A stretch of DNA of 64,000 bases from an uncultured Gemmatimonadaceae bacterium (GTDB lineage: Bacteria > Gemmatimonadota > Gemmatimonadetes > Gemmatimonadales > Gemmatimonadaceae), in the NCBI GenBank assembly GCA_963790305.1, contig CAWBOC010000010.1, forward strand, positions 320,001 through 384,000. The letters are read 5' to 3'. Within the stretch, counting starts at the first letter, position 1. Each line of letters starts with the position of its first letter. Shown here piece by piece: positions 1 to 64,000 of this stretch. The translations under genes were made by a program, and so were the position numbers. The notes below the pieces were generated by a model, which was not told the origin of the DNA, did not search any database, and worked only from the letters and a program-made list of their open reading frames with translations.

Positions 1-56
1 GGGAACCCGCTGAAGAACGAGAAGGCACGCAGGCGATCGGCCAGGGCAGTCGGCAT
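1..56 (-). CDS. Possible 5' end of a gene running off the window (MPTALADRLRAFSFFSGF...)
   Basis: ATG at 56 on the minus strand with an open frame to the window edge. Too short to assign a family. Confidence 0.3.
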   Translation of the reverse strand, partial: MPTALADRLRAFSFFSGF

Positions 57-107
57 GGTCCGTGGAAGCTACTGGCTGCGCCCTCAAGCCTGCTAGGCAG
101 GATTCTG

Positions 108-267
108 TAGGGATCAGGGGTCAGGAGTCAGGGGTCAGGGAAGGAAAGGGGCCGCCGCGCTGCGCGCGTGCGGCCCCTCATCAGAATGAGCGCGGCAGCT
201 TCGCTGCCGCGCCGTTCCATCCCTGATCCCTGACCCCTGACTCCTGACCCCTGACTCCTGACCCCTA
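108..267. repeat. Family A palindromic element (TCAGG(A/G)G heptamer arms, multi-hairpin core), copy A1
   Basis: TAGGGATCAGGGGTCAGGAGTCAGGGGTCAGGG ... CCCTGATCCCTGACCCCTGACTCCTGACCCCTGACTCCTGACCCCTA; internal GC hairpins flank TCATCAGAATGA. Confidence 0.85.
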
Positions 268-324
268 ATTGTGGGCAGGTAGCCCTCGCCTCGCCAGCCG
301 CACAGATTCCCCACGTCCATTCTC

Positions 325-1386
325 ATGAGGCTGCCAATGTCTTCCGTGTCTCGCCGACGCTTTCTTGGCACTGGTGCCGCCGCCGCGGCCGGACTGTCGC
401 TCGGAGGCGCGCGCAGCATCGAGGCGCACCCCCTCGCGACCAGCTGGCGCGCCACGCGCCCCACCGTCATCGCCTCCGAGAATGGGCTGCGAGGAGTGGC
501 GCGCGCGTACGAGATGCTCGCGAAGGGCGCTGACCCGCTCGACGCTGCGATCGCCGGCGTCAACATCCAGGAGCTCGACCCCGAGGATCAGTCGGTGGGG
601 CTTGGAGGACTGCCGAATGCCGATGGCGTCGTTCAGCTCAATGCGTCGTGCATGCATGGTCCCACGCGACGCGCCGGCGCGGTTGCCTCGCTCGAGGGGA
701 TCGCAACGCCATCGCTCGTCGCCAAGGCGGTGATGGACTACACCGACCACATATTCCTCGTGGGTCCGGGAGCGAAGCAGTTCGCCCTGCAGATGGGGTT
801 CAAGGAGCAGAACCTTCTCACCGAGAAGTCGCGGCAGGACTGGCTGCGGTGGAAGGCGCGTCTCAACGCCGACGACAACTGGCTCGACCACGACGACGAC
901 GTCACCATCAAGTTCTCGACCGGCACGATCAACATGAACGCGGTCACCGCGAGTGGTGACATCGCGTCGGTCACCACCACCAGCGGACTTTCCTGGAAGA
1001 TTCCCGGCCGCGTCGGCGATTCGCCGATCATCGGGGCAGGGCAGTACTGCGACAACGGCGTCGGCGCCGCGGGATCGACTGGCCGCGGCGAAGCGAACAT
1101 CAAAGCCTGTGGAGCGTTTCTTACGGTAGAGGGGATGCGTCGCGGGCTCACGCCACAACAGGCCTGTCTCGCGACTCTCGAGCGGGTCGTCGCGATGACC
1201 GAGCGCCGCCTGCTCGGTGACCGCGGTCGCCCGCGATTCGACCTCGACTACTACGCGGTCGCGAAGGATGGGTCGTACGGCTCGGCATCGATCTACTCGG
1301 GAGGCCGGTTCGCTGTCGCCGACGCCAAGGGCGCCCGGCTCGAGAACTCCGCGTTCCTCTTCAAGCGGGAGGAGCGACCCCGCTGA
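325..1386 (+). CDS. N(4)-(beta-N-acetylglucosaminyl)-L-asparaginase / Ntn-hydrolase asparaginase 2 family, Tat-exported
   Basis: SRRRFL Tat motif, SVGLGGLPN, GTINM autoprocessing Thr, TTTSG, PGRVGDSPIIGAG, STGRGE. Start may be 337. Confidence 0.9.
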   Translation: MRLPMSSVSRRRFLGTGAAAAAGLSLGGARSIEAHPLATSWRATRPTVIASENGLRGVARAYEMLAKGADPLDAAIAGVNIQELDPEDQSVGLGGLPNADGVVQLNASCMHGPTRRAGAVASLEGIATPSLVAKAVMDYTDHIFLVGPGAKQFALQMGFKEQNLLTEKSRQDWLRWKARLNADDNWLDHDDDVTIKFSTGTINMNAVTASGDIASVTTTSGLSWKIPGRVGDSPIIGAGQYCDNGVGAAGSTGRGEANIKACGAFLTVEGMRRGLTPQQACLATLERVVAMTERRLLGDRGRPRFDLDYYAVAKDGSYGSASIYSGGRFAVADAKGARLENSAFLFKREERPR

Positions 1387-1399
1387 GCACGTTGCTTCA

Positions 1400-2035
1400 A
1401 TGCTGATTTTCTGGGACGTCGACACCCAGCACGATTTCATGGACGCGTCCGGCAAGCTGTACGTGCCCGACGCCGAATCCATCAAGCCGAACCTGAAGCG
1501 GCTCACGGACTACGCACACGAGCGTGGCATCCGCATTGTCGCGACGGCGGACGATCACGAGCCCGGGCATCGTGAGCTGTCAGCGAGCCCGGATTTTCAC
1601 GAGACGTTTCCGGAGCATTGCATGCGCGGGACGCCCGGCGCGAGCAAGATTCCGGAGACCGCGCTTTCCGCGCCGGTGGTGGTCGAGCCCTCGCCGACGC
1701 CACGTGAGCAGCTCACGCGTCTGCTCCGCACCCGCGATGGCGACGTCCTCATCCGGAAGCATTGGTTCGACGTCTTCACGAACCCGAATGCCGATGTCGT
1801 GATCGAGGCGCTCGCGCCGACCAATGTCATCGTGTACGGCGTAGCCCTCGACGTGTGCAACCGCTACGCGATCGAGGGTCTGCTCGCGCGCGGGATCCCG
1901 CGCATTCACGCCGTGACCGACGCGGCAAAGCCGATCCATGCCGACGTCGCCGAAGGGTTACTCGATTTATGGAGAGATCGAGGGGTCCGGCTGGTCACTA
2001 CGCATCAGGTCGTGACCGGCACCGCCGGTTGTTGA
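1400..2035 (+). CDS. Isochorismatase-family cysteine hydrolase (nicotinamidase-like)
   Basis: VDTQHDF, D-x-H, FPEHC, K, GVALDVC motifs; ATG at 1400 follows the upstream stop. Confidence 0.85.
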   Translation: MLIFWDVDTQHDFMDASGKLYVPDAESIKPNLKRLTDYAHERGIRIVATADDHEPGHRELSASPDFHETFPEHCMRGTPGASKIPETALSAPVVVEPSPTPREQLTRLLRTRDGDVLIRKHWFDVFTNPNADVVIEALAPTNVIVYGVALDVCNRYAIEGLLARGIPRIHAVTDAAKPIHADVAEGLLDLWRDRGVRLVTTHQVVTGTAGC

Positions 2036-2050
2036 GCGCTCAGCGCGGGG

Positions 2051-2722
2051 TTAGGCGCCGCGGCGGATAGCCGCGGCGAGCTGCCGCTCCAACGCGTCCA
2101 CCGAGTTCTCGACGGCTTCGTGCGGTGCGAGCTCGTACCACCACTCCTCACCGGCATGGTTCACGAAGGCGCGATAGCCGTTGTCGCCGGCTGAACGCGC
2201 ACGTCGCTCACCGGCGCGACGGTCGTATACCTGCCACTCTCGCCCCTCGCGATCGCGGAAGATGAGGGTGCCGTCGGGCGTGCAATGCGCGGTCGGCTGA
2301 CGCCGGTCGCGCCCCGACCGGGTCACGCTGGTGACGGACGCCTCTCGGACCGCCCGCACCAGGGTTTCGCGATCGACCGGCATGGTGAACCACGGTAGCC
2401 TCCGCTCGTTCGCAATGGCCCGAACGGCTGCCGCATTGGTTGGCGTCGCGAAGAGCACGACCGGTGTCCCCTTCAGCCGGGCGTGAAAGACGTCCGAGGA
2501 CGCCTCCTCGAAGGCGCCGTCGAGCACGAGGACGAGGAAAGGCCGTAACCGACGGATCGCTTCTTCAGGCGGTTCGTCCGCGAGCGCGAACGCCGGCTCA
2601 TACTTGTCCAGCTCGAGCAGCATGCCCACGAGGGCCGCTACAAGGGGCTCGCGAGCGAGGATCAGAATCTTCGAGAGTGGGGTCGGGATAGTCGTGCCTC
2701 CGTTTGGCGGCCGCACCGTCAC
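2051..2722 (-). CDS. Hypothetical protein with a degenerate receiver-like N-terminal domain and a small C-terminal domain
   Basis: KILILARE..LVGMLLE..Y..PEEAIRRLRP.LVLVLD resembles a REC fold; C-terminal FRDREGREWQVYDRR. Confidence 0.55.
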   Translation of the reverse strand: MTVRPPNGGTTIPTPLSKILILAREPLVAALVGMLLELDKYEPAFALADEPPEEAIRRLRPFLVLVLDGAFEEASSDVFHARLKGTPVVLFATPTNAAAVRAIANERRLPWFTMPVDRETLVRAVREASVTSVTRSGRDRRQPTAHCTPDGTLIFRDREGREWQVYDRRAGERRARSAGDNGYRAFVNHAGEEWWYELAPHEAVENSVDALERQLAAAIRRGA

Positions 2723-2848
2723 GGAGGCTGGTGCAACGGGTGCACCGCTGCCCCTTTGACTCGTCAGGAAAACGAATGTATCATGTCCCGCCGCGCCTTC
2801 ACGCCAATGTGAGGCACCCGCGGTCCTGCCCGCGCTTCCCCCGCCTCA

Positions 2849-3154
2849 ATGAATGCGCCCAACCCTCTGATGCCCGAGTCCCGTCCGTTGAGTGAGGCCA
2901 CGCTCGAACAGCTGCGGACGGCGCTCAACGACCGCCGTCAGTCTCCGGCGATCGGGGACGAGCCCCTCCAGGCAGCCCTGCGGGTCGTTGCGTGCGAGGC
3001 ACGCGAGCGCGCCCTCCGTCCAGAGGAGCTGATCGTCGCCCTGAAGCAGCTGATGGACGAGCCGCGCACCGTCCGGTCCACCTCGAGCGAGGATCGGCAG
3101 CTGCGCGAGTGGGTCGTCACGACGTGCATTCGGGTGTACTTCGAGGGGTCGTAG
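2849..3154 (+). CDS. Hypothetical helical protein (101 aa)
   Basis: ORF with coding-like composition ending WVVTTCIRVYF; convergent with the MCP gene. Confidence 0.6.
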   Translation: MNAPNPLMPESRPLSEATLEQLRTALNDRRQSPAIGDEPLQAALRVVACEARERALRPEELIVALKQLMDEPRTVRSTSSEDRQLREWVVTTCIRVYFEGS

Positions 3155-3166
3155 GCACCTCGACAC

Positions 3167-5373
3167 CTATGCCTCAACCGCCTCAGCCTCTTCAGCCGCA
3201 GGCTCGCTGACCACAGGAACCGCTGCCGGCAGAATGTCCGCCAGCGACGTCACCGCCCGGTCCGTCCGGAACGTGGAAACCAGGCGTGACAGCTGCTCGG
3301 AGGCGGTGGCCAGCATCGAGGCCGCAGCGGCGATCTCCTGCGTGCTCGCGCTCTGCTCCTGGCTCAATGCCGCGACCTGCTCCATCGCCGAGGCAAAGGC
3401 ATCGGTGCCCCGCGCGATCGCATCCAGCCGCGTCGTCATCTCCGCCACCAGCGTGTTCGATTCCGCGGCGGACTGCTCGATCATCCCCACCCACGTCTCC
3501 GCGTCCACGACCGCCGTCTCGATCTGATGAAAGGATGTGACAGCGTGCTGCGTCGCGGCCTGTACCGCGGTCGCCGTCTGCATCGTGCGCTGGCTGGTGG
3601 CCCGCGACTCATCCACGCGCGTCAGCACGTCGTTGACGATCGCTTCCGTCCGCTCCGAGGCATCGGTTGACGTTGCCGCCAGCTTGCGAATCTCACTCGC
3701 GACCACCGCGAAGCCCTCGCCATGCTCACCTGCACGCGCTGCCTCCATGGAAGCATTGAGCGCGAGCAGCTTCGATTGTTTGGCCAGCCGCCGAACGAGA
3801 GTCACGAAGGCCCGAATCTCCTCGCTCGCCCGCACGAGTGCATCGGACGCAGCCGCACCAGCCTGCGCGTCGGCAACGAGTGCCGTCAGCGCCGTGGAGC
3901 CTTCGTCGAGCCGCTGCCGGTTCGCCGACGCAAGCTCCCGAAGGCGGACGTTGCGGTCGACGCCATCACGCGCGCCGGTCGCGAGCCGCGTCGAGATCTC
4001 CACCAGCCGCGCGGCATCGGCGGCGATGCGCTGCGTCGTCTGCGCCATCTCGGTGGATTGATGGCTGAGATCGTTCGACGTCTGCGCCATCTCCGACGCC
4101 GACGCGGACATCTGCTCCGATCCCGCCGTGATCTGCGCGGCCATCGCCGCCGTCTCCTGCGCCGCGGCGCGAATCGCTGACACGAGTCGCCGGAGCTCAT
4201 CGACCATCGTGTCCACCGCGCGGCTCAATCGGCCAACCTCATCGGTCTCCGCCAATGCATACACCGTCACGCTCAAATCGCCCGAATGCGACCTGCTCAG
4301 CGGCATTCGCGAGCGCCGAGGCTGGCTCGCTCACCCGCCGCGCGACGAACGCGTTGAGGAAGAGCATCGCCGCGACAATGAACACGAACAGGAGGAGGCT
4401 GAAGACGATGATCACGAATTGAATGCGATGCAGCCGCGCGAAGGCGAGCGCCTCGGACTGGTGTGCGACGATCCTCCACTGCCCCCCATTCGTCACTCGC
4501 ACCGCCGCCCGCTCGCGCTCTGCCGCCGAGCGAAGCGTCACGACGCCTGTGGCGTGTGTTGCCGGTAGACCCTGGATGCCTTCGAGCGGACGCATGCGTG
4601 CCGCACTGCTCGACGCGGCGATGACAAGGCCCTCTTCGTCGAGCAGCTCGATGCGCATCTCCGACTCGCCAGCCAGGCGCGTGAGCTCCTGGTCGATGCC
4701 GCGCAGCCCGAAGACGACCTTCAGCACACCTAACGCTGGTCCGTCCGCGCCTTCCCGAACGACGCCGGTCATCGAGAATGGACACGACGCGCGCCGAGGA
4801 GTCGTAGGCGGCATCGGAGGCGATGGCGCCATCGTGCATGGCGCGCTGCCACCACTCCTCATCGGATTGGACGAAGTCCGAGGTCCGACCGGTCGTGACG
4901 GCGTTGATGCCATGGACATCGGTGAGGATGATCTCGGCAATGTCGCCCGTGCTGCGAAGTTGGCGCAGATACGCGCGAAGCCGCGGGTCAATGTCGAGGC
5001 TTCGGCGCTCGTCGTATCGCGCTTCGAGCTCGACGAGCCCCTGGCCACCCAATCCTTCGCGACGCCAGCGCTCGCTTGCGGCGCGCGCCGCATCGACGAC
5101 CGACGGAGACGAGGCCAGCACGGTGACCAGACGCTCGTGGTCGCCGAGGTAGCGCTCGACGCGCACGCCGGCGAGCGTCGCGGCGTCGCTGAGTCGCCTG
5201 TCCACTCGCACACGCTCGTCGCGCCCCAGCCATTGAGAGACAGGCCACGCGACCATCGCCAGCGCCACGAGCGCAACCGCACCGATGCCGAGGACCAGGC
5301 GGGTGTGGAAGGTCCGCTTGGCCTCGACGTCGATCAGGTCCGGATCCAGAGGAACGGTATGGGTGCGGCTCAT
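3167..5373 (-). CDS. Methyl-accepting chemotaxis protein (TM-Cache-TM-HAMP-MCP signal), split by two +1 frameshifts
   Basis: Pieces in ORFs 4297..5412, 4239..5282 and 3167..4306. LLALNASMEAARAGEHGEGFAVVASEIRKLA signature and HAMP DEVGRL. Frame switches near 4776 and 4285. Confidence 0.85.
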
Positions 5374-5494
5374 CGCTCGCTTGTCTGCGCGGTCCCTGCT
5401 GCTAAATTGCAATTAGGCAAGCGCTTAAGCGCTCGACATCGGCAGTGCACCCCGGGAGCGGCGACACGGCCACGCGCCATCCGCCCGCCCTCAC

Positions 5495-7960
5495 ATGACT
5501 CTCACGACATCCAGACCGTTGGCCGAGGAATCGGCGAATTACGACCCCGCCGCCATCGAGGAGAAGTGGCAGGCTCGCTGGCAGGCCCAGGGAACGAACC
5601 GCGCCGACCTCGATGCGGGCGAACGGCCCTACTACGTCCTGATGATGTTCCCGTACCCCTCTGCGGAGGGGCTGCACGTCGGCAACCTCTTCGCGTTCAC
5701 GGGGAACGACATCTTTGGACGATTCCAGCGCCTCCAAGGGCACACGGTGTTCGAGCCGATTGGCTTCGACGCCTTCGGCATCCACTCCGAGAATTACGCC
5801 CTGAAGGTCAATGTCCATCCGCGAGAGCTGATTCCCCAGAACATCGAGAATTTCCGGCGGCAGCTGCGTCGCGCGGGACTCATGCTGGATTGGGACCACG
5901 AGCTCTCGACGACCGACCCTCGGTACTACAAGTGGACGCAGTGGATTTTTCTCCAGCTGCTGAACCGCGGCCTCGCGTACAAGCAGAAGGCGGCGGTCAA
6001 CTGGTGCCCCTTCGACAAGACGGTGCTCGCCAACGAGCAGGTGATCAACGGCGCGTGCGAGCGCTGCGGGACGGCCGTCGAGCAGCGGTTCCTCGAGCAA
6101 TGGTTTTTCCGCATCACCGATTACGCCTCGCGGCTCCTCGACAACCTGGACTGGGTCGATTGGTCGGACTCGACGAAGAATGCGCAGCGGAACTGGATCG
6201 GGCGGTCGGAGGGCGCGGAGATCGTCTTTGAGGCCGAACGAGGACCGAGGAGCGCGGAGGCGGGCATTGCGGTCTTTACCACGCGCGCCGATACCATTTT
6301 TGGCGCGACCTATCTCGTGCTCGCCCCGGAGCATCCGCTGGTCGATTCGCTGACGACGGAGGCACGCCGCGCGGACGTCGCCGCCTACGTGGAGCGGACG
6401 AACCGGCAGGACCTAACGACTCGCAAGAGCGCGGAATCCCGCGAGAAGACCGGCGTCTTCACCGGCGCCTTCGCCCGCAATCCGGCCACTGGTGAGGCGA
6501 TGCCGATCTGGATCGCCGACTACGTGCTCATGGAGTACGGGACGGGCGCGATCATGGCCGTGCCCGGACACGACGAGCGGGATTTCGAGTTTGCGACGAA
6601 GTACGGTTTGCCGATCGTGCGCGTGGTGGCCGAATCCCCGCGCGAGGCGGACGCTCCGCTCGTCGCGCCGTATACCGATAACGAGCGCGGCGTGATCGTG
6701 CATTCGGCGCAATTCGATGGCGTGACGGTGCCGGAAGCCAAGCGGCGCATCGTCGCGTGGCTCGAGGCCGCGGGCGTCGCGAAGCCGGTGGTGAACTACC
6801 GGCTGCACGACTGGTGCATCTCCCGGCAGCGGTATTGGGGGCCGCCAATCCCCATCATCTATTGCGATGACTGTGGAATGCAGGGCGTCCCCGAGAAGGA
6901 CCTGCCGGTAGAGCTTCCGTACGTGAAGGACTTTCGTCCTGACGATACCGGGATCTCACCACTCGCGCGTCACGAAGAGTGGTACCGCGTCCCGTGTCCC
7001 GAATGTGGGAAGATGGGGCGCCGCGAGACCGACGTCTCGGACACGTTCCTCGACAGCGCGTGGTACTTCCTGCGCTACCCGAGCACCGAGCTCGAGGACC
7101 GGCCATTCGATCCCGCGCGCACACGGCAATGGCTGCCGGTCACGTCGTACATTGGCGGAAACGAGCATGCCGTGCTCCACCTGCTGTACTCGCGCTTCAT
7201 CACAATGGTGCTTCAGGAGCTTGGCCACCTCGACTTCGAGGAGCCGTTCAAGCGGTTCCGCGCGCACGGCATGATCGTGCGCGACGGCGCGAAGATGTCG
7301 AAGAGCCGCGGCAACGTCGTCGTGCCTGACGAGTACATTCGCGAGTGGGGCGCGGACGCCTTTCGCACCTACCTCATGTTCCTCGGCCCCTTCGAGGAGG
7401 GAGGCGATTTCCGTGACCGCGGCATCTCCGGCGTCCGCCGCTTCCTCGACCGCTTATGGGCCACGGTCCTCGAGCGGCGTGAGGATGGCGCCCCCGAGCC
7501 GCAGGTGCTGCGGAAGCTGCATCAGACCATCAGGAAGGTGAGCGACGACGTCCCGCGGCTTGGGTACAACACGGCCATCGCGGCGATGATGGAGTACATG
7601 AACGTGCTCCGAGCCGGTGAGCGACGGGCGCACCGCGCGGAAGTCGAAGCGCTGGTGCAGCTCGTGTCACCCTTCGCGCCGCACATCGCCGAAGAGCTAT
7701 GGGAACGTCTCGGGCACACGCGCGGCGTGTTCGAATCCGGCTGGCCGAGCTACGATCAGGCGCTCGCCGCGGAAGAAACGATCGAGCTCGTCGTTCAGGT
7801 GAACGGGAAGGTGCGTGGGCGCTTGAACGTCCCGCCGGAGATCACGAAGGAGGAGGCGCTGGCGGCGGCTCTGGCTGACCCGTCCATCCGGCGATTCGTG
7901 ACCGGCACGCCCACGAAGGTCATCTTCGTCCCCGGGCGGCTGCTCAATATCGTGGTCTAG
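5495..7960 (+). CDS. leuS: Leucine--tRNA ligase
   Basis: MFPYPSAEGLHVGN (HIGH-like), editing-domain FTTRADT and GTGAIMAVPGHDERD, DWCISRQRYWG, KMSKS, VVQVNGKVR. Confidence 0.98.
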   Translation: MTLTTSRPLAEESANYDPAAIEEKWQARWQAQGTNRADLDAGERPYYVLMMFPYPSAEGLHVGNLFAFTGNDIFGRFQRLQGHTVFEPIGFDAFGIHSENYALKVNVHPRELIPQNIENFRRQLRRAGLMLDWDHELSTTDPRYYKWTQWIFLQLLNRGLAYKQKAAVNWCPFDKTVLANEQVINGACERCGTAVEQRFLEQWFFRITDYASRLLDNLDWVDWSDSTKNAQRNWIGRSEGAEIVFEAERGPRSAEAGIAVFTTRADTIFGATYLVLAPEHPLVDSLTTEARRADVAAYVERTNRQDLTTRKSAESREKTGVFTGAFARNPATGEAMPIWIADYVLMEYGTGAIMAVPGHDERDFEFATKYGLPIVRVVAESPREADAPLVAPYTDNERGVIVHSAQFDGVTVPEAKRRIVAWLEAAGVAKPVVNYRLHDWCISRQRYWGPPIPIIYCDDCGMQGVPEKDLPVELPYVKDFRPDDTGISPLARHEEWYRVPCPECGKMGRRETDVSDTFLDSAWYFLRYPSTELEDRPFDPARTRQWLPVTSYIGGNEHAVLHLLYSRFITMVLQELGHLDFEEPFKRFRAHGMIVRDGAKMSKSRGNVVVPDEYIREWGADAFRTYLMFLGPFEEGGDFRDRGISGVRRFLDRLWATVLERREDGAPEPQVLRKLHQTIRKVSDDVPRLGYNTAIAAMMEYMNVLRAGERRAHRAEVEALVQLVSPFAPHIAEELWERLGHTRGVFESGWPSYDQALAAEETIELVVQVNGKVRGRLNVPPEITKEEALAAALADPSIRRFVTGTPTKVIFVPGRLLNIVV

Positions 7961-7980
7961 GCAGCGTTAGGCTGGCGCCG

Positions 7981-8037
7981 CCGAGCCCGTGCCGGATCGC
8001 TGGGGAGGCGTTGGATCTACGCCGGCACGGGCTTCGG
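7981..8037. terminator. GC-rich stem-loop between convergent genes downstream of leuS
   Basis: CCGAGCCCGTGCCGG ... CCGGCACGGGCTTCGG inverted repeat; no U-tract. Confidence 0.4.
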
Positions 8038-8203
8038 GGCGTGCCGCACTGGTGCAGAGCCGGTGCCGCCCCGTCGCATCACGTTAACTGCTGACGCTGT
8101 AACGCTTTACCAATCCAGCCCTGGTTGTGAGGCCTGTCGCGGATGCGCGGCACTTGTCGACATTCGGCATCAGCGCCCCGCATGGGCCGCGGCCCTCGGT
8201 TGT

Positions 8204-8774
8204 TTACTCCTCGGCGAGAACGACCAGCGTTCCGCTCACCTCGGTGAACAGCGCCATTCACGTCGAGGAAGTCCGCGCCCGCAATGTCGATGACCGCACA
8301 GGGAGCCCCGCCGGCCGCACACGTTCGCGAATACGTCGCGCCGGATATGTCGGTCGCGAGATCAATGTACAGATATCCGTGCTCGAAGACGACCTTGATG
8401 ACCCCGTCGCCGGTGGCGCTGCCGCCGCCATGAAACGTCACGCGCGGATCAGAGAACGTGAGAACGTTGTCGGTGGATGTCGACAGACGAAGCCACCCAT
8501 TCACGCCTCCACCACCAACGAAGTATCGCCCGTCGAGCGAGAACTCCAGTGGTCCGGTGACCGCGGGCGGCTCGTCCGCGAAAGCGAGGTCGCTCGTCGC
8601 AAGGAGTGTCGGCGTGCCGAAGATTCCGAGCACTTCGGCGTCCTCTGGGGGCGGGGGGGGATCGCCGAGCCTGGCGAGAGCAACGCCCGGATTCGTCGAC
8701 GGCTCAAGACCTAGCGGGGTCTCGCAGGCAAGGAGGGCCAAGGAGACGAGCGCGAGTGCGGAAAGGCGGAGCAT
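8204..8774 (-). CDS. Hypothetical lipoprotein, probably with a frameshift near the 3' end
   Basis: MLRLSALALVSLALLAC lipobox. A shift near 8250 gives the natural ending LFTEVSGTLVVLAEE* at 8204; as written the ORF runs to 8079. Confidence 0.6.
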
Positions 8775-8851
8775 GGGTAGTCCTTGTGCAAGGTGTGAGA
8801 AGGCGTCGAGGCGGAAGCATGGGCAATGCGACGGGTAGCGCAGCGCGGGCG

Positions 8852-11770
8852 CTATGGGACGGCGGACGTCGCGACGGTGTATGGCGACCGCTCGCCCATG
8901 CGCTCCAGTGCTCGCGACGCGCGCACGACGACGGACTGCAGGGAGGGGTCGGCTCGCGCCCATGCGCGCATCACGCGTCCGTATGCCTCCACGGCCGTGC
9001 GCCGATCTCCAAGCCGTTCGGCGACGCCACCATGCTCGACGAGGAACAGCATCTCCAGGGGACTCAGCAGCGAATAGAGACGTTCCTGGAGGAGGCGCTC
9101 CGCCGCGCGCAAGTCACCGCGCGACGAGAGCAGCCGAGCATGCATGAGGCGATCGGCATAGCACGTTAGGCACAGCGTGTCGGAGAGTGTCGCGAACTCG
9201 CGCAGCGCCTGCACCGTATCGTGCCGCGCGAGCGCGAGGTAGGCGCGCGTCGCGCCGAGCACGTGGTGGGCCGACCGACGTGTGGCCGCATCGCCGCTCG
9301 CCAGCCCTCCTTCCGCAATGCGCGCCATGCGCTCGATCAATGCGACGTCCTTCCGTTGCCCCCACCAGGGCAGCGCGAGCGCCGCGGTAAGCTTTCCGCC
9401 TTCGAGCCAATCGCGGAACGTCGCTCGCGCCGTCTCTTCCGAAATCGCGTCGAGCAGCGCGAGCTCCGACACGAATCGGAGGCTCGGCTTCCGCGCGACG
9501 GCGCTTGCCTCGCTGAGGTGGCCCCGGTACGCAAGAGCCATCGCCAGCCGGGACTCCCACGTGCGGAGGTCCTCCTCCGTTTCAGCGGACTGAGCCAGCT
9601 TGCGGGCAATCCGCACCGCGAGCTCCGCGGTGTCCGTCAACCGGCGCAACGCGAACCATGCGTTCGTGAGGACGTCCCGTGACTCGAGCGCCACTCGCTG
9701 ACCCACCGACTCGTTGGACGCTCCCTCGTCGAGCAGCGCGTTCACGAGTCGTATGCCTTCCGCCTCGGCGTCGGTTGGGCCCAGCGCGAGATAGGCGTTC
9801 GCGTACCGCCGAGCGACTTTCGCACCGTGATGCGTCAGCGCGTGCTCGATCGCGTGGATGTACGCGGGAGCGAACGCCGAATCCAGCGCGATGGCCTGGT
9901 CGAATGCCTCCAGCACGCTCGCGTCCGACACCCGCACGGGAGAGCCGTAGCCATAGTGGTGCCGGGCCTCCCCAAGCGCGGCCCATACTTCCGGATCATC
10001 GCGGTACAGGCGCGACGCCGACTCGAGCGACGAGAAGAGGCGTCGTGCGTGCATCCAGTAGCGCCCATCTCGATCGGGGAGCGTCATGGCGGCCGCAAGG
10101 GAGTCCGCGACGAGCAGCAACGAGTCCCGCGGTGGGAGTCCCCGATTGAACATCCCGGCGCGAAGGCGCGTCGCGGTCACCAGCGAATCGAGTCCCCCTC
10201 GCTGCCAATAGCGTGTGAGCCCAAATCGGCGAAACGCGAGCGCAAACGTCGTATCGGTGGAAAATGCCAGCTCATACTGCGCGAGCGCGGAGTCCCAGGC
10301 GGTTCGGCGATAGTATTGTTCACCGCGGAGGAACGCCTTCAGCGCGGGCATGGACGTCGATCCAAGCGAGGAGCTGCGAACGGCGCCAATGGGGCGCGTT
10401 CGGCCCAGCTCGCGCAAAAGCCCGATCGAGACGGAGTCAGCGAGGCGTGCCATCTGTGACGTCGCATCCCGGCGCTCGATCTCAATGCCGATGCGAGTGC
10501 CGCGGCGGACGTCGTAGAGAGTCGCAGAGAGCTCGACGGAATCCGCCCCGACGCCGAGAACGGTCCCGTACACCACCAGGCCAGCACCGGTACGTTCCCC
10601 GAGTGACGCTGCCGACGCGGCGTCGGCGCGGCCCCTCCATCGTTTCAGCACCACCACGGATGACACGGAGCGCAGGGGACCGGCGCCATCGAGCTTGCGC
10701 GCGAGGACGTCGACGATTCCCTCCCGCCACAGCGCTCGCGTCTCGGCGTCGGGTGCGATCACGTCGAATGGCGCGACCGCGACCACGTCCGGGTCGAGAG
10801 AGGAGGTCAACGCTCCGCGTGCGAAGACCGCACCGCCCCCGAGCGCAGCGACGGTGAGGCAGGCTGCGACGATCTTCGCTCCGCGGGAGGGTACCGGTAT
10901 GCGAAAGCCGGGGATCTGCGTGGTCGGCAGGCGTCCCGCTTCCAACGCGTCACGCAGCATCTCCGCCGTATGCCACCGGTCCTTCGGGTCCTTCGCCATG
11001 GCGCGGGCGATTGCGTCACTCACGACCCGCGGGATCTCGGGGCGCTCCCGACTCAGGGGGTTTGCGTCCTCGGTGAGATGGGCGACGAGCAACGCTTGCG
11101 CAGTCGTCGCCTCGAATGGGGGGTGGCCGGCCAGGATCTCGTATGCCACAATGCCGAGCGCGTAAATGTCCGCTCGGCCATCTACCTCGCGCTCACCGGC
11201 AGCCTGCTCCGGCGCCATGTACCCGATGGTGCCGAGCGCCATCCCCGAGGCGGTGAGGCGATTGCTGGACGTGTCCCCCGCGTGCAGCGCGTGCGCGATC
11301 CCGAAGTCGGCCAGCACCGCGTGCTTGCCCTCGAGCAGGATGTTCTCTGGCTTAATGTCGCGGTGAATGACGCCCTCGGCGTGCGCATACGCGAGCGCGT
11401 CGGCGACCTCGCACAGGATGCGCACCGCATCGTTCACGTCCAGCCGTCCCTCTCGGCGTAGGCGAGCGCGAAGCGATTCGCCCGGCACATACGGCATGAT
11501 GTAGTAGAGGAAATCGCCGCGCTGTCCGGCGGCGAGGATCGGCAGAACGTGCGGGTGCTGCAGCTGCGCCGTCACCTGGCTTTCGCGCGCGAAGCGCGCG
11601 GCGCTGACGTCGTGTGTCAGCTCGGGCGGCAGGATCTTGATGACGACCTGTCGGTTGAGCGAGTGGTCGCGCGCGAGAAAAAGGCGGCTCATTCCGCCGC
11701 CGGGCAACTCTCGCTCGACGGCGTAGCCGTCGGCAAAACCGGTCCTGAGAAGGTCGAGCAGGTCGGTCAC
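8852..11770 (-). CDS. Ser/Thr protein kinase with TM segment and TPR-like C-terminal region
   Basis: GGGMS, VVIK, HRDIKPEN, DFGIA, GTIGYMAPEQ, DIYALG; helical repeat tail. Confidence 0.93.
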   Translation of the reverse strand: MTDLLDLLRTGFADGYAVERELPGGGMSRLFLARDHSLNRQVVIKILPPELTHDVSAARFARESQVTAQLQHPHVLPILAAGQRGDFLYYIMPYVPGESLRARLRREGRLDVNDAVRILCEVADALAYAHAEGVIHRDIKPENILLEGKHAVLADFGIAHALHAGDTSSNRLTASGMALGTIGYMAPEQAAGEREVDGRADIYALGIVAYEILAGHPPFEATTAQALLVAHLTEDANPLSRERPEIPRVVSDAIARAMAKDPKDRWHTAEMLRDALEAGRLPTTQIPGFRIPVPSRGAKIVAACLTVAALGGGAVFARGALTSSLDPDVVAVAPFDVIAPDAETRALWREGIVDVLARKLDGAGPLRSVSSVVVLKRWRGRADAASAASLGERTGAGLVVYGTVLGVGADSVELSATLYDVRRGTRIGIEIERRDATSQMARLADSVSIGLLRELGRTRPIGAVRSSSLGSTSMPALKAFLRGEQYYRRTAWDSALAQYELAFSTDTTFALAFRRFGLTRYWQRGGLDSLVTATRLRAGMFNRGLPPRDSLLLVADSLAAAMTLPDRDGRYWMHARRLFSSLESASRLYRDDPEVWAALGEARHHYGYGSPVRVSDASVLEAFDQAIALDSAFAPAYIHAIEHALTHHGAKVARRYANAYLALGPTDAEAEGIRLVNALLDEGASNESVGQRVALESRDVLTNAWFALRRLTDTAELAVRIARKLAQSAETEEDLRTWESRLAMALAYRGHLSEASAVARKPSLRFVSELALLDAISEETARATFRDWLEGGKLTAALALPWWGQRKDVALIERMARIAEGGLASGDAATRRSAHHVLGATRAYLALARHDTVQALREFATLSDTLCLTCYADRLMHARLLSSRGDLRAAERLLQERLYSLLSPLEMLFLVEHGGVAERLGDRRTAVEAYGRVMRAWARADPSLQSVVVRASRALERMGERSPYTVATSAVP

Positions 11771-11898
11771 AACGAAGGAGTGGTGGTGCGGGCGGATGGC
11801 GGGGGTCCCGCGACCGGGCGCTCACGTGGCGCCGAACCGCTTTCCGCTGCTCGAAGATATGGCGGAAGCCCTCGGCACGCGATAGTTGCGTCGACGCC

Positions 11899-13029
11899 TC
11901 AGAGGATTCGTGACACCCAGTCGCCAACGAAGTACCCAACCACGGCGACTCCGAGTCCGACGACGAACATGTCCATGCCCGAGCGAATGATCCCGCGGCC
12001 GGTGAAGACCGAGCGCGCGGCACCGACGAGAAAGTGAGAGGCCATCGAGACGATGAACGACAGCCAGATCGCCGGCATGCCTTCCAGGAAGAGGAAGGGA
12101 GCGACCGGGATAGCCGCACCGAAGGCCGTCGCCAGACCGGTGACCCACCCTTCGCGCAGCGGGGATGCGCCCTGCTCGCCGATCTTCAGCTCCTCCTGCA
12201 CCTTCTCATCGAGCATGCGCTTGGGATCCGCCATGACTTCCGTCGCCAGGGCGTGCGCCGCGTCGGCATGCATCCCTTTCGCCTCGTAGATGAGCGCCAG
12301 CTCGTCGCGCTCCACCTCGGGCATGAGCTCGATCTCCTGCCGCTCCATCGAGATCTCGTGCGCGTATACCTCCTGCTCGCTCTTGGCGGCGAGGTATCCG
12401 CTCGAACCCATCGAAAGGGCGTCGGCGATGAGGCCGGCCACACCCGCGACGATGATGGTGGCATGTGCGCTGATCGACGCGGCACCGAGCACGCCGGCGA
12501 CGAGTCCAAAGTTCGCGGTGAGGCCGTCGTTGAATCCGTACACGACGTTTCGGAGGAACCCTCCGGACTCGGCGCGGTGCCACGGTTCGGCGGACTTGCC
12601 CGATATCGCCGCAAGCGTGCTCGCATGCTCCGCGGACTCGCGCGCGAGCACCAGCGCCTCGCTGCCCCCCACCGCCCCGCGTGGTGTCGATTTATGCAGC
12701 GCCAGGTAGTCCTTTACCTCACGTCCCTCTTCAGCCAGCAGCAACGGAAGAAGGAAGTTGGGGCCGAACCGTCGGCCCAGGAACGCGAGGATCCGCGCCC
12801 GCGCACTCGGGCGGTGCCCCGAAGGGGGCTGACCGTTTCGGGTGAGGAGCTCCGCCCAGATCTGGACGTGGCGGTCCTCGACCTCGGCCAGCCGCGCGTA
12901 GATGCCGCGGCGCTTTGGGTCGCTTTCCGAGGAGGCGAGAACGCGATACAGGAAAGCCGCGTCCCCCTCGTCCTGCCAATGGTGCTGGAAATCGTGGAGG
13001 TCCGGCCCAGCGGGGTGCGTGTTGGGCAT
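11899..13029 (-). CDS. VIT1/CCC1 iron/manganese transporter with N-terminal ferritin/rubrerythrin-like domain
   Basis: E..AAFLY...LAEVEDRH N-domain; LRNVVYGFNDGL, ALSMGSSGYLAAKSE. Confidence 0.9.
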   Translation of the reverse strand: MPNTHPAGPDLHDFQHHWQDEGDAAFLYRVLASSESDPKRRGIYARLAEVEDRHVQIWAELLTRNGQPPSGHRPSARARILAFLGRRFGPNFLLPLLLAEEGREVKDYLALHKSTPRGAVGGSEALVLARESAEHASTLAAISGKSAEPWHRAESGGFLRNVVYGFNDGLTANFGLVAGVLGAASISAHATIIVAGVAGLIADALSMGSSGYLAAKSEQEVYAHEISMERQEIELMPEVERDELALIYEAKGMHADAAHALATEVMADPKRMLDEKVQEELKIGEQGASPLREGWVTGLATAFGAAIPVAPFLFLEGMPAIWLSFIVSMASHFLVGAARSVFTGRGIIRSGMDMFVVGLGVAVVGYFVGDWVSRIL

Positions 13030-13169
13030 GTCGCAATATGCGCTGGACGGGCGGGACGGAGAATGCCTCGGCAGTGCCGAAGGCTCGCGAGAGGCCCGGT
13101 TCCAGCCGACCGTGAACGGGTGGGACCGTTTGGAACGGGCCGGAACGGCTTCCGGCCCGCTCCTAACGC

Positions 13170-13871
13170 CTAACGACCGCCGAATGTGATCGCCAGACCG
13201 ATCACCGTGTCGCCCTCGTCGATGAACACTTTCTGGAATCCGGCGGTCACCCCGAACCCGGCACGACTGATGAGGCCGAGGCCGCCACCGAGCATGGGAC
13301 GGATACCTGTTTCACTCTCGTCACCGGTGATCACGCCCAATCCGACCCCGGGCGTAAGGAAGGGGACGACCTGAAGCCCATCGGCCGCGCCGGCGACCAG
13401 GCTGAAGGGGAGGGAAAGGGAGGCCGACAGCAGGTAGGCATCCGCGCCCTCCGCCGTGGGGATGCCCGCTCCGATCGCCGTCATCATACCGACGCCGAAG
13501 CGTCCGTCGGCCATCGCGCGTTCCACGAGTGGTGTCGTCCAGTCGGCGCCGACCATGATGAGGGCGTCGCAACCGGAGCAGGCCTGGGCACCTGCCGTTA
13601 GGCCCAACCGCCCAGGGCCCGCCGGCAAGTCGGCGGTAACCCCAATGTGGTGAAGTGGGTCATCGTCCTCGCCGATCTGTCCGTATCTCAGCGATACCGC
13701 CCCGCTTGCCGGACGGCCCACTCCCGCGGCGCTCGCCAGTGGAGCGAAGCCGCCCGTTGGGGTGAGGGTGAGAGCTAGATACGCCCAGAAGTCGCCTTCG
13801 CTCTGCGCCTGCAATGGTGTCGCGACCGAGAGTACGGACATCAGGGGGAAGAGCAGGATTGCGCGTCGCAT
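13170..13871 (-). CDS. Hypothetical secreted / outer-membrane beta-barrel-like protein
   Basis: Signal peptide MRRAILLF...LQAQ, amphipathic beta-strands, C-terminal IGLAITF; GGAG upstream. Confidence 0.6.
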   Translation of the reverse strand: MRRAILLFPLMSVLSVATPLQAQSEGDFWAYLALTLTPTGGFAPLASAAGVGRPASGAVSLRYGQIGEDDDPLHHIGVTADLPAGPGRLGLTAGAQACSGCDALIMVGADWTTPLVERAMADGRFGVGMMTAIGAGIPTAEGADAYLLSASLSLPFSLVAGAADGLQVVPFLTPGVGLGVITGDESETGIRPMLGGGLGLISRAGFGVTAGFQKVFIDEGDTVIGLAITFGGR

Positions 13872-14015
13872 ACGACCTCCCGGTGAGAGTAGGCTGCACC
13901 GTACGGTCGCAATGTCGAGATCGCCGGAACGCAAACCCATACGCCAAATGACGTAGCGGTGTCGTAGGCGTACCCCAAGGGAAATCGGTTTGGGCTCCCT
14001 CCCGAAGGCGTTCAG

Positions 14016-14043
14016 GCAACCCTTTCGACGACCCCCCGTGTCT
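14016..14043 (+). promoter_or_regulatory. Putative ECF-type promoter upstream of the PDZ gene
   Basis: GCAAC-N16-CGT(GTCT), about 40 nt upstream of the ATG. Confidence 0.35.
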
Positions 14044-14079
14044 GACCTGACGGAACACGCCAACCTATGAGGTCAAACT

Positions 14080-15222
14080 ATGCTGCTTCGTGAATCCACC
14101 CTGGCTGCGCTCGCGGTCGTGTTGCTCCCCTGGTACGCGTTCGGTCAGGAGCAAGAGCGCGAACGTGAACGTGAGCGCGAGCGGGAACGGACCCCGAGCC
14201 CTCGCGTCTGGTCCATCGGCGGGGAAGACGATGAACGCGCAGTGCTCGGAATCGGCACCTCGAGCGGCGGCGAGCGTGACACGCTCGGTCTGCTCATTAC
14301 CTCCGTCACGTCAGGCGGACCCGCCGAGCAGGCGGGCCTGGAAGAGGGGAACCGGATCGCCGCGGTCAACGGCGTGAAGCTCACGCTGTCCAGCGCCGAT
14401 GCCGGTGAGCCGGACATGTCGGGCATCCTGTCGCGCCGCTTCACGCGGGAGCTTCGCAAGGTGAAGCCGGGTGACAACGTCGAGCTCCGCGTCTACGACG
14501 ACGGGCAGTTCCGCACCGTTCGCGTGAAGACGATTGCCGCCGCCGACCTTCCCACCCGGCGCCGCGTCTCGCGGGCCGATCTCGATGAGCGCCCCGTGCT
14601 CGGCCTGGGTCTGGGTAGCAGTGGCAGCAAGCGCGACACGATCGGCATTTTCGTCAGCAGCGTGATGGAGTCGGGTCCGGCCGAGAAAGCTGGAATCTTC
14701 GAGGGCGATCGGATCGCCGCGATCAATGGGGTCGACGTTCGCGTGAGGTCCGAGGATGCGGGCGACGCGCAGATCGCCGGTGCACGGATTCAGCGCTTCC
14801 GTCGCGAGATCGCGAAGGCGAAGCCCGGCGACAACGTCGAGCTCCGCGTGTGGTCGGACGGCGGGTACAAGACGGTGCGGGTCACCCTGGGCAAGGCGTC
14901 GGATTTTCAGCAGAACCGGCGTGGCATGTCATTCCATTACGAGGGCGATGACGTGTCGTTTCCGCGGGTCCACATAGCGCCAATGCCTCCCATTCCCCCA
15001 ATGCCCCCGATGGGGCCCATGATTCGCGGGGAGTTCGACTTCGATTTCGATTTCGACCATGAAGCGATCGGGGACGCCGCGCGCGAAGCAGTACGCGCGG
15101 TGCGGGTGAATGCCAACGCGATTCGGGCCGCGACCGCCGACGCGCGGTCGATCGCCGTTCGCGCCGCCGCCGAGGCGCGTGCGGCCGCGCGGGCGGGGAT
15201 GTATACGCAGGGGTGGTTTTAG
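14080..15222 (+). CDS. Secreted protein with two PDZ domains
   Basis: Signal peptide; two repeats of LGI/LGL..DT.G....SV..GPAE.AG..EG.RIAAVNG; Pro-rich tail. Confidence 0.85.
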   Translation: MLLRESTLAALAVVLLPWYAFGQEQERERERERERERTPSPRVWSIGGEDDERAVLGIGTSSGGERDTLGLLITSVTSGGPAEQAGLEEGNRIAAVNGVKLTLSSADAGEPDMSGILSRRFTRELRKVKPGDNVELRVYDDGQFRTVRVKTIAAADLPTRRRVSRADLDERPVLGLGLGSSGSKRDTIGIFVSSVMESGPAEKAGIFEGDRIAAINGVDVRVRSEDAGDAQIAGARIQRFRREIAKAKPGDNVELRVWSDGGYKTVRVTLGKASDFQQNRRGMSFHYEGDDVSFPRVHIAPMPPIPPMPPMGPMIRGEFDFDFDFDHEAIGDAAREAVRAVRVNANAIRAATADARSIAVRAAAEARAAARAGMYTQGWF

Positions 15223-15367
15223 GGATCAGGAGTCAGGAGTCAGGGGTCAGGGGTGGAATGCGGCGCGGCTTCGCCGCAGCCGCGTCATCAGATGAGCAAA
15301 CGGCCGCGCAGTGCGCGGCCGTTTGCCTTTCCACCCCTGACCCCTGACTCCTGACTCCTGATCCCTA
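15220..15367. repeat. Family A palindromic element, copy A2; both termini coincide with TAG stop codons of the convergent genes
   Basis: TAGGGATCAGGAGTCAGGAGTCAGGGGTCAGGGGTGGAA ... TTCCACCCCTGACCCCTGACTCCTGACTCCTGATCCCTA. Confidence 0.9.
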
Positions 15368-18190
15368 CATGGACGGCCCCAGCAGGATTGCGTTGAGCAC
15401 GAGCCTGTCCAGCGCCCGCCACCATCCCCGAAACATCGGCTCGTTGACGAATGCCACCACGTGGCCGTCGCCCATCGATTCCTCCACCAGCAGGGCCGTT
15501 CCGCGCAGCAGGCGCTCGGTGTTGTCGGGAAAGATGAACCCGGCTCGGTGAAGTCGGCCGGTCGACGGGAAGACCGCGACGTTCGCCCCATCCTTCGAAA
15601 GCGACAGAAAGAAATCGCCGTCGAGCATCACCGTGAGGCGCGGATCCTCGTAGCCGAAGGTGAGCCAGTGTGTGCGATCCAGCACGACGTCGAAGTGCGT
15701 ACCGGGCAGCGGTGCCGGGGAGTTGTTCGACGACGACGGACTCTTGACCGGGATGAGGTCCTCCGCCGTGCGCTCTGGCGCCTGACGACGGGCCGCGCTA
15801 TCGCTCGCCGACGGCTCCGCCTTGGCGCTGTCCTCGTCGGCGCCCACCGCTCGCCCGCTCGTTAGGTCGGTGCTCGCGCGCGCAGCCCACACGGTGGAGC
15901 CGCCCATCGTAATGAGCGTGCCCCCTCCGCGAATCCATTCCTTCAGGCGATCGACGCCCTCCTTGCCGAGTCGCGCCGTGAGCGCCCCGGGTGACGCGCT
16001 CGGGATGATGATGACGTTGAGCCTGGAGAGATCGCCGCCGGAGAGATATCCGATCGAGATCGGCATGAAGTCGATGCCGTAGCGTCGCTCGAAGGTCCAC
16101 CAGAGCGCGCCGTAGGATGTCTGGCTCACTCCCTCGTCGCCGACCATCGCGATGGTGGGGGCGGTGGCCGCGACGGTCGCCTCGGAGCCGATGCCGAACT
16201 GGGCGGCGGTCGTGAAGGCGGAGTTGACGCCCGTCACCTCGACGCCGCTCTCACGGGCCAGCGCATCGAGTCTCGACGCAACCGTCGTGTCGTTGCGTCC
16301 CACGCGCACTACCCACGAGCCACGCGGAAAGCTCTTTCCATCGGCCTCGATCGGCTGCGTCGCTACGGCGAGTCGGAAGCCGTTCTTCATCAGGTGATAC
16401 GCCAGGCGTGAAGCACCGTTGCGGTCGGGGGGAAACACGTATGCCGATCTCGCGCCTGCACCCGCTACGATTCCCCCCGGAATCTCCACCGCCAGGAGCT
16501 CGCCACCCACTCGGCGTGCCTGTTGCTGCGCCTCGGGAAGCGTCGGCTCCTCCGCAGGCAGCGACAACACGCGTGCGTTGACCGCAGCAGCGTCCTCCGT
16601 CCAATACGCCTCGACACCGAACGCGACGGGAAGCGACCACGCGGTGAGATCATAGAACTCATATCCCTCGCGCACGCCGCCACGTCCTCGCCTTACGTTG
16701 CGCACGAACTTGGCGATCTGCTCGCGTACGAACGAGCTGTCCATGGACGGCGTCGGCTCGAGGAACGCCTTGGCCACTCGGCCGTTCGGCTGCGCGAGAT
16801 CGACGACGTACGCCCCGCGCGGGAACCGTTGTGACCGGACCGCGTCGTCCGCGAAGGCGTGGGCGCGTGAGGATGAGAATTCCGCATCGGCCGCGCGCAC
16901 CTCGATGCCAGCACGCAACAGTGCCGACGCGAGCTCCGCGGCGCGCCCAGGATCGCGTCCAGGGAGAAAGACGATGCGCTTCATCGTCCCGGCTCGTCCG
17001 TCCGCGATCGCGCTCTGGCGAAACCGGAGGAAATCGCGCACGCGCTCGTCGCGGCGCGCGGCGGTCTGCTCGATGGTCGCCATCGACGCGACCCAGTGCT
17101 TCGCGATGCCATCTCGGAACGAGACGAGCGTGCCGTCATCGCGGCGCCAGAGAATGCCCTTCCAGCCGCCACCGTCGGTCTCGAACGTCATTCCGGCTGC
17201 GCCCATGAGCGCCGGCCACGTGTCCCAGTAGAACACGGCGTAGAAATCGAAGATGTCGCGCGAGTAGTACATCCACCCGTACTTGTCGAAGGCCGTCGCG
17301 TTGGCGCGGCCGAGGATCTCCATCCATTTCGCGAACAGATCGCCGAAGTTCGCGTTGATGGCTTTCGCGACGGGAGGAAAGAAGTACCGCTCGGTGACGC
17401 CGTGCAGATCCGCGGCCACCATCGGATGCCACCGGAGCATCGCGCGCATGAGACCCTGCACCTCGCGCTGCGTCGACGCCATCACATCGCGATTCATGTC
17501 GAAGCGATAGTGATTGTAGCGACCCTGCACGCTCCACGGCTCATCGTGCTCGATCGCGTTTGGATCGGGATGACGGACGTTGATCGAGTTATACCAGACG
17601 GTGAAGCGCTCGTGCCCGTCCGGGTTCGAGCTGGGGTTGATCACGACGATCGTGTTACGAAGCGCGCCGACGGTCGCGGGCTCCTCGCTCGCGGCGAGCT
17701 GATAGAGCGTTTGAATCGCCGATTCGAACCCCGGCGACTCGTTGCCGTGCACCGAGTGCGACAGGAAGACCACGGCGGGAGTGCGGGTGACGATCTGCTC
17801 GAGCTCCGAGGCGCTTGCGCCGCGCGGGTCGGCGAGCCGGTCGAGGTCGGCGCGAATCGCGTCGAGTCGAGCGATGTTTTCGGGAGATGAGACGATGAAG
17901 AGCCGCATCGTGCGCCGTTCGTAGCTCGAGCCGAACTCCTCGACGCGCACGCGATCCTTGGCCGCATCGGCGATCGCAAGCAGCACTCGCTCCTGGGCCG
18001 CGTACTGCGTGTTCATCTCCCCGATGGAGTATCCGAGCACCGCCTCCGGTCGCGGGACCGCCTGGCGATACGGGCCGCGATCGTAGAACGAGAAGTCGCG
18101 GTCGTCGCGAATGGAATCGAGGGGAAGACTCTGTGCGGCGAGCGGCGACGCGAGGGTCAGCGAGAGGAGAGTGACGCGGAGCAGGCGCAT
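15365..18190 (-). CDS. M14-family zinc carboxypeptidase with C-terminal class I glutamine amidotransferase-like domain
   Basis: Signal peptide MRLLRVTLLSLTLASPLAAQ; HGNE, NPDG, DMNRD, DLHG motifs. Confidence 0.88.
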   Translation of the reverse strand: MRLLRVTLLSLTLASPLAAQSLPLDSIRDDRDFSFYDRGPYRQAVPRPEAVLGYSIGEMNTQYAAQERVLLAIADAAKDRVRVEEFGSSYERRTMRLFIVSSPENIARLDAIRADLDRLADPRGASASELEQIVTRTPAVVFLSHSVHGNESPGFESAIQTLYQLAASEEPATVGALRNTIVVINPSSNPDGHERFTVWYNSINVRHPDPNAIEHDEPWSVQGRYNHYRFDMNRDVMASTQREVQGLMRAMLRWHPMVAADLHGVTERYFFPPVAKAINANFGDLFAKWMEILGRANATAFDKYGWMYYSRDIFDFYAVFYWDTWPALMGAAGMTFETDGGGWKGILWRRDDGTLVSFRDGIAKHWVASMATIEQTAARRDERVRDFLRFRQSAIADGRAGTMKRIVFLPGRDPGRAAELASALLRAGIEVRAADAEFSSSRAHAFADDAVRSQRFPRGAYVVDLAQPNGRVAKAFLEPTPSMDSSFVREQIAKFVRNVRRGRGGVREGYEFYDLTAWSLPVAFGVEAYWTEDAAAVNARVLSLPAEEPTLPEAQQQARRVGGELLAVEIPGGIVAGAGARSAYVFPPDRNGASRLAYHLMKNGFRLAVATQPIEADGKSFPRGSWVVRVGRNDTTVASRLDALARESGVEVTGVNSAFTTAAQFGIGSEATVAATAPTIAMVGDEGVSQTSYGALWWTFERRYGIDFMPISIGYLSGGDLSRLNVIIIPSASPGALTARLGKEGVDRLKEWIRGGGTLITMGGSTVWAARASTDLTSGRAVGADEDSAKAEPSASDSAARRQAPERTAEDLIPVKSPSSSNNSPAPLPGTHFDVVLDRTHWLTFGYEDPRLTVMLDGDFFLSLSKDGANVAVFPSTGRLHRAGFIFPDNTERLLRGTALLVEESMGDGHVVAFVNEPMFRGWWRALDRLVLNAILLGPSM

Positions 18191-18262
18191 GGCTGGGGCG
18201 TGAGGTGTGAGCGGTCGACGTGGCGCAGATACTACAGCGGGAAGTTCAATTCGCAACGAGCC

Positions 18263-18372
18263 CCAACTGCTTGACCACAGAGGCACAGAGGGCACGGAGG
18301 ACGGCCAACTGCAAGGACCCTTGCAGTTGGCCGTCCTCCGTGCCCTCTGTGCCTCTGTGGTCAAGCAGTTGG
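18263..18372. repeat. Family D: perfect 54-bp inverted repeat with a 2-nt spacer and CAC(A/G)GAGG repeats
   Basis: 18263-18316 is the exact reverse complement of 18319-18372. Confidence 0.95.
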
Positions 18373-18484
18373 CTCGTTCCAGTAGCGTCTGCGTGCATCC
18401 AGCACGGGCTCGCGCGCCCACCAGGAGCTTAAGCTCAGCCGCCTGCCCTCGCATTGCAGTCCCGCTCCCGCGCTTTTTACGAAA

Positions 18485-20545
18485 TCAAAACTCGATCTGC
18501 GCGCCGAGCTCCACGACTCGATTCGGTGGGATCTGGAAGAATTCCGTCGCGCCCTGTGAGTTGCGGGACATGATCCCGAACAGCTGCTTGCGCCAGCGCG
18601 CCATGCGGGAGCTTCCGGTGGGGATCAGGCGCTCGCGCCCGAGGAAGAAGGAGATCTCGTGCGGCCGCAGATGCGCGATGCCGCTCTCCTCGCAGTACTC
18701 GAGGATCTCGGGAACGTTCGGCGTCTCCATGAAGCCGTAGCGCGCGATGACGCGGACGAAGTTCTCGGGCAGCCGCTCGACCTCCACGCGCTGCTCGTCA
18801 GGCACCTCCGGCACTTCCACCGAGACGATCGACATCAGCATCACCTGCTCGTGCAGCACCTTGTTGTGCTTGAGATGGTGCAGCATGACCACCGGCGTCC
18901 CCTCCGGATCCGACGTCATGAACACGGCGGTGCCAGGGACGCGGTACGGCTTGCGGTTGCCGACATCGCGGAGGAAGAGATCGAGCGGGAGCGAGCTCCG
19001 ACGGAGGATGCTCGAGAGGAGGGTGCGTCCGCGCTTCCACGTCGTCATGAGCGTGTAGACGATGAGCGCGACGACCAGCGGTACCCATCCGCCATGCGGC
19101 ACCTTGAGCAGGTTCGATGAGAAGAACGCGAGATCGATTGAGAGAAACAGCACGACGAACGTCGCCACCTGCCAGGGTTTCCAGTTCCAGCGCTGCCGCG
19201 CGACCGCCACGAACAGGACGGTCGTGATCGCCATCGTCCCGGTGACGGCGACTCCGTACGCGCCGCCCAGGGCACCCGCCGAGCGGAAGCCGACGACCAG
19301 CAGCAACGTCCCGAGGGCGAGGGCCTTGTTCACTTCGGGGATGTAGATCTGCCCCGCCTCACGAGCGGAGGTATGCTGGATGGTCATGCGCGGCATGTAG
19401 CCAAGCTGTATCGCCTGCTGCGTCAGCGAGAATGCCCCGGAGATGAGGGCCTGCGACGCGACGATCGTCGCGGCGGTCGCGACGAAAAGCAGCGGGATGA
19501 GGAGCGGCCGGGGTGCGAGGAGATAGAACGGATTCTCGATGGCTGCGGGATCGCGCAGCAGCAGCGCGCCCTGGCCGAAGTAGTTGAGCAACAGGGCGGG
19601 GAAGACGAGGCTGAACCACACCACGCGAATCGGGCGCTTTCCAAAATGTCCCATGTCCGCGTACAGCGCCTCGCCTCCGGTGATCACGAGGACGACGGCA
19701 CCGAGGACGACGAACGAGACTGTCGGATGATCGAAGAAGAAGCGGACGCCGTTCCATGGATTGAGCGCCCACAGCACTTCGGGTCCTCGCGCGATCTCCA
19801 TGATGCCGAGACCCGCGATACTGAGGAACCATACCAGCGTGACCCATCCAAACATCGTCCCCACGCGAGCGGTCCCGAATCGCTGCACGGCAAACAATCC
19901 GGCGATGATGACGAACGCCAGCGGCACGATGAGGTGCTTGAGCGCCGGCGTTGCGACCTCGATCCCTTCGACGGCCGACAGCACCGATATCGCGGGCGTG
20001 ATGATGCCATCGCCGTACAGGAACGCGCCCCCAATGAGGCCGAGCGCGATGAGAATTGCGCGGCGCCGCGCATCGCGCCGCCGTCGCGCACCGCTCTGCA
20101 CGAGTGCCAGCAGCGCCAGCACTCCACCCTCACCTCGGTTGTCGGCGCGCAGGATGAAAAGCACGTACTTCACGCTGATCACCAGCAGCAGCGCCCACAC
20201 GATGAGCGACAGCACGCCGTAGACATTCACTGGCGTCGGAGCGAGCCCGTAATCCGGTTTGAACGTCTCCTTGATCGCGTACAGCGGGCTCGTCCCGATG
20301 TCGCCATAGACGACGCCGAGCGCCATCAGCGACAGAACGGCGAGCCGCTTCCCGGTTGGATGCTCCTCGGGACGATGGCGGTGGGGATGGGGCTGAGCGG
20401 GGTTCTTCGGTGGGGGGGCCGGCACCCCGGAGCTCACCGGCGCACGTACCGCGATCTCCCCCGTGCTAGTGGGGTCAGCAGGGGTGTTGGGCGGGAGCGG
20501 CATTGCCGGCTCCGCCCCGGTCGGTTCTGGGGGCTCTACGGTCAT
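18485..20545 (-). CDS. kup: Potassium uptake transporter Kup
   Basis: LGVVYGDIGTSPLYA, ADNRGEGG, YGDGIITPAISVLSAVEG, EALYADMGHFG, YGFME, RVVELGAQIEF. Confidence 0.96.
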   Translation of the reverse strand: MTVEPPEPTGAEPAMPLPPNTPADPTSTGEIAVRAPVSSGVPAPPPKNPAQPHPHRHRPEEHPTGKRLAVLSLMALGVVYGDIGTSPLYAIKETFKPDYGLAPTPVNVYGVLSLIVWALLLVISVKYVLFILRADNRGEGGVLALLALVQSGARRRRDARRRAILIALGLIGGAFLYGDGIITPAISVLSAVEGIEVATPALKHLIVPLAFVIIAGLFAVQRFGTARVGTMFGWVTLVWFLSIAGLGIMEIARGPEVLWALNPWNGVRFFFDHPTVSFVVLGAVVLVITGGEALYADMGHFGKRPIRVVWFSLVFPALLLNYFGQGALLLRDPAAIENPFYLLAPRPLLIPLLFVATAATIVASQALISGAFSLTQQAIQLGYMPRMTIQHTSAREAGQIYIPEVNKALALGTLLLVVGFRSAGALGGAYGVAVTGTMAITTVLFVAVARQRWNWKPWQVATFVVLFLSIDLAFFSSNLLKVPHGGWVPLVVALIVYTLMTTWKRGRTLLSSILRRSSLPLDLFLRDVGNRKPYRVPGTAVFMTSDPEGTPVVMLHHLKHNKVLHEQVMLMSIVSVEVPEVPDEQRVEVERLPENFVRVIARYGFMETPNVPEILEYCEESGIAHLRPHEISFFLGRERLIPTGSSRMARWRKQLFGIMSRNSQGATEFFQIPPNRVVELGAQIEF

Positions 20546-20574
20546 GAAGAGGTACGACGACCCCTCGGCCACGC

Positions 20575-20607
20575 AAAAAACGGGTCGCGGCTGTCGCCGC
20601 GACCCGT
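20575..20607 (-). terminator. Rho-independent terminator after the PadR gene
   Basis: Minus strand reads ACGGGTCGCGGC-GACA-GCCGCGACCCGT followed by a T-tract. Confidence 0.8.
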
Positions 20608-20644
20608 CATGGAATCTACGTGCCGCCTCGGCGGCGTCCAGCGG

Positions 20645-21229
20645 TTACTTCGTGAGGTCGTCGATCTCCTTCGCGGCGCGCTCGAGGACCTCACGCATCT
20701 TCGCCAGAACGTCGCTTTCCACGCTCCGACGGAAGGCGCTTCCGTACACCGCTCGGCCGAGATCGGCGAAGGCTCGATTGACGTCCGTCATCTTCCCGCC
20801 GAACAGGCTCGAGCCGAACTGCGCCATCCGCTCGAAGATGTCGTCGACGGTCGTCTTGTGCTCGGCCAGGTGTGCGCGGCCGGCATCGGTGATCTCGTAG
20901 ATCTTCTTGCCCCCTTCCTCTTCGCGCGCGACCGCGAAGCCGAGATCGACGAGCATGGTCAGCGTCGGGTAGACGGTGCCAGGGCTTGGAGAGTACGCCC
21001 CTGAGAAACGGTCCTCGAGCTCCTTGATGATCTCGTATCCGTGTCGGGGCTTCTCTTCCAACAGCTGAAGGATCACGTACTTGAGGTCACCCTGCTCGAA
21101 CATGCGGCCACCCCGCCAGGGGCCACCGCGCCGGCGCCATGGTCCTCCCCAGAACGCGAATACGCCTGGGTCGAAATCCGACGAACCCTTCCTGCCGTGA
21201 TGGTGAGGCCAGCGATCGTGCGTGCACAT
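20645..21229 (-). CDS. PadR-family transcriptional regulator (YqjI-like)
   Basis: GDLKYVILQLLEEKPRHGYEIIK, YSPSPGTVYPTL, KKIYEITDAG; His/Gly-rich N-terminus. Confidence 0.92.
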   Translation of the reverse strand: MCTHDRWPHHHGRKGSSDFDPGVFAFWGGPWRRRGGPWRGGRMFEQGDLKYVILQLLEEKPRHGYEIIKELEDRFSGAYSPSPGTVYPTLTMLVDLGFAVAREEEGGKKIYEITDAGRAHLAEHKTTVDDIFERMAQFGSSLFGGKMTDVNRAFADLGRAVYGSAFRRSVESDVLAKMREVLERAAKEIDDLTK

Positions 21230-21263
21230 AGCGGTACCCCGGAGGTTCTGACGATAGTACGTA

Positions 21264-21273
21264 CGATATATCG
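21264..21273. promoter_or_regulatory. Perfect palindrome CGATATATCG, candidate PadR autoregulatory operator
   Basis: AT-rich 10-bp palindrome 35 nt upstream of the padR start, in a divergent intergenic region. Confidence 0.55.
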
Positions 21274-21379
21274 CCGAGCGGTGTTTCGCGAGTTGGCCGG
21301 GCTCTCGACCCGCCGTATGTTTTCCGCCACATTTGGTGCCCCCAGACCAGCCTCGACCCCGTCCTCGGAGACACCTTCC

Positions 21380-22231
21380 ATGCTGCGCGCGCTTTGCCTC
21401 GCGTTCGCTCTCGCGGTACTGACGTCCCCAGCTCACGCTCAGCTCGGCGGCTTGAAGAAACGGGCCGAGAAGGCCGTCGCGAATAAGGTCGCACCCAAGA
21501 CGGCGGCCGGCGCTCGCGCGACGCCCACGTTCGACGCCGTCGTCGTCGAGCTCACCGAAGCGCGCATTACGACGTTGCTCACCGGTTTCGCCGCTGAAGC
21601 CAAAGCTGCGGCGAAGAACCAGGAGTACGAGGCAGGACGCCAGCAGCGCGAAGCGGCCTACCGGCAGCAGCGCGATGCGTACGAACGCGCGCGCACCGAC
21701 TGGGAGAAGAGGAGTGCGGCGTGGGACCGATGCATGGAGAAGTATCGGGCTGAAGTCGACGCGCGTGGCCAGCAGTCGCAAAGCTTCGTGCAGAGCACGG
21801 ACACCATGAAGCTGAAAGCCCTCGCGCTCCGCATCCAGAACGCTCAAGTGCGTGGTGACATGGCCGAAGCGAAGCGGCTTACCGACTCGCTGACGTCCAT
21901 CATGAACGCCGCCGTCGCGCAGTACGGCTCGGCCGACATCGAGAAGCGAGCGCGTGCCGAATGCGGGGATCGCCCCGAAGAGCCCGCCCGGCCGGAAGCT
22001 CCGGCCCAACCGGTCAGCCTCAGCACGCTGGGGGATGGCTCGCGGGCGTCGGGAATGCCGGAGGAGCAGTACCGCATTGCGCGCGAGCGCGTCCTAGCCT
22101 GGCTGTCGTTAGGTGACGACAAGATCACCAGCGGAGAGACGAAGTACGCCTTCACCGATGCGGAGCTTGCGGCGTTGAACGGACGGCGGGCCGACCTCCG
22201 GCAGTACGAGACGCTCCTGCAGACATACTGA
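21380..22231 (+). CDS. Hypothetical secreted helical protein
   Basis: GGAG RBS; signal peptide ending AHA-QLGGLKKRAEK; coiled-coil-like body with two Cys. Confidence 0.7.
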   Translation: MLRALCLAFALAVLTSPAHAQLGGLKKRAEKAVANKVAPKTAAGARATPTFDAVVVELTEARITTLLTGFAAEAKAAAKNQEYEAGRQQREAAYRQQRDAYERARTDWEKRSAAWDRCMEKYRAEVDARGQQSQSFVQSTDTMKLKALALRIQNAQVRGDMAEAKRLTDSLTSIMNAAVAQYGSADIEKRARAECGDRPEEPARPEAPAQPVSLSTLGDGSRASGMPEEQYRIARERVLAWLSLGDDKITSGETKYAFTDAELAALNGRRADLRQYETLLQTY

Positions 22232-22235
22232 TCGC

Positions 22236-23180
22236 ATGGCCGCGCGCACGCTGCTGCGGTGCGGCGCGGCCGCGCTCGTCGCCCTGCCCCTCACGAGTGA
22301 CCCGTCCTCGCTCGCCGTCGAGCGGGACGGAGCATGGCACGAGTGGTGGCGTGACGATCGCGCACCGCGCCAGTGGACCGGCGCGCTCGAGACGGTCGAA
22401 GGGGCAATCACGTGGACGTCGGTCGCGTCCGGCGTCGAGTGGGGGACGTTCCGCATTTCGGGGAGCGGTGAAGCGTGGCGTCTTCGCGTGATTGTCGCGC
22501 GCGTCGATCCCTCTCGCGTCACGCTTTCGCTGGCGGGCACGCACGAGCCGGCCGGGCGCGGGCGGGGCTGGACGATCGATCAGGCACCGGAATCGGCGCT
22601 CCTGGCGTTCAACGCGGGCCAGTTCTCGGACAGTGGCCCCTGGGGGTGGGTCGTGCGCGACGGGCGCGAAGTGCGTGCGCCCGGCTACGGTCCGCTCGCG
22701 CCGGCCGTCGTCATCGATTCGACGGGACGGGTTCGAATCGTGCCCGCGGACAGTGTCGGCATCGTCAGGCAGGAGGCGGGGATCGCGGTTGCGTTCCAAT
22801 CGTATCCGGCCGTCCTGCTGCGGGACGGCGTGGTGCCTCGCCAGCTCTTCGACGACGGCAGCGGCGTGAACCTCCGCCACCGCGACGCTCGCCTGGCGCT
22901 GGGAGTGCTTCGCGATGGCCGGCTCCTGGTGGCGATGACCCGCTTCGAGGGGCTGGGGGGGGCGCTGTCGAACCTTCCGTTCGGCCTCACGACGCCCGAG
23001 ATGGCGGCGGTGATGGGCGCGTTAGGCGCCCAACGGGCCGTGCTCCTCGACGGGGGCATCTCGAGCCAGATGCTGCTGCGCGAGAACGGCGCGGTGCGCG
23101 CGTGGCGGGGGGTTCGGCAGGTGCCGTTAGGCCTGATCGTTCGCCAGAGGGAGTCGAGGGTGTCCAGGTCGTCGAGGTGA
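22236..23180 (+). CDS. Phosphodiester glycosidase (NAGPA-like) family protein
   Basis: AFNAGQF, P.LLRDG, RLALGV..DGRLL, G.T..EMAAVM..LGA..AVLLDGGISSQM. Confidence 0.8.
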   Translation: MAARTLLRCGAAALVALPLTSDPSSLAVERDGAWHEWWRDDRAPRQWTGALETVEGAITWTSVASGVEWGTFRISGSGEAWRLRVIVARVDPSRVTLSLAGTHEPAGRGRGWTIDQAPESALLAFNAGQFSDSGPWGWVVRDGREVRAPGYGPLAPAVVIDSTGRVRIVPADSVGIVRQEAGIAVAFQSYPAVLLRDGVVPRQLFDDGSGVNLRHRDARLALGVLRDGRLLVAMTRFEGLGGALSNLPFGLTTPEMAAVMGALGAQRAVLLDGGISSQMLLRENGAVRAWRGVRQVPLGLIVRQRESRVSRSSR

Positions 23181-23237
23181 TCGAGGGAACGTCGTTGCCT
23201 CTCCTCGATGACCTGGACCACCTCGACATCCTCGACT
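23152..23237. repeat. Family B palindromic element (GTCGAGG-based 9-mer arms), copy B1
   Basis: GTCGAGGGTGTCCAGGTCGTCGAGGTGATCGAGG ... CCTCGATGACCTGGACCACCTCGACATCCTCGAC. Confidence 0.85.
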
Positions 23238-23240
23238 GCT

Positions 23241-24680
23241 TCAGACCTTACGGGTCTTCCACCGCCCCTTCTTGAACAGCCACGCGCTCAGCACCGCCAG
23301 CGTCGAATACGCCACCGTGATCGCGACGAAGACGCCGCGCGGACCCATGTCCAGCACCACGGCGAGCGCGTAGGCGAGCGGGATCTCCCAGAGCCAGAAC
23401 ACGACCAGGTTCAGCCACGTCGGCGTCCACGTATCGCCGGCGCCGTTGAACGAGCTGGTGATCACCATGCCGTAGGCGTAGAACAAAAAGCCGAGGGCCA
23501 CGATGCGAAGGCAATCGATCGCATAGGGAGTGACGGCGGGATCAGCGGTGAACAGCGACACGATCGCTCGGGCGAGAAGCACGAAGAGCAGACCGACGAT
23601 GCCGAGGAAGACGAGGTTGTAGCGCGCGGCGATCCAGACTGCGCGCTCGGCGCGCTCCGGTTTCTTGGCACCGAGCGCCTGCCCGACCATGGTGGCCGCG
23701 GCGTTGCTCAGTCCCCACGACGGCAACAGCGCGAAGATGATGACCCGCATGCCGATCGTGTAGCCGGCGAGCGCGGCACTCCCGAAGCTCGAAATCACGC
23801 GAACGAGTCCGATCCAGCTCGCGGTGCCGATGAGAATCTGGAAGGTGCCTGACGCGGACAGCCGGATCATCTGCCACATGAGCGCCGGATCGAACGCGAA
23901 GTGGCGACGGGCGACGTGCACGCGGGCCCCAGGGCGGAACAGGCGGCTGATCGCGTACAGTGCCCCGGTGCCGCGCCCGATGTTCGTCGCCACCGCGGCG
24001 CCGACGACGCCCATCTCCGGAAACGGACCAATGCCGAAGATGAGGAGTGGTCCGAGCACGATGTTGATCCAGTTCGCGAGCCACAGCACGCGCATCGCGA
24101 TGGCTGCATCACCCGCGCCGCGAAAGATCGCATTGATGAGGAACAGGAGCAGAACGGTGGCGTTCCCACCCAGCATCACCTGCATGAATGCTGCGTTGGC
24201 GATGACCGCCGGGGATCCCCCCATGATCCGCAATAACGTTGGCGCGAGGACAATCCCGAGGACGCCGAGCACTACCGAGATGAGGAGACCGAGGAGCAGC
24301 GCCTGGGCGGCGGCATGCGCCGCTCCTTCCGCGTCGCGTTCCCCAATCCGGCGCGCCACCGTCGCCGTCGCGCCGATGCCGAGTCCCATCGCGAGCGAAT
24401 AGACGAGGACCATCATCGACTCGGTGAGCCCGACGGTCGCGACGGCGTCGGCACCGAGGCGGGACACGAAGAACACGTCGACGACGGCGAACACGCTCTC
24501 CATCACCGTCTCGAGCACCATCGGCACGGCGAGCAGAAAGATCGCTCGTCCTATGGGGCCTTCGGTGTAATCGTGGTGGGACCCGCGGATCGCGTCCTTG
24601 ACAGCGTCCCAGGTGCGCTGGGGACGCTCAGCGTCCGTACCGGGAGCCCCGGCGAGTGCGGTGTCCTGCGGTTCGTGCAT
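23241..24680 (-). CDS. MATE-family efflux transporter
   Basis: LAVPM, VDVFFVSRLG..AVATVG, FRGAGDA, NIVLGPLLIFG, GAAVAT; two-fold internal repeat. Confidence 0.93.
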   Translation of the reverse strand: MHEPQDTALAGAPGTDAERPQRTWDAVKDAIRGSHHDYTEGPIGRAIFLLAVPMVLETVMESVFAVVDVFFVSRLGADAVATVGLTESMMVLVYSLAMGLGIGATATVARRIGERDAEGAAHAAAQALLLGLLISVVLGVLGIVLAPTLLRIMGGSPAVIANAAFMQVMLGGNATVLLLFLINAIFRGAGDAAIAMRVLWLANWINIVLGPLLIFGIGPFPEMGVVGAAVATNIGRGTGALYAISRLFRPGARVHVARRHFAFDPALMWQMIRLSASGTFQILIGTASWIGLVRVISSFGSAALAGYTIGMRVIIFALLPSWGLSNAAATMVGQALGAKKPERAERAVWIAARYNLVFLGIVGLLFVLLARAIVSLFTADPAVTPYAIDCLRIVALGFLFYAYGMVITSSFNGAGDTWTPTWLNLVVFWLWEIPLAYALAVVLDMGPRGVFVAITVAYSTLAVLSAWLFKKGRWKTRKV

Positions 24681-24707
24681 GGGAGTGAGCGGAGGACCGG
24701 TGTCGGC

Positions 24708-25157
24708 TCAGCGCGGATCGGACGGCGGTGAGAAGTCGTCAGGCACGACGGGTCGGAGCGTGAGATCGAACGCGAGCCAGACGAGCCTGGAGAAAGGATA
24801 CAGAATGATCGGCGCCAGCACCATCGCGGCCGGGGCGCCCCATTGGAGCAGCGTCCAGGGCACGCGCGGCCAGGTCACTGCCAGCGTGGTGATGAGCACG
24901 ATGACGAACACCCCCTCGGCGAGGGCGATGTTGAACATCATGCCGCCAAGAAAATGGTCGGCTTCGCCGCGCTCCGGCCGGAGATGACAGCGCGGGCACG
25001 CAGGCGCCAGCTTGAACCAGGAGGCGAGGATGCCTCGTTGGCCGCAGTTCGGACACCGCAACGTCAGCGCGCGCGCGACGAGCAGGGCGCCGCGACGAAA
25101 GCCCTGAAACCGCATCGGCGCGGAGCCAGCGTGATCGACCTTCCGCTCGCTACCCAT
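24708..25157 (-). CDS. DUF983-like Zn-ribbon membrane protein
   Basis: RCPNCG...CPRC and two TM helices, SRLVWLAFDL. Start 25157 or 25115. Confidence 0.75.
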   Translation of the reverse strand: MGSERKVDHAGSAPMRFQGFRRGALLVARALTLRCPNCGQRGILASWFKLAPACPRCHLRPERGEADHFLGGMMFNIALAEGVFVIVLITTLAVTWPRVPWTLLQWGAPAAMVLAPIILYPFSRLVWLAFDLTLRPVVPDDFSPPSDPR

Positions 25158-25470
25158 GGAGGTGTACGCGATTCGGGCCGCCACGCGCGCCCTCGGCCGG
25201 TGGAGGCGGAGCCGTCGGACGCGGCGCAGCTGGTTGACGAGCGTGCACCCGCAGGAAGCCGACGACGCGCTCCCACGCAGCAGTGGCTGCAACCGGTGAG
25301 AAGATGCCCTGTCGGTTCCAGGCGAAGAATCCGTGCTCCGCGTCGGCGGTCACCGGAGACCAGAGTGGCGCCGGGATCGCGCGTGAAGACGCTGGCGCGG
25401 GCGCTCGACAGCTCGTTCCCGCGCCTAACAGGCATATCACAGCGATACCGTGGACACCACGGATCATCAT
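25150..25470 (-). pseudogene. Short ORF joining a lipoprotein-like signal to a dienelactone hydrolase-like C-terminus (possible internal deletion remnant)
   Basis: AEHGFF...AATAAWERVVGFL resembles the DLH C-terminal His motif and final helix; no nucleophile segment; ATGA overlap with the upstream gene. Confidence 0.5.
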
Positions 25471-25967
25471 TGCCCCCGCAACATCTTCTTGACCGCAGCG
25501 ATCTGTCCGGAGTGATACGCGTCATGCTGGACGAGGCCGTTGATCGTCTGAGCGAAGGTGACGCCAGTCCCGAGCTCGCGATTGCGCGCATCGTTGACGG
25601 GCGCCGTGAGTCGCGATGGGTCTAGAGCGGCGACCGCTTCACGCAGTGCCTCATGCGCTTCGTCGAGCCCACGGATGGCGGCTCGCCAATCCCTGTCGTC
25701 AGGCATCGTCGGAGGTGCCGGCCAGTCACCCATCTCCGGCTCCGAAGCCACGTGGCCCTGGAGACGCCGGGTAACCTCACGAGTCCACGCGGTCATGTGC
25801 AGCACGAGCTCCCAGATGGAGTGGACCGCTGCAGCCGGTCGGCGTCGCGCTTCGTCCGCGGGGACGTCGGCGAGAAGCGATGCGCGCGAGGAGCCATGCC
25901 AGGGATCACCAGCGTGCTCCCGCTCGAGCTGGTCGATGAGGAATTGAGACAGCGAGGGATTCGTCAT
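25467..25967 (-). CDS. DinB/YfiT-like family protein
   Basis: PWHG, HSIWELVLH, QHDAYHSGQI. Confidence 0.85.
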   Translation of the reverse strand: MTNPSLSQFLIDQLEREHAGDPWHGSSRASLLADVPADEARRRPAAAVHSIWELVLHMTAWTREVTRRLQGHVASEPEMGDWPAPPTMPDDRDWRAAIRGLDEAHEALREAVAALDPSRLTAPVNDARNRELGTGVTFAQTINGLVQHDAYHSGQIAAVKKMLRGQ

Positions 25968-25977
25968 GAGCTGAAGG

Positions 25978-26568
25978 TCAGACGAGGCGTCGAGCCTCGA
26001 GAAGGACCGGAATGCCACGAAGGACACAGAGCACGACGCTGGCGTATACGCAGATGAGAGCGATCATCAGGACGACGCGTTGCGCCGAGTCGGGGATGGT
26101 CGGCGCGTATGCGATGATCATCAGGGTGAACGCCGCCGCCTTGGCAATGCCGTAGGCCGAGCGGCTTTCCCGCGACGCAACGAGAAACGTGCCGACCTTC
26201 GATCGCATCATCGTCGTCGGCCCGAACGCAGTCAGCCCTCGCTCGAACGCAACCGCGCGCGCTCCATCGACGAGCAACCCGCGCACCGCGACGACGATCG
26301 GAATCCAGGCTGGAATCCAGCCGAGCGCGGCGAACGCGATCCAGTAGGTGAGCTCGACGATGCGGTCGGTGAGGATGTCGATCACCGCGCCGATTCGGGA
26401 CACCTCGCCGTAGCGACGGGCGACCCACCCGTCGAGCCCATCCATGAGAATCGAGGTAATGGTGAGGACCGCCGCCAGGATGTACAAACCGGGTCGATGA
26501 AACAGAATCGCGACAGCGATGAACGCGAGGAGGGCGCGCGTGATTGCGACGAGATTGGCTCGGGTCAC
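25978..26568 (-). CDS. CDP-alcohol phosphatidyltransferase family protein
   Basis: DGLDGWVARRYGEVSRIGAVIDILTDR motif. Confidence 0.9.
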   Translation of the reverse strand: MTRANLVAITRALLAFIAVAILFHRPGLYILAAVLTITSILMDGLDGWVARRYGEVSRIGAVIDILTDRIVELTYWIAFAALGWIPAWIPIVVAVRGLLVDGARAVAFERGLTAFGPTTMMRSKVGTFLVASRESRSAYGIAKAAAFTLMIIAYAPTIPDSAQRVVLMIALICVYASVVLCVLRGIPVLLEARRLV

Positions 26569-27125
26569 CCTCGCAGCGAGCGGGCCATCACTCGATCCGT
26601 CTGCTCCTCGGTGCCGAAGATGAATGCGTGCTCACCGACGTCGACGAATCCACACTTGCCGTAGAACGCGATCGCGCGCGGATTGCGCTCCCAGACGCCG
26701 AGCCAGAGCGTGCGGCCGCCGAAGTCGTCTGCCGCCTGATCGACAGCGCGCATGAGTGCCTGTGCGATCCCGCGTCCGTGGAAGGGCCGGTCGACGTAAA
26801 AGCGCCAGAGCTCCACCGGTGAATCGCCGGTGACGCAGGCGGGCCAGTTCCCTTGGCGTACTTGGGCAAACCCCGCCAAGCGAGGGCCGAGCTCGGCAAG
26901 CAGCGTGACCATGGCCTCGTCGCGAATCTGACGGAGTTGAATGTCCGCCCCGAAGGCGCTCGCGACATGAATGGCCATGTCCTCGGCGGTGTTGTCGGCG
27001 CCGAACGTCTCAACGAACGTTCGGCGCGCGAACGCGGCCAGGCGCTCAGCGTCATCGTCCGTCGCGCGACGAATGACGAGGTCCTCGCGAGCGGAGTCCG
27101 CGCGCGGCGCTATCGATGACGTCAT
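26565..27125 (-). CDS. GNAT N-acetyltransferase (PaiA-like)
   Basis: TFVETF, ELWRFYV..FHGRGIAQALM, WLGVWERNPRAIAFY.K.GF. Confidence 0.88.
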   Translation of the reverse strand: MTSSIAPRADSAREDLVIRRATDDDAERLAAFARRTFVETFGADNTAEDMAIHVASAFGADIQLRQIRDEAMVTLLAELGPRLAGFAQVRQGNWPACVTGDSPVELWRFYVDRPFHGRGIAQALMRAVDQAADDFGGRTLWLGVWERNPRAIAFYGKCGFVDVGEHAFIFGTEEQTDRVMARSLRG

Positions 27126-27571
27126 CGCTTGGCGTGCGCGGCGTCGTGGTGCGCGATGAGCTCGTCCGGACGCATGCTCGCGATGACGCGCCCAACCGCG
27201 TCGAGGGGCAAGTCGTCGAGCTTCTTGAAGCGCAAGCACGATTTCCCCATGTCCATCTTCTTGCCTGCACGCTTGAACGCCGCGTCGAGCTGCTTCCCCT
27301 GCTCGGGGTCCATGTAGGGCCCCATCAGATACAGCGCGTAGTAATTCTTCTGCGCAGCGAGCGCGACATACCCTAACGGTTGCCCGTTGTACGTGTCGGG
27401 GTAGCGCGAGAGGGGTATCCCATAACAGATCATCCCCGAGCTCATCATCTCGCTATATCCCTGGGGAAGATTGCGCTTGACGACTTCGCGCACCTTCGAA
27501 ACGACTGCTCGACGTTCGGCGGGAAGCTCGGCGAGGTACTCCTCGACCGTCGCCGCTTTGCTGGTGGCCAT
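27122..27571 (-). CDS. DUF1801 (YdhG-like) domain protein
   Basis: TVEEYLAELP, YPDTYNGQPL, AAQKNY, DMGKSCLRFKKL; GAGG RBS. Confidence 0.85.
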   Translation of the reverse strand: MATSKAATVEEYLAELPAERRAVVSKVREVVKRNLPQGYSEMMSSGMICYGIPLSRYPDTYNGQPLGYVALAAQKNYYALYLMGPYMDPEQGKQLDAAFKRAGKKMDMGKSCLRFKKLDDLPLDAVGRVIASMRPDELIAHHDAAHAKR

Positions 27572-27690
27572 CGGATCCTCAGGGCGGGGCGGGAGGTTCA
27601 AATTTGCGAAGGAGCCTGGGGGTTGGCCAGTCTGGCTTCCGATGTTCAACATTGTCATCGCAATGGCTCGTAGCGCGAACCCGCTCACAG

Positions 27691-29658
27691 TTACGGTAGC
27701 CCGAATGCCACGACCCAGTCCCCACGCCCCCACACGCCGCCGCCGCCGGCGCTGACGACGACGTACTGCTTCCCGTTCACGCGGTAAGTCATGGGCGTGG
27801 CCTTGCCGCTCGCCGGAAGATCTCCGCGCCAGAGCTCGCGGCCCGTCTCGACGTCGAACGCCCGAATTGACCGGTCGAGCGTTGCCGCGATGAAAACCAA
27901 ACCGCCCGCCGTCACAATGGGACCGCCGAGGGTCGGGGAACCCCAGTTCGCGGGAATGGTGGCCCCCGCGGGAGCAAGACCGAGGACGGTGCCCAGCGGC
28001 ACCTCCCACACACGTTCGCCAGTCGTGAGGCTCACGGCGACGAGCGTTCCGAATGGCGGGGGAGAGCAGGGAAGCCCCGACGGCGCCCGGAGAATGCGAC
28101 GCCGCATAACGAATGGGGTGCCGCGCATGCGCGTGTATTCGAAGCCGAAGCGCTGACTCGCAACCCGCATGCTGTCGGTGTTGAGCTGCTCCACCGGGAT
28201 CAGCTGCACCATCGCCGCGAGGCGGTTTACCGGAACAATGGCGAGCTGGCGCGAAGGGTCGATGGCCACGCCACCCCAATGCGCGCCACCGATGTTCGAC
28301 GGCATGACGAGCGTTCCTTCCAGCGACGGCGGAGTGAAGATCCCTTCATTGCGCAGCGGCGAGATCGCCTCGAGGCAAGCGTCGCGATCGGCGGGTGTCG
28401 CGCCCCAGACCTCGTCCCGGCGAAAACGATGTGGACTGAGTGGCGGTGTGCGCACTGTGAACGGCTGCGTCCGCGATGCCGCTTCCCCTGGCACGGTGCT
28501 GGGTGGCACGGGGCGCTCCTCCACCGGGAACACCGGCGTGCCGGTCGCGCGGTCGAGCACGTAGAGCATTCCCGTCTTGGTCGCCTGCACCACGACGTCG
28601 ATCTCGCGCCCGCCGATGCGGACCGTCGTCAGCGCCGGAGGGGAGGCGTTGTCGTAGTCCCACAAATCGTGATGAACGGTCTGGAAGTGCCAGACGACCT
28701 CCCCCGTCGCCGCCCGGAGCGCAACGATGGAGTTCGCATAACGGTTGTCGCCGCGCCGCTCGCCTCCGTAATAGTCTGGACTCGGGCTTCCGGTCGGCAC
28801 GAACACCAGACCACGCGCGCTGTCGGCGGCGATCACCGACCAGGCGTTCGCTGCACCTGTCGTGTGTGCGCGGTCGCCGATCCAGGTTGCATAGGCCGGA
28901 TCGGTTGGCTTCTGCGGAACGGGATCCCACGTCCAGCGCAGCACTCCCGTTCGCGCGTCGAACCCGCGGACCTCGCCGCTCGCGGCGTCGGCGCGGTTGT
29001 TGTCGGCTACCGCCGAGCCAACGACGAGAAGCCCGCCCACGATCGCGGGTGGTGACGTCACCTCGTACTCGGCGGTCTCGAACGGTGGATTGCGCAGACC
29101 AACACGCAGGTCGACCGTGCCGTTCGTTCCGAAATCGAGGCAGGGGCGCCCGGTGAGCGCATCGAGCGCGATGAGGCGCGCGTCGATGACCGCCACGAAG
29201 ATGCGTCGGCGACAGGACGCAGTCGGCGCGGCCGATGGATCGAGCCACGTCGTGACGCCGCGGTTGGTGAAATCGCCGAAATTGATGCGGCGATCGACTT
29301 GTGGATCGTAGACCCAGCGCTCGACGCCCGTGGCGGGATCGAGCGCGATCACGCGACCGAGCGGTGTCGCGAGGTACATCGCCCCGTCGACGACGAGCGG
29401 AGTCGCCTCGAGGGAGGTTTCACGACGCGTCGCGAAGGCGGAGTCGGTTTCCCTGGTGCGGTACGTCCAGGTCACCCGGAGCTGCGCTACGTTGTCGCGA
29501 GAGATGTCGTCGACGGGCGCATAACGACTCCCTCCGGGGTCGCGCCCGTAGCTGCTCCAGTCGACTGAGCCCGCCTCCGCATCCGGGCGCGGCGGAAGCG
29601 TCGACTGCGAGTGACAGGCGAGGAGCGCGGCGATCGCCAGATACGTCGCCTGCCTCAC
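27691..29658 (-). CDS. PQQ-dependent (quinoprotein) glucose/quinate dehydrogenase-like lipoprotein
   Basis: GTG start overlapping the upstream TGA; LLAC lipobox; W..YGRD.GGSRY, EATPL, QTVHHDLWDYD, GGPIVTAGGLVF, ATPMTY. Confidence 0.9.
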   Translation of the reverse strand: MRQATYLAIAALLACHSQSTLPPRPDAEAGSVDWSSYGRDPGGSRYAPVDDISRDNVAQLRVTWTYRTRETDSAFATRRETSLEATPLVVDGAMYLATPLGRVIALDPATGVERWVYDPQVDRRINFGDFTNRGVTTWLDPSAAPTASCRRRIFVAVIDARLIALDALTGRPCLDFGTNGTVDLRVGLRNPPFETAEYEVTSPPAIVGGLLVVGSAVADNNRADAASGEVRGFDARTGVLRWTWDPVPQKPTDPAYATWIGDRAHTTGAANAWSVIAADSARGLVFVPTGSPSPDYYGGERRGDNRYANSIVALRAATGEVVWHFQTVHHDLWDYDNASPPALTTVRIGGREIDVVVQATKTGMLYVLDRATGTPVFPVEERPVPPSTVPGEAASRTQPFTVRTPPLSPHRFRRDEVWGATPADRDACLEAISPLRNEGIFTPPSLEGTLVMPSNIGGAHWGGVAIDPSRQLAIVPVNRLAAMVQLIPVEQLNTDSMRVASQRFGFEYTRMRGTPFVMRRRILRAPSGLPCSPPPFGTLVAVSLTTGERVWEVPLGTVLGLAPAGATIPANWGSPTLGGPIVTAGGLVFIAATLDRSIRAFDVETGRELWRGDLPASGKATPMTYRVNGKQYVVVSAGGGGVWGRGDWVVAFGLP

Positions 29659-32213
29659 TGACCTACCGCCTCCGCCGCGGGTACCGTGATTCTTGCCGCA
29701 TCCCAGCTCTCCAGACCTCGCGTGTTCACCGCCCGAACCGCGATCTCGCTTCCGGGCGCGACCCCGGTCAGCGTTGCACGCGGTGTCGTGACCGTGAGGG
29801 TGCGCGCGGTGCCTGGTCCCGGAGGGTCGACGCGGACGGAGTAGCGTGCGTGATCGCGCTCGGGTGCAGCCGCCCAGCGGATCTCGATGCGATCGCCGGC
29901 CTGCCTGACGAGCTCGAGCCCGGTCGGGCGCGCGGGACTCGACGCGAGCAACATGATCGACGCCGCCGTCGTTTTGCTCACCTCGGCGACCAGACGGTGG
30001 TTGATCGTCTCGAGAACGTCGTGCGGCTGGTGATAGTGCGGGTTTCCCAGAATGGGATATGAGCCAATGCCGCCGACGATGTCGCCATAGACCTCGTAGT
30101 ACGCATGCGCGTCCGTGTTGCGGTAGTACTTGGCGTCGTAGGTGATGAGATCGGTGAACAGAAACGCCGCGGCGTGCTGGAGATCGCGGATGCCCGCGTT
30201 GGAGTAGCGGATGGTGTTGTCGAGGCGCTCGTCGTTCGTCCAGCCGATCATGTCGTTGTTGAGCGCACCGGCGATCTTGTCGTTGTTCGCCACCGCGCGC
30301 CGCACGAACTCCCGGCTGCCGAACAGGCCGGCTTCTTCGCCGGTGAACCATGCGAACTTGATCGTCGCGGCTTGCGGCCGACGCGCGAGCACGCGGGCCA
30401 CGTCGAGCAGCGCCGTCGTGCCTGAGGTGTTGTCATCGGAGCCGGGTCCCTCCTCGACGGAATCGAAGTGGCTGCTGATGACGTAGATCAGGTCGGGACT
30501 GACTCGCCCGCGTAGCGTCGCGATCACGTTCGCGGTGCGCACGCCCGGCTGTGGCTCGAACCACTGTATCTCCGGCTCGTATCCGAAGGAGCGCAGGGTG
30601 CCGGCAATGTACTCGATCGCGAGGCGATTGCCCGGCTGCGTGATGTACTTGGACCCGAACTGGTAGAGTGAGCGCTGGTATTCGTAAATGCGCTCCACCG
30701 AAATGCCGCGTAACGCGGTGCGCACGCCGCTGTCGATCGCGGCGAACATGCGGCGGCCACGAGCGCGCAGGTCTCGCTCGGCGGCCCCACTGGCGCGCAC
30801 GCGAGCAAGGACGTCGGCGCGCGAGTACGTGCGATCGAGATCGAGGAGGATGACGCTGCGCTCGGGCGAGATGGTGTCGCCGTCTCGATCGGTGACGATC
30901 AGGATCTTCGTACCGTCGGGGCTCACGGCCCATTCATACTCCGGCGCGACCGTTCGCACGGTGTTGTTGTGATGCAGGCGCGTGGCGTGGCCGCTCGCGG
31001 CATCGTACATGTACGTCCGGCGGTGACGTGGCTCTCCCTTCACGGCCAGCACCCGGTTGCCGGACAGCCACCGCGGAAGGACGTCGTGCTGAATCTCGCG
31101 CGACAACCGGAGGTCGCCCTGTCCATCGCGTCCAATGACGAACAGCTCCCAGTCGTCGCGCAACATGACGACGTGGGCGATGCGCTGGCCGTCGGGGGAG
31201 GGGACAGGCGTCGCCATCGGTCGCGCACTGCGCTTGACGACCGTCGGTTCCCCGCCCCCCACCGTCAGCGCCGAGATCGTGAACTCACTCCCGGCGCGTG
31301 AGAGAAACGCGAGGGTCGACCCATCCGCCGACACGGCCGGCGAGGTGCCCGCGAATGTTCGCGTCGCGCCGGAGGCGACGTCGCGAATCGAGACAGAGTC
31401 ACTTCCGAGCGCGTACACGACATGGGTTCCGCCGGCTGTGAACACCGGATTCGACTTGAGTCCCGGACCTGACGAGATCGGCCGCGGAGCGGCCGACGTG
31501 GAGAGCGCATAGACGTCGGTGCGTGCGCGATCGGCGGTCGGTCCACCCACGACGTGCAGCGTCGATCCGTCGAGGCTGAACACCAGCGCGCGCTTCGCGA
31601 GGTCCGGCGCTCGCAGCTCTTCGGTGGTACCGGTGCGAAGGTCGCGAGCCATGATGCGCGCGGCTTCCTGCTCGAGGCGCGTGACTTCCTGTCGCTGGCG
31701 CTGAAGGCGCGCAAACTCCTGTGCGCGTAACAGGGAATCGGCGAGCGACCGCGCCGCGCGCAGCTCCTGCGTCTCCTCGATCGCGAGATAGGCCACGCGA
31801 TCCCCAACGGGAGAGAAGACGAGGGCAACCCCGCTGATCGACGCCACCCTTCGCACAGAATCCCCGTCCAGAGCGACCACGTTCGTCACTCGGCCTCCAT
31901 TGGTCGTGAAGGAGGCGTAGCGACCGTCGGGGCTCCATCGCGGCGCCTGGCCATCGGGTGCCACCGAGATCGTGCGATAGAGCTCGCCGGTGAGCAGCGC
32001 AATCGGCTCGAGGACGCGATCACCCTCGGCCGAGGTGAGGAGGCGTTCGAAACCGGCCAGCGCCGTGGGATAATCGCCGCGCTGCCAGGCGTAGAACGCG
32101 GTGTCATAGCGAGCACGCACGCTCGCAGGAAGGGAGTCGCGAGCCCCCTGCGCGGCAGCCGAGCCGATGAACGAAAGGCCGATCACGAGCGACGCGAAAC
32201 GCAGGAGCGGCAT
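29655..32213 (-). CDS. M28 metallopeptidase with TolB/PD40 beta-propeller and C-terminal FN3-like domain
   Basis: WSPDG/SPDG repeats; SHFDS, GSDDNTSG, GEEAGLFGS, NNDMIG, HYHQPHD. Confidence 0.88.
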   Translation of the reverse strand: MPLLRFASLVIGLSFIGSAAAQGARDSLPASVRARYDTAFYAWQRGDYPTALAGFERLLTSAEGDRVLEPIALLTGELYRTISVAPDGQAPRWSPDGRYASFTTNGGRVTNVVALDGDSVRRVASISGVALVFSPVGDRVAYLAIEETQELRAARSLADSLLRAQEFARLQRQRQEVTRLEQEAARIMARDLRTGTTEELRAPDLAKRALVFSLDGSTLHVVGGPTADRARTDVYALSTSAAPRPISSGPGLKSNPVFTAGGTHVVYALGSDSVSIRDVASGATRTFAGTSPAVSADGSTLAFLSRAGSEFTISALTVGGGEPTVVKRSARPMATPVPSPDGQRIAHVVMLRDDWELFVIGRDGQGDLRLSREIQHDVLPRWLSGNRVLAVKGEPRHRRTYMYDAASGHATRLHHNNTVRTVAPEYEWAVSPDGTKILIVTDRDGDTISPERSVILLDLDRTYSRADVLARVRASGAAERDLRARGRRMFAAIDSGVRTALRGISVERIYEYQRSLYQFGSKYITQPGNRLAIEYIAGTLRSFGYEPEIQWFEPQPGVRTANVIATLRGRVSPDLIYVISSHFDSVEEGPGSDDNTSGTTALLDVARVLARRPQAATIKFAWFTGEEAGLFGSREFVRRAVANNDKIAGALNNDMIGWTNDERLDNTIRYSNAGIRDLQHAAAFLFTDLITYDAKYYRNTDAHAYYEVYGDIVGGIGSYPILGNPHYHQPHDVLETINHRLVAEVSKTTAASIMLLASSPARPTGLELVRQAGDRIEIRWAAAPERDHARYSVRVDPPGPGTARTLTVTTPRATLTGVAPGSEIAVRAVNTRGLESWDAARITVPAAEAVGQ

Positions 32214-32289
32214 TGATGTTCGTCCGGAGAGAGTCGGTGCGGGAAGCTAACGCTCTCGCACGATCCCTGCACATTGCGCATGTTCACGT

Positions 32290-34167
32290 ATGCGCCGCAC
32301 CGGATCATTGTCGCTCGAGCACAAGTTGCCGCTGCTGATGACGGCGGTGTTGCTCGTGGTGCTGGCCGCATCGCTCGTCCTGACGTACCGCACGTTGTCC
32401 CAAAGCAGCGCGGCGGATGCACGCGAGCGGCTCACCGAAGCCGTGGAACAAGTCGCGGCAAGCGCGGAGGTTTCAATTCGGCGGCGGGCGGCCCTTCTCG
32501 CCGATCTTGCGCGCGACCCCTCCCTCCTGGCCGCGCTCGAGGCCTCCGACACTGGAGCGTACGCATCGGCTCGTCGGGTCCTGAGTCGCCTCACGGCTCC
32601 CGCGGATTCGGGGCTTCCCATTGAGCTGTGGAACTCACGGGGCGAGCGTCTCGTCTCGACCAACCCCGATTCCGATTCATTACGCGGCGAGGTGCCTGAG
32701 GCTGTCCGCTCGGACGTGCTGCGAGCGCTAACGGAACGCCGCACCTCGGACTCGGTGCGCTTGAGCATCCTCTATCCGACCGGCGATCGCATCGCGTTCT
32801 GGATCGTCGCGCCGGTCGTTCGTGGCCAAACCACCTACGGGTACGCCGCGCAACTCCTCCGAGTCGCCGGGGCTCGTAATGCATCACAAACCCTTCGAGA
32901 GCTCACGGGCGAGGATGTGACGCTCTTCGTACGCAACGCGGCCGGCGACGTGTGGGCGCGCCTTCCGGGCGCTCGAGTCGCCGCGCCAGCGGCGCGCGAT
33001 TCGGCGGAGAGGGAGCTGACCTACACGCGTGGGGGCGGACGCTTGATGGCGTCGGAGGCCTCGGTCGCCGGAACGCCGTGGGTGTTCGTGCTCGAGGCGC
33101 CGCTGGAATCGGTGCAGGCAGGGCCTCGTCGAACGGTGATGAGGCTTGCGCTGCTCAGCATTGCGCTGATGGCGCTCGGCGCAGCGCTGTCGTGGCTCAT
33201 CAGCCGCAGGATCACGCGTCCGCTGGGCGCACTCACCGTCGCGGCCGAGGCGATCGCGAATGGCGAGTACACCCGTCGCGTGCAGGTAACGGGGCGCGAT
33301 GAGATCGGGCGCCTGGCCGAAAGCTTCAATCAGATGGCGAGCCAGATCGATGCCTCACGACGCGAGCTCGAGGCCGGCGTGCAGGACGCGCGTCGCGCGC
33401 GCGAGGAAGCCGAGGCGGCCAACCGCGCCAAGAGCGACTTTTTGGCGGTCATGAGTCACGAGCTGCGGACCCCGTTGAACGCCATCGGCGGGTACGCGCA
33501 GCTGCTGGAGATGGGCATTCACGGTCCCGTCACGGACGAGCAGCGGGATGCGCTGGGGCGTATCAACCGCAGTCAGGCGCATCTCCTGTCGCTGATCAAC
33601 GACGTGCTGAACTTCGCGAAGATCGACGCTGGTCAGATCGAGTTCCACATGACCGACGTACCGCTGGACGACGTGATGTCGGAGCTGGAGGCGATCGTCG
33701 CGCCGCAGGTTCGCGCCAAGGCGCAGCGGCTCGAGATGCCCGAGTGCGACGGCGACCTGTGGGTGCGCGCCGATCGCGACAAGCTCCGCCAGATCCTGCT
33801 CAACCTCGTCTCCAACGCCGTGAAGTTCACACCGGAAGGGGGCCGCATCGTGCTGGACTGCGCGCGCGCCGGCGATCTCCTCCGGCTGCGCGTGAGCGAC
33901 ACGGGAATCGGGATTCCCGAGGATCGCGCGCGATTGATCTTCGAGCCGTTCGTGCAGGCGGGACGCGCGCTGAACCGCACGCACGAAGGCGTGGGGCTCG
34001 GGCTGGCCATCAGTCGCGACCTCGCCCGCGCGATGGGCGGCGACATCACCGTCGAGAGCGACGTCGGGCACGGCTCGGTGTTCACAGTGACGTTGCCGAA
34101 GGCGGAAGGCGACGGTGCTCGAGGTGCTCGGGGTGCTTCAGACCGCCTGCGCTCGAATGTCCTGTAG
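32290..34167 (+). CDS. Membrane sensor histidine kinase (HAMP-HisKA-HATPase)
   Basis: DEIGRLAESFNQM, MSHELRTPLNAI, NLVSNAVKFT, DTGIGI, GLGLAI, GSVF. Confidence 0.93.
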   Translation: MRRTGSLSLEHKLPLLMTAVLLVVLAASLVLTYRTLSQSSAADARERLTEAVEQVAASAEVSIRRRAALLADLARDPSLLAALEASDTGAYASARRVLSRLTAPADSGLPIELWNSRGERLVSTNPDSDSLRGEVPEAVRSDVLRALTERRTSDSVRLSILYPTGDRIAFWIVAPVVRGQTTYGYAAQLLRVAGARNASQTLRELTGEDVTLFVRNAAGDVWARLPGARVAAPAARDSAERELTYTRGGGRLMASEASVAGTPWVFVLEAPLESVQAGPRRTVMRLALLSIALMALGAALSWLISRRITRPLGALTVAAEAIANGEYTRRVQVTGRDEIGRLAESFNQMASQIDASRRELEAGVQDARRAREEAEAANRAKSDFLAVMSHELRTPLNAIGGYAQLLEMGIHGPVTDEQRDALGRINRSQAHLLSLINDVLNFAKIDAGQIEFHMTDVPLDDVMSELEAIVAPQVRAKAQRLEMPECDGDLWVRADRDKLRQILLNLVSNAVKFTPEGGRIVLDCARAGDLLRLRVSDTGIGIPEDRARLIFEPFVQAGRALNRTHEGVGLGLAISRDLARAMGGDITVESDVGHGSVFTVTLPKAEGDGARGARGASDRLRSNVL

Positions 34168-35136
34168 CGCGCGCTGCACGTGGACGCGCACCATCTCCTT
34201 TCGCCAGGCGAGCGTGAAGTCGGTGTTGTCCATCGGCTTCGCGGGACGGTAGGCGGCGTCGGCGGCGGCCCCGATCGCGCTTTCATCCAGCCGCGTTCCC
34301 ACGATCGCCTCCGCGGCGGCGGGAATCTCCTGCGGGTAGGAAGCGATGGCGCCGAGCACGATGCGGGCACTGCTGACGCTGCCATCGCGCGCGAAGTCGA
34401 CGCGCACGGCGACACCCAGCACCGGAAAATCGAACGCGTCGCGTCGCCGAAGCTTCCGATAGGTGGCGCGCCAGCCGCCGTTCACCAGAGGCGGCAGGTG
34501 ATACGCGACGAGCAGCTCGTCAGGCGCCTTCTCCAGGTATTGAATGCCGTCGTTCCGGTAGAGACTCGCCGCGGGCAACCGCCGCGTGCCGCGCACCGAC
34601 ACGACCGTCACCTCGGCGCCTAACGCCACGGCGACTGGAACGCCGTCCGAGGACTGCACGGCCCAGCATCGTGGACTGGACGGGGCGACCCAGCAGATCT
34701 CGCCGTCGCGCTTCATGCAGAAGTTGATCGCCTTCCGCCACTCGTAGTTCTGGTCGTAGTAGTTGCACCGCGTGTCGAGCAGCAGGTTCCCGCCGATCGT
34801 GCCCATGTTGCGAAGAATGGGCGTCGACACGACGTGGGCGGCGTGCGAGACTGACGGGTAGCGGGCGCGAATGACCTCGTGCGTGGCGAGCTCGGTCAGC
34901 GTAACGCAGGCGCCGATCGTGAGGCCGCTCTCCGGCGCGCCGGTGATCGCGCGCAGCTCCCCGATGCGGTGCAGGGCGATCACGGTCGCCGGCGTCTGCT
35001 GCCGGCGCTTCATGTTCGGATAGAGATCCGTTCCGCCGGCCACGTAGGCGACGTCGGGCATTGCCTCCGTGAAGAGGCGGACCGCTTCGCCGACCGTGGC
35101 CGGCTCGTGGTATGTGAAGCGGGGGAGGCGAAGCAT
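34138..35136 (-). CDS. hcrB: FAD-binding subunit of a xanthine oxidase-family enzyme with [4Fe-4S] insertion (4-hydroxybenzoyl-CoA reductase beta-like)
   Basis: AGGTDL, LRNMGTIGGN, four-Cys insert RCNYY..C..C..C, KLRRRDAFDFP. Confidence 0.75.
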   Translation of the reverse strand: MLRLPRFTYHEPATVGEAVRLFTEAMPDVAYVAGGTDLYPNMKRRQQTPATVIALHRIGELRAITGAPESGLTIGACVTLTELATHEVIRARYPSVSHAAHVVSTPILRNMGTIGGNLLLDTRCNYYDQNYEWRKAINFCMKRDGEICWVAPSSPRCWAVQSSDGVPVAVALGAEVTVVSVRGTRRLPAASLYRNDGIQYLEKAPDELLVAYHLPPLVNGGWRATYRKLRRRDAFDFPVLGVAVRVDFARDGSVSSARIVLGAIASYPQEIPAAAEAIVGTRLDESAIGAAADAAYRPAKPMDNTDFTLAWRKEMVRVHVQRALQDIRAQAV

Positions 35137-37688
35137 CAGCCGTTCCTGCGTGGAGCGGGGCCGGCCGCGGCGGTCGTCTCACCCGCCTGCTCGACGGGGC
35201 CGCCAACCTCGCTATGCGTGCGTCCATCTTCTTCCCGGCCAGTGCCGCCCTGCGCGGGTGTCCGCACGCGCGCGACCTCCGGGAACGCGTAGGTAGGCAT
35301 GGCGCTCGGTCCGAAGCGGCCGACGTTGCCTTTCATCTTGTCCTTGAGCGCCTTGAGCACTTTGTGCGGAGAGCAGGGGATCTCGTCGATGCGAACGCCG
35401 ACGGCGTCGTAGATCGCGTTCGCCACGGCTGGCATCACCGGTAGTAGCGGACCCTGGCCGGCCTCCTTCGCGCCGAAGGGTCCACTCGGATCGGGATCGT
35501 GAACCAGGATCGTCTCGACATCGCACATCTCGAATGTCGTCGGGCTCTTGTACTCCAGCATGCTCGGATGGTGATGCACGACGTTCCGCACGCGATCGCG
35601 ATAGGTCATCTCTTCCATGAGCGCTTCGCCGAGACCCATGTACACGGAGCCCTCGACCTGTCCGATGACGAGCAGCGGATTGATCGACTGCCCGACGTCG
35701 TGCGCGATCCAGATCTTCGGCACCCGAACGATGCCCGTCTCAGGATCGACCTCGACCTCCGCCACCGCCGCCGTATACGAGTACGCGGGCGAAGGGCCTA
35801 CGCCGGCACCCTTGTATCGCCCTGGCGAGCGGGGTGGCGTGTAGGATCCAGTCGTCCCAACGGTTCCGAACATTCCTTCGGCGATCTGCACGGCCTCGGC
35901 GAACGTCACTCCCCGGTCGGGGGACTCGGCGTCGAACACGCGCCGCTCGGCGAACACGAGTCGCGACCTCGGGACGTTGAGCTTCCGCGATACGGCATCG
36001 GCGAGAGTGTCGCGGGCGCGCTCCGCGGCCTGCACCGCGGCATTACCGGTCATCAGCGTCACCCGCGATGAGTAGGAGCCGAGGTCGACGGGGGTGAGAT
36101 CGGTGTCACCGGTGATGATGCGGATGTCCTCCGGCTCGATGCCTAACACATCGGCCACGCAGTAGGCGAGCACCGAGTCCGAGCCCTGGCCGATGTCGGT
36201 GGAGCCGCAGAACGCGGCGACGCCACCGGAGCGGTCGAGCTTGAGCTGCACGCCGGAGTGCGGCATGCTGTTCCAGTAGATCGGCAGCCCGGCGCCGGAG
36301 ATGTAGGAGGAGCACGCCAGACCGACGCCGCGGCCGAAGGGCAGCTGGCGGTACTTCGTCTGCCACCCGCTCCGCTCGACCACCGCGTCGATGCACTCGC
36401 CAAGCCCCATCGAGCCGATGCGAAGCCAGTTCGCGGTCACGGAGTTCGCCGGCTGGAGGATGCGCTTTCGCAACACTGCCGGGTCGATCGAAAGATCCTC
36501 GGCGATCTTGTCGAGCTGACATTCGAGCGCGAAGCGCGGCTGCGGCGTGCCGTGGCCGCGCTTGGGGCCGCACGGAGGCTTGTTGGTGAAGACGCGAGCG
36601 CCCTGAAAGCGGTAGTGCGGCACCTCGTACGTCACGGTCTGCAGCGCACCCGTGTAATACGTGCTGGCGACCCCGTACGAGCCGTACGCCCCGCCGTCGA
36701 GGAACGAGGTGAAGTCCATCGCCACGATGCGACCGTCCCGCTTCACACCGGTCTTGATGCGCATGAGGGTCGGGTGGCGCCCGCGGTGGCAGTAGAACAC
36801 CTCTTCGCGGGTGAGCGAGATTTTCACTGGGCGCCCGGTGCGTCGCGCGAGTGCCGCGACCACGATCTCGTGGCTGAACGGATCGGACTTTCCGCCGAAG
36901 CCGCCGCCGTTCGGCGTGGCAATCACGCGCACGTGCGCCGCGGGCATCTCGAGCACCTTCGCCAGCGCGCGGTGCAGGTAATGGGGCGTCTGCGTGCTCG
37001 ACCAGACGGTCACCTTCCCATCGGGAAACCACTGTGCGAGGGAAGCGTGCTGCTCCATCGGCAGGTGCGTGTTTCCTTCGAAGAAGAACAGGTCCTCGCG
37101 GACATGATCCGCGGTCGCCATCTCGGCGTCGACGTTCCCGAACTCCAGGGCGATGTGCTTGTGGACGTTGCCGGCGTCGCCGTAGTCGTGGATGAGCGCG
37201 TTCGGCGTGTCGGCACTCCCCAACGCATCCTCGACGGACTCGATAGGCGGGAGCTTCTCGTACTCGATCTCGATGAGCTCGCAGGCGTCGGCGGCGGTGT
37301 CTTCATCGATCGCGGCGACCGCGGCCACCGGATCTCCGACGAAGCGCACGTGATCGGGGCAGAGCGCGTGCTCGTCCTGCGAAATGGGAAGAATCCCGAA
37401 TGGAATCGGCAGGTCGCGTCCGGTGAGCACGGCGACGACGCCGGGGTGCTGCTCCGCGCGTGAAACATCGATGCGAATGATGCGGGCATGCGGCTCGCGC
37501 GACCGCAGCAGCTTGCACCACAGCATCCGTGGCAGCGAGAGGTCGTCGGCGAATTTCGTCTCGCCCGTCACCTTGGCGGTGGCGTCGACCTTGCGGCGCG
37601 CGGTGCCAACAACCGAATGCGGAATGCGGATTGCGGAATTTGAATGACCGGCCGGCGCCTCTGACTGTTCCTTCGCCACGTCAGCCAT
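35136..37688 (-). CDS. hcrA: Molybdopterin-binding large subunit (4-hydroxybenzoyl-CoA reductase alpha-like)
   Basis: KVTG, GGGFGGK, RGHGT, DIGQGS, GSYSSRVT, GPFGAKEAG; order small-large-FAD subunit. Confidence 0.75.
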   Translation of the reverse strand: MADVAKEQSEAPAGHSNSAIRIPHSVVGTARRKVDATAKVTGETKFADDLSLPRMLWCKLLRSREPHARIIRIDVSRAEQHPGVVAVLTGRDLPIPFGILPISQDEHALCPDHVRFVGDPVAAVAAIDEDTAADACELIEIEYEKLPPIESVEDALGSADTPNALIHDYGDAGNVHKHIALEFGNVDAEMATADHVREDLFFFEGNTHLPMEQHASLAQWFPDGKVTVWSSTQTPHYLHRALAKVLEMPAAHVRVIATPNGGGFGGKSDPFSHEIVVAALARRTGRPVKISLTREEVFYCHRGRHPTLMRIKTGVKRDGRIVAMDFTSFLDGGAYGSYGVASTYYTGALQTVTYEVPHYRFQGARVFTNKPPCGPKRGHGTPQPRFALECQLDKIAEDLSIDPAVLRKRILQPANSVTANWLRIGSMGLGECIDAVVERSGWQTKYRQLPFGRGVGLACSSYISGAGLPIYWNSMPHSGVQLKLDRSGGVAAFCGSTDIGQGSDSVLAYCVADVLGIEPEDIRIITGDTDLTPVDLGSYSSRVTLMTGNAAVQAAERARDTLADAVSRKLNVPRSRLVFAERRVFDAESPDRGVTFAEAVQIAEGMFGTVGTTGSYTPPRSPGRYKGAGVGPSPAYSYTAAVAEVEVDPETGIVRVPKIWIAHDVGQSINPLLVIGQVEGSVYMGLGEALMEEMTYRDRVRNVVHHHPSMLEYKSPTTFEMCDVETILVHDPDPSGPFGAKEAGQGPLLPVMPAVANAIYDAVGVRIDEIPCSPHKVLKALKDKMKGNVGRFGPSAMPTYAFPEVARVRTPAQGGTGREEDGRTHSEVGGPVEQAGETTAAAGPAPRRNG

Positions 37689-37728
37689 TTGCCCTTGCCA
37701 GCGTTCCGCGTTCCGCATTCCGCATTCG
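37614..37728. repeat. Family C palindromic element (GGAATGC/GCATTCC heptamers) spanning the hcrC/hcrA junction, copy C1
   Basis: CGAATGCGGAATGCGGATTGCGGAATT ... GCGTTCCGCGTTCCGCATTCCGCATTCG. Confidence 0.8.
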
Positions 37729-38223
37729 CCCTGCTGCCATCTCTACCGCCTCATAGATCTTCAGGTACCCCGTGCATCGACAGAGATTGCCGCTCAACGA
37801 TTCCTTGATCTCATCGCGCGTCGGCGCCGGATTACTGTCGAGGAGCGCGCGGGCAGCGAGGAGAAACCCGGGGGTGCAGTATCCGCACTGGGCGGCGCCG
37901 AGCTCAGCGAACGCATCCTGGAGCGGATGCAGCGTCGCGCCTCGAGCCATGCCCTCGACCGTTTCGATACGGCGCTCCGCGTACGAGACCGCCAAGGCGA
38001 GACAGGAGAGGATCGGCGTCCCATCCACGAGCACGGTACAGGTGCCGCATTCGCCCAGCTCGCAGCCGTGCTTGGTTCCCGTGAGCCCGAGCTCCTCGCG
38101 CAGGACCTCGAGCAGCGTTTTTTGAGGCGCGAAGGCAACTTCCGCGCGCTCCCCGTTGACGGTGAAGGCCGCGTGTACCTTTTGCTTCGCGATGGGCTCG
38201 ATTAGGATCGGCTGTCCGGACAT
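37681..38223 (-). CDS. hcrC: (2Fe-2S)-binding small subunit (HcrC-like)
   Basis: GTKHGCELGECGTCTV, SCL, QCGYCTPG, GNLCRCTGY. Confidence 0.8.
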   Translation of the reverse strand: MSGQPILIEPIAKQKVHAAFTVNGERAEVAFAPQKTLLEVLREELGLTGTKHGCELGECGTCTVLVDGTPILSCLALAVSYAERRIETVEGMARGATLHPLQDAFAELGAAQCGYCTPGFLLAARALLDSNPAPTRDEIKESLSGNLCRCTGYLKIYEAVEMAAGRMRNAERGTLARANG

Positions 38224-38352
38224 GACTGAGGATGCCTAGGGAGGCAGATGAGCCGCAAGTCGCTCCCGAACGAGCGAAACTGTGACGCGTCGAGGCCTCG
38301 GAAGGGTGATCAAGTGGGTTCCGTTGCGCGGTCCAAATTGCCGAGAGGAAGT

Positions 38353-39600
38353 ATGTCCCTTCGCCGTCTTTTCCCCTGCCTGCTTCTCGCGGTCACTGCC
38401 TGCGCCGATTCGCCCCTGGGTCTGGGAGGCACCGCGCCCGACTCGCTCACGGTGCTTCCGCGAGCGCTGAGCCAGGATGAGCAGCAGACCATCGCCTCGA
38501 GCAACCGGTTCGCGTTCGACCTCTTCCGCAGCATCAACACCCGGTTTGCGGACACGAACGTCTTCATCTCTCCGCTGAGCGCGTCGTTCGCACTTGGAAT
38601 GACGATGGAGGGCGCCGAGGGAGAGACCTTCCAGGGGATGTCGGACGCGCTGCGCATTCTGGAGAGCGATCGGTCGCGCATCAACGCCGCCTATCGAGAC
38701 CTGATCGAGCTGCTGCTCGACCTCGACCCGTCGGTGGACATGCGCATCGCGAACGCGATCTGGTATCGCAATGGCTTTCCGATCCATCAGACATTCCTCG
38801 ACACGGTGGAACACTACTTCGATGCGCGCGTTGCCGGACTGGATTTCGACGACCCTGCGAGCGTGACGCGCATCAACGCCTGGGCCGACACCGCCACGGC
38901 GGGCAAGATTCCCGAAGTGCTCGACAATATCGGCGCCGAGATCGTGATGCTCCTCATGAACGCCATCTACTTCAAGGGAAGCTGGCGCTCGCAGTTCGAT
39001 CCAGGGAATACCCACAACGCGCCGTTCGCGACCGAGCGTGGCACGTCCTACTCAGCGCGGATGATGCACCTCGAGACGCAGGACGTGGCGCTCGCGTCGC
39101 TGAATGGGGTGCAAGCGGTCGATCTTCCTTACGGTCGCGCGGCATTTACCATGACCGCGATCCTTCCCCCAGCCGGCACCGATGTCGATGTCTTCATCGA
39201 ATCGCTCACTCAGCCACGGTGGGACGCGATCGTCGGCGCGCTGCACCAGGCGAAAGCCGACGTCTACCTCCCGAAATTCACCATGAAGTGGGAGGACACG
39301 CTCAATAGCGACTTGATCTCGATGGGGATGGAGAGCGCCTTCTGCGAGGGGTGTGCCGATTTCACGCGCATGTCTCCAGTCGGCGATGCGCTGTTCATCG
39401 ACTTCGTGAAGCAGAACACGTTCGTGAACGTCAACGAGGAGGGGACGGAAGCCGCCGCGGTCACGACGGTCGGCGTTGGCGTCACCAGCCTGCCGCCCTC
39501 GATCCGCTTCGACCGGCCGTTTGTGTTCGTAATTCGTGAGCGTTTGACGGGCACCATTCTGTTCATGGGTAAGGTCGCCGTTCCCATTAGCGAGAGCTAA
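38353..39600 (+). CDS. Serpin (serine protease inhibitor), lipoprotein
   Basis: VTAC lipobox, NVFISPLS, NAIYFKGSW, LPKF, hinge EEGTEAAAVT, FDRPFVF, ILFMG; GAGG RBS. Confidence 0.95.
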   Translation: MSLRRLFPCLLLAVTACADSPLGLGGTAPDSLTVLPRALSQDEQQTIASSNRFAFDLFRSINTRFADTNVFISPLSASFALGMTMEGAEGETFQGMSDALRILESDRSRINAAYRDLIELLLDLDPSVDMRIANAIWYRNGFPIHQTFLDTVEHYFDARVAGLDFDDPASVTRINAWADTATAGKIPEVLDNIGAEIVMLLMNAIYFKGSWRSQFDPGNTHNAPFATERGTSYSARMMHLETQDVALASLNGVQAVDLPYGRAAFTMTAILPPAGTDVDVFIESLTQPRWDAIVGALHQAKADVYLPKFTMKWEDTLNSDLISMGMESAFCEGCADFTRMSPVGDALFIDFVKQNTFVNVNEEGTEAAAVTTVGVGVTSLPPSIRFDRPFVFVIRERLTGTILFMGKVAVPISES

Positions 39601-39822
39601 ACAGGTGTACCCGAACACGTGCCGTAGCGTCGTACAGAATCGTCTATAGACAACGCTGTTCACGACGCCTCCACGTGGGAGTCGCACATCTCCAGGGTCG
39701 CACCACCCGCTTCCGGCGACATCGCCGAAAGCGCATTACCCGAGCTCGCGCCATTACCGAGCGATTATCTCGACGCGGCCCCTGACCCGGGCTTCGATCG
39801 ATCCGCACGCATCGCCGCCGCG

Positions 39823-41970
39823 ATGGTGCGGGCGCCGCTGGCGTTCCTCGTGCTCGTGCTCGGTGACCGCCACGTGCTCAAGAGCGCGTGGGGACTTCCG
39901 GCGGCGCCGCCTCCGCGCACCGATTTTCCCGCGACTGAGTCCCCATTCGGATTCATTCTCGCGACCACGGCGCCGCGAGTGGTCAATGACTCGTGGGACC
40001 ACGAGGTGCTGCGCGCGCTGCCGATCCTCGCCGCACTCGGCGTCCGCTCCTACCTGACGACGCCGCTCGCTCTCGCCGACGTGATGATCGGCGCACTCGT
40101 CGTCCTCGACCACGCGCCGCGATCCTGGTCGGAGAAGGAGATCGCGCAGATGGGCGACGTCGCCGCATTCGTCACGACGGAGATCGAGCTTCGTCGCGAG
40201 CGATTCGGACACGATCGCGCTGTCGCCGAGCACCGCGAGAGCGAGAGTCTGCTGCGCAGCGTCATCGAGAGCACCGCACTCGCCGTCGCGGTGAAGGACC
40301 TCGACGGTCGATATCGGATGATCAATGAAGCGGGCGCGGCCATCCTGGGCTGGGGCGCCAACGAGATCATCGGCAAGCTCGATCTCGATCTGGTCGATGC
40401 CGATCTCGCTCAGCGCATTCGCGACCGCGACCGGGACATCCTCATGGCGGGTGGGGTGCTCCTGTCCGAGGACGATGCCCCGGGCGCGCCGCACGGCGTA
40501 CGATCATCGACGACCGTCTTCAAGAACGCCGAAGGCGATGCGGCGGGTCTCATCAGCATCTCGCGCGTCATCACCGAGCGGCAGCGAGCCGAAGAAGCGC
40601 TGCGTCTCCTTCACTCGATCGTGGCGCGCATCGCGGAGGCGGAAGACTTCTCCAGCGCGCTGCATCTGGCGCTGTGGCACGTGTGCGACGTCACCGGGTG
40701 GGTGTTCGGTGAAGTCTGGATGCCCACCACCGACGGACGCTCGCTGGAACGCTCCGACATCCGGCACAGCGTGCGAGCGGACCTGCTCTCGCGCGATGTC
40801 GCTCACGTCACCGCGCTTCCGCCCGGAGAAGGACTTGCCGGCCGTGCCTGGTCGACCAAGCAGGCGGTCTGGGTTCCGAACGTCGAGGAAGATCAGGCGT
40901 TCGCGCGCGCAGGCCATGCAACCGCACTCGGGCTCAAGTCGGGGGTGGCCATTCCGGTGCTTGCCGCCGAGGAAGCGGTGGCCGTGCTCGTCTTTTACAT
41001 GTACGAAGTCCGCGAGCAGGATGAGCGCCTCGTCCACCTCATCTCGGTGGTGAGCGCGCAGCTGGGCGCATTCATTCGGCGCAAGCGCGCCGAGGACGCA
41101 CTCCGGCACAGCGAGGAGAATGCGCGCCGGCTGATCGAGAATCTCAATGACGTCATCATGGTGCTCGATGCCGAGGGCAGGCTCACCTACGTCAGCCCGT
41201 CAGTCGAGCGCACCCTTGGCCGTAGTCCGGACGACGAGCTCGGCCGATCGATCTTCGACTTCGTCCATACCGACGATGTCGCGCGCGCCCAGGACATGAT
41301 TGCCGACGCGCTCGGCGCTCCCGGCTTCTCGCGCTCGATCGAGATCCGGCTTCAACATCGGAATGGTCACTGGCGATACATGGAGGTCATCGGAAACGCC
41401 GTGCTCGACCCGCACGGCGTGCCGACGATCATCGTCAATGCGCGCGATCTCACCGAGCGTCAGCGGCTGCAAGCCGAGCTGCGTCGCATGTCGGTGACCG
41501 ACGATCTGACCGGCCTGAACAATCGCCGCGGCTTCTTCATGCTCGCCGAGCAGGAGATGAAGCTCGCGCGGCGGCTGAAGAAGGATCTACTGCTCGTGTT
41601 CGTCGACCTCGATGACTTCAAGTCGATCAATGACACGCACGGTCACCAGGTCGGCGACCAGGCGCTGGCGGAGACGGCGGAAATCCTGCGCACGACCTTC
41701 CGCGAATCCGACGTGCTCGCGCGTCTTGGCGGCGACGAGTTCGTGGCGCTGGCGATGTTCTCGCCCGAGGAGACCGACGACATCATCGAGACACGCCTGC
41801 ACCAGACGCTGGCCGAGCACAACGCGCGGCCCTCGCGGAAGTACGCGCTCTCGATCAGCACGGGCGTCGCCAGGTTCGATGCGAGAAACGTGCAGTCGCT
41901 CGCCGAGCTCATGGCGATCGCGGACGATGCGCTTTATGAGCAGAAGAGGGCGCGGAAGCAGCGCCACTAG
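39823..41970 (+). CDS. Diguanylate cyclase (GAF-PAS-GAF-PAS-GGDEF); true start probably further upstream
   Basis: DDLTGLNNRR, DLDDFKSINDTHGHQVGD, RESD I-site, RLGGDEF. The frame stays open upstream (DPGFDRSARIAA) without a canonical start. Confidence 0.9.
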   Translation: MVRAPLAFLVLVLGDRHVLKSAWGLPAAPPPRTDFPATESPFGFILATTAPRVVNDSWDHEVLRALPILAALGVRSYLTTPLALADVMIGALVVLDHAPRSWSEKEIAQMGDVAAFVTTEIELRRERFGHDRAVAEHRESESLLRSVIESTALAVAVKDLDGRYRMINEAGAAILGWGANEIIGKLDLDLVDADLAQRIRDRDRDILMAGGVLLSEDDAPGAPHGVRSSTTVFKNAEGDAAGLISISRVITERQRAEEALRLLHSIVARIAEAEDFSSALHLALWHVCDVTGWVFGEVWMPTTDGRSLERSDIRHSVRADLLSRDVAHVTALPPGEGLAGRAWSTKQAVWVPNVEEDQAFARAGHATALGLKSGVAIPVLAAEEAVAVLVFYMYEVREQDERLVHLISVVSAQLGAFIRRKRAEDALRHSEENARRLIENLNDVIMVLDAEGRLTYVSPSVERTLGRSPDDELGRSIFDFVHTDDVARAQDMIADALGAPGFSRSIEIRLQHRNGHWRYMEVIGNAVLDPHGVPTIIVNARDLTERQRLQAELRRMSVTDDLTGLNNRRGFFMLAEQEMKLARRLKKDLLLVFVDLDDFKSINDTHGHQVGDQALAETAEILRTTFRESDVLARLGGDEFVALAMFSPEETDDIIETRLHQTLAEHNARPSRKYALSISTGVARFDARNVQSLAELMAIADDALYEQKRARKQRH

Positions 41971-42086
41971 GGGTCAGGAGTCAGGGGTCAGAGATCAGGG
42001 GGTGCCAGGGCGAGGTCAGGGACTCTCGCGCAGCTCCTGATCCCTTCGCCCTGACACCTGACCTGACCCCTGACTCCTGACCCCTG
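41968..42086. repeat. Family A palindromic element, copy A3 (begins at the DGC TAG stop)
   Basis: TAGGGGTCAGGAGTCAGGGGTCAGAGATCAGG ... CCTGACCCCTGACTCCTGACCCCT. Confidence 0.8.
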
Positions 42087-42089
42087 GTC

Positions 42090-43457
42090 TCAGACGGCGT
42101 CAGAAAGGGAAGTGAAATTCCAATCGCGCACGCGCAACGACGGCACAACGCGCCCCGCCTCCACCCTCTCAGCCCGCCCGAGCTCATCGATCTTGTTCAG
42201 CATGAACAGCGGGCTCTCGTTCCAGCGGAAGTTCTTGAGCGGGCGAGTGATCTTGCCGTTCTCGATCAGGAAGGTGCCATCGCGGGTCAGACCGGTCACC
42301 ATCACCGTGCGCTGATCGAGGAAGCGGATATACCAGAAGCGCGTCACGAGAATGCCGCGCTGCGTGCCCGCGACCAGCTCGTCGACGCTCTTCGTGCCGC
42401 CCACCATCTTGAGCCCTCCCGGCATTCCGCCTCCACCCCCACCGCCGCCTCCGCCGCCGCCGCCACCACCACCCGTCGGCTGCACCCCCTTCTTGTCGGC
42501 CCAGAACCGGGAGTACGCGAGATTCTTCAGGACCCCGCTCTCGATCCATGTGGTACGCCGCAGTGGGAGTCCCTCGGTGTCGAAGGGGCGCATCAGCAGG
42601 TCTCGGTCGGCCGGATCCGAATAGATCGTCACGCGCTCGTCAGCGATCTTCTCGCCGAGCTTCGTGCCCCCCGGTTTCGCGAACGCGCTACGACCCTCGT
42701 CGGTGCTGCGCGCGTTGAATGACCCCGCGAGCAGTGGCAGCACATCCGACACGGCCTGCGGCTCGAGCACCACCGTGTACATCCCCGGCTCGATCGCCTG
42801 AGGATTGCGCGACGCCAGTGCCTTGTCCGCCGCTCGGCGGCCGAGTGACGCGGCATTGATGTCGCCCCAATCGCGCGATCCCGCGACGGCATAACCGGAA
42901 CCCGTTCCGTCCGGGGTACGAGCCGTGGTCGACATCAATGTGTCGGTGCTGGCATGATACGCGAACAGTCCCGAGTTCGTGGCGACCGCGCTCGCGCCCG
43001 CGTTGGCCTCGATGAATCCCGCGATCGCCAGCTTGTTGGTGCGGGCCTGCTCGGCATCGATCACCTGTTGAGCGGCCAGGGCGCGCGCCTCGGGGCCGAG
43101 GTCGGCGGTGCGCTCGACGAACGCGTCCACCGACCCGTGCTGCTGCGGACCGAGCTCGGGCATGATCTCGGGATCTTCCGGCGCGAGGCGAGCAAGTCGC
43201 TCGGACAGCTCGACCGTACGCTTGAGCAATGCGTCATCGAGCACGTTCGTCGACGTCGACGCGCGCCGTCGTCCAATGGTGCTGGTGATGGTGACATCGG
43301 TGTCGCTGATGCCGCCGGCGGTCGTGATCTCACTCGCCGCGAACCGCGTATTGCCACTCCAGCCTGAGCCGACGGTGACGCGGGTCTGTTCCGCCGTCGC
43401 GAACCCGAGAACACGGGCTGTCAGGGCGCGGGCTTCATCTCTCGTCAGGATTGCCAT
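42090..43457 (-). CDS. TldE/PmbA-family protein
   Basis: TRFA, PGMYTVVLEP.AV, FDTEG, TGLTRDGTFLIENG, NFRWNESP; lacks HExxxH. Confidence 0.88.
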   Translation of the reverse strand: MAILTRDEARALTARVLGFATAEQTRVTVGSGWSGNTRFAASEITTAGGISDTDVTITSTIGRRRASTSTNVLDDALLKRTVELSERLARLAPEDPEIMPELGPQQHGSVDAFVERTADLGPEARALAAQQVIDAEQARTNKLAIAGFIEANAGASAVATNSGLFAYHASTDTLMSTTARTPDGTGSGYAVAGSRDWGDINAASLGRRAADKALASRNPQAIEPGMYTVVLEPQAVSDVLPLLAGSFNARSTDEGRSAFAKPGGTKLGEKIADERVTIYSDPADRDLLMRPFDTEGLPLRRTTWIESGVLKNLAYSRFWADKKGVQPTGGGGGGGGGGGGGGGGMPGGLKMVGGTKSVDELVAGTQRGILVTRFWYIRFLDQRTVMVTGLTRDGTFLIENGKITRPLKNFRWNESPLFMLNKIDELGRAERVEAGRVVPSLRVRDWNFTSLSDAV

Positions 43458-43467
43458 GGCTCGATAA

Positions 43468-43591
43468 GGGATCAGGAGTCGGGAGTCAGGGATCAGGGGG
43501 GTTCAGGGTCGGGGTATCAGGGATGCGCGAGCCGTTCGCCTCGCACCATTCCCTGAAACCCCCTGATCCCTGACTCCTGACTCCTGCCCCC
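43468..43591. repeat. Family A palindromic element, copy A4, between tldD and tldE
   Basis: GGGATCAGGAGTCGGGAGTCAGGGATCAGGGG ... CCCCTGATCCCTGACTCCTGACTCCTGCCCC. Confidence 0.8.
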
Positions 43592-43598
43592 TCGTTCG

Positions 43599-45212
43599 TT
43601 AGGCCGTACGTCCCGTATTCACGATATTGACATTCTGAAACCTCGCGGGGGGGCACCCGTGACTCACCGAGTTCGACTGGCTCGGTTCCCCCTTGCCATC
43701 GCCGAACGACCCGCCAAGCCAGTACGAGCGCTGCCCACCGATCATGTCCATCGAGTTCCAGAACTCCGGCGTGCGACTCTGGTATGCCACATCCTTGAGC
43801 ATGCCGACGATCTTGCCGCCGCGCACTTCGTAGGCGAGCTGGCCGGAGAACTGGAAGTTGTAGCGCTGCTGATCGATCGACCACGATCCACGATTGCGAA
43901 TGACAATGCCGCGGTCGGTGGCGGCGATGATGTCGTCGATCGTGATGTCGCGCTCCCCGGGCATGAGCGAGACGTTCGGCATTCGCTGGAACTGGACGCT
44001 CGACCAGGAGTCGGCGAACGAGCAGCCGTGCGAGCGCCGGACGCCGGTAAGATTCGAGATCCACGCCGCCTGGTCGCGCGTCGTCTGGTAGTCCTTGAAC
44101 ATGCCACGCTCGATGAGCAGCCACTGATCGGCGGGGACGCCCTCGTCGTCCCATGCCGTGCGTGAGAGCGATTCCGCCTGGGTGCGATCGGCTTGCACGT
44201 TCATGAAGTCGGGCCCGTACTTGAGCTTCCCAATGGTCGCCTCGGGCGGCGCGATGAAGCTCGTGCCGGCATAGTTCGCCTCGTAGCCCACCGCGCGGTC
44301 GAGCTCCGTGGGATGCCCGATCGACTCGTGAATCGTGAGCCAGAGGTTGGTCGGATCGAGAATCAGCGCATAACGACCCACCTCCACCGACTTCGCCGAC
44401 AGCTTCTGTACCGCGTACGACGCCCACTCCTCGGCGTTCCCCGGCATGTTGAGACCGGTGATGTACTCCCAGCCAGACCCGCGCGGCGCGATCTCGTGGT
44501 TGTAGCTCTGGAAATCACCGGGTGCGACGGCGGTCGCGGTGAACTGCGGCCCGACGCGGACGAAGGTCTGCACGGTGTAGGTGCCGTCGGTGGTGGCGAG
44601 GGTCTTCTCTTCGCGCAGCAACGCCAGCCCCGAGTTCACGAACCGCACGCCCTTGGCGCGTAACGCCGCCTCGTTTGCCCCGAGCAGCAGCGCGACCTTG
44701 TCCTCGATCGGCACGTCGACGGGATCCGTCTGCACCGGCGTCCGCCACGTCCCGACGACGGCCTGCACCGGTGCGAGCTCGACGGGACGCTTCTGTGCGC
44801 TCCGCGCCGCCCGCGCAATGCGCGCCGCCTCGCGCGCGGCCAGCTGCACCGCTTCGCGCGTCATCTGGCTCGTGGCCGCAAACCCCCACGACCCGTTGAC
44901 CAGCGCGCGCACTCCAATGCCATACGACTCGGCGTCGTTCACGGCCGTGACCTGTCGCTCGCGCGTGGCCACGAACTGGCGTCGATACCGCCCGATGCGC
45001 GCGTCGGCATACGACGCTCCCGCATCACGCGCCGCGTTCAGCGCCTCCATCGCGAGATCGCGGATACCTGCATCGCCTGGCAGACTCGCGCGAGCAGGAT
45101 CGGCGATCACCGGCGTCGGCGCCGTCTCCGGAAGCGTGCCACCGGGCGCGCACGCCGCAGCCACCGCCGCGGCGGAGGCGGTCTTCAGAAAGTCGCGTCG
45201 GGAGGGGGACAT
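43599..45212 (-). CDS. TldD-family metalloprotease with Tat/lipoprotein signal
   Basis: SRRDFLK..AAAC, HESIGHPTELDR, WDDEG, RMPN, GKGEP.Q..VSHG.P. Confidence 0.9.
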   Translation of the reverse strand: MSPSRRDFLKTASAAAVAAACAPGGTLPETAPTPVIADPARASLPGDAGIRDLAMEALNAARDAGASYADARIGRYRRQFVATRERQVTAVNDAESYGIGVRALVNGSWGFAATSQMTREAVQLAAREAARIARAARSAQKRPVELAPVQAVVGTWRTPVQTDPVDVPIEDKVALLLGANEAALRAKGVRFVNSGLALLREEKTLATTDGTYTVQTFVRVGPQFTATAVAPGDFQSYNHEIAPRGSGWEYITGLNMPGNAEEWASYAVQKLSAKSVEVGRYALILDPTNLWLTIHESIGHPTELDRAVGYEANYAGTSFIAPPEATIGKLKYGPDFMNVQADRTQAESLSRTAWDDEGVPADQWLLIERGMFKDYQTTRDQAAWISNLTGVRRSHGCSFADSWSSVQFQRMPNVSLMPGERDITIDDIIAATDRGIVIRNRGSWSIDQQRYNFQFSGQLAYEVRGGKIVGMLKDVAYQSRTPEFWNSMDMIGGQRSYWLGGSFGDGKGEPSQSNSVSHGCPPARFQNVNIVNTGRTA

Positions 45213-45241
45213 GGGAGAAGGTCAGTGGGACGTTGAAGGAT

Positions 45242-45303
45242 GAATTCGGAACGCGGAATGCGGACCAACTGCATCAAGATCCGCATTCCGTATTCCGCAT
45301 TCG
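45242..45303. repeat. Family C palindromic element, copy C2
   Basis: GAATTCGGAACGCGGAATGCGGA ... TCCGCATTCCGTATTCCGCATTC. Confidence 0.8.
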
Positions 45304-45305
45304 GC

Positions 45306-46526
45306 TCACTCGTACCTCAAAGCCAAGATCGGATCCAGACTCGCCGCCCGCCGAGCCGGCCAGACGCCAAAGACGATGCCAACCACGGCCGCAAAGAGGA
45401 AGGCGAGGCCCACCGAGATCATCGAGACATCGGTATTCCAGTCCATCGACTCCCGCAAGACTGTGGCCGAGCCCACGCCCAGGATCACGCCGATGAGGCC
45501 GCCGAGCAGACAGAGAACCACCGCCTCGATCAGGAACTGGAGCAGGATGTTGATGCGCGTGGCGCCAAGCGCCTTGCGCACGCCGATCTCCCGCGTTCGC
45601 TCCGTGACGGAGACGAGCATGATGTTCATGATGCCGATCCCGCCCACGAGCAACGACACCGTCGCGATGCCGAGGAGCAGCACGCCGAAGACCTTGGTCG
45701 TTTCTTCGAAGGTCGACAGGAAGTCCGACTGGTTCCGGATCTGGAAATCGTCCTCGCGTCCCGGCCGCAACCAATGCTCCCGGCGGAGAATGCGCTGGAT
45801 CTCCGCCATCGCGTTCGGAATCTGCGCTTCGCTTTGCGCGAGGACGTTGATCGAGCGGAGAAAGTTCGATCCCATCACGCGAAAGCGCGCGGTCTGAAGT
45901 GGAATGAGCACGAGGTCATCGGGGTCCTGGAATCCGCTCCCGGTGCCCTTGCGGTCGAGAACGCCGACGACGTCGAACTGAATGCCGCGAATGCGGATCG
46001 ATTCCCCAATGAGCGCCTCGGCCGACTCGAGTCCGAGATTCTCCACCACCGTGGGGCCGAGCACTGCCACGCGCTTGCGTCCGTCGTCGTCGCTATTGGT
46101 GAACATCTTTCCCGCGGCGAGACGATACTTCCGCACGTCGAGATAGTTCGCCGTCGTTCCGACGATCTGCGTGTTGGTGTTCTTGTTGACGTACTGCACC
46201 TGGAGCTGCCGATTCATCTCCGGCTGCACTGCGGTGAGGAGCGTCGCGCGCTCGGCGACCGCTTCCGCGTCCTCCATCGTCAGGCGAGCCCGAGTGTCCT
46301 GGACGACGACGCCCCGCCCGAACTGCTGGCCGGGCATGATGGTCAGCAGCGTCGTGCCAAGGGCACTGATGCGATCGCGGACCGCCTGCTGCGCGCCGCG
46401 ACCGAGCGCGATCATCGCGATCACGGCCGCGACGCCGATCACGATCCCGAGCATGGTCAGGAACGACCGCATTTTGTTCGCGCGGAGCGCGCCGAGCGCG
46501 ACCCGGAGGATCTCGCCGATCAGCAT
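45306..46526 (-). CDS. MacB/FtsX-like ABC transporter permease
   Basis: RSFLTMLGIVIGVAAV, GGIGIMNIMLVSVTERTREIGVRKALGA, PARRAASLDPI.ALRYE. Confidence 0.93.
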   Translation of the reverse strand: MLIGEILRVALGALRANKMRSFLTMLGIVIGVAAVIAMIALGRGAQQAVRDRISALGTTLLTIMPGQQFGRGVVVQDTRARLTMEDAEAVAERATLLTAVQPEMNRQLQVQYVNKNTNTQIVGTTANYLDVRKYRLAAGKMFTNSDDDGRKRVAVLGPTVVENLGLESAEALIGESIRIRGIQFDVVGVLDRKGTGSGFQDPDDLVLIPLQTARFRVMGSNFLRSINVLAQSEAQIPNAMAEIQRILRREHWLRPGREDDFQIRNQSDFLSTFEETTKVFGVLLLGIATVSLLVGGIGIMNIMLVSVTERTREIGVRKALGATRINILLQFLIEAVVLCLLGGLIGVILGVGSATVLRESMDWNTDVSMISVGLAFLFAAVVGIVFGVWPARRAASLDPILALRYE

Positions 46527-46527
46527 G

Positions 46528-48195
46528 CTACTGGCCTCCGCCGCGTGGGGCGCCTCCGCCGCCACCGCCACCCCCGCCTCCCGCAGCGCCGCCCTGCTGG
46601 CGTTGCATGCCGGGGACACCGCCACCGGTCATACCGCGAAAGCGCTCGAGCTGCTGCTGGCGGCGCTGCTGCAGCGCCGCGGCGGTGACAATCGCGACCT
46701 GCTCGCCTTCGACCAGGCCGGATCGGACCTCGGTATAGTCATAGTTGGCGATGCCTAACGTGACGATGCGGGGCTCGAAGGTCGACCCCTTGGCGACGAA
46801 CACCAGACCCCTTCGTCCGCCACCGTTGGGACCGCGCGGTGCTTCACCGCTCACCGTAGGCCGCTGAATCCCGGAGCTGTCGGCCGCCCCGCGCTGCGCC
46901 CGCATGCACGCCATGCCAACCCGACCATCCACACCGAGCTCGGCGTAGACGGCGCGCATCTGTTCGCGGATCGGCGCGGGATCGGCGACGGCAGACGTCA
47001 TCCGTGCCATCCGGAGGGAGTCGAGACGCGCGCGAAGCTGAGGCTTCTTCTCCAGCGCCGCGCGAACCTCGGCACACTGGGCCGCCGTTGGGACGGGCAG
47101 CTGTGACAGCTGACCCTGTTGCGGAGCTTGCCCGGCGTCACTCACGATCACGTCGCCGCGCGAAATCGTCGTGACGCGGTCGCCACCATTGGCGCCGCCA
47201 TTCGATGCGCCGGGCGATTGCGATTGCAGTTGCCGGCGCACGCTGTCGGGATCGAGCCCGAGCGCCGCCGCCGCGGTCGTGATGTCACGCGGAGGGCGCA
47301 CCGCGTCGTTCGGCACCGAGATCACGTTCTCACGCCGCTCGACGAGCACTGACACTTCGCCATTCATGCCGGGCATGAGGAGCCCTTCGCGATTGGAAAC
47401 CGCGACGAGCACCGGGAACATGGTCACGTTCTGCTGCACGACCGCCTGCGGCTCGATCTTCTCGACGGAGCCGCGGAATGGCCGGTCCGGATACGCATCG
47501 ACCGTCACCGTGGCCTGCTGGCCCGGCTGGATGTTTCCAATGTCCGTCTCGTTGACGAGCGCGCGAACGCGCACCTGTGAGAGGTCGGCCATCTTGAGGA
47601 GCAAGGTGCCGCCGCCAAACGCGCCGGTCGCCGACGTGATGACCTGTCCCGTGGACACCGCCTTCTCGATGATCGTGCCGGCGAGCGGCGCGCGGACGGT
47701 TGCATCGTCGAGGCGCTGTTGCGCCAAATCGAGCGAGGCGTCGGCGCGAGTCGCCTGCGCCTGCGCATTTGCGTAGTCGAGCTGCGCCGTCTCGAGCTCC
47801 TGCGCGGTGATGATCTGCTGCTTGAACAGGTCCTCGGACCGCTTGCGCTGTGCCGCGGCCACGGCGACGCGCGCCTGCGCGGCCCGAAGATCGGCCAGGG
47901 CCTGGTTGTACTGATTGCGTACGTCGCGCGTGTCGACCTGTACGAGCAGGTCGCCCGGTTTCACGAGCGTTCCCGTCTCGACGGGCATCCGCTCGATCTG
48001 CCCCGAGGCCTTCGACTTCACCTCGATGACGTTGATCGGCTCGACGACTCCCGTCGCCTCGGCGTCGACGACGATGTCGCGCCGCTCGACCGCGACCGTC
48101 TGAATCGTGGATTCCTGTTCCTCATCGCCCTTGCACGCGGTGAGGCTGGCGAGTGCAATGACAACAGCGGCTGTAGCGCGCAAAATGAGCTCCAT
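46528..48195 (-). CDS. Efflux periplasmic adaptor subunit (MacA/HlyD-like), lipoprotein
   Basis: LTAC lipobox, EVKSKASG, VKPGDLL, RAPLAG, VNETDI, LMPGMN, SGLVEGE. Confidence 0.9.
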   Translation of the reverse strand: MELILRATAAVVIALASLTACKGDEEQESTIQTVAVERRDIVVDAEATGVVEPINVIEVKSKASGQIERMPVETGTLVKPGDLLVQVDTRDVRNQYNQALADLRAAQARVAVAAAQRKRSEDLFKQQIITAQELETAQLDYANAQAQATRADASLDLAQQRLDDATVRAPLAGTIIEKAVSTGQVITSATGAFGGGTLLLKMADLSQVRVRALVNETDIGNIQPGQQATVTVDAYPDRPFRGSVEKIEPQAVVQQNVTMFPVLVAVSNREGLLMPGMNGEVSVLVERRENVISVPNDAVRPPRDITTAAAALGLDPDSVRRQLQSQSPGASNGGANGGDRVTTISRGDVIVSDAGQAPQQGQLSQLPVPTAAQCAEVRAALEKKPQLRARLDSLRMARMTSAVADPAPIREQMRAVYAELGVDGRVGMACMRAQRGAADSSGIQRPTVSGEAPRGPNGGGRRGLVFVAKGSTFEPRIVTLGIANYDYTEVRSGLVEGEQVAIVTAAALQQRRQQQLERFRGMTGGGVPGMQRQQGGAAGGGGGGGGGGAPRGGGQ

Positions 48196-48204
48196 GAGTT
48201 GATT

Positions 48205-49500
48205 CTAGAGTGCTCTCCCTACCAATGCTTCCAACTGCGCCTTCGCAATCCGGTAGTCGTATCGTGCCTGGATCAGCGCCGCGCGGGCGTTGTTCAGCTC
48301 GGTCTGCGAGGTGAGCAGGTCCAGGAGCCTCGAGGCGCCCACCGCATAACGCTGCTGCTGTACCCGTACGTCCTCCTCGGCCGCAGCCACGCTCGCGCTC
48401 TGGATCGCGATGCGCGCTTCAGCGGTGCGCAGAGCGCCCAGGAACTGTGACAGCTGCTGCCGCGCGCCGAATTGCGCGTCGCGGAGGGCGGCAGCGGAAT
48501 TGGCTTCCTGCACATCGGCACCGACACGCTGCTCCTCGCGATTGAGCCGATTGAAGAGGGGATACGACGCGGTGAAGCGGAGATTGCTGGAATAGCGGAA
48601 GGGATCGTTCCATCCGAATCCGAGGTCGTCGCCGTTCGATCCGCGTGAGTACGACATACTGATCGACGGGAAGTACGTCGATCGCGCGGCCTTCTGGCTC
48701 GCGCGCGCGACCTGCCACTGGGCGGCGGCTTCGCGAATGGCCGGCCCATCGAGGGCGAGCCGTTCGAGGCTGGCGCTATCGACCGAGATGCTCTGCGGGC
48801 TCAGCGTGTCTTCGGCTGGAGTGACGGGGAAGGGGGTCGCCACCAGTCGCGTGAGCGTTGCCTCAGCGGTCCGGAGCGCGTTCTGCGCCGTGATGAGTGC
48901 GAGCTGCGCGTTGCCGATCTGGATCACGGTGCGCAACGAGTCACTCTTCGTCGCGGCGCCAGCGGCCATGCGAGCCGTCGCCGTCCGCATCTGCTGCTGC
49001 GCCTCCTCCAGCTGGGTGCGCGCCGCCGCTTCCGACTCTCGCGCCGCCAGCCCGTCGTAGTAGGCCTGCTTCACGTCGAGCGCAATCTGGAAGCGCTGGT
49101 CGATGTCGTTCGCCTCGGCCGCGTCCTGCTGGGCGCGTGCGCGCCGCAGCTCGTAGAATCTCGAGCCGCCATCGAACAGCTGAAGACTCATCGACGCGCC
49201 CGCCGAGCTCGACCACGGGCTGTCGTCGTCAATGGGACGGCCTGCCTGAATCGTGCGCGTTCCACCCTCCCACGCGCGGGACATGTTCAGGTTGACGTCG
49301 GGGAGAAACGCCGCATACGCGCCGCGGACGGTTGCGTCGCTCGAGCGGAGCTGACCGCGCGACTGTACGGCGAGCGGCGCGTTACGCTGCGCCAGCTGCA
49401 CCGCCTCATCGAGCGTGATCGGCCGAGGCGCCTCTTGCCCGGCGGCCATGCCGGCCGTCGCGCAGGCGGCCAGCACAGTAAGCCAGATCCGCGCAATCAC
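48205..49500 (-). CDS. TolC-family outer membrane protein
   Basis: ITLDEAVQLA, LFDGG, RYAVGAS.LLDLL, LEALVG. Confidence 0.9.
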   Translation of the reverse strand: MIARIWLTVLAACATAGMAAGQEAPRPITLDEAVQLAQRNAPLAVQSRGQLRSSDATVRGAYAAFLPDVNLNMSRAWEGGTRTIQAGRPIDDDSPWSSSAGASMSLQLFDGGSRFYELRRARAQQDAAEANDIDQRFQIALDVKQAYYDGLAARESEAAARTQLEEAQQQMRTATARMAAGAATKSDSLRTVIQIGNAQLALITAQNALRTAEATLTRLVATPFPVTPAEDTLSPQSISVDSASLERLALDGPAIREAAAQWQVARASQKAARSTYFPSISMSYSRGSNGDDLGFGWNDPFRYSSNLRFTASYPLFNRLNREEQRVGADVQEANSAAALRDAQFGARQQLSQFLGALRTAEARIAIQSASVAAAEEDVRVQQQRYAVGASRLLDLLTSQTELNNARAALIQARYDYRIAKAQLEALVGRAL

Positions 49501-49868
49501 TTGGACTTCGTCTCCTTCGCCGAGTGCTTCTTCGCGAGCAGCTCATCGAAGTGCGCGCGTTGACTGTCGTTGAGCACGCGCCGGATCTGCTGGCGCGCCG
49601 TGTCGCGCACCGCATCCATTTGCGGACGCACTGGCGCGATGACCGCCCGCATCTCGCGATGCCGGCGCTCGACGATGCTATCGACTGCGGCGGACTGCTC
49701 CGGTGTCAGGTGAAGCTCCTCCGTGAGCCAGGCAAAAGAGCGACGGTTGTCGCCGGTCTTTGCGCACCGGTCACTCGTGAGCACGCGATCGGCCGTGAAG
49801 CCCAGTGCGCCGCCCACGAGGAGGGCGCCCAACAGGAACATCAGCGCGAGACTGCGTGAGCGCTGCAT
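49497..49868 (-). CDS. Spy/CpxP-like periplasmic helical protein
   Basis: N-terminal TM; LHLTPEQ and VLNDSQ (LTxxQ-type) motifs. Confidence 0.7.
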   Translation of the reverse strand: MQRSRSLALMFLLGALLVGGALGFTADRVLTSDRCAKTGDNRRSFAWLTEELHLTPEQSAAVDSIVERRHREMRAVIAPVRPQMDAVRDTARQQIRRVLNDSQRAHFDELLAKKHSAKETKSK

Positions 49869-49882
49869 GTCGTACTCCCAGT

Positions 49883-50242
49883 TTAGGGTTCGATGACGTA
49901 GCGGAGGGTTGCCTCACGCCCGTCAGGTTCAGTGACTTCAGTGGCGACCCGTGCTGGGAACGAGACTGGTGTCTCGAGCAGCGTCGCCATCTCCCGCGCC
50001 TCCACGTCGTGCGTGCGGACGAGGGCGGCGCCGGTGATGAGCGCCGCGAGCGCGGCCGCGATCAGCCCCGCGCTCGTCCATCGCGCAAAGGGCGCGGTCC
50101 AGTCCTCGTCTTCCGCGAGACGCGCCAGCATGGAGGCCTCGAGCGCGCCCCAGTACGCGGGATCCTGAGGCGATGCCATCAACGCGCGCAGTGCCGCGGT
50201 GACGCGCGCATCCTCGGGCTCGATATGGTGACCGTCGATCAT
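49883..50242 (-). CDS. Putative membrane anti-sigma factor
   Basis: Overlaps the sigma stop (ATGA); YW..LE..M..RL followed by one TM helix. Confidence 0.65.
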   Translation of the reverse strand: MIDGHHIEPEDARVTAALRALMASPQDPAYWGALEASMLARLAEDEDWTAPFARWTSAGLIAAALAALITGAALVRTHDVEAREMATLLETPVSFPARVATEVTEPDGREATLRYVIEP

Positions 50243-50853
50243 GAGTTGCTCCGTGTGTCGCTCAACAAGCGCCGTAACGTGGCGCGCGCGTGGTGCAGAT
50301 CGGACCGTGCCGTTCCTTCCGGGATGCCGAGCATCTCGCTGATCTCGGCGTGACGAAACCCTTCCACATCGTGCAACACGATCACCGCCCGCTGCCGCTC
50401 CGTCAGCCGCTGCAACGCCGCCGCCAAGCGACGGCGCAGCTCGTCCGATTCCGCCGGATCGCGAAATGGCAGCGCGATCGTCTCCGGCAGCGTTCCCGCC
50501 GTCCGAACCTTTCGGCGCCGCTGCAGGTCGAGCGCCGCGTTCGCGACGATGCGATGCAGCCAGGCACCGAACGGCTCGCCCGGCCGGAACCGGGCCAATG
50601 CCCGATACGCGTGCAGAAATCCGTCCTGCACCGCATCTTCGGCGTCGTGATGATCGAGCACGATCGCTCGCGCCACCGCATAGGCGCGCCGTTGATGCGC
50701 GCGAACGAGCTCCGCGAATGCCTCGTGACTGCCCTCTTGAGCGGACAGTACGAGCTCACGCTCGCGTGTCCGATCATCCGGCACGGTGAACGCGCCGCCC
50801 ACGACGGGGCGCGCGGGTGCCCCTTGGGCAGGGAGAGAGGCGGTCGCGATCAT
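50239..50853 (-). CDS. ECF RNA polymerase sigma factor
   Basis: AFAELV, DAEDAVQD.F, FGAWLHRIVAN.ALD, LHDVEG..HAEI..LGIPEGT.RS.LHHAR. Confidence 0.95.
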   Translation of the reverse strand: MIATASLPAQGAPARPVVGGAFTVPDDRTRERELVLSAQEGSHEAFAELVRAHQRRAYAVARAIVLDHHDAEDAVQDGFLHAYRALARFRPGEPFGAWLHRIVANAALDLQRRRKVRTAGTLPETIALPFRDPAESDELRRRLAAALQRLTERQRAVIVLHDVEGFRHAEISEMLGIPEGTARSDLHHARATLRRLLSDTRSNS

Positions 50854-50875
50854 GTGCCAGACGTCCTGATTCAGG

Positions 50876-50901
50876 TACGCGGTCCGCGACCAAAACGTTG
50901 A
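50876..50901 (-). promoter_or_regulatory. Putative ECF autoregulatory promoter
   Basis: Minus strand TCAAC-N17-CGTA, 22 nt upstream of the sigma ATG. Confidence 0.5.
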
Positions 50902-50910
50902 GCGACGACA

Positions 50911-51537
50911 CTACCCGCCGGCCGGCGCGGATGCCCCTTGGACAGGGGGTGTTCCCTCCAGACCCAGGGCAGGCGCCTCGCGCCGCATGGCGTCGATCAC
51001 GAACTGGATGTGCGCGTCCAGCTCCACCCCGAGCTCCTCGGCGCCGTTGATGACGTCCTCGCGACTCACGCCGCGGGCGAAGGCCTTGTCCTTCATCTTC
51101 TTTCGGACGGACTTCGCATCGACCTCATGCACGCTCTTCGATGGCCTCACGAGCGCGGTGGCGGTCACCAGCCCGGTGAGCTCGTCGACGGCGAACAGCG
51201 TCTTCGCCATGCGCGACGTCCGCGGCACGCCGGAGTATTGCGCGTGGCCTAGGATTGCCTCGAGAATGTCCTCGGGCCAGCCACGCTCCCGCAGGAGACG
51301 AACGCCTTCGGCAGGGTGGCCGGTGGTGGGCGAATGCTCCTGATTCGGCCAGCGCTCATAGTCGAAGTCGTGGATGAGCCCCGCGAGCCCCCAGCGCTCC
51401 CGATCCTCCCCGAACCGTTCTGCGTACGCGCGCATGGCCGCCTCGACGGAAAGCATGTGCTTCCGGAGGGAGTCGCTCTGCGTGAATTCATGCAGGATCG
51501 CGAGGGCTTCAGGGCGAGTCGGGAGCGATTGAGTCAT
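50911..51537 (-). CDS. HD-domain (HDIG-type) phosphohydrolase
   Basis: LRKH.L.VEAAM, GLIHDFDYE, AILGH, LFAVDELTG, KDKAFARGVSR. Confidence 0.88.
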   Translation of the reverse strand: MTQSLPTRPEALAILHEFTQSDSLRKHMLSVEAAMRAYAERFGEDRERWGLAGLIHDFDYERWPNQEHSPTTGHPAEGVRLLRERGWPEDILEAILGHAQYSGVPRTSRMAKTLFAVDELTGLVTATALVRPSKSVHEVDAKSVRKKMKDKAFARGVSREDVINGAEELGVELDAHIQFVIDAMRREAPALGLEGTPPVQGASAPAGG

Positions 51538-51559
51538 AAGGAGGATGGGAGGAAAGGCA

Positions 51560-51640
51560 GTCGAGGTCGTCGAGGGTGTCGAGGTGATCGAGGCGACTTC
51601 ACCTCGATCACCTCGACATCCTCGACGACCTCGATCACCT
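51560..51640. repeat. Family B palindromic element, copy B2
   Basis: GTCGAGGTCGTCGAGGGTGTCGAGGTGATCGAGG ... CCTCGATCACCTCGACATCCTCGACGACCTCGA. Confidence 0.85.
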
Positions 51641-51642
51641 GT

Positions 51643-52248
51643 TCATTCATTAAGGTAGGCAACACCCCATCTCGAGGCGAGATCGCGGTCCCCCAGCAAT
51701 AGCTCGGTCGTCGCCGGCTCGACGCCATACGGCGCGAGCCAGGCCTGCAAGTGCATCTTCGCATCGGGGATCGTGCAGCTTCGAGGCGCTCCCTGTACAC
51801 CAATGACAATGCGGTCCTTGACCATGGTGATCACGTCGGCAGCGCGTCCTCCGCGGAAGGCGACTCCCACGAAATGCCGAGGCTTCTCACGAGCCGCGAA
51901 GCCGAGCACCGTGACTCGCCGCGACAGCGCGCGCGCGAGCACGCTCAACGCTGGCGGTAGCGCCATCTCCATCCGCGCCGCAGCAGGTAACCCTTCGGCC
52001 AGCTCGAGCGCGGCACCCCACGCCGTGGCATCACTGTAGCCAGCCCACTCGCGGATCACGCTGAGCGCGGGCTGAACGAGATCGACATCGAAGAATCGTG
52101 CCTCGCTGCGCGCGGTCGGCTCCGCCGGCAGAGGCGGCGCTGGATCGGCTCGCGCAAACCCTCGTTCAGCGAGGACGGCGTCGAGCGCCTGTTCTGCCTC
52201 CGCGACGGGGAGCGCCACGAGGAGCGCCTCACGCGTTCTGGTCGCCAT
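51643..52248 (-). CDS. Hypothetical protein
   Basis: ORF from MATRTREALL with coding-like composition; no recognised motif. Confidence 0.55.
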   Translation of the reverse strand: MATRTREALLVALPVAEAEQALDAVLAERGFARADPAPPLPAEPTARSEARFFDVDLVQPALSVIREWAGYSDATAWGAALELAEGLPAAARMEMALPPALSVLARALSRRVTVLGFAAREKPRHFVGVAFRGGRAADVITMVKDRIVIGVQGAPRSCTIPDAKMHLQAWLAPYGVEPATTELLLGDRDLASRWGVAYLNE

Positions 52249-52321
52249 GGCAGGGAAGCGTCGAGTGAAACGAGCGGCGGCGCAAGACCGTAGGTGATGG
52301 CTGTCCCGCTCGGAGGGTGGC

Positions 52322-52761
52322 ATGCGTACCTCGTTTGTCGCCGTCTCACTGCTGCTAGTCACGTTCGGTGTCGCCGCGTGTCGTACCGCCGACGGCGATT
52401 CCATTCCGCGCAGTCTTCCCGGCGTCTACGAGTACGACGCTGCCGGTCGCGCCTTCGGTCACCCCTGGGCGTTCCACGTCGCGCTCGAATTGCGCCGCGA
52501 CGGCCAGTACGAATGACCACCGACTCCGACATCAACGGCGATCGTGATCGCGACATCGACCGCGGACGCTATATTGTCCGCGACAATGTCGTGCTCCTTT
52601 CTCACGACGACGGCGATCGCGTTCGTGAAGACAACGCGCACCGGCTCGAGATCCGTGGCGATTCGCTCCGGGCGAACATGCCCTGGGTCGCAAACGCCGC
52701 GCTTCGCCTGGCTGGTGCCTCGAAGCCGATTCTCGTCCGGCGCGATCGCATCGGAGACTGA
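52322..52761 (+). CDS. Hypothetical lipoprotein, frameshifted at about 52513
   Basis: GGAGG RBS, VAAC lipobox. GAA+TGACC would read GAA ATG ACC with one more A, joining to MTTDSDING...IGD*. Confidence 0.65.
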
Positions 52762-52874
52762 AAACGACGGCCAGTCGTCATTCCTGGGCGCGCGCGACAG
52801 GCGCGGGTGCCCTTGGGCGGGTCGTGCCGGACGGCCGTCCACCCGCCCCGACCATTCAGATCGAGGTAGGAAAG

Positions 52875-53669
52875 ATGCGGAGCTCATTCGCGCTGCTCGC
52901 GGCGACCCTCGTCGTCGCGGGATGCACGTCGGTCGACACCACCGAGCATTGCGTGCTCACGCGGTACGGGAGGATCATCGAGCCGCGCATGAGCACGGGC
53001 TTGAACTTCACGCCACTGGCCAAGGCGACGTGCTTCTCGATGACGGACAGAAACTTCCCCGATCAAGGCGGGAAGGAGACGATGGAGGCGCAGACGCGTG
53101 ATCCCATCACCGTCGTCGGTGACGTCGGCATCGTCTACGCCTACGATCCGGCGACGATCCTCAAGCTGTTCGAGGACAAGCGCACACCCGAGGCCGCGGA
53201 AGCGGAGATTCTGAACGCCGTGCGGGAGGGCTATCGCAACGCACTGGCGAGCTGGACCGTGTCGCAGATCTTCTCCGCCGACCGCGCCTCCCTTTCCGAT
53301 TCCGTTCGCGCCCACATCCAGCGCAAGCTTGGCGGACGCGCGGTCGTGAAGCAGGTCTTCGTGCGCGACATCAAGGCGCCGGCGGCGATCGAGACGGCGC
53401 GAATCGACGCGGCGAGGCAGGCACAGGTGCTCGACCGCGCGATCAAGCAGTTCCAGATCGATTCAGTGAACGCGCGGGCGACGGTCATTGGCGCCGAGGC
53501 GCAGGCGACCTCGAAGCGTCTCGAGGCGCAGGCGTACTCGCAGAACCGCGAGCTGCTGCAGCTCCGAATTGCCGAGGCGCAGGCGAAGGGACTGGCGGAG
53601 GCGTGCAAGGGAGTGACGACGTGCGTGATCGGGGGCAGCGTGATGGACTCCTGGAAGTTGCCGAAATAG
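52875..53669 (+). CDS. SPFH/band 7 domain lipoprotein
   Basis: VAGC lipobox, V..RYG...GLNF.P, T.D.I.V....Y, VRDI..P..I, AEAQA repeats. Confidence 0.8.
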   Translation: MRSSFALLAATLVVAGCTSVDTTEHCVLTRYGRIIEPRMSTGLNFTPLAKATCFSMTDRNFPDQGGKETMEAQTRDPITVVGDVGIVYAYDPATILKLFEDKRTPEAAEAEILNAVREGYRNALASWTVSQIFSADRASLSDSVRAHIQRKLGGRAVVKQVFVRDIKAPAAIETARIDAARQAQVLDRAIKQFQIDSVNARATVIGAEAQATSKRLEAQAYSQNRELLQLRIAEAQAKGLAEACKGVTTCVIGGSVMDSWKLPK

Positions 53670-53677
53670 GCAGGAGC

Positions 53678-53828
53678 TAGGGGTCAGGAGTCAGGAGTCA
53701 GGGATCAGGGGTGGAAATGCAAACGGCGGCGCTTTCGCGCCGCCGTTTGCTCATCTGATGAGGCGGCTGCGGCGAAGCCGCGCCGCCTTTTCCACCCCTG
53801 ATCCCTGACTCCTGATTCCTGACCCCTA
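53678..53828. repeat. Family A palindromic element, copy A5 (near reverse complement of A2; right end is the stop of the LVIVD gene)
   Basis: TAGGGGTCAGGAGTCAGGAGTCAGGGATCAGGGGTGGAAA ... TTTCCACCCCTGATCCCTGACTCCTGATTCCTGACCCCTA. Confidence 0.9.
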
Positions 53829-55817
53829 TTCAGGCACCAGCTCCGACTTCGGCTCAATCCGCACGATCCACAAGCCATTATGGTTGTCATTCACATACGC
53901 CAACCCGTCGCGGTAGATGACCCCCCACACGCGCGGTGCGTTCGTCACGTGGCCGACGTCGCTCGCGGTGTGCAGATGCGCGATCTCGCGGTCCTGCGCG
54001 CGCAGGTCGCCGCGCAGCTCGCCTGAAATGTCGAAGGCGCGGAAGCCCGCCTCGTACGCGCCCATGTAGAGCGTGTCGCCGGCAACCCAAATGTTATGGA
54101 CTCCGCCGAACTCGGGCTCGTACCACGCGACCGACTTCGGATTCTTCATGTCGCTCACGTCGATCACCTGCAGGCGTCCATAGGCGCGCTCCGCGGCGAC
54201 CCCCGTTGCGCCGGAGACTCCGTGCAGCGGGAACACCTCGTCGGCGATGAAGACGTAGTTCTTGTGACGCCACGCGGTGTGCGTGCCCCGGATGAAGCCG
54301 CCGCCGGCCGTCTGCGCGACGTCGCGGTAGAGCTCGTCGAGATCGTACTTGTACTGCGTGACCAGCTTGGGATTCGAGGGCGTCCCGCCGTGCGAGCCGT
54401 TGCCAATGTCGAGCACGACCAGGCCGTCGTTCCAGTAGCTCAGGTAGGCGATCCCATCGCGTACGTCAATGTCGTGCAACGAGCGGCCCTCGACGGGACG
54501 GTCCGTGACCCAGCGCGCCACCTCACGAGGCTTGGCCGGATCGTCGAGGTTGAGGATGTGCAGCTCGGCCGTTCCGTCGTTCGTGAGGAGCAAGTGCCGG
54601 CCGAACCGCGGGCTCTCATAGAAGAACAGCGAGTGCACGCCCGATGTCACGCCTTCGGTGAACTCGGCGATCGGGCGCGGGTGCGCCGGATCGCGATTGT
54701 CGCAGATGACGATCCCGTTGCGGCGGTCGGCGGCGCCCTCGCGCGTGAACACGAGAATGGACCCGTCGGCGGTCGTGACGATGTCGTTCACGCGCCGCGT
54801 GTTGGCGACAATGGAGTCGGTGACCACCGGCTTCGCCGGATCGCTGATGTCGATCGCGAACATGACGTCGCCGCCGCGTCCGCTGCCGAGGTAGGCATGC
54901 TTGCCGTCCGGGTGCAGCCAGAGCTCCTCGGTGCGGAACCGCGCGCGCGGGAGCCGGCCGACGACCGTCACCGGGCGACGCACGTCGCGCTCGCCTAACG
55001 TGACGCGGGCGCTGCCGCTCTGGTTGCCGAACGTCGCGATGACCGTGTACTCGCCCGGCTCGTAGCCGACGAAGGCGCCCGTCTCATCGATGACGCCGTT
55101 GCCTGGCGAAACGCTCCAGGTGGGCGAGACGCCCGCGATCGCCGTTCCGCCAGCGGTGCGGGCACTGGCGGTGAAGCGGATGACGTCCCCTTCGCGCGCT
55201 TCGCGGGCGCTGGCGGTGACGCGAACCAATGCGACGCGCGCATTCGCCACTTCAACCGGAACCGAAGCGCGGACGTTACCAACGGAGGCCGTGACCGTTG
55301 CGCGACCTGGAGCAACGGCGGTGACCGCACCGTCTGCGTCGACGCGAGCGATGGCGGGCGCGGAGCTTCGCCAGCTCGGGCGGTCGCGTCGCTCGTCCCC
55401 GATTGCCGATTGCGTGCGCGTGCGGAGGGCGACCGTCTGGCCAATGACGAGGCGACCGGGTGGGGTGAGAATACTCACACGCGCTGCAGGTCCTGGTACG
55501 ACGCGAACGAGCGCGCGCTCCAGCAGCTGTCGCCGTCCTTCGACCAGACCAATGACCGTCACAGGAATGGTGGTGGGCGCGCCGCCCACGACGAGGCCGG
55601 TGGAATCGACGCGCCCCTCGAAGGAGCCGCCACCGGCGCGGAACACCACCCGCGCATTCGGCACGACGTTCCCCGCGCGATCGCGCACCTCGGCTGTCAG
55701 TCGCACCGAGTCACCGACGGCGATCTCGGCGTTCGCGGGCCTGACGACGATGCGGGCGTCGAGCGGCTCGGCCTGCTGCTGAAGCGCTGCGACGAGCAAA
55801 AAAGGGAGAACGTTCAC
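53826..55817 (-). CDS. Secreted protein with bacterial Ig-like domains and LVIVD-repeat beta-propeller
   Basis: WRSSAPAIARVDADG.VTAVAPG (Big_2-like); IDISDPAKP, AYLSYWNDGLVVLDI, LQVIDVSD, FDISG repeats. Confidence 0.8.
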   Translation of the reverse strand: MNVLPFLLVAALQQQAEPLDARIVVRPANAEIAVGDSVRLTAEVRDRAGNVVPNARVVFRAGGGSFEGRVDSTGLVVGGAPTTIPVTVIGLVEGRRQLLERALVRVVPGPAARVSILTPPGRLVIGQTVALRTRTQSAIGDERRDRPSWRSSAPAIARVDADGAVTAVAPGRATVTASVGNVRASVPVEVANARVALVRVTASAREAREGDVIRFTASARTAGGTAIAGVSPTWSVSPGNGVIDETGAFVGYEPGEYTVIATFGNQSGSARVTLGERDVRRPVTVVGRLPRARFRTEELWLHPDGKHAYLGSGRGGDVMFAIDISDPAKPVVTDSIVANTRRVNDIVTTADGSILVFTREGAADRRNGIVICDNRDPAHPRPIAEFTEGVTSGVHSLFFYESPRFGRHLLLTNDGTAELHILNLDDPAKPREVARWVTDRPVEGRSLHDIDVRDGIAYLSYWNDGLVVLDIGNGSHGGTPSNPKLVTQYKYDLDELYRDVAQTAGGGFIRGTHTAWRHKNYVFIADEVFPLHGVSGATGVAAERAYGRLQVIDVSDMKNPKSVAWYEPEFGGVHNIWVAGDTLYMGAYEAGFRAFDISGELRGDLRAQDREIAHLHTASDVGHVTNAPRVWGVIYRDGLAYVNDNHNGLWIVRIEPKSELVPE

Positions 55818-55822
55818 GACAC

Positions 55823-56068
55823 TCAGTGTGCGCCGGGTGCGTGCGCGGCGGCGCCGTGTCGCCCGCAGCAGGCGCCGTTGTCTGTCCCGCGCGGCGGTGC
55901 GGCCTGTCCCGCGGGCGCCGCATGACTCTCCTGCGGCGCCGCCGCGTGACCGGCAAAGGCCCGGTTGGTGAGCGCGATAATCGTGGTGACGGCGGCCAGC
56001 AGAAAGAGCACGGAGACCGCCAGGCCAATGAAGCCCGCGCTCATGTCGCCGGGACGGGGAGAGGACAT
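55823..56068 (-). CDS. Small single-TM membrane protein with Ala/Pro/His-rich tail
   Basis: AGFIGLAVSVLFLLAAVTTIIALTN hydrophobic helix; the tail may contain indels. Confidence 0.55.
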   Translation of the reverse strand: MSSPRPGDMSAGFIGLAVSVLFLLAAVTTIIALTNRAFAGHAAAPQESHAAPAGQAAPPRGTDNGACCGRHGAAAHAPGAH

Positions 56069-56092
56069 GGTTTTCGGGATTGAGTTTGGTGT

Positions 56093-56149
56093 CGAACGCG
56101 GAACGCGGAATGCGGAAGCAGTTAATCCGCATTCCGCATTCCGCATTCG
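56093..56149. repeat. Family C palindromic element, copy C3
   Basis: CGAACGCGGAACGCGGAATGCGGA ... TCCGCATTCCGCATTCCGCATTCG. Confidence 0.85.
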
Positions 56150-56152
56150 TTA

Positions 56153-56614
56153 CTACGTCACGTTGGCCTTTACGATCTGATCATTTTGCTTGATCTGCTT
56201 CATCACGTCGAGGCCCTTGGTGATGCGGCCGAAGACGGTGTGCACGCCGTCGAGGTGCTTGGCGTTCTGCTCGCTGAGCACCATGAAGAACTGGCTGCCA
56301 CCGGTGTCCTTCCCGGCGTGGGCCATCGACAGTGCGCCAACGACGTGCTTTTGATTCCCGCCCTTGGTCTCGCACTTGATCGTCCATCCGGGACCACCCG
56401 TGCCGACAGGGCCTTTGGCGTGCTCGCCGCCTTTCGAGTAGGGATCGCCGCCCTGGACGACGAAATCCGGAATCACGCGATGGAACTTCGTCCCATCATA
56501 GAACCCGCTGTTGGCGAGCTTCTCGAAGTTCGCCACCGTGCTCGGGGCGTCCTTGTCATACAGTTCCGCGGTGATCGTCCCGCGGTTCGTTTCGATGGTA
56601 GCAGTTTTAGGCAT
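56153..56614 (-). CDS. Cyclophilin-type peptidyl-prolyl cis-trans isomerase
   Basis: [49 protein letters not shown]. Confidence 0.96.
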
Positions 56615-56640
56615 GTCGTGAAGATAGTTGGAGGGCTAAG

Positions 56641-56717
56641 GGTGTCGAGGGTGTCGAGGTCGTCGAGGTGATCGAGGAGAGGCGACGACGTTCCCTCCAT
56701 CACCTCGACGACCTCGG
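56641..56717. repeat. Family B palindromic element, copy B3 (inverted relative to B1; supplies the nth stop)
   Basis: GTCGAGGGTGTCGAGGTCGTCGAGGTGATCGAGGAGAGGCGACGACGTTCCCTCCATCACCTCGACGACCTCG. Confidence 0.85.
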
Positions 56718-57438
56718 CGTTTCGACAGGAACCACGAGCGACGACGGACACAAGTCCCACAACGGACACTCTTCGCACAAGCGGACGTCGAGCGACGCAG
56801 ATCGACCGGCCGTGAAAGATCAGCAGGTGCGAGAACAACGTCCACTTCTCTCGCGGCACGATCTTCACCAGATCCTGCTCGATTTTCACTGCGTCGGTCT
56901 GACGCGTGAGGCCCAGACGAAACGACACCCGCGTGACGTGCGTGTCGACCACGATCCCCTCGTTCTGCCCGAATGCGTTGCCGAGGACGACGTTCGCCGT
57001 CTTGCGACCGACGCCCGGGAGATGCGTGAGCTCGTCCATCGTACGCGGGATCTCGCCGCGGTGCTTGTCCACGACCGCCCGAGCCATGCCCACGAGACTC
57101 TTCGTCTTGTTGCGGAAGAACCCCGTGCTCTTGATGCGGTTCTCCAGGTCCTCCGTCTCCGCCTCGGACAACGCGGCCGCGTCGGGGAAGCGCGCGAACA
57201 GCTCCGGCGTCACCATGTTGACGCGCACGTCCGTGCACTGGGCGGACAGAATCGTCGCGACGAGGAGCTCGTAGGGATTCCGGTAGTCGAGCGAGCACTT
57301 CGCGTCCGGGTACGTCTCCTCGAGCCGGCGGATGTACTCGAGCGCGACATCGCGCCCGACCTGCCTCGGCCTCTTGGGAAGCGCCTTACGAGTGACGAAG
57401 GGCGGTTGTGGAGGTGCTGCGCTCGCGCGCGGAGTCAT
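56700..57438 (-). CDS. nth: Endonuclease III, with a +1 frameshift near 56780
   Basis: LLVATILSAQCTD, LPGVGRKTANVV HhH, VDTHV. Removing one base restores C-X6-C-X2-C-X5-C (ICVARRPLCEECPLWDLC) and a stop at 56700. Confidence 0.92.
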
Positions 57439-59168
57439 GCGCGGGCGCGGCGCGACCTGGCGCGCTCGACGATGGCGTCGGCGTCCCACGTGTTGAGCAC
57501 ATCGGAGGGCTCGAGCCAGCCCTTCCGCGCGATGCCGACGCCGATCTCGGTGACATCCAGCCCCGCCGTCGAGTGCGCATCGGGACCGATTGCGACCGTG
57601 ACGCCTCGCTGCTTGGCGGCCTGACAGGTCTGCCAGTCGATGTCGAGGCGATGCGGGTCGGCATTCAGCTCGACGACGACGCCCAGCTCGGCCGCCTTGT
57701 CGAGCACCGCCTCCATGTCGATCGCGTACGGCTCACGCGTCAGCAGCAAACGCCCGGTCGGGTGGCCGAGAATCGTGAGGTGCGGGTTGTCGAGCGCCTT
57801 GAGGACGCGATCGGTCATTGCCGCCCGATCCATCCCGAATCGCGAGTGCACCGACCCGATGACGAAGTCGAAGCGCTCGAGGATCTCGTCGTCGTAATCG
57901 ACGCGCCCGTCGGCGAGAATGTCGGCCTCGATGCCTTTGAGGATCTTGATTCCATCGAGCGTCTCGTTGATGCGATCGATCTCCTCGTGCTGCGCGACGA
58001 GCGCTTCGCGCGACACCCCGCCGGCGTAGAACGCCGACTCGGAGTGATCGGAGATGCCGATGTAGCTCCACCCGCGCGCCTTCGCCGCCGCCGCCATCTC
58101 GGCGATCGTCGCCTTGCCGTCCGAGTACTGCGAGTGGCAGTGGAGGACACCCTTGATGTCGGCATAGGCGATGAGCGACGGGAGCGCGCGTCGTGAGGCG
58201 GCGTCCAGCTCACCCCGGCCTTCGCGCAGCTCCGGCTCGATGTAGGGCAGCCCGAGCGCGTCGTAGAACGCGACTTCGTCGGGAATCGGAAGGACGTTGC
58301 CGCTGGCGTCCCGCAGCTCATCCTCGGCGAGTGTGAAGCCGCGCTCCGACGCGTGCGCGCGAAGCTCGGTCGTGTGCGACTCGCTTCCCGTGGCGCGCCA
58401 GAGTGCGATGCCGAAGCGCTGCGGCTCCACGCAATGCAGATCGAGTACGGTCCCGTCCACATAACGAATGCAGAGTGATCGTCCCCCCGCGCCGACCACA
58501 TCGCGCACGCCGCCGGCGCGGGCGAACGAGGCGGCGACCGAGGCCGGCGTCTCGCGGCAGGCAGCGACGATGTCGACGTCGCGGACGGTCTCGCGGCGCC
58601 GACGAATCGAGCCCGCGACGAGCGCGCGCTCGACCTCGGGGTGGGCTTCGACCATCGCGAGGAGGCGTCGCGCCTCGATGACCGCGTGCGGGTAGAGGAT
58701 GTAGGCGTTCGTCGACCGCAGGTATCCGATCCCCTTGAGGAGCTTCTCGGCGGTCTTGGGTCCGAAGCCCTTGAGCTTCGCCAGGCGCCCGTCGCGCGCG
58801 GCTTCCTCGAGCTCCTGAACGGTCGAGATGCCGAGCCCTTCGTGGAGCGTGTGGATCTTCGAGATGCCGAGTCCGGGGACGCGGAGCATCTCGAGGAGGC
58901 CTTCCGGCGTCTGCTCGCGGAGCTGGTCGAAGTAGCGCGACTCGCCCGTCTCGCACAGGTCGGCGAGGACGCCGAGCGTGGCCGGCCCGATCCCTTTGAG
59001 CTTGGCGAGGGAGCCATCGCGGTGCATGGGGCAGAGGTCGTCGGTGACGACCTCGAGGACGGCCGAGGCCGCCGAGCGGTATGCGCGCGCCTTGAAGCGG
59101 TTCTCCCCGCTGAGCTCGAGGAGGTCGCTGATCTGGGTGAGGACGTGGGCGGCGGTGCGGGGATCCAT
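57435..59168 (-). CDS. polX: DNA polymerase X with C-terminal PHP domain
   Basis: GENRFKARAY, GIGP, GSIRR.RETVRDVD, TGS..H, IEPELRE, PHP motifs HCHS, DHS, GHPTGR, DAH. Confidence 0.95.
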   Translation of the reverse strand: MDPRTAAHVLTQISDLLELSGENRFKARAYRSAASAVLEVVTDDLCPMHRDGSLAKLKGIGPATLGVLADLCETGESRYFDQLREQTPEGLLEMLRVPGLGISKIHTLHEGLGISTVQELEEAARDGRLAKLKGFGPKTAEKLLKGIGYLRSTNAYILYPHAVIEARRLLAMVEAHPEVERALVAGSIRRRRETVRDVDIVAACRETPASVAASFARAGGVRDVVGAGGRSLCIRYVDGTVLDLHCVEPQRFGIALWRATGSESHTTELRAHASERGFTLAEDELRDASGNVLPIPDEVAFYDALGLPYIEPELREGRGELDAASRRALPSLIAYADIKGVLHCHSQYSDGKATIAEMAAAAKARGWSYIGISDHSESAFYAGGVSREALVAQHEEIDRINETLDGIKILKGIEADILADGRVDYDDEILERFDFVIGSVHSRFGMDRAAMTDRVLKALDNPHLTILGHPTGRLLLTREPYAIDMEAVLDKAAELGVVVELNADPHRLDIDWQTCQAAKQRGVTVAIGPDAHSTAGLDVTEIGVGIARKGWLEPSDVLNTWDADAIVERARSRRARA

Positions 59169-59188
59169 GGCCGGAAATATAGCCCTCC

Positions 59189-59218
59189 TTGACTTCGGTG
59201 ATTTCTTCGGGCTACTCT
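59189..59218 (+). promoter_or_regulatory. Sigma70-like promoter containing a CTTCGG-N6-CTTCGG direct repeat (candidate operator)
   Basis: TTGACT (59189)-N18-TACTCT (59213); direct repeats at 59193-59198 and 59205-59210; GAGGAGG RBS at 59232. Confidence 0.5.
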
Positions 59219-59243
59219 CGGAGCCCGGCTTGAGGAGGTGCAC

Positions 59244-59822
59244 GTGCCAAAATCAGACCTGCCGATCGGCGGGGAGTACGCACCCGTGGCCGATCGGATC
59301 GCGCTCTTCTACGAGCGCTTCCCGGCGGGACGGATCATCACCCAGCTCACCATGCACAACCAGCGCGAGGTGGTGTTCCGCGCCAGCGTGTATCGGACGG
59401 AGAAGTCGCGCACTCCGGCGGCGACGGGGTGGGCGAGCGAGCGGATCGGCGATGGGGACATCAACACCGTCGCCTGCCTCGAGAATACGGAGACGTCGGC
59501 GATCGGGCGGGCGCTGGCGAATCTGGGGTTCACGGCGTCGAAGAACCGGCCGAGCCTCGAGGAGATGGAGAAGGCGGCGAGGGCCCGTACGCGGATGGTG
59601 CTCGCCGATCGGTATCAGGGGCCAGCGAGCGATACGCTCGAGGACGTGCTGACGCTGGTTCGAAGCGCTGAGCGATATGGTCTCCGCACTCGCAGGGCGA
59701 CCTGGCTTCGGACCCGGATCCGGCGTGGCCTGTTCACACCCGCTCAGTTGGAGCGCCTCTCCCGCACACTCCGTCGCTGGGTTCGAGCTGACATGGTTCA
59801 GGTCGTCCAATCGCGCTCGTAG
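59244..59822 (+). CDS. Phage-type Rad52/Sak-like single-strand annealing protein homolog (putative)
   Basis: Y.PVA.RI..F....P.GRI.T, V.FRA.VY, ATG.A.E, LEN.ETSAIGRALANLG, which parallels the Rad52-family TDA.KRAL..FG helix; strong RBS before the GTG. Confidence 0.6.
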   Translation: MPKSDLPIGGEYAPVADRIALFYERFPAGRIITQLTMHNQREVVFRASVYRTEKSRTPAATGWASERIGDGDINTVACLENTETSAIGRALANLGFTASKNRPSLEEMEKAARARTRMVLADRYQGPASDTLEDVLTLVRSAERYGLRTRRATWLRTRIRRGLFTPAQLERLSRTLRRWVRADMVQVVQSRS

Positions 59823-59960
59823 ACGAGTACGCGTGGTCGCCGGCGGGGCGTGTCACCACCTCGCATCTAACAGGCGTCCCGCGGATGCGTAGCCAGACGA
59901 GCCAGTCGACGCCGACAAAGCACGACACGGGGATGAGGATGACGAACGGGAGGCGGTGGG

Positions 59961-60732
59961 GTGCTGCGAGCGTACAGAGAGGCGAGCGACGACGCGGTGG
60001 TTCGCGCGATGCGCGCCGGTGAGGAGCCAGCGATGCGCGAGTTCATCGAGAGGTATCAAACTCTCGTGTTGGTGCAGGCGCGCCGTTTTCGAGTTCCGGA
60101 CGACGAGCGTCAACACTGGACGGCCGAGGCGCTGTACGATGTGGCGCTCTCGCTGATCCGTTCAACGCGTCCGGTGCCGACATCGCTGCCCGGATATCTG
60201 ATCGCGGCCTGTCGTCGAAAAGCCATGATGAGTCAGCGCGCTCGCCGTTCCCGCATGGTGCGAGAGGCGGCCGTTGCGGGCAACGTGGGCGGAGAGCGGG
60301 TCATTGTTGGGACGTGTTCCGAAGACAGCCTTCGCCAGGCGCGCGGTCCAGCGCGCGAGGAGTCGTCGCTGCCCTTGGTCCTCGAGCGCTTGGTGGACGC
60401 GCTCGACGATCGGCTGGATACGAGCGAGAGAACGCTACTCTCGTGGATCGGGGCAACGGGTTCCCTATAGCACCATGGCCACCTGGCTCGAGATCAGCCG
60501 CTCGGCCGTGATCAAGCGCGCCATGCGACTGCGAGTTCGATTGCTTGGCGTGGCGATGGAGTTCGGCCAGACACTCGATACGGCGGACCGGCAGGAGTTG
60601 GTGCGGTTCTTTCGGCGCACCGGCGCGCTCGACGCCATTGCCCTGGCCCGCCTGGAGAACAGTGAGCACGCGGTGGATTCCCGCCGATCGTCGACAGTTT
60701 CCGTACGGGGCGTACCTCAGGAGGACGGCTAG
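59961..60732 (+). CDS. Divergent ECF-like sigma factor with C-terminal extension, split by a +1 frameshift at about 60450
   Basis: SDDAVV.AMRAG.E.A..EFIERY and SLPGYLIAACRRKA (region 2-like). Deleting one G of ATCGGGG gives region 4 HTH QRVPYSTMATWLEISRSAVIKRAMRLRVRL. Start uncertain. Confidence 0.7.
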
Positions 60733-60734
60733 CC

Positions 60735-61466
60735 ATGGACGACCGCGATGCAGTGTTTCAGCGCGAGCAGCTCGACAGACTGGAATCCGCGAGCGACCCA
60801 TTGATCGACGTCATCGGATATCTGGAATCCCTTCGACCGATCTCACCCGCGTTTACCGATGAGCGGTTCGTCACCTGGGTCGCGCAAGAAGGGCGCATGC
60901 CTGCAAGCGCCGCTGAGGCGCTTCCACCTGAGGCGGTCGCCACCCTCGCGAGAAGGATCCGCCTGACGGCGGCGGCCGAGCAATCGGGCATGTACCTGGT
61001 GGATCAGCTTCCCGAGCAGGTGGCTGTGCGCGCTGGGTGGCCGGTGAGCTCCGCCATTGTCGAGCTCGCGAGAAATCGTCAGGCAGCTGTGGTCGACCTC
61101 GCCATCGCGGCCGGCACGGGACGCGAGCTCTGGGATGCGGAGTGCGAGAGTGCAGTGGCGGTGCCGGAGGTGCTTCCGCGAGGTGAGTACGTCGCGCTCA
61201 CCGTGAGCGGTGACAGCATGGAGCCGCTGCTGCACTCCGGAGATCTCGTGCTCGTCAAGCGCAGTGGAGAGCTCAAGTCCGGCGCCATTGTCGTGATGCG
61301 GGACACCGATGCGGGATACGTCGTGAAGAAGGTGGGTCGAATCGAGACCCGTTCGGTGGAATTGCTCTCGCTGAATCCGGCCTACGGCCGCCGGCGGGTT
61401 CGACGGACGCGCAGCTCGGTGCTTGGAACGGTCTTGTTACGATGGTGCCAACACGGTGGGACCTGA
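60735..61466 (+). CDS. S24 (LexA/UmuD-type) autopeptidase with a non-HTH N-terminal domain
   Basis: AAG cleavage site (A126-G127), GDSM (S161), VVKK (K198), LLSLNPAY. Confidence 0.88.
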   Translation: MDDRDAVFQREQLDRLESASDPLIDVIGYLESLRPISPAFTDERFVTWVAQEGRMPASAAEALPPEAVATLARRIRLTAAAEQSGMYLVDQLPEQVAVRAGWPVSSAIVELARNRQAAVVDLAIAAGTGRELWDAECESAVAVPEVLPRGEYVALTVSGDSMEPLLHSGDLVLVKRSGELKSGAIVVMRDTDAGYVVKKVGRIETRSVELLSLNPAYGRRRVRRTRSSVLGTVLLRWCQHGGT

Positions 61467-61509
61467 CGGAGTCACCAGGCCGCATTCTCTGAAGGCAGGA
61501 GGTGCCCTT

Positions 61510-62043
61510 GTGATCCAGCAGAGCATACCAAGCACTTCGTTCTTCACGAATGATGTTGCCGGCCTCATCAAGGTTCTGGTGACCATCGTTGTCCCGACCA
61601 CGGCCGCTATTGTCGCCAGTGTGTGGAAGTTCATGCGCGGGGACCTGCAGGCGGCTGATGCTCGTCTCCATGAGGCTGTCGAGCGCGGAGACGCAGGAAT
61701 CCGTCGTGACATCGACGGGCTCGGGACGCGCGTCGGCGCGTTCGAAACCCGCCAGACCGAGCTCGAGGGCCAGGTACGAGGGATGAGCGATCTCGTTCAG
61801 GCCCAGGCACGCGAGCTCGCGCTGGTCGCGTCGGCTCATGGGACGATCGATCGCCGGCTCATGGAATTGCGAGACGTGAACGAAGGCTTGAGGGCGTCGC
61901 TCACGGCCGCGATCCACTCTGCCGGGCGCGAGTCGACGCATGAAATCGCGCAAGTGCGTGAGCGCCTGGCGATGATCGAAAAGGTGGCGGCGCTAGTCGA
62001 GCGTGGCGTCATGAGGCATGGCACGCGCGATCGGTCGCGATGA
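61510..62043 (+). CDS. Hypothetical membrane-anchored coiled-coil protein
   Basis: AGGAGG RBS before GTG at 61510; one TM helix, then a heptad-like helix. Confidence 0.65.
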   Translation: MIQQSIPSTSFFTNDVAGLIKVLVTIVVPTTAAIVASVWKFMRGDLQAADARLHEAVERGDAGIRRDIDGLGTRVGAFETRQTELEGQVRGMSDLVQAQARELALVASAHGTIDRRLMELRDVNEGLRASLTAAIHSAGRESTHEIAQVRERLAMIEKVAALVERGVMRHGTRDRSR

Positions 62044-62057
62044 TGTCGCGTGCGGGA

Positions 62058-62841
62058 CTATCCGTGCTCGACGACGGTGTGCGCCAGGTGCGTCTGCCCC
62101 TCGGCGCTCGACCCATCGGCGGCGCGCAGCGAATCGTGATGGACATCAAGGTGATGGAGAGCCCGAATGACGAGCGCCTCGAGCTCGCTCGTCGTCGCGA
62201 GCGTGCGATACCCCTTCTTCTCTCCACCGGGAATTGCGCTCGCGAACGGATGCCCTTCGTCTCGCCACGGCCGATGCGCGATCTCGTGCACCTCCGTCGG
62301 CGTGAGATCGGTGCGATAGGACACGAGCGACACACCCGGCCGATCCGCCCGCAAGCCTAACACCAGCTGCAATCCTGAGATGGGCGCCGGCGCCTGGCGC
62401 CGGCTCCGTGTCATCGACGACAACGAAGCACCCATCGACCGGCTCGTAAGGCGACTCCGCCGTCACCCGCGACCACAGGCGCTGATACGGAAACTGGAGA
62501 TAGCACGCGGGCGGTCCCGCGAACGTCCAGTTGCCGACGTCGTACTCCTGCCTCCGTCAGCTCGCTTCGTCACCGATCTCCGAGAAGGAATACAGGCGAC
62601 AACCAAACTCCCAGAACTGATAGCCCTGATACACGAACTCGGCGTACTCCTCCATCGCGTCGGGATCGGCGTCATCGCTCACGAAGTGCTCGAGCGCCGC
62701 ACCCACGTGGCCGAGCAGCACGAACTGATCGCGCCGACGCGTGTCGGTGCCACGCTGCGTCGCCTCGGCGCGGATCGCGGGGAAGGCGACCGCCTCGAGC
62801 GACTCGAGAAACATTTCGTATGGGGTGATTCGCGCGCTCAT
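62058..62841 (-). CDS. Hypothetical protein broken by several frameshifts
   Basis: Coding-like segments continue across ORFs 62557..62847, 62146..62466 and 62058..62435 (MSARITPYE...; YLQFPYQRLWSRV; LQLVLGLRADRPG...EHG*). Confidence 0.55.
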
Positions 62842-62863
62842 GATCATTGAGCGCGGGCAGGGT

Positions 62864-63328
62864 TCATGCCTGCGGCGCTTCGACTCCGGCGGCGGCTCTG
62901 AGCCGGCGCACCAGCTGGTGGAGCTGCTGCTCCGTGAAGTCGATCTCCTGTGCGGCCCCTTCGAGATCGAGCAATCCTGCGCGCATCGAGACCGAGAGCT
63001 GATTGAGGTAGCGAACCTTCGCCAGGATCTCTTCCGTCACCTTCCGCAACATGGGGAAGCGCCGCTTGTTCGACAGCGCGCGACGGCACCGGGCATTCAG
63101 CTCATGCTGCGAGTACCCACGCGCAATGGCGATGACGTCTTCCTTCGTTCGGCCGGTCAGATACCCACGATCCGGCGTTCCTGCGTCATCCCAATCATCT
63201 TCGGCGAACCAGAGGCGACCGACGAACTCGAGGCCGTCGTACGCGATGCGTACGGCGACGTTGTACCGCTTGCCGTTCACCTCAATGGTGCCGACGTGCG
63301 GCTGAATGGCCTCGTTCATCGTACGCAT
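62864..63328 (-). CDS. Hypothetical protein
   Basis: GAGG RBS; YDGLEFVGRLWF beta region, then a helical C-terminus; operonic spacing. Confidence 0.7.
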   Translation of the reverse strand: MRTMNEAIQPHVGTIEVNGKRYNVAVRIAYDGLEFVGRLWFAEDDWDDAGTPDRGYLTGRTKEDVIAIARGYSQHELNARCRRALSNKRRFPMLRKVTEEILAKVRYLNQLSVSMRAGLLDLEGAAQEIDFTEQQLHQLVRRLRAAAGVEAPQA

Positions 63329-63329
63329 C

Positions 63330-64000
63330 TCACCTCACCTGGACCGGCGCCGTCTCGAGAAAGCGCTCGATCTCGCGGAATAACGTCTCTGGCTCCTCCA
63401 CATATGGCACGTGACCGCTCTGCTCGAGCACCACGAGGCGCGCATCGGGAAGCGCGCTGGCAAGCGCCTCGGAAGCCTCGAGCGGAATGGGGTCGTGCCG
63501 CCCATGCAAAATCAGCACGGGAATTTCTACCTGTTCGACGCGCTGCAAGAGGTCGAAGTCACCAAGACTTTCCCACACTTGCTGTTGGACGCGGCCGATC
63601 ACGCGGAACGGGGTGAGGTCCCGAGCGCGCGCGGGGTCGGCGAAGTAGCCGGCGACTGACAGCTCGAAGGCGCGTTGGCGATAGGCATCTGGATCACGCT
63701 CGCGGAGCCCTGATTGCGCCAGCTCCTCCCTGAGCCGCAGAACGGATGCGCCCGATTGCCGCTCGCTGAAATTGGCCTCGAATTGGGCGCGATAAGCACG
63801 GGTCACCGGAGCGGGATCGATCAGGATGAGACGCGCTGGAACGGGGGTGGCCTCGTCTCGCCGCTCGAATGCCTCCACCGTGTAGAGCGTGGCGAGCAGC
63901 CCGCCCCACGAGTAGCCAACGAGCGACAACGGCTCCCCGACAAGCTCTCGTATGACGAGGCCGAGATCGGCGACGTGGGTCTCCCAGGTGATCGGGGAGC
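63330..64000 (-). CDS. Alpha/beta hydrolase (proline iminopeptidase-like), 5' end outside the window
   Basis: GYSWGG nucleophile elbow, PVLILHGRHD, SGHVPYVE. Confidence 0.88.
   Translation of the reverse strand, partial: SPITWETHVADLGLVIRELVGEPLSLVGYSWGGLLATLYTVEAFERRDEATPVPARLILIDPAPVTRAYRAQFEANFSERQSGASVLRLREELAQSGLRERDPDAYRQRAFELSVAGYFADPARARDLTPFRVIGRVQQQVWESLGDFDLLQRVEQVEIPVLILHGRHDPIPLEASEALASALPDARLVVLEQSGHVPYVEEPETLFREIERFLETAPVQVR

Follow-up and report, generated by a model that had tools for sequence, protein, structure and literature searches.

In E. coli, the umuDC operon is controlled by LexA, its product UmuD has no DNA-binding domain, and the RecA*-stimulated self-cleavage of UmuD is a later step that alters the partner encoded next to it. 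In Pseudomonas, the PrtR-PrtN and AlpR-AlpA systems govern pyocins and lysis genes, and both PrtR and AlpR repress the gene of the activator by binding DNA. To our knowledge, known SOS systems operate either by removal of a repressor (LexA, CI) or by activation of a polymerase subunit (UmuD), and the anti-sigma factors that we know of are eliminated through the action of other proteases, through partner switching or through autoproteolysis of a non-S24 kind. Here, we analyzed a locus within a stretch of 64,000 nucleotides from an uncultured Gemmatimonadaceae bacterium (hereafter, the window), in which the gene of a divergent ECF-type sigma factor is followed directly by that of an S24 (LexA-type) autopeptidase. 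As judged from sequence comparisons, this pair probably belongs to a module of the Gemmatimonadaceae that comprises a Slr1353_N-like gene, the sigma gene and the S24 gene, and that is controlled by a LexA box. We put at roughly 0.5 the probability that these genes form a LexA-repressed operon in which the S24 protein would hold the sigma factor until self-cleavage frees it. The initial annotation had interpreted the pair as a sigma factor with a self-cleaving, RecA-triggered anti-sigma protein, an interpretation that the present analysis partly supports. Of the refuting conditions named there, an HTH fold of the N-domain and a lack of conservation of the pairing were examined, and the interpretation withstood both; the probable LexA box and the presence of a sigma-linked motif at sigma copies devoid of S24 point in the same direction. 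New from this analysis are the third conserved gene, the probable LexA box, a motif that covaries with lineage and the RHS loci behind the pair. No description of a self-cleaving pair of sigma factor and S24 protein was found in the literature searched; the listing of ECF groups in the supplement of PMC7826278 lies outside that coverage and may bear on priority. The features of the locus are as follows:

59194..59210, + strand: TTCGGTGATTTCTTCGG, probable LexA (SOS) box; pattern match, the sole one in the window
59244..59822, + strand: Slr1353_N-like gene, function unknown (phrog_11717); PHROG match at 8.4e-26
59850..59871, + strand: GTGTCACCACCTCGCATCTAAC, bipartite motif, copy 1; 90 nt before the sigma start, 8.2 bits (low)
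59961..60732, + strand: divergent ECF-type sigma factor gene; from alignment with homologues and reading through the frame
60735..61466, + strand: S24 (LexA-type) autopeptidase gene; from Pfam, alignment and structure model
61110-61115, 61215-61217 and 61326-61328, + strand: codons of Ala126-Gly127, Ser161 and Lys198 of the S24 protein
61469..61490, + strand: GAGTCACCAGGCCGCATTCTCT, bipartite motif, copy 2; just past the S24 stop, 20 nt before the next GTG
61510..62043, + strand: downstream gene of a 177-aa protein, likely the cargo here; open reading frame

The S24 gene starts at ATG 60735, leaving a 2-nt gap after the sigma stop codon that ends at 60732, and this layout, already present in the initial annotation, was confirmed by the open reading frames. 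Its product has the fold and the family membership of a peptidase S24. Pfam PF00717 matched residues 123-233 (E 5.4e-21, 74.9 bits against a cut-off of 23.3), and residues 85-243 of the structure model form a LexA-like catalytic domain. Superposition of the model gave Z 13.1 with 1jhc_A, the C-terminal fragment of E. coli LexA (rmsd 2.6, 119 residues aligned), a VIA Z of 14.3 with 3k2z_B (rmsd 2.3, 121 aligned) and Z 11.3 with 2ho0. Residues 75-198 of 1jhc fall on residues 116-239 of the model, an offset of about 41-42, and with an offset of 42 we take A84, G85, S119 and K156 of E. coli LexA to correspond to A126, G127, S161 and K198. The scissile bond and active-site residues first read from the letters (A126-G127, S161 in GDSM, and K198) were found to be invariant, together with A125, in all 40 aligned family members; by alignment, the protein carries the Ser/Lys dyad and the Ala-Gly scissile bond of the S24 peptidases.

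LexA and lambda CI (MEROPS S24) have the same catalytic fold, Ala-Gly site and Ser/Lys dyad. In contrast to these repressors, no winged-helix or HTH_3 head was found on the S24 protein, and two canonical LexA genes lie elsewhere in the genome. We rejected the protein as a canonical LexA, given that the LexA model TIGR00498 reached 28.2 bits against a cut-off of 110.95, over residues 123-234 only, and that LexA_DNA_bind and HTH families were absent from all 40 members. It was also rejected as a UmuD: the NF007621 score was 27.6 against a cut-off of 110, the N-terminal part spans ~125 aa, and neither umuC nor dinB was seen among the flanking open reading frames, in line with the initial annotation. 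What resembles UmuD-UmuC is the probable LexA box before the module and the headless S24 protein beside a partner gene. What differs is that the partner here is a sigma factor instead of a Y-family polymerase, and that the N-terminal part comprises about 115-125 helical residues, compared to the 24-residue arm of UmuD.

The sigma-like frame opens at GTG 59961 and ends with TAG 60730-60732. When a GGGG run within it is read as a single step, it encodes a continuous protein of 256 aa (P0001) that can be aligned over its full length with 26 intact homologues and has a C-terminal extension of ~60 aa past region 4. The window's protein alone gave no Pfam match and remained below the cut-off of TIGR02937 (17.5 versus 42.9). 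Within the family, Sigma70_r2 was matched in 10 of 27 members (best 4e-10) and Sigma70 r4_2 in 9 of 27. Searching the PDB with the family profile retrieved CnrH at 1.1e-6 across positions 16-206, and further matches were RpoE (2.5e-5) and SigH (3e-4). By these family-level matches, the protein is a member of the ECF (group 4) sigma-70 family with sigma-2 and sigma-4 regions. One locus (L025) was left out of the protein alignments (A1-A5).

The pairing proved to be conserved. The sigma gene stands directly upstream of the S24 gene in 64 of the 65 places fetched, the remaining one (L057) being cut by a contig end; these places comprise 30 loci, including the window's own (L001) and a partly cut one (L002), and 35 further ones, 34 of them paired. 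Among 201 genomes, all 60 with an S24 match also had a strong sigma match (E <= 2.2e-28), compared to only 1 of the 141 S24-negative genomes. Genomes with two to four S24 copies have a sigma gene beside every evaluable copy, the second copy of G155 (at L057) being not evaluable at its contig end. By gene order, the S24 gene lies directly downstream of the sigma gene, as expected for the gene of an anti-sigma factor. In 22 of 29 loci, the sigma stop shares bases with an in-frame S24 start, where the choice of start favoured such starts. With the S24 start overlapping or adjoining the sigma stop, both proteins are made together. Four sigma copies without S24 were also found (L086, L089, L090 and L091), indicating that the sigma factor can exist without its S24 partner. 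Evolutionary distances of the sigma factor correlate with those of the S24 N-terminal part (r 0.71) more strongly than the latter do with those of the S24 C-domain (r 0.60), and the partial correlation of sigma factor and N-terminal part given the C-domain was 0.53, a value reached by none of 2000 permutations. A mirror-tree correlation is expected in part for linked genes, through their shared history.

This arrangement is reminiscent of the RseA-sigmaE type of regulation and of RsgI autoproteolysis (PMC10328401 for the latter): there, too, a co-translated partner is encoded behind the sigma gene, and proteolysis of that partner sets the sigma factor free, as is proposed here. The partner at this locus has a small all-helical domain that, in our proposal, would face the sigma factor. 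It differs from RseA and RsgI in being soluble and in that neither an anti-sigma domain nor a zinc motif was detected in it by Pfam (40 of 40 members) or by fold search. In addition, the proposed S24 self-cut would stand in place of site-1 and site-2 membrane proteases or of a SEAL-type rearrangement.

Between the divergent polX gene and the module is a gap of 69 nt that holds the probable LexA box, flanked by a -35-like (TTGACT) and a -10-like (TACTCT) hexamer of a sigma-70-like promoter, both read by eye; from the box to the likely start of the first gene there are 34 nt. In 41 of 48 evaluable places, the pattern TTCGG-N6/7-TTCGG was found no more than 260 nt before the module; in random 320-nt windows, a slightly broader N6-8 pattern was found in 0.23%. 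In the genome that contains the window, the same box precedes lexA (TIGR00498, 1.8e-64), ruvB (5e-152), gyrB, an imuA-like gene (2e-7, below the cut-off) and a PA0069/Rv2578c-like rSAM gene. With the exact pattern no box was seen before recA in this genome, which encodes RecA (PF00154 at 2e-140). The geometry of the box equals that of the Caulobacter SOS box, GTTC-N7-GTTC (PMC9578287, Table 1). On account of this geometry and of the genes that it precedes, the TTCGG-N6/7-TTCGG box is probably a LexA operator, which would place the module in the SOS regulon.

Expectation maximization revealed a second element, GT(C/A)AC-N6/7-GGTGTCT, upstream of the sigma gene in most loci, and copy 1 of this bipartite motif is a probable sigma-dependent promoter or operator. 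Copy 2 has a weak PWM score in the window (6.2), and at the corresponding position the close relative G197 carries a clear copy (16.1). The two copies of one locus carry common lineage-specific variants. Only ~13 bp separate the halves of the motif, and farther upstream the copies have no element in common. ECF promoters have a spacer of 16-17 bp between -35 and -10, a geometry that the motif does not fit, so that the sigma factor is only a candidate for its reader. The motif is also present at L086, L089 and L090, three of the four sigma copies without S24 (L091 being outside the scan), where it bears locus-specific variants, and this persistence argues against the S24 protein as its DNA reader. 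A genome-wide PWM scan for the motif was noisy and yielded no regulon.

Behind the pair, an RHS-repeat locus is found in about a third of places. The window's downstream gene encodes instead a 177-aa protein that has, by eye, one hydrophobic stretch and a long helical part rich in Glu and Arg; it matched no Pfam family and had no PADLOC match, as was the case in PADLOC for every protein of the module, and its gene is conserved only in G197. The PrtR-PrtN and AlpR-AlpA systems (cf. PMC12796719) likewise use an S24 regulator to join DNA damage to a positive transcription factor and to genes for competition or killing, to which the RHS-repeat loci would be the counterpart. The S24 protein here differs from PrtR and AlpR in being headless and co-translated with the activator.

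Several irregularities of the local copy raise the question of whether the module in this genome is a decaying, functionless remnant, whatever the family does elsewhere, an explanation that we consider unlikely. In the assembly, the sigma gene is spread over two frames (59961-60470 and 60274-60732), the break being one surplus G in the GGGG run (60450-60453). The spacer of the LexA box is N7, compared to N6 in 40 of 40 matching relatives, the motif copies reach only 8.2 and 6.2 bits, and no RHS cargo was found within C10:370000-400000 of this genome. Because of the frameshift, the N7 spacer and the low-scoring motif copies, the local copy may be inactive. However, a soil contig of run X5 (413 nt, depth 3) that spans the G run has one base fewer there, restoring the frame, and is otherwise identical to the window over its length; the contigs of X1, X2 and X3 do not reach the site, and no RNA data set containing this stretch was found. 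Moreover, both sigma halves and the S24 gene are otherwise free of stop codons, and many intact relatives have an S24 protein with 82-86% identity to that of the window. Single-base indels are typical assembly errors, and the insertion is probably either such an error or a recent lesion.

We regard as rather unlikely a second explanation, in which the S24 protein would be a third LexA- or CI-like repressor that acts on the module or its cargo through a new DNA-binding head, the sigma factor being merely co-expressed and controlled at the level of transcription only. The conserved bipartite motif flanking the pair could be the operator of such a repressor, one NCBI record calls the homologue P0106 a 'helix-turn-helix transcriptional regulator', and all characterised S24 regulators that we know of, UmuD excepted, bind DNA. 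Against this explanation, the absence of a recognisable HTH from the N-terminal part, which the initial annotation had pointed out, was upheld by every search. None of the 40 members matched an HTH or anti-sigma Pfam family in this part, a sequence-profile search of the PDB gave 0 matches at E <= 10, the best hits of the wide VIA fold search were generic helical hairpins (Z 4.8), Foldseek on pdb gave none at E <= 0.001, and ESM Atlas scores (0.76) were below noise. In the structure model, residues 1-83 form three long helices devoid of an HTH, with good local confidence and a pTM of 0.39. The repressor explanation is also disfavoured by the persistence of the motif, with its locus-specific variants, where S24 is absent, and by the restriction of the TIGR00498 match to the C-domain. 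Furthermore, the N-terminal part has no invariant residue beyond M1, although the core of the motif is conserved. This part is the fastest-evolving portion of the module (mean p-distance 0.76, compared to 0.67 for the sigma factor and to 0.48 and 0.36 for the S24 C-domain and the first gene, respectively). When its profile was run against 1.84 billion representatives, 145 matches were obtained at E <= 0.001, all of them either N-terminal in proteins of ~200-310 aa or located in shorter fragments, with no fusion to a sigma factor and no other architecture among them.

The first gene of the module has a listed start at GTG 59238, and the MPK start of its homologues corresponds to GTG 59244. It stands directly upstream of the sigma gene in 36 of 48 evaluable places, and its product is ~50% identical across relatives, with 31 invariant columns. 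The protein gave an Atlas score of 0.97 to PF27148 clusters; the local copy had no Pfam match, both PHROG matches were of unknown function, and searches of the PDB by sequence and by profile returned nothing. Its phage homologues sit, unannotated, in early or replication regions. Of the flanking genes that the initial annotation had taken to fit a role in DNA damage, polX (PF14791, PF02811) and the nth-like gene (HhH-GPD, 1.5e-23) were verified, and the label 'annealase-like' given to the upstream gene found no match in Pfam, PHROG or the PDB sequence and profile searches to sustain it. Synteny with polX and nth was seen only at L037 (G127), a same-genus 20-kb locus with upstream flank, of 16 examined.

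Improbable is a third explanation, that the S24 protein acts in a UmuD-like manner but has a different partner (the Slr1353_N-like protein or RNA polymerase), or that its cleaved form is an active co-factor, with the sigma factor under LexA alone: UmuD illustrates that S24 proteins can act via protein contacts and be active once cleaved, the three genes are together in 36 of 48 places and sigma copies without S24 exist, but S24 never occurs without the sigma gene, yet lacks the company of the first gene in 12 of 48 places, and the evolutionary distances of S24 and the first gene are poorly correlated (r 0.26-0.30).

We return to the preferred reading, in which the S24 protein would act as the anti-sigma factor of its neighbour. 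Several observations speak against it: the N-terminal part resembled no anti-sigma family in the searches described above, its net charge is not consistently acidic (negative in 33 of 58 cases), sigma copies without S24 exist, and the halves of the motif do not have the spacing of an ECF promoter. In undamaged cells, LexA bound to the TTCGG-N6-TTCGG box would keep the operon low. The sigma factor and the S24 protein, whose co-production is read from the sequence, would form a pair in which the helical N-terminal part of the S24 protein keeps the sigma factor inactive in an anti-sigma-like manner. Upon DNA damage, RecA filaments would first promote cleavage of LexA, giving more transcript, and then drive self-cleavage of the S24 protein at Ala126-Gly127 by Ser161 and Lys198. 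With the N-terminal fragment lost, the free sigma factor would read the bipartite motif before its own gene and before the cargo. The cargo would be a small secreted protein and a giant RHS-repeat protein in about a third of places, and the family-less 177-aa protein in the window. The overall logic would be that of umuDC, a LexA-repressed operon in which a second RecA-dependent cut of the S24 protein activates the partner. In its fullest form, the proposal is that a soluble anti-sigma factor destroys itself on RecA filaments by means of its S24 domain, providing a second, positive SOS tier, a two-key circuit like umuDC, which drives RHS-type competition loci and other cargo, the sigma factor reading an unusual promoter with just ~13 bp between its two elements; this version we hold tentatively, at somewhat short of even odds.

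If the preferred reading is true, a sigma factor held by a self-cleaving S24 partner would join the SOS and anti-sigma fields, and DNA damage would feed directly into an alternative sigma factor. With three proteins that are small and soluble, and with two DNA motifs that are defined, the system lends itself to direct tests. It would also explain the coupling of damage to large RHS-type loci in a little-studied soil phylum.

The three genes of the module lie on the forward strand of a 4.3-Mb genome in 13 contigs (G000; the window is C10:320001-384000), with the following features in and around them.

56153-56614, reverse strand, cyclophilin gene
56473-57489, reverse strand, nth-like gene (HhH-GPD)
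upstream of the module, reverse strand, polX
59194-59210, TTCGG-type box TTCGGTGATTTCTTCGG, 34 nt before the first gene, between TTGACT and TACTCT hexamers
59244-59822, forward strand, first module gene (Slr1353_N-like)
59961-60732, forward strand, sigma-like gene
60735-61466, forward strand, S24 gene, two bases after the sigma gene
61510-62043, forward strand, further ORF

The pairing of a sigma gene with an S24 gene, which the initial annotation had noticed in the window, proved to be conserved. The S24 family was present in 60 of the 201 genomes of the window's family, and named homologues of the S24 protein came from Gemmatimonadaceae throughout. tblastn with the sigma protein placed the sigma gene immediately before S24 in 30/30 loci (the window's own included; L002 is cut by a contig end), and the same arrangement was seen in 34/35 further places (L057, the second S24 copy of genome G155, is cut by a contig end). 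Every evaluable copy in multi-copy genomes has an adjoining sigma gene, with four pairs in G047. A sigma-family profile run across the 201 genomes gave a clean two-mode outcome: all 60 S24-positive genomes had a match at E ≤ 2.2e-28 and a comparable one was found in 1/141 S24-negative genomes (G143, 3.1e-60); the matches in four other S24-negative genomes (7.6e-18 to 5.2e-13) resemble ECF sigma factors of other kinds, or a fragment. In 22/29 loci the S24 gene has an in-frame start codon that overlaps the sigma stop (overlap of 4, 8 or 11 nt); this count is an upper estimate because the start-choice rule favoured overlapping codons. The alignments and counts include one row, locus L007, from an unpublished genome (G134), on which no claim rests. 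Across 58 pairs, sigma distances correlated more closely with those of the S24 N-terminal region (N-part; r 0.71) than the N-part did with its own C-domain (r 0.60); the partial correlation of sigma and N-part given the C-domain was 0.53, matched by 0/2000 permutations, and first-gene distances correlated weakly with all three (0.26-0.38). These values fit co-evolution of sigma and N-part, as supporting evidence only, since linked genes have a common history. No published account of sigma-S24 pairing was found; for the ECF re-classification paper this covers the main text, from which the terms S24, LexA, peptidase, SOS and Gemmatimon are all absent.

Seven extra sigma copies were also examined, one with S24 at a contig edge, two cut and four truly without S24. 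One of these four precedes a GspE-like ATPase gene, one is itself broken, and two stand directly before a small secreted protein gene and a giant RHS-type gene. In L086 (G143:C8:400200-407000) the S24-less sigma gene shares an ATGA with the start of the next ORF (492 aa); by eye, this ORF resembles a GspE/PilB-type secretion ATPase and the one after it a pseudopilin.

In the window's assembly the sigma gene occupies two frames. If the GGGG run at 60450-60453 is read as one step, the result is a 256-residue protein that aligns full length with 26 intact homologues. Alone, this protein had no Pfam match and matched the sigma-70/ECF models TIGR02937 (17.5 bits, cut-off 42.9) and phrog_1740 (0.0065) weakly. 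The family profile gave a clearer result: it matched the solved ECF sigma factors CnrH (1.1e-6, profile positions 16-206), RpoE (2.5e-5) and SigH (3e-4), and Sigma70_r2 and Sigma70_r4_2 were matched in 10/27 and 9/27 members, respectively. The alignment further showed a long sigma-2/sigma-4 linker with a conserved CSE...R...GP stretch and a C-terminal extension of ~60 residues, in which an ER..L.RFFRR motif is conserved. Among four soil sequencing runs, the frameshift site was covered by one contig (run X5, 413 nt, depth 3), which has one base fewer at the G run and is otherwise identical over 60420-60833. Because the missing base restores the frame, the break is probably a fault of the assembly or else a very recent lesion, on the weak evidence of this one low-depth contig. 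It is rather unlikely that the window's own module copy is dead. The G run is one of three single-base length differences from relatives or soil contigs, the others being at 59201, where the window's TTCGG box has a 7-nt spacer and 40/40 matching relatives have 6 nt, and at 61485, where a contig of run X1 is one base shorter inside the downstream copy of the bipartite motif described below; all three reflect indels of the assembly or else variation between strains.

The S24 protein carries PF00717 at residues 123-233, and A125, A126, G127, S161 and K198 are invariant among 40 aligned members. In an AlphaFold model built from this alignment (mean pLDDT 81), the region from residues ~102-116 to 240 matches Thermotoga LexA (Z 14.3) and the C-terminal fragment of E. 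coli LexA (Z 13.1), the cleavage-site region being covered. Residues 1-83 are modelled as three helices (3-32, 38-52 and 65-83), which were retained when the N-part was predicted alone (pLDDT 80), with their packing undefined (pTM 0.39). The initial annotation had seen no recognisable HTH in this head, and the searches bore this out: an HTH or anti-sigma family was found in 0/40 members, an N-part profile retrieved nothing from PDB sequences, and comparison with solved folds gave no match (best VIA Z 4.8; zero Foldseek matches at E ≤ 0.001). The profile matched 145 of 1.84 billion representatives, always at the N-terminus of proteins of ~200-310 aa or shorter fragments; a phylum sample contained it in 13/69 genomes from the window's family, in 2/125 of a sister family (weakly) and in 0/106 genomes of ten other families. 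The N-part family is small and self-contained. G000 also encodes RecA and two canonical LexA proteins (TIGR00498, 1.8e-64 and 4.5e-53). A role of the S24 protein as a novel DNA-binding repressor is unlikely, and it is similarly improbable that the protein is UmuD-like towards another partner or that its cleaved form is the active one.

An exact TTCGG-N6/7-TTCGG box lies ≤260 nt upstream of the module's first gene in 41/48 places whose upstream DNA sufficed for the count (in three more, the DNA fetched contained no sigma gene), 33/36 with the Slr1353_N-like gene and 8/12 without it; a slightly broader N6-8 pattern occurs in 0.23% of random 320-nt genome windows. In G000 this N6-8 pattern was observed 46 times against ~28 expected from composition. 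Copies in promoter-like contexts precede lexA (two overlapping), imuA-like, ruvB and gyrB genes, a PA0069/Rv2578c-like radical-SAM gene and a MATE transporter gene (C6:334195-334236, C7:247072, C7:249652, C9:681153, C9:462043 and C5:82573); an exact box was not seen in front of recA. Rewritten as xTTC-N7-GTTC, the box shares its geometry with the SOS box of Caulobacter, GTTCN7GTTC (PMC9578287). On this geometry and the genes preceded, the box is probably the LexA operator of this group, and its copies in G000 mark a candidate Gemmatimonadaceae SOS regulon with an operator of the direct-repeat GTTC-N7-GTTC type.

An EM search found a second, bipartite motif, GT(C/A)AC-N6/7-(C/G)GGTGTCT, upstream of sigma. 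Another copy lies ≤350 nt after the S24 stop in 15/60 loci (≥10.8 bits; scores ≥10 occur in 4.3% of random windows), and both copies within a locus carry the same lineage-specific variant, with nothing shared upstream of the 22-nt core. The motif tracks sigma rather than S24, since the S24-less sigma copies L090 and L089 have it before and after, in matching variants, and L086 has a strong copy (17.0 bits) before sigma. Its halves are ~13 bp apart (59850-59871 and 61469-61490 in the window; loci L004, L005, L009-L012, L018, L019, L022 and L027). The -35/-10 spacer of sigma-70-family (ECF) promoters is 16-17 bp, which this spacing does not fit; the geometry is -24/-12-like, and the sigma-54 GG/GC consensus was not matched by eye. 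The motif may be a sigma-dependent promoter or an operator.

The Slr1353_N-like gene is directly upstream of sigma in 36/48 evaluable places. Its product is strongly conserved, at ~50% identity with 31 invariant columns, has an invariant ACLENTETSAIGRALANLGF-type motif and matches phrog_11717, a function-unknown family. Resemblance to ESM Atlas clusters carrying PF27148 Slr1353_N (score 0.97) counts as a lead, not as a test. In phages of Bacillus, Lactobacillus, Pelagibacter and Pontimonas (records KU160496.1 and AY739900.2), the homologous genes occupy early or replication regions and are all annotated as hypothetical. Of the flanking genes named initially, polX and the nth-like gene were confirmed, and no support was found for the 'annealase' label of the first gene. 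Among 16 20-kb loci, polX and nth synteny was seen in L037 (G127, same genus) only; the G197 contig (L045) ends before this flank. The nth-like ORF, in which no terminal Fe-S cluster domain was detected, overlaps the cyclophilin gene by ~140 nt in a different frame, as in G127.

Downstream of S24, the cargo differs between loci. Within the DNA fetched, 23/66 places have a conserved ~190-aa small protein gene, with no Pfam family, behind S24; many of these places also have a giant protein gene, which was seen alone in three more. This arrangement occurs in L037, whose giant protein (L037:10487-16249 region) has RHS repeats (PF05593, 5.3e-14), and in ~25 other loci (e.g. L038, L048, L050, L053 and L061), and in several a bipartite motif copy separates the small gene from S24 (or sigma). 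In the window and in G197, a close relative, the cargo position is taken instead by the family-less gene at 61510-62043, and no RHS homologue was found within C10:370000-400000.

All in all, the searches show the module's anatomy and conservation, the catalytic residues, the lack of a DNA-binding head and the two DNA motifs, and we give a probability of roughly one half to a module in which LexA would repress the operon encoding the sigma factor and its soluble S24 partner, the helical head of the partner would hold the sigma factor, and RecA-dependent self-cleavage would free it to drive its own gene and the cargo.
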